Positions 1 through 18,358 of a stretch of DNA of 18,358 nucleotides are shown one piece after another. How positions within the stretch are numbered: position 1 is the stretch's first letter; each line of letters opens with the position of its first letter. The DNA lies in the NCBI GenBank assembly GCA_031370005.1, contig JANMPT010000026.1, forward strand, positions 1 to 18,358. The letters are read 5' to 3'. Made by a program: the position numbers and the translations under genes. Under the pieces are notes generated by a model that was not told the origin of the DNA, did not search any database, and saw nothing but the letters and a program-made list of their open reading frames with translations. The stretch comes from Bdellovibrionales bacterium (GTDB lineage Bacteria; Bdellovibrionota; Bdellovibrionia; Bdellovibrionales; Bdellovibrionaceae).

Positions 1-1
1 T

Positions 2-217
2 GAGGCAAATAAGCTTCGAGATCGTGAACGCATCAAAACTGAGAAACAGTTAACACTTCAGACCTCGTCCTTGGTGAATGCGATTGAAGAGATCAAAAAT
101 GATAATCTTCCCATTGAAGACGAGATCCATTACCAGGATGAAGAATCCTTACTTGAGCGATGTCATCAGTCCGGACGTACAAAGTACCATGATTCTAGCA
201 TGGCTCGAGGCAACTAA
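2..217 (+). CDS. 3' end of a CDS entering from the left edge, product unknown
   Basis: Frame starting at base 2 is open to TAA at 215-217 (EANKLRDRERIKTEKQ...HDSSMARGN*) with a natural charged composition; no family recognised. Confidence 0.6.
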   Translation, partial: EANKLRDRERIKTEKQLTLQTSSLVNAIEEIKNDNLPIEDEIHYQDEESLLERCHQSGRTKYHDSSMARGN

Positions 218-334
218 TGACCTCATCAAAAAAACCTGTAAAGATTCTATCCAAAAACACTGGAATACTACAGGGCTCTTAGGTAAATTTCTGCTGTTTC
301 GTCCAGACCTGTTTCAAAAGGAGACAGTTTCTCC

Positions 335-362
335 TTGAGTCCAATGTCCCTTCTGCCGAAAA
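335..362 (+). promoter_or_regulatory. Putative sigma-28 (FliA)-type promoter, probably giving a leaderless mRNA
   Basis: TTGAG-N15-GCCGAAAA, ending 6 nt before ATG 369; same geometry as the sites at 1530-1557 and 5447-5474. Confidence 0.55.
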
Positions 363-368
363 GCAGGG

Positions 369-1202
369 ATGGAACAAAAACACGACTCTTCAAATAAAAG
401 CCGTGATGTTGATCAACAAAAAAGTGATCGCAGGGGCCTTGGTGGTATTTTTGAAAATACCATGCGCAAATTCCAAGTCCTTGTTCACTTAGTTCTCATT
501 GCGCCAGTGTATCTTCTTGGCAGTTTTTGTTTGGGTCTAGCATTTCTTCCAGGTTTTTATCTTTTTAGTGCCGTAGACGCACTCAGTGCGCAGTGGCTTT
601 CATTGCCCCGATTTCTTATTCTAGGTACGAGCTTGGGAGCAGCATATTTTTTATATGGCTTTTCAATGATACTCATTGTGCCAACACTTAATTTTTTATT
701 GCGAACAAGTCTGAGCAGTTGGCGGGGGCCTTATTATTCTCTTCCTGCGATTCGTTGGTATATTCACAATGGTCTGACATATATCGTACGCTTTACTTTT
801 CTTGAATTCATTACGCCAACACCATTTAATCTTTTATTTTACCGCTTAATGGGAATGAAAATTGGAAATGGAACGATCATCAACAGCGCGCATATTTCCG
901 ATCCCTCTTTAATTGAAATGGGAAGAAAAGTTACAATCGGCGGATCAGTAACTATTGTCGGGCATTACGGGCAGGGTGGTTTCTTGGTGCTTGCCCCAGT
1001 AAAAATTGGTGATAAAGCAACTATCGGTCTTCGTGCAATTTTGATGGGTGGAGTTGAAATAGGTGCCGAGGCTAAGATTCTGCCAAACTCCGTGGTTTTG
1101 CCAAAAACTAAGATTCCTCCAGGGGAAACCTGGGGCGGAGTTCCCGCCTGCCGCATAGATATTCGTGAGCACAAGCAAACCAAGCAAAACGTGGCTAGTT
1201 AA
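369..1202 (+). CDS. Membrane-anchored acyltransferase with left-handed beta-helix (hexapeptide repeat) domain
   Basis: Two N-terminal hydrophobic segments, then FYRLMGMKIG and hexapeptide repeats (VTIGGS, VKIGDKATIG, VEIGAEAKI), ending WGGVPA, typical of LbH acyltransferases. Confidence 0.8.
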   Translation: MEQKHDSSNKSRDVDQQKSDRRGLGGIFENTMRKFQVLVHLVLIAPVYLLGSFCLGLAFLPGFYLFSAVDALSAQWLSLPRFLILGTSLGAAYFLYGFSMILIVPTLNFLLRTSLSSWRGPYYSLPAIRWYIHNGLTYIVRFTFLEFITPTPFNLLFYRLMGMKIGNGTIINSAHISDPSLIEMGRKVTIGGSVTIVGHYGQGGFLVLAPVKIGDKATIGLRAILMGGVEIGAEAKILPNSVVLPKTKIPPGETWGGVPACRIDIREHKQTKQNVAS

Positions 1203-1236
1203 ATTAGACGAGACTGTAAAGCTGTAAAAAACCAGC

Positions 1237-1443
1237 TTAGTGAACTGAGTGCAGCTGGTTGGTCGCCTTCCGACCGCAGTCTTTGCAGTAAGCGACCTCT
1301 TCTAGCTTTGCATCGTCAAGAGTGTCGAAATAATTGAATTCAAGTTTTCCGTGGCAAACAGCACAGTGATTGAGTGCATACTTGAGTTTTTCGCGGCGTT
1401 TAACTTCTTGTTCAGGGACTACATTAAAACGGAAGATTTCCAT
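1237..1443 (-). CDS. Small zinc-ribbon protein
   Basis: CAVC...CKDC pairs; AGGAGG Shine-Dalgarno 5 nt before the ATG; sigma-28-like promoter upstream. Confidence 0.8.
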   Translation of the reverse strand: MEIFRFNVVPEQEVKRREKLKYALNHCAVCHGKLEFNYFDTLDDAKLEEVAYCKDCGRKATNQLHSVH

Positions 1444-1529
1444 AAAGCCCTCCTGGCAAAATTGAAATTTCGGCTTTGTTTCTGTTTCAGAACATCCTGT
1501 TCATTCACAAGAACGGCCACTCATGGAAC

Positions 1530-1557
1530 ATATCGGTGCCTCCATGTCTTAACTTGA
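1530..1557 (-). promoter_or_regulatory. Putative sigma-28-type promoter for the Zn-ribbon gene
   Basis: Minus strand TCAAG-N15-ACCGATAT; its -35 is overlapped by the palindrome GTCTTA-ACT-TGAGAC (1546-1560). Confidence 0.55.
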
Positions 1558-1667
1558 GACTTTGACTGTCTAGTTTTTGGTTAAAAAAGGCTGCAGTTCT
1601 TAATTAGCGCAATGCAGGAAGTTGGGTTTTCATGGTCTTTGGTCGAGGAAGAGAATAGATTCTCCCC

Positions 1668-2138
1668 ATGCTAATAACTGAAGAGAGCGTAACCAATTAC
1701 TTTTCTTATGTGAAGAAGGTGCTTGGAGTGAAAACTATTCACTCCTCTCGCATTCATCAGAAGCCTAGCTGTGATCTTCTTTTTCTGAACCTTAGGCAAA
1801 CCTCGGATCAAAGCATTTTCGCGCCAGAAAGCGCAGAGCTTTTGGATAAAATGATTCAAGCGATGCGTCTTGGTGAACGCCGCCATTTGATTTTAGAACA
1901 CGTGCTGGTCGATGGGGTGAAGTCAGCGACGCCAATCCTTCAGCTATATGCTAAAAAAATAACAACACCTTTTGTGGTTTTATTCTCTACAAGTCCTGCA
2001 CATAATGCGATTCAGAGCTTCAGCACTTTTAAATTTCTGGAAAGTTACAGTCCCTCATATTTATTACAAAATCCTCAGGCTAAAAAAATAGCTTGGGCTG
2101 ATTTGCAAAAAGCGATGAAGGAAATAGGTGTGTCATGA
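1668..2138 (+). CDS. Degenerate uracil-DNA glycosylase family 4-like protein, probably non-catalytic
   Basis: Retains ELLDKMIQAM and YSPSYLLQNPQAKKIAWADL, matching the family-4 LLDKM and YHPAYLLRNP..K..AW.DL segments; lacks GE(A/G)PG, the motif-B His and the Fe-S cysteine cluster. Confidence 0.65.
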   Translation: MLITEESVTNYFSYVKKVLGVKTIHSSRIHQKPSCDLLFLNLRQTSDQSIFAPESAELLDKMIQAMRLGERRHLILEHVLVDGVKSATPILQLYAKKITTPFVVLFSTSPAHNAIQSFSTFKFLESYSPSYLLQNPQAKKIAWADLQKAMKEIGVS

Positions 2139-3427
2139 GAGTTCTCGGAGCTATATCCGCAGTTCTGGTTTTATTTGTAGGTCTATTGTCCTCTGGAGAG
2201 ACTCTCAAAGAGAAATGCACTGTGGGCGTAAGCATTCGCGAAGCAATTGGCGCGGCCACTCTTGATTACCTTTCCCGGGCTGAAAACTTTGCGCTTGAAA
2301 ATAATTGCAGCTCTTTGTTTGTACGCGTGAATACGCCTGGCGGCAGTCTGCAAAGCACTCGCTTGATCATTGAAAGAATTTTAGCCTCGCCAATTCCTTA
2401 TTTGTGTTTGATCTCTCCATCTGGCGGCCACGCAGGAAGTGCTGGCGCGATAATCCTGATGGCTTGTCATGTGAATGGTGGACTCACCGCCACAAATATT
2501 GGGGCAGCCACGCCGATTCTCAGCACTGGCGGTGAAACTCCGAAGGATCTGCGCAATAAATTGATCAACGATACAGTCAGTTGGCTGGAGAGTATTGTAA
2601 AGTTGCGCGGACGTAATCTTAAATTTTCTAAAGAAATCGTGACCGAAGCCAAAGCAGTAAGTGCAGAAGAAGCAAAGAAGCTCAATGCCCTTGATATTGT
2701 TGTCGGCAATGAAGGCGAGTTTCTAAAAGAAGCTCAGGGACGCAGGGTTCTTATTCGCGAGCAAAAAGACACCGAAGTTCAGGTGGGTACACTGAAAGAG
2801 TTTGAGCCAGATCTTCGTTATAAGATTTTGAATTTCACAGCAGATCCTGAAATTTCTTATTTGCTTTTTATGGGAAGCCTAGGCCTTCTTTATGTCGAGA
2901 TCACACATCCCGGACTTATTGCTCCAGGAGTAGTTGGTGGTATTGGCTTGATTTTGTCTTTAATTTCCTTTCATAAACTTGAGGTTGCATGGGGTGGTCT
3001 TGCGCTGATTCTCCTAGGCGTGGTTTTTTTAATTGCCGAACTCTTTGTGGCTAGCTTTGGGATTTTAGGAATCGGCGGTGTAGTTTCTTTCATGGTGGGA
3101 AGTGTTTTACTCTTTGATAAGAATATAAGTGGCCAGAGTCTTCCATGGCCGCTTGTTGGCGGCGTGACTTTGGTTTTGGCCGGAATTTTTCTAGGTCTTG
3201 GAACTTTGGCGCTTCGAACTTATCGTGGACGCCGTCGAGACGCAGATTTCGATTTAAAAAATAAAAAAATAAAAATAGTTGCTGTTGATCCAAATGGCCA
3301 TTCCGGTCAGGTGGAGATTCAGGGCGAAGTTTGGAGATTTATCAGCGATGGAGAGCTTAAGGGCACCGATGTGGTGGAAGTTCTTAGTCGTCAGGGTTTG
3401 ACTCTAAAGATTCAGAAGAAGGAGTGA
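2135..3427 (+). CDS. nfeD: NfeD long form (ClpP-class membrane-bound serine protease)
   Basis: Signal peptide, NTPGG, AGSAG, TNIGAATP, multi-TM middle, C-terminal OB-like GQVEIQGEVW; ATGA overlap with the upstream gene; followed by an SPFH gene. Confidence 0.92.
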   Translation: MRVLGAISAVLVLFVGLLSSGETLKEKCTVGVSIREAIGAATLDYLSRAENFALENNCSSLFVRVNTPGGSLQSTRLIIERILASPIPYLCLISPSGGHAGSAGAIILMACHVNGGLTATNIGAATPILSTGGETPKDLRNKLINDTVSWLESIVKLRGRNLKFSKEIVTEAKAVSAEEAKKLNALDIVVGNEGEFLKEAQGRRVLIREQKDTEVQVGTLKEFEPDLRYKILNFTADPEISYLLFMGSLGLLYVEITHPGLIAPGVVGGIGLILSLISFHKLEVAWGGLALILLGVVFLIAELFVASFGILGIGGVVSFMVGSVLLFDKNISGQSLPWPLVGGVTLVLAGIFLGLGTLALRTYRGRRRDADFDLKNKKIKIVAVDPNGHSGQVEIQGEVWRFISDGELKGTDVVEVLSRQGLTLKIQKKE

Positions 3428-4194
3428 TTGTGGAGTTTTTAATTTTTCTTGGAGTAGTTGCTATCGTGCTTATTACGGCCACGGTTAAAATTTTACCCGA
3501 GTGGGAGCGCGGTGTAATCCTGCGTTTTGGTCGGTTCTCGGGAATCCGTGGGCCTGGCCTGATTTTTTTAATCCCAGGAGTTGAGAGGATTTTGAAAACT
3601 GATATGCGCACAATTACCATGGATGTGAAGCCGCAAGATATCATCACTAAAGATAACGTGAGTATGCAGGTGAATGCTGTTGTTTATTTTAAAGTGATTT
3701 CTCCAGAGGAGGCCATCACTAAAATTGAGGACTATTATTTTGCGACAAGCCAGCTTGCGCAAACAACTCTGCGTTCAGTGATGGGCCAGTATCATCTTGA
3801 TGAAATTCTAGTTCACCGTGATCAGGTCAATCAGACCTTGCAAGGTATACTTGATAAACATACTGAGGCTTGGGGGATCAAAGTGGTAATGGTTGAAGTG
3901 AAGCAAATTGATTTGCCAAAAGAGATGCAAAGAGCGATGGCGCGAGAGGCCGAGTCTGAGCGAGAGCGCCGCGCAAAAATTATCAGCGCTGAGGGAGAGC
4001 TGCAGCGAGCCCAGAAACTGGCAGATGCGTCTAAATTGCTCTCCACGTCTCCTGCGGCGATGCAGCTAGCTTATTTGCAAACACTCACAGAGATTGCAGG
4101 GGATAAGACAAATACAATTATTTTCCCGCTTCCCCTTGAAATTATAAAACCACTTATGGGGCTCAGCAATGGGGCTAGTCCTGGTGAAAAATAA
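3424..4194 (+). CDS. SPFH/band-7 stomatin-like (slipin) protein
   Basis: N-terminal TM, ERGVILRFGR, QDIITKDNV, LAQTTLRSVMG, MQRAMAREAESERERRAKII; GTGA overlap with nfeD. Confidence 0.95.
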   Translation: MIVEFLIFLGVVAIVLITATVKILPEWERGVILRFGRFSGIRGPGLIFLIPGVERILKTDMRTITMDVKPQDIITKDNVSMQVNAVVYFKVISPEEAITKIEDYYFATSQLAQTTLRSVMGQYHLDEILVHRDQVNQTLQGILDKHTEAWGIKVVMVEVKQIDLPKEMQRAMAREAESERERRAKIISAEGELQRAQKLADASKLLSTSPAAMQLAYLQTLTEIAGDKTNTIIFPLPLEIIKPLMGLSNGASPGEK

Positions 4195-4268
4195 CTAGGA
4201 AAAGCACATAAGTCGGTCTTTAATACTAGCGAAACTTAAAGCAAAACTCATGGTGGAGTTTTCCTATT

Positions 4269-5345
4269 ATGCGATGGATTGCGTGCTCCTTATTTTATAT
4301 CATTACACTAATTTCGGCCTCAATATGGGCGAGGCCCGAGGTCGTTCGCGTCCGCATTAAAACCAATATTTCTAGGGTTTTTCTATCAGGGTTGAATATT
4401 CGCTTGATCGGCCATGAAGAAAGATTCAGTAAAGTATCGATTCCCCAAACCAAACAAATGCAAATTTCTCACGTTATGGTGGCTGGAAAAAATTACTGGC
4501 AGGTTTCTCAAGGCAACAGCACAGAACTGAAGGAAGTCATGACTCTCATGGTTCAGGGCGAGAATCTGCGCCAAGACTCTACGGAGCTCCCGAACAAAAT
4601 TCTGCTCCAAGAAGGTGAAGACGGGCAGATTGATACCATCGGCATAGTGCCCATGGAAGAATATGTGTTCTCTGTTCTGGCTAGTGAAATGCCACTTCGA
4701 TGGCCAATAGAAACCTTGAAGGCCCAAGCTATTGCGATTCGCTCCTATACCATGGCAATTTTAAATGCGCGTAAAGATAAAAATTTTCACATGGAGTCTT
4801 CGGTTCTGGATCAGGTATATAAGAAAATTGCATCGAACGCCGATCAAAAATTATTAGATAAGGCCCGCAGTGCGGTGAAGGCAACGGAGGGGGTTTTTTT
4901 GTTGAATAGAAAAGGCAATGTTTTGAAGGCATTCTATCATTCCGATTGTGGCGGACGCACAGTTTTAGCAAGCTCAGTATGGAGACAGGAAAAGGACAAC
5001 GATGCGGGCGTTGCCGTGGATACGAGCTGCCCATCAAATCCCATGGCTCGATGGAGCTATAATATTTCAAAGCAAAAATTTGCGAGTCTAATGTTGAATT
5101 TTATTGGGGATATACGAAGTAATGAGTTTCGTAAAATTTTAGGGTTTATGAATTTAAAAAGTACACATTTTGAGATGATAGACAAAGCAGATCAAATTGA
5201 ATTTGTTGGCAAAGGATTCGGGCATGGGGTTGGAATGTGCCAATGGGGTAGTCGTACTTTAGGTTTAAGGTCTTTTTCTTACCAAAGGATTCTTAAACAT
5301 TACTATCCCTTGGCTTCCTTAAGTATTCTTGAAAATCAAGATTAG
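4269..5345 (+). CDS. SpoIID/LytB domain lytic transglycosylase
   Basis: Signal peptide; EEYV..VLASEMP..WP.ETLKAQAIAIRSY, DQVY, AFYHSDCGGRT, GFGHGVGMCQWG, ILKHYYP. Confidence 0.92.
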   Translation: MRWIACSLFYIITLISASIWARPEVVRVRIKTNISRVFLSGLNIRLIGHEERFSKVSIPQTKQMQISHVMVAGKNYWQVSQGNSTELKEVMTLMVQGENLRQDSTELPNKILLQEGEDGQIDTIGIVPMEEYVFSVLASEMPLRWPIETLKAQAIAIRSYTMAILNARKDKNFHMESSVLDQVYKKIASNADQKLLDKARSAVKATEGVFLLNRKGNVLKAFYHSDCGGRTVLASSVWRQEKDNDAGVAVDTSCPSNPMARWSYNISKQKFASLMLNFIGDIRSNEFRKILGFMNLKSTHFEMIDKADQIEFVGKGFGHGVGMCQWGSRTLGLRSFSYQRILKHYYPLASLSILENQD

Positions 5346-5419
5346 AAATTAATAAAAACACGGAAAACAAATACAGCGACGGCGCCGAGTACGATCATAT
5401 TGAGAGCTCTATTTTGCAT
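5342..5419 (-). CDS. 25-aa single-pass membrane peptide (below the ORF-track cutoff)
   Basis: MQNRALNMIVLGAVAVFVFRVFINF*; AAGGAG (5427-5432) 7 nt before the ATG; near-consensus sigma-28 promoter upstream; its stop overlaps the convergent SpoIID stop. Confidence 0.7.
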   Translation of the reverse strand: MQNRALNMIVLGAVAVFVFRVFINF

Positions 5420-5446
5420 TTTATTTCTCCTTGAGATTATGATTAC

Positions 5447-5474
5447 TTATCGGCTTCTTCTTTTGAGAACTAAA
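5447..5474 (-). promoter_or_regulatory. Sigma-28 (FliA)-type promoter
   Basis: Minus strand TTTAG-N15-GCCGATAA, with a perfect -10 consensus. Confidence 0.7.
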
Positions 5475-5586
5475 GTGGAAAGTGTCTGATTTTTTGACTA
5501 TCTGGTGACAAAAATAGGAGATATGACTCTAAACCGTCCCCATGATTCTTGTCTCATTTTGAATAGATCAGCTTAAACACATGAAA

Positions 5587-5641
5587 TTTCAATGAGTTAT
5601 AATGCGAAGAAAGCTTTGGCACAAGCGGCATGGGGCTCGCA
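5587..5641 (+). promoter_or_regulatory. Putative sigma-54 promoter with upstream IHF-like site
   Basis: CGGCATG-GGGC-TCGCA (GG 5627-28, N10, GC 5639-40); TTTCAATGAGTTA at 5587-5599 is one mismatch from WATCAANNNNTTR. Confidence 0.5.
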
Positions 5642-5698
5642 ATGCCTCTCAGTAAGAGGTTCTCAATGTTTAGGAACCTTATAACAGAAGAGGCGATT

Positions 5699-6460
5699 AT
5701 GAAAAACTCGAAGCTTATCTTAATACTAGCTACCCTGGCACTCCTGGGTATGGGCTGTGCTAAAGAGATGAAGGCTAGTGACAATATCGTTGCCCCTGCT
5801 GTAGTGAACCCCACTTTTCCAGTAAATGCTCCCCCGGGACAGGGTGCCGGCTCTGCGGGTGATAATTGGTCCTATGGTTCAACGGCGGTTTTCAATCCGG
5901 ACTCTTTAGAAATCTTTAATACATATGCAAGTACTCACCCATTAAATGCTCCTTCAAACGTAAAATTGAATGTGAATGTGTTAGATGTTGGTGGCGGTCA
6001 TTTCGGTGGACAGGTGAAGTTGGCTTACGACGATGCCGGCCAACACTATGAAGGCTATTTTGTCGCAGGAACTGGTACAAATCAGGAGTTTGATAGTTAC
6101 AACACGAACAAAGATGTTGGTCTCTATCATGCTCAGTACAATACCTGGTTTAATGGCGGTAAAAACTTTTCTGGTTATTTCCAAGATGCCTACGGCGCCA
6201 TTGTATTGGTTGTTGATAATGTTGTGAACCAAGGCGATGGACAAGGTGCTTCCTTTGTGAGCGGCTCTATATGGTTTAAAAACTTTGCAAAAACCATGGC
6301 TCCGCAAGGAGTAGAGCGATATTGCTGGTTTATTTATACAGGTCCCTATGCTTGTCGATCCACTACGGTAATGGATAAATCAAACCCATTGCCATCAGAC
6401 GGATACCGCAGACTAGGGACATTTAGTGGACTATCAAGATCAAGAGCTTTTAACCAATAA
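5699..6460 (+). CDS. Lipoprotein of unknown function (start revised from 5630 to 5699)
   Basis: MKNSKLILILATLALLGMG-C lipoprotein signal; AGAGG RBS before ATG 5699; Pro/Gly linker followed by an aromatic/Gly-rich beta-type domain with a Cys pair. Confidence 0.85.
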   Translation: MKNSKLILILATLALLGMGCAKEMKASDNIVAPAVVNPTFPVNAPPGQGAGSAGDNWSYGSTAVFNPDSLEIFNTYASTHPLNAPSNVKLNVNVLDVGGGHFGGQVKLAYDDAGQHYEGYFVAGTGTNQEFDSYNTNKDVGLYHAQYNTWFNGGKNFSGYFQDAYGAIVLVVDNVVNQGDGQGASFVSGSIWFKNFAKTMAPQGVERYCWFIYTGPYACRSTTVMDKSNPLPSDGYRRLGTFSGLSRSRAFNQ

Positions 6461-6498
6461 TGAATAAAAACTAATAAATAAAGCGACGAGAGGTGATT

Positions 6499-7008
6499 AT
6501 GAAAACTCAAACGAATACTAACAAAATGACGAAGCTGGTGTTTGTAGCTTTAACGTTGATGACTTTAGCTTGCTCTAAAAACAGCGGCGGAGGAGCAGCT
6601 CAACCAGGACCGGTAATTCCAAATTGTACGATTCAGCCCTGCGCTGGTGGAGTTGTTGGCGGGCAGATGCTGTATGGTGGAACAACCACGTACGGATATA
6701 ATACACAAGCTCAGTTTCAAGTTTTCGGCGACCAGAGTGGCAATGGCCCTGGCTCAATTGCTGGAACAGTGAACATCAATAACTATGTTTGTGAAGTTGG
6801 TACTAATAAGCCAAACTTAAATGGTCCATTTACAATTCAAATGATTCAACAAGGGCTTTTGAATTCAGATGTATTCACAGGAAAGGTGAATTTAGTTGGT
6901 CCCCAGGGGACGATTCCTGCTGACATTGAAGTGGTTCCGACAAGAACTCAAAGCGCTGGGCTTATCACGATTTGGTTATGCGGTTATGCAAACAAAATGA
7001 ATTTCTAA
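6499..7008 (+). CDS. Lipoprotein of unknown function (start revised from 6493 to 6499)
   Basis: MKTQTNTNKMTKLVFVALTLMTLA-C lipobox; GAGAGG RBS; Gly/Pro linker, four further Cys. Confidence 0.82.
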   Translation: MKTQTNTNKMTKLVFVALTLMTLACSKNSGGGAAQPGPVIPNCTIQPCAGGVVGGQMLYGGTTTYGYNTQAQFQVFGDQSGNGPGSIAGTVNINNYVCEVGTNKPNLNGPFTIQMIQQGLLNSDVFTGKVNLVGPQGTIPADIEVVPTRTQSAGLITIWLCGYANKMNF

Positions 7009-7161
7009 GCTGAACTTTTAAGCATGGAGCGCTTTTTTTGCCCAGATTTTTGTCAAAAATATCAAGGGATTATTGAACTTCATAAAAGACGCAGCGCCTA
7101 AGTTGCAAATAAGTAGAAAGGCCCTTGCCAATGTAACATAAAATCTTTTGTAATTGATTTT

Positions 7162-8040
7162 ATGAAATTGGAACTTTGGATAGAATTTTTTGATGAGCTG
7201 CAGAACGTTCGTGGTCGTTCACAAAATACAGTAATGGCTTATCGCCGAGATCTTGAACTCTTTACTGAGTTTCGCAAAACCCAATCTCAGATTATTGGTT
7301 TTTATGAGTTTATGAAAAAGCATAAGCTCTCAACCCGCTCTCAAGCGCGGGTCATCAGCAGCCTTCGAACTTATTTGCGTTTTTGTGAATCCCGCGGCAT
7401 GAAGTGCCCAGAGTTGCGTGAACTTCGCCCGCCAAAGGTGAAAGTCGGACTCCCAAAGGTTTTAACGCCCCAAGAATTCCAGCTGCTCTATGATGCCGTA
7501 GAAACTACGGACCCGATCAGGACTGCTCGCAATCAAATGACTTTGTTATTCCTCTATGGTCTTGGTGTGCGGGTGACAGAGCTGATTAGTTTAAATGTCA
7601 CTGATTTTAACCCAACAGATCGCTGGATTAAAATTTTAGGAAAAGGCAATAAAGAGCGCTTATCACCGATCACAGAAAAGCTGGCAGAGCATTTGATTCA
7701 CTACCTGCAAGAGATTCGGCCTTCGCTTCTAAAGGATTCCACTCAGGCCATTTTAATTAATGATCGTGGGCACCGTCCGTCGAGAGTTGACGTGTGGAGA
7801 TGGCTTGCGGCTTGGTCAGTGAAGGCTGGTTTTTCTGAGCCTGTAAATCCTCATCGTTTCCGTCACGCCTGCGCCACAGCTCTGCTTGAAAGCGGCGCAG
7901 ACCTGCGCTCCATTCAGATTCTCTTAGGACATGCCAGTATTCAAACGACACAAATTTACACCAATGTCACCACTCGCACTATGACGACCACGATTGATGA
8001 GCATCATCCCTTATCGCAACTTAAAGAGCTGGATAAATAA
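7162..8040 (+). CDS. xerD: Site-specific tyrosine recombinase, XerD-like
   Basis: S.NTV.AY.RDL N-terminus; GVRVTEL (R), GKGNKER (K), HRFRH, LLESGADLRSIQILLGHASIQTTQIYT; 292 aa. XerD versus XerC is not fully resolvable by eye. Confidence 0.8.
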   Translation: MKLELWIEFFDELQNVRGRSQNTVMAYRRDLELFTEFRKTQSQIIGFYEFMKKHKLSTRSQARVISSLRTYLRFCESRGMKCPELRELRPPKVKVGLPKVLTPQEFQLLYDAVETTDPIRTARNQMTLLFLYGLGVRVTELISLNVTDFNPTDRWIKILGKGNKERLSPITEKLAEHLIHYLQEIRPSLLKDSTQAILINDRGHRPSRVDVWRWLAAWSVKAGFSEPVNPHRFRHACATALLESGADLRSIQILLGHASIQTTQIYTNVTTRTMTTTIDEHHPLSQLKELDK

Positions 8041-8112
8041 TCCGAGAAGCGAAAGTGTCATCCGAAGCTCAAGGGCCTTTGGACAAGATACACACGTGCA
8101 AGCTGTGTAAAG

Positions 8113-8129
8113 CTGGCTTTGTCTTTGCT
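8113..8129 (+). promoter_or_regulatory. Putative sigma-54 promoter of comM
   Basis: CTGGC-TTTGTC-TTTGCT (GG 8115-16, N10, GC 8127-28); predicted +1 near 8140, just before ATG 8143. Confidence 0.45.
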
Positions 8130-8142
8130 CAAATTGCAAGGG

Positions 8143-9591
8143 ATGAAACTTAAATCACTTGTTCGCGAAAATTATTCTTTGGTTCCGGTAGAAATCGAAG
8201 TCACTTTGTTGCCGGGGCTTCCGACGATTCAATTTTTAGGACTTCCCGATCAGATCATTAAAGAAAGTATTCATCGAATCAAAAGTGCGATTCGTCAGCA
8301 AGGCTTTGATTTTCCGCGAACACAGCAGATTTTTGTCAATATTCGTCCGAATCACTTAAAGAAATCCTCTCGGGGGATTGAGCTTGCAGTGGCCGCAGGG
8401 ATTTTGTGGGAAACAGGACAGCTTCCCTTTCCGCTGGCACAAGATCATTTTTATATTTACGGAGAGTTGGGGTTGAGCGGGGAGGTCTTTGAGCCTGAGG
8501 ATCTGGCCAGTGATTTTGATGCAGGAAGCGAGACCCAAGTTCTGACTGGTAATTTGAGTTCTATTTGTTGTCCATTTTCACGGCGCGTGATTCATGAGCT
8601 TAAAAATCTGCCGCAGGCGCAATTTCACGCACCAGAAATGAAAGCCTTGGCAATTGAAAGACCCCAGGTCGGTTTGGATTTTTATTTTGATGAAGTCCAT
8701 GCTGAAATACTTTCTCTAGCAGCCTTGGGTGGTCACTCCATGTTGCTTGCAGGGCCCTCGGGTTCTGGGAAAACGACAATTGCTAAAACCCTAGGGAGTC
8801 TTCTCGAAGAGCCAAGGCCAGAAGAAATTTTAGAAATTAAGAAAATCAATAAGGACTTTCATAACGGAGATAGTTTGTGGAGACCTGTGATTAATCCCCA
8901 CCATTCAAGCACCCCTCTTGCTTTGATTGGTGGAGGTGTTCCTCCGAAGCCCGGCGAGATGAGCCGGGCTCATCGGGGGTTGTTGATTTTAGATGAGCTC
9001 TTGGAGTTTGACCCCAAAGTTCAAGAGAGTTTGCGCGAACCTATGGAGGAAGGCGTCTTAAGGCTTTCCAGAGGCTCCAAGGCGATGAAATACCCAGCTA
9101 TGGCTCAAGTGGTAGCCACCACCAATCTTTGCCCCTGTGGGGATTTTACTCCAGGCTGCCGGGCTCAATGTCGTTTCTCCTTGGTAAAGTGTAAGTCTTA
9201 TGGGCAAAAATTATCAGGCCCTTTGGTGGACCGTTTTGAAATTTTATTTTTCACCAATAAGCGAGACCGATCCTCGGAGGACATGAAGGTGACAGGTCAA
9301 GGAATTTTGGAAAGGCTCGAAATGAGCCGCAGATGGTTGCGTGAGTTGGGCCGTGGACCTCTGGCGAATTCACGCCGACCGATGCGTGAGATCGAAAGCG
9401 AAGTGGATAGTTTCTTTTTTAAGCACATGATGAACAAGGATCTCGGATCTGAGCGCCGCTACCAGGCAACGCTTCGAGTCGCAAGAACTTTGGCGGACCT
9501 TGAAAGGGTGGAGTTTGTTCAGGGCTCTCATGTTGAGCGAGCCCTCAAGATTACCTGGGCACCTTTTGAGAAACTCAGGCGCTGGGATTAG
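8143..9591 (+). CDS. comM: YifB/ComM Mg-chelatase-like AAA+ ATPase (ATG 8143 preferred to TTG 8119)
   Basis: GLP...GLPD..IKES..RIKSAI, Walker A GPSGSGKT, PHHSS, GGG..PKPGE.SRAHRG.L.LDE, LREPMEEG, CPCG, LSGPLVDRF, LRVARTLADL. Confidence 0.9.
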   Translation: MKLKSLVRENYSLVPVEIEVTLLPGLPTIQFLGLPDQIIKESIHRIKSAIRQQGFDFPRTQQIFVNIRPNHLKKSSRGIELAVAAGILWETGQLPFPLAQDHFYIYGELGLSGEVFEPEDLASDFDAGSETQVLTGNLSSICCPFSRRVIHELKNLPQAQFHAPEMKALAIERPQVGLDFYFDEVHAEILSLAALGGHSMLLAGPSGSGKTTIAKTLGSLLEEPRPEEILEIKKINKDFHNGDSLWRPVINPHHSSTPLALIGGGVPPKPGEMSRAHRGLLILDELLEFDPKVQESLREPMEEGVLRLSRGSKAMKYPAMAQVVATTNLCPCGDFTPGCRAQCRFSLVKCKSYGQKLSGPLVDRFEILFFTNKRDRSSEDMKVTGQGILERLEMSRRWLRELGRGPLANSRRPMREIESEVDSFFFKHMMNKDLGSERRYQATLRVARTLADLERVEFVQGSHVERALKITWAPFEKLRRWD

Positions 9592-9644
9592 GTTGACTCA
9601 GGGCTCTCCAGCCTTTAATTTGATCTCTCTTTTTGACCAACAAT

Positions 9645-9718
9645 GGTGGTGTGGCCGAGGGGTTAGGCAGAGCTCTGCAAAAGCTCGTACATCGGTTCAA
9701 GTCCGGTCACCACCTCCA
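9645..9718 (+). tRNA. tRNA-Cys (GCA)
   Basis: Acceptor stem GGTGGTG/CACCACC, discriminator T and encoded CCA; anticodon arm GAGCT-CT-GCA-AA-AGCTC (GCA 9677-79); T arm ATCGG-TTCAAGT-CCGGT; 74 nt. Confidence 0.97.
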
Positions 9719-9826
9719 ATTTTCCGAAACGAAAACTCCCAAAAAATCGAAAATCCCTAGAAATCCAAGTAAGTGATTTCGTATATTTAAACCAGTTCAG
9801 AGTGCTTAAACATAACTCGACATCAC

Positions 9827-9870
9827 AGTACACTGAAGCCAGGGCTTACTTGGTTAAAATCTCGTATTGA
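9827..9870 (+). pseudogene. Extreme 3' stub homologous to the coupling-protein-like remnant at 15423-15551
   Basis: YTEARAYLVKISY* versus YPEAQAYLVDVNP*; 9827-9854 and 15508-15535 match at 23/28 nt. Confidence 0.55.
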
Positions 9871-9909
9871 GACACCTAACCTATTGTACTTTATGGTATT
9901 TTAATTAAC

Positions 9910-9938
9910 TTGAAATGTCTTTTAAGACATGACATAAT
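9910..9938 (+). promoter_or_regulatory. Sigma-70 promoter with palindromic operator across the spacer
   Basis: TTGAAA-N17-CATAAT; ATGTCTT-TT-AAGACAT at 9915-9930; further GACAT copies follow. Confidence 0.65.
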
Positions 9939-9972
9939 AGACATGATGAAATAGTCAAGGAAGAAGCTGGAT

Positions 9973-10425
9973 ATGCCGATACCTAAGTTAACAGCAGGGG
10001 AGCTACCTACCGGAGTTCATATCGCAACTCTGGAAGAAGTAGAGCAGAGTTTTGGTGTTCAGAATGACCGCAGGAAACTTTTGATGGCGGGGCTAAGCAC
10101 GGTCGTTCATATGTTTCAGGCGGCCGGGGTAAAATTTGTTTTAGTGGATGGCAGCTTCACTACTGAAAAAGAGGAGCCTGCCGATATTGACGGGTGTTGG
10201 AGCGCCGCTGGTGATGTTGATTTTCACCGGATTGATTCTGATTTTTGGGACTTTGATGACATAGTTGATTTTCAAGAAAAGAGAAAGCTTGTAAAAGAGC
10301 GCTACGGCTTAGACTTTTTCATCGCAGAGTCAGTCGAGGGAGGTTCTGGAAAGCCTTTCTCTGAGTTCTTCCAGACAAACCGAGACGGTTACCCTAAAGG
10401 GATACTAAAGATCGTACTTAATTAA
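9973..10425 (+). CDS. DUF6932-like pol-beta-fold nucleotidyltransferase, putative toxin
   Basis: IP....GELP.GVH.AT.EEV...FG..RR..L, then VDGSFTTEKEEPADID (GS + DxD), ending RDG.PKGILKI. Confidence 0.8.
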   Translation: MPIPKLTAGELPTGVHIATLEEVEQSFGVQNDRRKLLMAGLSTVVHMFQAAGVKFVLVDGSFTTEKEEPADIDGCWSAAGDVDFHRIDSDFWDFDDIVDFQEKRKLVKERYGLDFFIAESVEGGSGKPFSEFFQTNRDGYPKGILKIVLN

Positions 10426-10436
10426 GGAGATGGTTT

Positions 10437-10865
10437 ATGATTACAAGTGATAGACAGCTAAAAGTCACAAAAGAGAAAATTGAAGATTTTAAAGCCTCTC
10501 TTAAGCAAAAGCCTAATGAGAAAATGAATCCTGTCTTGCAAAAAGCAGCACGAGTTCAAATCGAAGCGTTAATCGCGGAGTTGCAAGAGCACGTCAACGA
10601 TTACGAGCATTTGAAATCTGACGGTATTCCTGCGATTCAAGTTAAAACACCAATGGATATTTTCCTTCTGCCGATTCGGTATAGAATCGCAAAGAATATG
10701 TCGCAAGAGGCATTTTCGCAGTTTGTAGGGGTGGGTTTGCGTCAAATTGCTCGCTATGAAGCAGATGGTTACGAGAATATCCAAGGGGATACGCTCAAAC
10801 GAATACTTGAGAAGCTCTCGTTGAATTTGAACCATGCTGAAATTCGGGAAAATAAAGTTGGGTAA
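10437..10865 (+). CDS. XRE/Cro HTH protein with N-terminal helical hairpin, putative antitoxin
   Basis: AAGGAG RBS; MITSDRQLKVT...LQEHVNDYEHLK then RYRIAKNMSQEAFSQFVGVGLRQIARYEADGY; 11 nt downstream of the NTase gene. Confidence 0.85.
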   Translation: MITSDRQLKVTKEKIEDFKASLKQKPNEKMNPVLQKAARVQIEALIAELQEHVNDYEHLKSDGIPAIQVKTPMDIFLLPIRYRIAKNMSQEAFSQFVGVGLRQIARYEADGYENIQGDTLKRILEKLSLNLNHAEIRENKVG

Positions 10866-10885
10866 GGGCTCCTTTTAAAATGAAC

Positions 10886-11225
10886 TTACGAATAAAAAAA
10901 CTGCATGAGTTTGCAAACAGTTTCAAGCGTTGGGTCCTTCGTGCTGTCAATGGCATCAGATATCAAGGCTTGACTAACTTTTGTTTTTTTTTGAAACTTT
11001 CGCAATGCCATGAGTTCTCGTCAGGGCTCCCATAATATCTTGAACCGCCTCTTTGTCGCCATCGCGAAAGGCCTCGAGGAGGCCTTTAAGCATCACGTCG
11101 GGATTATCCTTTATCCATTGAGCTGGTGAGTGCTCTGTCAATGTCATTTCGCCGATTTTGATTTTCTTCGGTGTGGATTTTATCGGCGCTTTTTTTCTAT
11201 TTATTGCGGTTTTTTGTTTGCCCAT
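10886..11225 (-). pseudogene. HI1420-like addiction-module antidote, frameshifted in an A9 tract
   Basis: Removing one base from T9 (10984-10992) gives ...GIAKVSKKTKVSQALISDAIDSTKDPTLETVCKLMQFFYS* (112 aa), completing the HTH and the N/DPTL motif. Confidence 0.75.
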
Positions 11226-11604
11226 TTTTATTCCTATCGAACCATGCCGACGATGCCCTTATGACCTTGAAACTTTCGAATCTCCGATAATAAATGAACC
11301 TGCAGTTTTGCATTAGTCCGACAACTTTTCGTTGATATGCAAAATGGGCCTCTCGTAGGATCAACCAGTGGTTGTCGCGTTGCCATCCCTGCAGATTCGC
11401 GGACCAGAACTCAAAATGGTGATCCCCGGCGCTAAAGGCGGTGCGAGTAGGCTCATTGCGCCCTTCATTGGTAATTTCAAGCAATTCTCCGGGGTCGGCA
11501 CCGCGAAGGACCAGAGAGAAGACCTCTATCGAATAGCCAAAACGCAGCCCTCGATAGACTCAACGGTTTTAGTGAATTTGGCGAGTGATCGGCAGATAAA
11601 GCTA

Positions 11605-11766
11605 AGCCTTAATCGGAAATGGATCAGCCCACCTATGGAAGGCGCCTGGAAGGATTATACCCAGAAAAAGGTCTATAAGGGGGCTTCTGATCTGCCATCG
11701 GATCTTGGTCAAGCATTCGAATTTATTAATAAATACATATACAATGTTACTAATGTTGCTAAATAG
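11605..11766 (+). pseudogene. Possible 3' fragment of an AbiEii-type toxin gene
   Basis: MEGAWKDYTQKKVYKGASDLPSDLGQAFEFINKYI resembles AbiEii C-termini (M..W..Y.KK...LP.....I); the upstream part of ORF 11368-11766 looks unrelated. Confidence 0.35.
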
Positions 11767-11784
11767 TAAGCTTTTAGCTAAAAT
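11747..11784 (+). promoter_or_regulatory. Sigma-70 promoter with operator-like repeats, probably leaderless
   Basis: TTGCTA-N17-TAAAAT ending 6 nt before ATG 11791; TTACTA-N11-TAGTAA spans the -35; TTTTAGCTAAAA palindrome overlaps the -10. Confidence 0.6.
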
Positions 11785-11790
11785 AGTAAT

Positions 11791-12381
11791 ATGTCGAGAA
11801 AAGAAGCCAAAGTTCCTACTATTAAATCGGGAGTCTACAAGCACTCAGAGTTGACTGAAATGCTGGGCTCCCGCATGGCCGTAAAGAGGGCTCTCACGGC
11901 GCAGTTGATAGAGAAAGTATCGAGGGGCTTCTATTGTACGCCGGATATTGCAACCAACGAGGCCTATTACAGCGTCATTAAGAAATTCTACAAAGAGGCT
12001 GTCATTTCCAAGCGGACGCTACTGTATCATTATCGTTTAACCACCAACCAGCCGGACTTGATTGACGTTGATGTGCCGCAAACGTCTAAGTTGAGAAAAG
12101 GAACAGACCTTCTTGAGGTTCATAGGACGAATAAAATTTTCGGCCTGAGCAGTGCTGAGTTCAATGGCATAAAACTAAAATGCTATTCTGTTGAGCGCGC
12201 TTTGTTTGAGGTTCTTTCTTTTGAAGAAAAGCCCGGAAGTCTTACTTCTGAGATTATTCACAACTATCTTGCTAGTTTCAAGTATGATCCAGCGGCCATT
12301 CATGCTCTGGGTTTAAAGTTTGGTTCACGAGGGGCTCAGCTTGCGAATTTGATACAAGTTATGGCTGGGGATAAGTTTTAA
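11791..12381 (+). CDS. abiEi: Type IV TA AbiEi-family antitoxin/transcriptional regulator, orphan
   Basis: wHTH ending IEKVSRGFY; AVIS..T.LY.Y.LT...P..IDVDVP; KCYSVERALFE; no toxin gene downstream. Confidence 0.8.
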   Translation: MSRKEAKVPTIKSGVYKHSELTEMLGSRMAVKRALTAQLIEKVSRGFYCTPDIATNEAYYSVIKKFYKEAVISKRTLLYHYRLTTNQPDLIDVDVPQTSKLRKGTDLLEVHRTNKIFGLSSAEFNGIKLKCYSVERALFEVLSFEEKPGSLTSEIIHNYLASFKYDPAAIHALGLKFGSRGAQLANLIQVMAGDKF

Positions 12382-12502
12382 GCTCATCTCCCTATAAGGA
12401 AATTCGTTCTTAAAAAATAGGTGAATTCCAATCCACAACCAACAAATCCCCAGTATGAACTGATGACAAATGCATCAGTGAACCCGCCCTTCATGGCCAT
12501 CG

Positions 12503-12607
12503 TACTGTTGGGTCTTGGAGAATAATCCGACTACTCGTTTCTACGAAAAATCTGGAGCTGTTTTTCGCGGTCAAACCAAGTTTGACGAAATTGGTGGTCA
12601 AAATTTT
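12503..12607 (+). pseudogene. Internal fragment of a GNAT acetyltransferase
   Basis: YCWVLENNPTTRFYEKSGAVFRGQTKFDEIGGQNF matches the GNAT WVL..NP...FYEK.G...EIGG motif; both ends are missing. Confidence 0.7.
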
Positions 12608-12821
12608 CTTTTTTGTCTGAGTACTTTTCGACGATGGCCGAAAGTTGCGTTTGAAATTTTTCACTTTGCTCGCCGTATTTTTGCATGATTAAGCCCGAAA
12701 TAGACTTTACGTCGCCTTTAGTTTGTTCCAGTTCATCTGCAGTTAGCTTTCCCCAGGTCCTTTGAATTTCGCCTTTGATTTCAAGCCATTTACCTTTAAG
12801 TGTTGTTTCGTTAATTGTCAT
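12531..12821 (-). CDS. csbD: CsbD-family stress protein, C-terminus probably replaced by read-through
   Basis: LKGKWLEIKGEIQRTWGKLTADELEQTKG....GLIMQKYG; AAGGA RBS; the last ~22 codons are the antisense of the GNAT fragment. Confidence 0.8.
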   Translation of the reverse strand: MTINETTLKGKWLEIKGEIQRTWGKLTADELEQTKGDVKSISGLIMQKYGEQSEKFQTQLSAIVEKYSDKKENFDHQFRQTWFDREKQLQIFRRNE

Positions 12822-12846
12822 AAATTTCCTTTGTGTAATAGATTAA

Positions 12847-12879
12847 GAAATTGAATCTCAAGATGAGAGATTCAATTTC
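12847..12879. terminator. 13-bp perfect inverted repeat between the OmpA gene and csbD
   Basis: GAAATTGAATCTC-AAGATGA-GAGATTCAATTTC; AT-rich with no long U tract, so it may instead be a processing/stability hairpin. Confidence 0.45.
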
Positions 12880-12910
12880 AAGTGATGATCGGTGGAAGAT
12901 GGACTTTGAA

Positions 12911-14287
12911 TTATTGGGTCAAAGTGTTCGGTGAAAGAATAATATCAACGCGTCTGTTCTGAGCGCGGCCTTCTTTAGTTTTATTTGTCGTTAAAGGTTT
13001 TGAATATCCGTAACCTTCAGACTGAATTTCCACATCACTAAGTCCATTTGATTTAAAATACGTGGCCACAGATGAAGCTCGGCTTTCTGAAATGGTTCTA
13101 TTTTCAACTTCGCCGCCCACTGAATCAGTGTGTCCTTCAACGGTTATATGTGAAGTATTTAACGTTTTTGCAACATCCAATACTTTGGCTAGCGAAGGAA
13201 TAGCGCTAGCTGGCAAATCAGACTTTCCCGAAGCAAAATTAATTTGCTTTAATCGAATCACTAAATTTTCACCTTGTTGATAAGCATCGGCTTCCGATTT
13301 TGAAAATTGCGACCTGGCTTTTTCAAGTGCGCGCTGAATTTGAACTTTGTAGTTGGCGTTGTTCAGCTTTTTTGCATTGGCATCGTTTGTCGAAGACAAT
13401 TTATCATTTTCAAGTTGCATCGCTGTTTGATTCGCCTCGTCTTGGGCCGTAACTTTTACTAAGTTCGTTTCCAAGCCAGAAATGGCTTTATTCTGAGAAA
13501 CCATTTTGATCGCAACAGGTTCTGCGAGATTCTTTCCATTTTCTGCGATTGTCGCCATGACATTTGAAAGTTGAATCGTATCTAGATTTGCTTTCGCTAC
13601 AGCTGTTTTGTAGCCTTCTGGATTTCGAACATTCGTTGAAATTATCGATTCCGCCGTTTTCAGAGAGAGCTGAGCCGCTTTAAAGCTTATTTGGAGCAAT
13701 CTTTTTAGCCTTATCATTTTCTGCGCCATTTACTTTTGCCTGACTTTGACCAAGTTGGGTTGCAATCACAGCTCGACGTTCTAAGTCGATATATATATTT
13801 TGATACTCTGATAAAGTTTCAGCTTTTGTCTGTGATAATTTTTCAGCCTTGTCACTGACTTTGGAATCCAAATTGTTCAGATCATTCCGTAATTCCGAAA
13901 TGTTTCCAGCCCCCGCTTTAAGCGCCATTTGCCGAGCGGCAAAAAGTCCTTCGGCTTGAGCCTCTTTATTTCCAGATTTTGAATACGCCTCTATAAGATA
14001 GCCTCTAGCGACGCGGATAGTATCTAGAATTTCGTTTTGAGGTTTCCCATTTTTCAAGTCCATTTCGGCTTGATTTAAATTTGATTTACTTTTTTTAAAT
14101 TCAGACGCGGCCAGAACATCGACGTTTTTTAGAATGGCCGTATTAATATCTGTTGATAGTTTACTTATTTCTACACGCGGCTCAGCTGTAGAGGGAATAT
14201 CTGCCATATGAGGCGTAGCGCACCCAATAAAGAAAAATGCAGTTAAAATTAGAACGGAAATAAAATCGAACGGTTTTTTAGTATCAA
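12911..14287 (-). pseudogene. OmpA-family lipoprotein with long helical N-terminal region, two frameshifts
   Basis: C-terminal INFASGKS..EGHTDSVG..N..ISESRA..V..GYG.SKP...GRAQNRRVDI. Deleting one base near 13688 joins IAPN-SFKAAQ; adding one base near 14259 restores GGAG-N6-TTG MILKNRSILFSVLILTAFFFIG-C (458 aa). Confidence 0.8.
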
Positions 14288-14518
14288 AAGTTTCTCCAAA
14301 CATGGTTAGTGAACACAAATTTGAAGAATTTCAAATATGCAGTCGAAATGATTATATGCCTGTTTATTTTTTTTGCACTACTCAAAATGGAAAGCGTAGT
14401 AATACGGCTTTTTGCAGTTGGCTAGTGCTCTGCAATCATTTGGCTGTTCAGTTTCAAGTTATTCTAAAAAACTTTTCGCCAAGAACACATACTTGTGAAT
14501 CTCATCCGGCATCATAAA

Positions 14519-15365
14519 TTAATCCTTCAAACCCGACGATTTAGGAATCGTGAAACTGAAAGTGCTTCCAACGCCGAGTCTAGAGCTAACCCATAGACGT
14601 CCTTGGTGAGCTTCGACGAGCATTTTAGATATATAAAGGCCCAAACCCAATCCAACTCGATTATTCATCCCCAGCTGGGCATAACGTTCAAAAATTTGAA
14701 GTCTTTTTTCTTCAGGAATACCTGGTCCAGAATCACAAACGGAAACTTGATACTCGGTTTCATTAAAAGTTATGTCGACAGTGATGGTGCCGCTTCCAGG
14801 TGTAAATTTAAGAGCGTTCCCGATCAGGTTAGAAAGTACCTGCATAATGCGATCTTTATCACAAAAAACTTCACTAGGAATATCAGTTTGTACGGACTTA
14901 AGAAGCACATTTTTTGCGAGCGCAGTTTGCGCAAAGCTGTCAATGGCTTCCTGTATTATTTGGCTTAAGCTATACTTTTCCAGTTTGAGTTGAAGCTTTC
15001 CACCCTCAATGCGTTCCATATCCAGTAAATCAGCGATTAAGCGCAAAGACGTATCAATATTTCTTTTTATGAGCTCAACCGATTTACGCGCCTCAGTTCC
15101 TAAAACTAGAAATGCAGGATCTTCTAAAAGCATTTCTGCACACAGGGAAGCCGTACCAATTGGATTCTTGAGATCGTGACTGACGATTGCTAGAAACTCA
15201 TCTCTAGTGGTCAATGAAATCTTGGTCTTAGAATGCTCTGAGACTTCATCCGAAAGTAAGCCAGTTGTATGTTGCCTTCTGAATCAGTTCTTGTTCGCTC
15301 GGCAGAAAGATTTTTGTCGGTCAACTTTCGCTCTTGTTCGAACAACTGACTTGCGAGTGCACTTT
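14519..15365 (-). pseudogene. Sensor histidine kinase (HisKA + HATPase), frameshifted and apparently 5'-truncated
   Basis: H box SHDLKNP, N box NLIGNALKF, G1 DSGPGI, G2 GLGLGL; one base missing near 15275 joins ERKLTDKNLSAERTRTDSE to QHTTGLLSDEVSEHSKTKISLTTRDEF; no good start/RBS upstream. Confidence 0.78.
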
Positions 15366-15422
15366 TTAATTGACGACTAAGCAGACTGTGCGTTTTGGAT
15401 TTTTTATATCGACTCAAGCAAG

Positions 15423-15551
15423 GGCCGCAAGCTTGAAGTCGAAGAGTTCATCATTCACCCGAATCTGGCAAAGTCCCTAAAAGTCGGCAAATGCGTCTGC
15501 ATTAAGAAGTACCCCGAAGCCCAGGCTTATTTGGTGGATGTAAACCCATAG
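15423..15551 (+). pseudogene. 3' remnant of a type IV coupling protein (TraD/VirD4-like) gene
   Basis: GRKLEVEEFIIHPNLAKSLKVGKCVCIKKYPEAQAYLVDVNP* resembles the E..F.IHPN..K.L..G.C C-terminal motif of TraD-like coupling proteins; no start codon. Confidence 0.6.
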
Positions 15552-15573
15552 TGTCTCAGTTTGAGATAGGCTT

Positions 15574-15666
15574 CAGGGGTATACCCTAGGTATATCCCTG
15601 CTGATTTTATTAAACTTGACTCTTGCCATAGTTTGAACAATTCGATATAAATATACCATGGGTATA
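15574..15666 (+). promoter_or_regulatory. abiE promoter/operator region, probably leaderless
   Basis: TTGCCA(15623-28)-N17-TATAAA(15646-51), 6 nt before the ATG; TATACC-N3-GGTATA at 15580-94 and 15652-66; TTAAACT-N13-AGTTTGA around the -35. Confidence 0.7.
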
Positions 15667-16452
15667 GTAAAACAGACAAAATTAAACTACTTAATGCGAA
15701 ACTGGCCAGACGGAAAAATCAAGAGCTCTGTCTGGCTAAATGCCGAAGGCTACGGGGCAAACTTTATACAGAAATACAAAAGCAATAACTGGATCGAGGC
15801 CATAGGCACTGGGGCATTCAAAAAATCAGGCGACGAAGTCACTTGGGCCGCCGCCCTTGAGTGTCTGCAAAAACAATTAAAGTCAGAAGTTCATGTCGGC
15901 GGAAAAACTGCTATTGAGTTTGCTGGCAAGGCCCAGTACTTAAAGATGAAAGAAACAAGTGTCGTGGTGCTATCGAATAGAAAAGAAGCTCTGCCAGCTT
16001 GGATGAAAAAACATAATTGGAATGTGAATTTGGAATTTAAAGTCAAAAATATTTTTAAATCAAATTTGGCTTTTGGTGAAAAATCAAATGGCTTCACTGT
16101 TGTTGATACAGGCAAAGCCTCAATAATAGCTTCGGCTCCGGAAAGAGCCTATTTAGAATACCTTGATGAACTTCCGAAATCGGCCTCTTATACCGAAGCT
16201 AAAGAAATCATGGAAAACATGATCTCGCTTCGACCAACAATGGTTCAGCACCTTTTAGAAAACTGCACCTCTTTAAAAGTGAAAAGACTGTTTTTGCATT
16301 TCGCTGCAAAGATAAATCATCCTTGGTTCAAAAAGATGAGCCTTGAAAAAGTAGATTTAGGCACTGGCAAAAGAGTCATATTTCAAAACGGCGTTTTGGA
16401 TAAAAAATATAATATAACTGTACCGAAAGATGAATCCCGTGAAGAAGTCTAA
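15658..16452 (+). CDS. abiEi: Type IV TA AbiEi antitoxin (AbiEi_3-like)
   Basis: TKLNYL..WP.G...SVWL...GY, HVGGKTA...GKAQYL, LPAW, SAPERAYLE, SLRP..VQ.LLENC.S.KVKRLFL, VDLGTGKR, KYNITVP. Confidence 0.92.
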   Translation: MGIVKQTKLNYLMRNWPDGKIKSSVWLNAEGYGANFIQKYKSNNWIEAIGTGAFKKSGDEVTWAAALECLQKQLKSEVHVGGKTAIEFAGKAQYLKMKETSVVVLSNRKEALPAWMKKHNWNVNLEFKVKNIFKSNLAFGEKSNGFTVVDTGKASIIASAPERAYLEYLDELPKSASYTEAKEIMENMISLRPTMVQHLLENCTSLKVKRLFLHFAAKINHPWFKKMSLEKVDLGTGKRVIFQNGVLDKKYNITVPKDESREEV

Positions 16453-17347
16453 ATTTTATTCGCAAGTTGTTCTGCTGCTTGATGTGCTTCCGTACATCGC
16501 AAAAGAGTCTTGCTTTGCTCTTAAGGGTGGAACCGCTATCAATTTATTTATCAGAGATTTCCCGCGCCTTAGCGTGGATGCAGACTTAACTTATCTTTGT
16601 AATGAGTCTCGCGGAGAGGCTCTAGAAAAAATGGAAGAAGCCCTACTTCGAATAAAAAACGATTTAGAAAATCAAATTGGCGCAAAGGTTATTCCCAGCT
16701 CTCGCCAGTCACAAACAACAGATATTAAGCTATTTGTAAATCGTGACGGAGTTCAAGTAAAAATAGAAGCCAATCCTGTTTTGCGCGGAGTTCTTTATCC
16801 GGCTAAGACAATGTCTTTAAATTCAAAAGTGAGTTCTGAATTTGACAAAGAGTTTGATATTCAAATTTCAAGTTTGCCCGATCTTTATGGCGGTAAAATC
16901 GCAGCGGCTCTTGATCGCCAACATCCACGAGATTTATTCGACGTTAGGTTACTTCTGGAAAACGAAGGTATTTCAAAAGACATCATGACTGGATTTCTAG
17001 TCTATTTGATGTGCCACAAGCGACCACCGAATGAATTACTAAAACCAACTTTGCAGGACCAATCAGCGCTTTTCGATTCAGACTTCAAAGGCATGACTAA
17101 TATAGCATTTGATTACGCAGATTTTGAAAACACTCGAGAAGCTTTGATAGAAAAAATCAACAAAAGCATAAGTAGCTACGACAAGAAATTCTTGCTCTCG
17201 TTTTTTGATGGCAAGCCTGACTGGAGTCTATTCAGAGAATCACAAGCGCAAGAGTTGCCAGCGATCAAATGGAAGCTTATCAACTTGAACAAACTCGATT
17301 CAGCTAAAAGAACTGCGCAGATCGAGTCGTTGAAATCTATTTTCTAA
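16430..17347 (+). CDS. abiEii: AbiEii/AbiGii nucleotidyltransferase toxin
   Basis: FALKGGTAINLF..RLSVDADL, VKIEANPVLRG, LYGGKIAAALDRQHPRDLFD, LPAIKWKL.NL; overlaps abiEi by 23 nt. Confidence 0.93.
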   Translation: MNPVKKSKFYSQVVLLLDVLPYIAKESCFALKGGTAINLFIRDFPRLSVDADLTYLCNESRGEALEKMEEALLRIKNDLENQIGAKVIPSSRQSQTTDIKLFVNRDGVQVKIEANPVLRGVLYPAKTMSLNSKVSSEFDKEFDIQISSLPDLYGGKIAAALDRQHPRDLFDVRLLLENEGISKDIMTGFLVYLMCHKRPPNELLKPTLQDQSALFDSDFKGMTNIAFDYADFENTREALIEKINKSISSYDKKFLLSFFDGKPDWSLFRESQAQELPAIKWKLINLNKLDSAKRTAQIESLKSIF

Positions 17348-17414
17348 AAGCAGAAGCAATTTTCCTCCTTACGCCAGGAGCTCTAGACTTAACCAACCAC
17401 CTTATCCCACCCCT

Positions 17415-17447
17415 AAAAGAAAAAGTCCTGATTTTAATTCAGGGCTT
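17415..17447. terminator. Putative intrinsic terminator between abiEii and convergent sequence
   Basis: AAGTCCTGA-N7-TCAGGGCTT hairpin with an A-rich tract on its left (a U tract on the minus strand). Confidence 0.4.
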
Positions 17448-17509
17448 AGATGATTATTCTATATCTCGAAAACCAGCGGTTTTAGTCATCGACTCGGATA
17501 AATAAATAT

Positions 17510-17758
17510 TTATCTAGAAAAATATTTTTTGGCAAACTCAGGGTTGTACATTTTTCTCCACCTCAAATAGCCTTGAAGGCCGAGTCCTTCAGGCATCTTA
17601 TTAGCTTCAACTATAGAAATTGAATCGATGACAGGGTTACTTCTGATAATTTCTCGAATCCCACCGTCGATATTAGTCTGATAGTCCCTATTCATTGCAG
17701 ACGCTGCGCCATAATTAGCTCCGGCCGCTGCGTAAGATAGGTCAGTTCTAATAATATT
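17510..17758 (-). pseudogene. Probable 3' fragment of an unknown gene
   Basis: The frame stays open upstream of ATG 17695 to 17758 without a start or RBS; no family recognised. Confidence 0.3.
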
Positions 17759-18018
17759 TCAGGATGAGATGCAATTTCATCAAGTCTTCACAAATAAGTT
17801 GATCTTTTTGCTGAGGTTGGCCCTCTTGCCACTTGAGATATCAGGGACAACATGGTGGAAACCGTGGCTAAGTGCTTGAAATCCTTTAATCACCTACGTC
17901 GCCTTCAGACTTTGGATTCCATGGCTCTTATATTTTAAGTGTTGACCTCAGCACCTTCTTCGCACTAAAAAAAAGCGATTCGACAAACTTAAATCTGACA
18001 ATCAAAGCGGAGAATAAA

Positions 18019-18270
18019 ATGGCAGCCCAAAAACCAGTTAAAAAAGATAAAGAAAAAAAAGTATCTAAAATTAAAGTTACCGGATTTGTACCTTTAAAAT
18101 TCAAAGAATTTACTATCACTCAAAAAGCCTCAGGTCGTTATGAAGTCGTCAATGCAAAGGGCGCTAACGTAAATGGTGCTGAAAAAGTGAGTCTTTTGAC
18201 CGAAGCCAAGCTACTTAAAGTTTCTGAGAAAAAAGCAGCTACAGAGGAAACAGCGACTGCAGCGAACTAA
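18019..18270 (+). CDS. Small Lys-rich hypothetical protein
   Basis: GGAG RBS, TTGACC-N18-TAAAAA upstream (17942-17971); core EFTITQKASGRYEV...VNGAEKV.LL.EA.LL. Confidence 0.8.
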   Translation: MAAQKPVKKDKEKKVSKIKVTGFVPLKFKEFTITQKASGRYEVVNAKGANVNGAEKVSLLTEAKLLKVSEKKAATEETATAAN

Positions 18271-18358
18271 CTTCAGAGATTGTCTTTACTGCCTAATCGT
18301 TTGCAATTCACAGAGTTAATTCTCCGGAAGTGTCTTATGAAGCGCTGAACGCGTATTG

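Follow-up and report, generated by a model that had tools for sequence, protein, structure and literature searches.

Probable remnants of mobilisable elements at a tRNA-Cys gene of Bdellovibrionales and a toxin-antitoxin-rich cargo slot behind their coupling-protein gene

The window, by which we mean the whole 18,358-nt stretch of DNA analysed here, runs to its contig end at 18358 and carries a comM-like host gene with a Mg_chelatase/ChlI match (8119..9591, + strand) as the left flank of a tRNA-Cys gene found by ARAGORN (9645..9718, +), the integration site. Behind the tRNA lies the left end (att arm) of an element family, which ends after ~110 nt (9719..9830, +) and meets stub 1, the last ~44 nt of a coupling-protein (T4CP) gene (9827..9870, +), recognised by a tail HMM, its position and a 23/28 match. 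Then come a TCTCA-N3-TGAGA host motif with one mismatch (9860..9872), a predicted sigma-70-like promoter with a pair of overlapping AGACATG repeats as putative operator (9910..9945, +) and slot module 1, comprising a DUF6932 protein, a predicted pol-beta-type nucleotidyltransferase and putative toxin (9973..10425, +; PF22014, E 2.5e-31), and an XRE/HTH_3 protein, a putative antitoxin or repressor (10437..10865, +). Further on lie a frameshifted HI1420-type antitoxin gene whose toxin is almost wholly lost (10895..11232, −), a third slot module that lacks its T4CP tail and consists of the 3' half of AbiEii with an intact AbiEi (11518..12386, +; AbiEi at 11791-12381), and an intervening block with CsbD, an OmpA-domain protein, a lipoprotein and a split histidine kinase (12531..15417, −). 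Stub 2, which covers the final ~175 nt of a T4CP gene up to and including its stop codon (15375..15551, +), precedes an exact copy of the host motif (15554..15566), a 12-bp inverted repeat that may be the AbiEi operator (15574..15600) and slot module 2, a bicistron of an AbiEi_3 antitoxin (15658..16452, +) and an AbiEii nucleotidyltransferase toxin (16430..17347, +), each matching its family model and PADLOC AbiE. The initial annotation had both two-gene modules right; it missed the third module and the left end, and the operator-bearing promoters that it proposed are at most suggested by the promoter with its AGACATG pair and by the 12-bp repeat.

Contigs of a public run, possibly the source of this assembly and hence not independent of it, span 8108-10455 and 11959-17456, so that both junctions are present in that run's assembly too; no joint connecting the two stubs occurs in the contigs of two runs, although contigs drop rare variants. 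The comM–tRNA-Cys locus, singled out early on for comparison among relatives, keeps its order in all six other genomes of the genus, with differing DNA behind the tRNA. The gene at 18019, tried as a right-flank marker, was not found with this query in six other genomes of the genus. In the loci of related elements that were fetched, the CsbD, OmpA and lipoprotein genes of the intervening block have no match, and its histidine kinase has only distant paralogues. The window contains neither a relaxase or integrase of the T4CP-element family nor, by the marks of an integrative mobilisable element (IME), any relaxase, integrase or oriT, and no T4CP body is found anywhere in its genome.

Both stubs are present as first described. 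The second reads ...EEFIIHPN...KKYPEAQAYLVDVNP*, and its end at 15551 stands, while its start moves from 15423 to 15375, from where homology is detected. It matches the tail at the DNA level with an HMM E-value of 2.9e-30, reaches up to 81% amino acid identity to the C-termini of ~437-aa T4CPs and has counterparts in 57 of the 181 other genomes of the family. The full-length homologues match PF12696 (TraG-D_C) and PF02534 above cut-off and TIGR03743 below it (E 1e-26); they are 430-450 aa long in intact members, with a Walker A motif at residue 35-59 and an invariant IDEF motif. By homology, stub 2 represents the 3' end of a gene for a predicted TraD/VirD4-like coupling protein of ~437 aa, as had been proposed from its likeness to such C-termini. 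Most, though not all, T4CPs carry an N-terminal transmembrane domain. Judged by hydropathy only, such a segment is absent from 31 of 31 full-length T4CPs of this family, where hydrophobic 19-mers ahead of Walker A never exceed 0.96, as against 2.15 reached by the VirD4 of an integrative and conjugative element (ICE) in one locus (L063). A coupling-protein family uniformly without a membrane anchor would be unusual, and this is testable.

Stub 1 reads YTEARAYLVKISY* (9829-9870) and is weak by itself because its match to positions 185-220 of the tail HMM has a genome-wide E-value of 0.75. This value and the mere 44 nt involved are what a reading of stub 1 as a chance match, with stub 2 the sole true T4CP remnant, can draw upon; we consider it very improbable. 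The earlier figure of 23/28 identical nucleotides is confirmed as the best ungapped 28-mer (at 9827 and 15508). When the 254-nt region was dinucleotide-shuffled 2000 times, this score never came up (maximum 21), and the stubs are the sole pair in the window at or above 23/28, with none in ten shuffled windows. Moreover, modules of the longer DUF6932 subtype with an HTH gene stand behind T4CP tails in two loci (L037, L079) and, by eye, in a third (L167). As to position, the left end at 9719-9830 is 72% identical over 136 nt to that of another element (L039; E 4e-13) in an alignment that extends ~29 nt into the 3' ends of the tRNAs, a left-end HMM built from 14 other elements matches 9704-9830 (E 9.7e-7 genome-wide), and stub 1 starts exactly where this homology stops, with an AGTAC overlap at the joint. 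Absent between them is ~2.4 kb that would hold the hairpin, the relaxase gene and most of the T4CP gene, and the two were probably fused by a 5-nt microhomology join. A match upstream of stub 1 on another contig (C87) falls inside an unrelated coding gene and was discarded.

From the integrase-to-left-end junctions of three loci (L035, L079, L089), the att core would be the last ~10 nt of tRNA-Cys. Neither a left end or att core before stub 2 nor a right end was found, and no tRNA-end repeat occurs downstream of the left end up to the contig end. Of the initial claim that two members landed at tRNA-Cys, the part concerning stub 1 holds: for this stub alone is a place on an element end at that tRNA demonstrated. 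Stub 2 presumably derives from a second tandem member.

In intact members, the 3' end of a tRNA gene is followed by a left end of ~500 bp with a conserved inverted repeat, a MOBC-like (Replic_Relax) relaxase gene, the T4CP gene and variable cargo; the interval from tRNA to T4CP holds the left end and relaxase only, and the distal cargo is partly annotated. Of 40 loci, 18 have a tRNA gene upstream on the same strand within 3.6 kb (13 His, 3 Met, 1 Pro and 1 Cys), so the proposed integration at tRNA-Cys is matched by one other case (L069) in a family dominated by tRNA-His. The inverted repeat, present in 14 of 14 left ends and missing from the window, is a candidate oriT only. PF13814 is matched above cut-off by two of four relaxases, and NF041423 (MobC) below it (E 5.5e-12). 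Tyrosine integrase matches occur in six loci (L034, L035, L037, L070, L079 and L089), the one in L089 being ~19 kb downstream of the L049 T4CP and followed by a tRNA-end-like core. At least one member could be traced fully, to a tyrosine integrase and an excisionase at its far end, and extra downstream DNA fetched for ten tRNA-adjacent loci showed a tyrosine integrase in just one. In the first set of loci fetched, a serine-recombinase-like gene, labelled by eye, stands beside a module only in L063, which also adjoins an ICE-like T4SS cluster, likewise read by eye. Members are also found in tandem. The elements would be mobilisable and not self-conjugative, which amends the initial proposal of a conjugative or mobilisable family with a slot for toxin-antitoxin (TA) or defence genes; nor is the slot restricted to such genes.

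The AbiEi_3 and AbiEii proteins at 15658-17347 are 70% and 67% identical in amino acids to those encoded directly behind an intact T4CP gene (L036), and the third module, a PADLOC AbiEi match, is 91% identical over 869 nt to one directly behind a T4CP stub in another genome (G082, L108). The frameshifted antitoxin is 72% identical to an intact pair on another contig (C54), with TIGR02684 below cut-off; the ORF at 11197-11484, considered as its HigB toxin, has no family match, and the homology to that pair covers the antitoxin only. The DUF6932 protein matches PADLOC PDC-M63A and, merely as a lead, has its nearest Atlas clusters in NTP_transf_2 (0.83); it has no match among solved structures, the open-licence papers yielded nothing relevant on DUF6932, and the one close homologue of this 150-aa form (G064) is not behind a T4CP. 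DUF6932 and XRE would form a nucleotidyltransferase pair distinct from AbiE.

The palindrome reported at both stubs is exact at the second and has one mismatch at the first, and its supposed role as an element or slot signal was rejected: it has 27 copies in the genome, where 3.7 would be expected and versions with other spacers number 2-6, so that it is host-wide, and most copies precede host genes by 50-230 bp. An exact copy falls within −15..+235 of 2 of 59 tails, or of 5 if one mismatch is allowed; at the homologous site in L036 the motif is degenerate. We observe that it is nearby at all three tail-like sites of this genome. The open-licence papers held nothing relevant on it.

The boundary of the first cargo position falls inside the T4CP gene, within its final 3-4 codons, and what follows is highly variable and TA-rich, as the initial annotation had anticipated: four T4CP genes at 87-90% DNA identity are followed by four different first cargos, at least 16 module types occur overall, and 22 of the 38 loci for which downstream DNA is available have a TA or defence match in their first two ORFs, which upholds the slot as a guilt-by-position anchor. 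Of the three outcomes named at the outset as refuting the slot, none was seen. Pfam TA matches, among which we count DUF6932, DUF4258 and DUF6036 as putative TA genes, number 22 of 74 ORFs at cargo ranks 1-2, 6 of 67 at ranks 3-4 and 6 of 114 at ranks 5-8 (30%, 9% and 5%; Fisher p 1e-5 for ranks 1-2 vs 5-8, with kin not independent). The pattern is weaker in 17 further loci, where the slot is TA-like in three by Pfam and in four more by eye and holds a metal-efflux gene in four, and just two of nine further stub or secondary tails have TA genes behind them. The slot also carries secreted proteins, and some first-slot genes are unassigned: an HNH-like pair of 231 and 223 aa (L049), a 434-aa protein (L053) and a 110-126-aa protein paired with HTH (L054/L055). 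It is thus a place of high turnover beside a conserved gene, one that appears to be frequently swapped, mostly for two-gene TA or abortive-infection-type modules and not for TA or defence genes only. Such swapping makes it a useful place to seek new ones, and with about a third of the family's genomes matching the tail, a precise anchor for them.

One might counter that plain tandem accretion at tRNA genes with random deletion would suffice, the T4CP gene being just the last backbone gene with no slot role. Tandem accretion and decay to cis-mobilisable remnants (CIMEs) is described as standard (PMC5704250), ranks 5-8 also hold RM, OLD/UvrD, TIR and some TA genes, slot modules occur deeper in cargo without a tail in three loci (L042, L044, L049; no hidden mini-tails were found before them), and the tail query is biased towards 3' remnants. 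The steep drop of TA frequency with rank argues against it, as do the tail-specific divergence among close relatives and a displaced native tail described below, and we regard it as unlikely.

In 29 close pairs, selected on sequence lying beyond 180 nt from the stop, identity is 0.79 in the last 60 nt as against 0.86 and 0.85 in the other unselected bins; it is lower there in five of seven clades, one clade contributing 20 of the 29 pairs. Distant pairs (1349) show the opposite, the last bin being the best conserved (0.64, 0.63, 0.53), and identity steps are sharp near a VG.C..KKYP motif. In L083, identity to L054/L126 is 85-89% for the T4CP body and 77% for the tail region that is in frame with it, yet 92% for a displaced tail lying 126 bp further downstream; in L063 a full T4CP gene is accompanied by three extra tails, each nearest its own gene, and L036 and L078 have two tails each. 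Six stubs begin 44-73 nt from the stop, with one more found by HMM (C99). Remnants of the 3' side with an internal break number 20, as against one internal fragment among nine inspected 5'-only candidates (the other eight being contig ends), a count that a tail-based query favours. Tail divergence together with displaced tails suggests that cargo may be exchanged by crossover within the T4CP tail.

In a bolder reading, the tail is an active recombination anchor: tail-headed DNA crosses over, restores the C-terminus and replaces the cargo or displaces the old tail with its cargo downstream. Arrays resembling those of integrons would result, built of tail-headed cassettes but lacking a cassette integrase, and the stubs in the window would be cassettes of this kind and not deletion scars only. 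The divergence contrast between close and distant pairs, the L083 tails and the multi-tail loci speak for it. Against it, break points are scattered between 44 and 903 nt before the stop and are therefore not strictly site-specific, and an apparent cluster at 152-177 nt coincides with the gene's most variable part; neither a cassette integrase nor a fixed attC-type crossover, as integrons have, is found. Same-cargo pairs have no clearly common tails (similarity ranks 6, 10, 19, 63 and 317 of 496; in L007/L042 the cargo is common and the tails are divergent), a single clade dominates the close pairs, the fusion of stub 1 to the left end is a deletion signature, and repeated or displaced tails are confined to four loci besides the window. 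We hold it to be a real possibility, short of probable. Its strongest form, with the last 60-100 nt of an anchor-less T4CP gene as a dedicated recombination anchor that swaps and stacks TA or defence cassettes in integrase-free arrays (L063, L083, the window), is a shade more tentative still; if true, a cassette system on a coding-sequence tail would be a phylum-wide positional probe for new defence genes in predatory bacteria.

The anchor reading is compatible with the one that we prefer, differing in the origin of the stub arrays. In all likelihood, the window consists of decayed, immobile remnants of integrative mobilisable elements of Bdellovibrionales, stacked at tRNA-Cys, with a TA slot behind the T4CP gene. 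Such an element would excise, borrow the T4SS of a helper ICE or plasmid and insert at tRNA ends, one member behind another. Recombination would let related elements swap their cargo, and its left crossover would often fall in the conserved final 60-100 nt of the T4CP gene, a candidate interval that is visible in the sequence and open to testing. The backbones would then be deleted, for stub 1 by a microhomology-mediated joining of the left end with the tail, and the TA modules with their promoters would persist by addiction or defence benefit, leaving scars of tail and TA module.

Several known systems offer parallels. The streptococcal IME_Class_8, as described by Coluzzi et al. 2017 (PMC5357655), is non-self-transmissible, as the elements here would be, and similarly encodes both a VirD4-type coupling protein and a relaxase of the PF13814/MobC type, but has a serine integrase and the order coupling protein, relaxase, integrase, whereas here the order is relaxase, T4CP, cargo, with mostly a tyrosine integrase. 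MOBC1 mobilisable plasmids such as CloDF13 share the VirD4-type protein and PF13814/MobC relaxase, though the transmembrane domain of CloDF13 MobB is reported as essential for mobilisation (PMC7431656), in contrast to the T4CPs here, which have no such predicted N-terminal segment. CIMEs as characterised in PMC5704250 resemble the window in that decayed elements, devoid of transfer and integration genes, pile up at a single att site, yet they keep attL and attR, where only a left end was found in the window and the recurring remnant is a T4CP tail with a TA module. Both AbiE-type modules are ordinary members of their family, the third being truncated. The P2/P4 hotspots (Rousset et al. 2022, PMC9122126), whose turnover mechanism is there called speculation, and Pseudomonas GI-Hotspot 8 (PMC12629846), which is flanked by traD, are similarly small, high-turnover, defence- and TA-rich loci beside a conserved gene that lend themselves to guilt-by-position discovery. 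These accounts concern other hosts and elements; here two-gene TA modules dominate, the boundary falls within the final codons of the anchor gene, whose tail itself appears exchanged and duplicated. Recombination between related elements at one site also reshuffles cargo in SXT/R391 hybrid ICEs, which by the account of Garriss et al. 2009 (PMC2786100) need recA and an element-encoded Red-like system, whereas here crossovers seem focused on a 60-100-nt tail. No paper on T4CP-tail elements was found among open-licence papers, and the divergence of close relatives in the last 60 nt and the repeated or displaced tails in four other loci are what the present locus and its relatives add to these systems.

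A cargo slot directly behind the coupling-protein gene, as proposed in the initial annotation, does exist in a family of mobile elements of the Bdellovibrionaceae, and the window is a decayed example of it. Both stubs, 3' leftovers of genes for a TraD/VirD4-like coupling protein (T4CP), lie at the positions first claimed (9827-9870 and 15423-15551, with homology in the second reaching back to 15375), downstream of comM and tRNA-Cys. They translate as stated, and the modules that follow them (DUF6932 plus XRE and AbiEi plus AbiEii, respectively) are also in place. Their 23/28 match at 9827/15508 was likewise recovered as the sole pair at that level within the window, and 0 of 2000 shuffles reached its score. 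A DNA HMM built from 32 full-length T4CP genes matches 15375-15548 for stub 2 (E 2.9e-30) and, for stub 1, 9827-9862, where the E value of 0.75 is weak on its own; stub 1 gains independent support because its left flank is the left end of the same element family, i.e., the att arm behind the tRNA 3' end. This left end comprises the ~110 nt from tRNA-Cys to stub 1 (72% over 136 nt to locus L039, tRNA ends included; left-end HMM match at 9704-9830, E 9.7e-7). Its homology ends where homology to the T4CP gene 3' end (the tail) begins, at a shared AGTAC, and the junction would thus represent a single ~2.4-kb microhomology deletion. When compared in relatives, the comM-tRNA-Cys arrangement proved common to all six further genomes from the genus, with differing DNA behind the tRNA. 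Elsewhere in the window, a histidine kinase gene adjoining stub 2 (14519-15417, minus strand) is broken into two ORFs, and two short stretches of 17390-17758 recur in the same genome (96% on contig C67, 91% on C51).

The reading of the longer stub as a coupling-protein C-terminus is borne out by two full-length homologues that pass the cut-off for TraG-D_C and T4SS-DNA_transf. When 181 other genomes of the family were queried with 47 aa from stub 2, 57 gave matches, most of them falling at the C-termini of 430-480-aa reading frames; the top plasmid match is a Bdellovibrio plasmid gene. None of the 31 full-length T4CPs scanned has an N-terminal hydrophobic segment. Across species-representative genomes, a scan gave 78 loci; those above ~45% identity come from records titled as Bdellovibrionota taxa, barring three from two records titled Proteobacteria/Pseudomonadota. 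On plasmid AP029177.1 (locus L001, 9073-12252) a membrane-anchored T4CP gene is split by an IS-like transposase pair; this plasmid is typed non-mobilizable despite its Replic_Relax, TrbI-like and TraG P-loop genes.

In 40 wide-flank loci, picked from 78 stub 2 query matches by score and likely long contigs, a left end is usually followed by relaxase, T4CP and then variable genes, with a same-strand tRNA no more than 3.6 kb upstream in 18 (13 His, three Met, one Pro and one Cys). One inverted repeat, a candidate oriT, recurs in 14/14 aligned left ends at a distance of ~290-350 nt from the tRNA and is absent from the window. The relaxase resembles the MOBC type (2/4 proteins pass the PF13814 cut-off; NF041423 match below cut-off), and six loci (L054, L062, L066, L068, L070 and L071) carry two divergent relaxase-like genes in tandem ahead of the T4CP. 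A tyrosine integrase (PF00589) is present in six loci. In genome G161 the integrase gene stands ~19 kb past the T4CP, with a tRNA-end-like core after it; in L035 and L079 it is succeeded by a core of this kind plus the left end of a further element, which shows that elements stack in tandem. The additional downstream DNA of ten tRNA-adjacent loci had no tyrosine integrase match in nine of them; many members are therefore larger or decayed. On contig C105 of the window's genome there are genes resembling a relaxase and a recombinase, together with a weak match to the left end. Behind a tRNA-His of that genome lies one more of the family's left ends (L131, C99:12045-12213), with a HigB/HigA-like pair, read by eye, ~300 bp past it and no relaxase or T4CP at the locus. 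By eye, L063 (1-19901) and L074 show an ICE-like cluster of T4SS genes that includes a membrane-anchored VirD4 of its own, then a serine-recombinase-like gene, and after these the small module of relaxase and T4CP with three repeats of the tail; helper and hitchhiker may here stand side by side.

That the slot carries TA or defence modules stands as a bias: such a family occurs among the first two ORFs in 22 of 38 loci (two of the 40 had no downstream DNA), where three of the 22 rest on sub-cut-off NCBIfam matches, one is a JetD fragment, and an unscanned 2645-aa ORF in L060 was entered as a miss. Pfam TA matches per ORF fall with rank downstream of the T4CP, from 22/74 (ranks 1-2) to 6/67 (3-4) and 6/114 (5-8), with a p of 1e-5, a significance that kinship among the loci overstates; some ORFs at the distal ranks may also belong to the host. 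Nine TA matches were seen among eleven short-flank loci versus two among nine further stub or secondary tails. The slot is not exclusively defensive: 17 further close loci (from 23 in the species-representative scan, two being dropped as too short and four as distant) yielded three TA-like cases by Pfam, four more by eye and four with a metal-efflux gene. At least 16 module types occupy the slot: five AbiE-type pairs, PIN, RelE, PemK, HipA, Gp49, HI1419/20, HEPN, DUF4258, DUF6932, DUF6036, Fic/Doc, Abi_2 and PDC-S31. Relatives of the window's AbiE module (67-70% aa) sit directly behind a T4CP tail in L036, and its third module, a truncated AbiEii plus AbiEi (11518-12386), is 91% identical in DNA to one directly behind a T4CP tail in genome G082. 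A longer DUF6932 subtype follows T4CP tails in L037 and L079; the sole close homologue of the window's subtype is not behind one. Some genes in the first slot have no assigned family and are candidate novel TA or defence systems: an HNH-like and unknown pair (L049:12134-13570), a 434-aa protein (L053:6492-7793) and a 110-126-aa plus HTH pair (L054:12396-13171; L055:12174-12924), the last also present on C67. In two related elements (L020, L051) an IS91-family transposase has inserted immediately after the T4CP. A third tail-like stretch in the genome of the window (L130, C99:134101-134143, minus strand, E 0.05) precedes a DUF4258 plus MqsA-like pair, a cargo shared with L041/L048, and seems fused to a HepT-like gene fragment at a short shared sequence.

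Four T4CPs at 87-90% DNA identity bear four different first cargos, and homology stops inside the last 3-4 codons. Among 29 close pairs, selected solely on identity >180 nt upstream and including 20 from one clade, identity in the last 60 nt is 0.79 versus 0.86 and 0.85 in the two preceding bins, and the last bin is lower in 5/7 clades; among distant pairs (n=1349) it is the best conserved. A separate set of 11 pairs was chosen with a previous result in view. In L083/L126, L068/L125 and L007/L026, identity drops from ~0.93 to 0.63-0.70 at a VG.C..KKYP motif. The in-frame tail of L083 is foreign, with the native one displaced 126 bp downstream; L063 has three further tails, each nearest to its own gene, and L036 and L078 have two. 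The tail itself looks to have been exchanged, cargo likely being swapped by crossover within it between related elements, and first-slot exchange probably runs through this part of the gene. A stronger form, wherein tail-headed cargos are stacked as cassette arrays, appears to us rather doubtful: stub break points vary and the same cargo does not reliably come with the same tail, both of which count against a strict cassette system. T4CP 3' remnants with an internal break are common, 20 being among the matches listed; of nine inspected 5'-only candidates, eight extend to the end of a contig, which leaves a single internal fragment, with 16 weak matches outside the inspected set and differing 5' and 3' queries. 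This 3' excess would fit retention of the TA module and promoter while the backbone erodes.

The palindrome TCTCA-N3-TGAGA, at 9860, 12856 and 15554 in the window, had first been noted at or next to the end of each stub, and turns out to be a host motif, with 27 exact copies in the genome and rare behind the tails of other genomes. It is spacer-specific (27 copies versus 2-6 for other spacer lengths genome-wide), is found for the most part 50-230 bp ahead of host genes, many of whose products look lipoprotein-like or secreted by eye, and occurs close to each of the three T4CP-tail-like sites in the genome. It is probably the site of a host transcription factor; a literature search for its regulator found none.

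Search listings and abstract openings gave no published account of this element family or of tail exchange, and supplements could hold such elements. The literature already describes MobC plus VirD4 integrative mobilisable elements (IMEs), decay to elements that keep their att sites (CIMEs) and tandem accretion (PMC5704250, PMC5357655), anchor-gene hotspots in P2/P4 (PMC9122126), one Pseudomonas hotspot flanked by traD (PMC12629846), recombination between SXT/R391 elements (PMC2786100), and an essential TMD in CloDF13 MobB (PMC7431656). By its predicted gene content, the present family belongs with the MOBC/T4CP IMEs, and what is new in it is the anchor-less coupling protein together with the TA-biased first slot.
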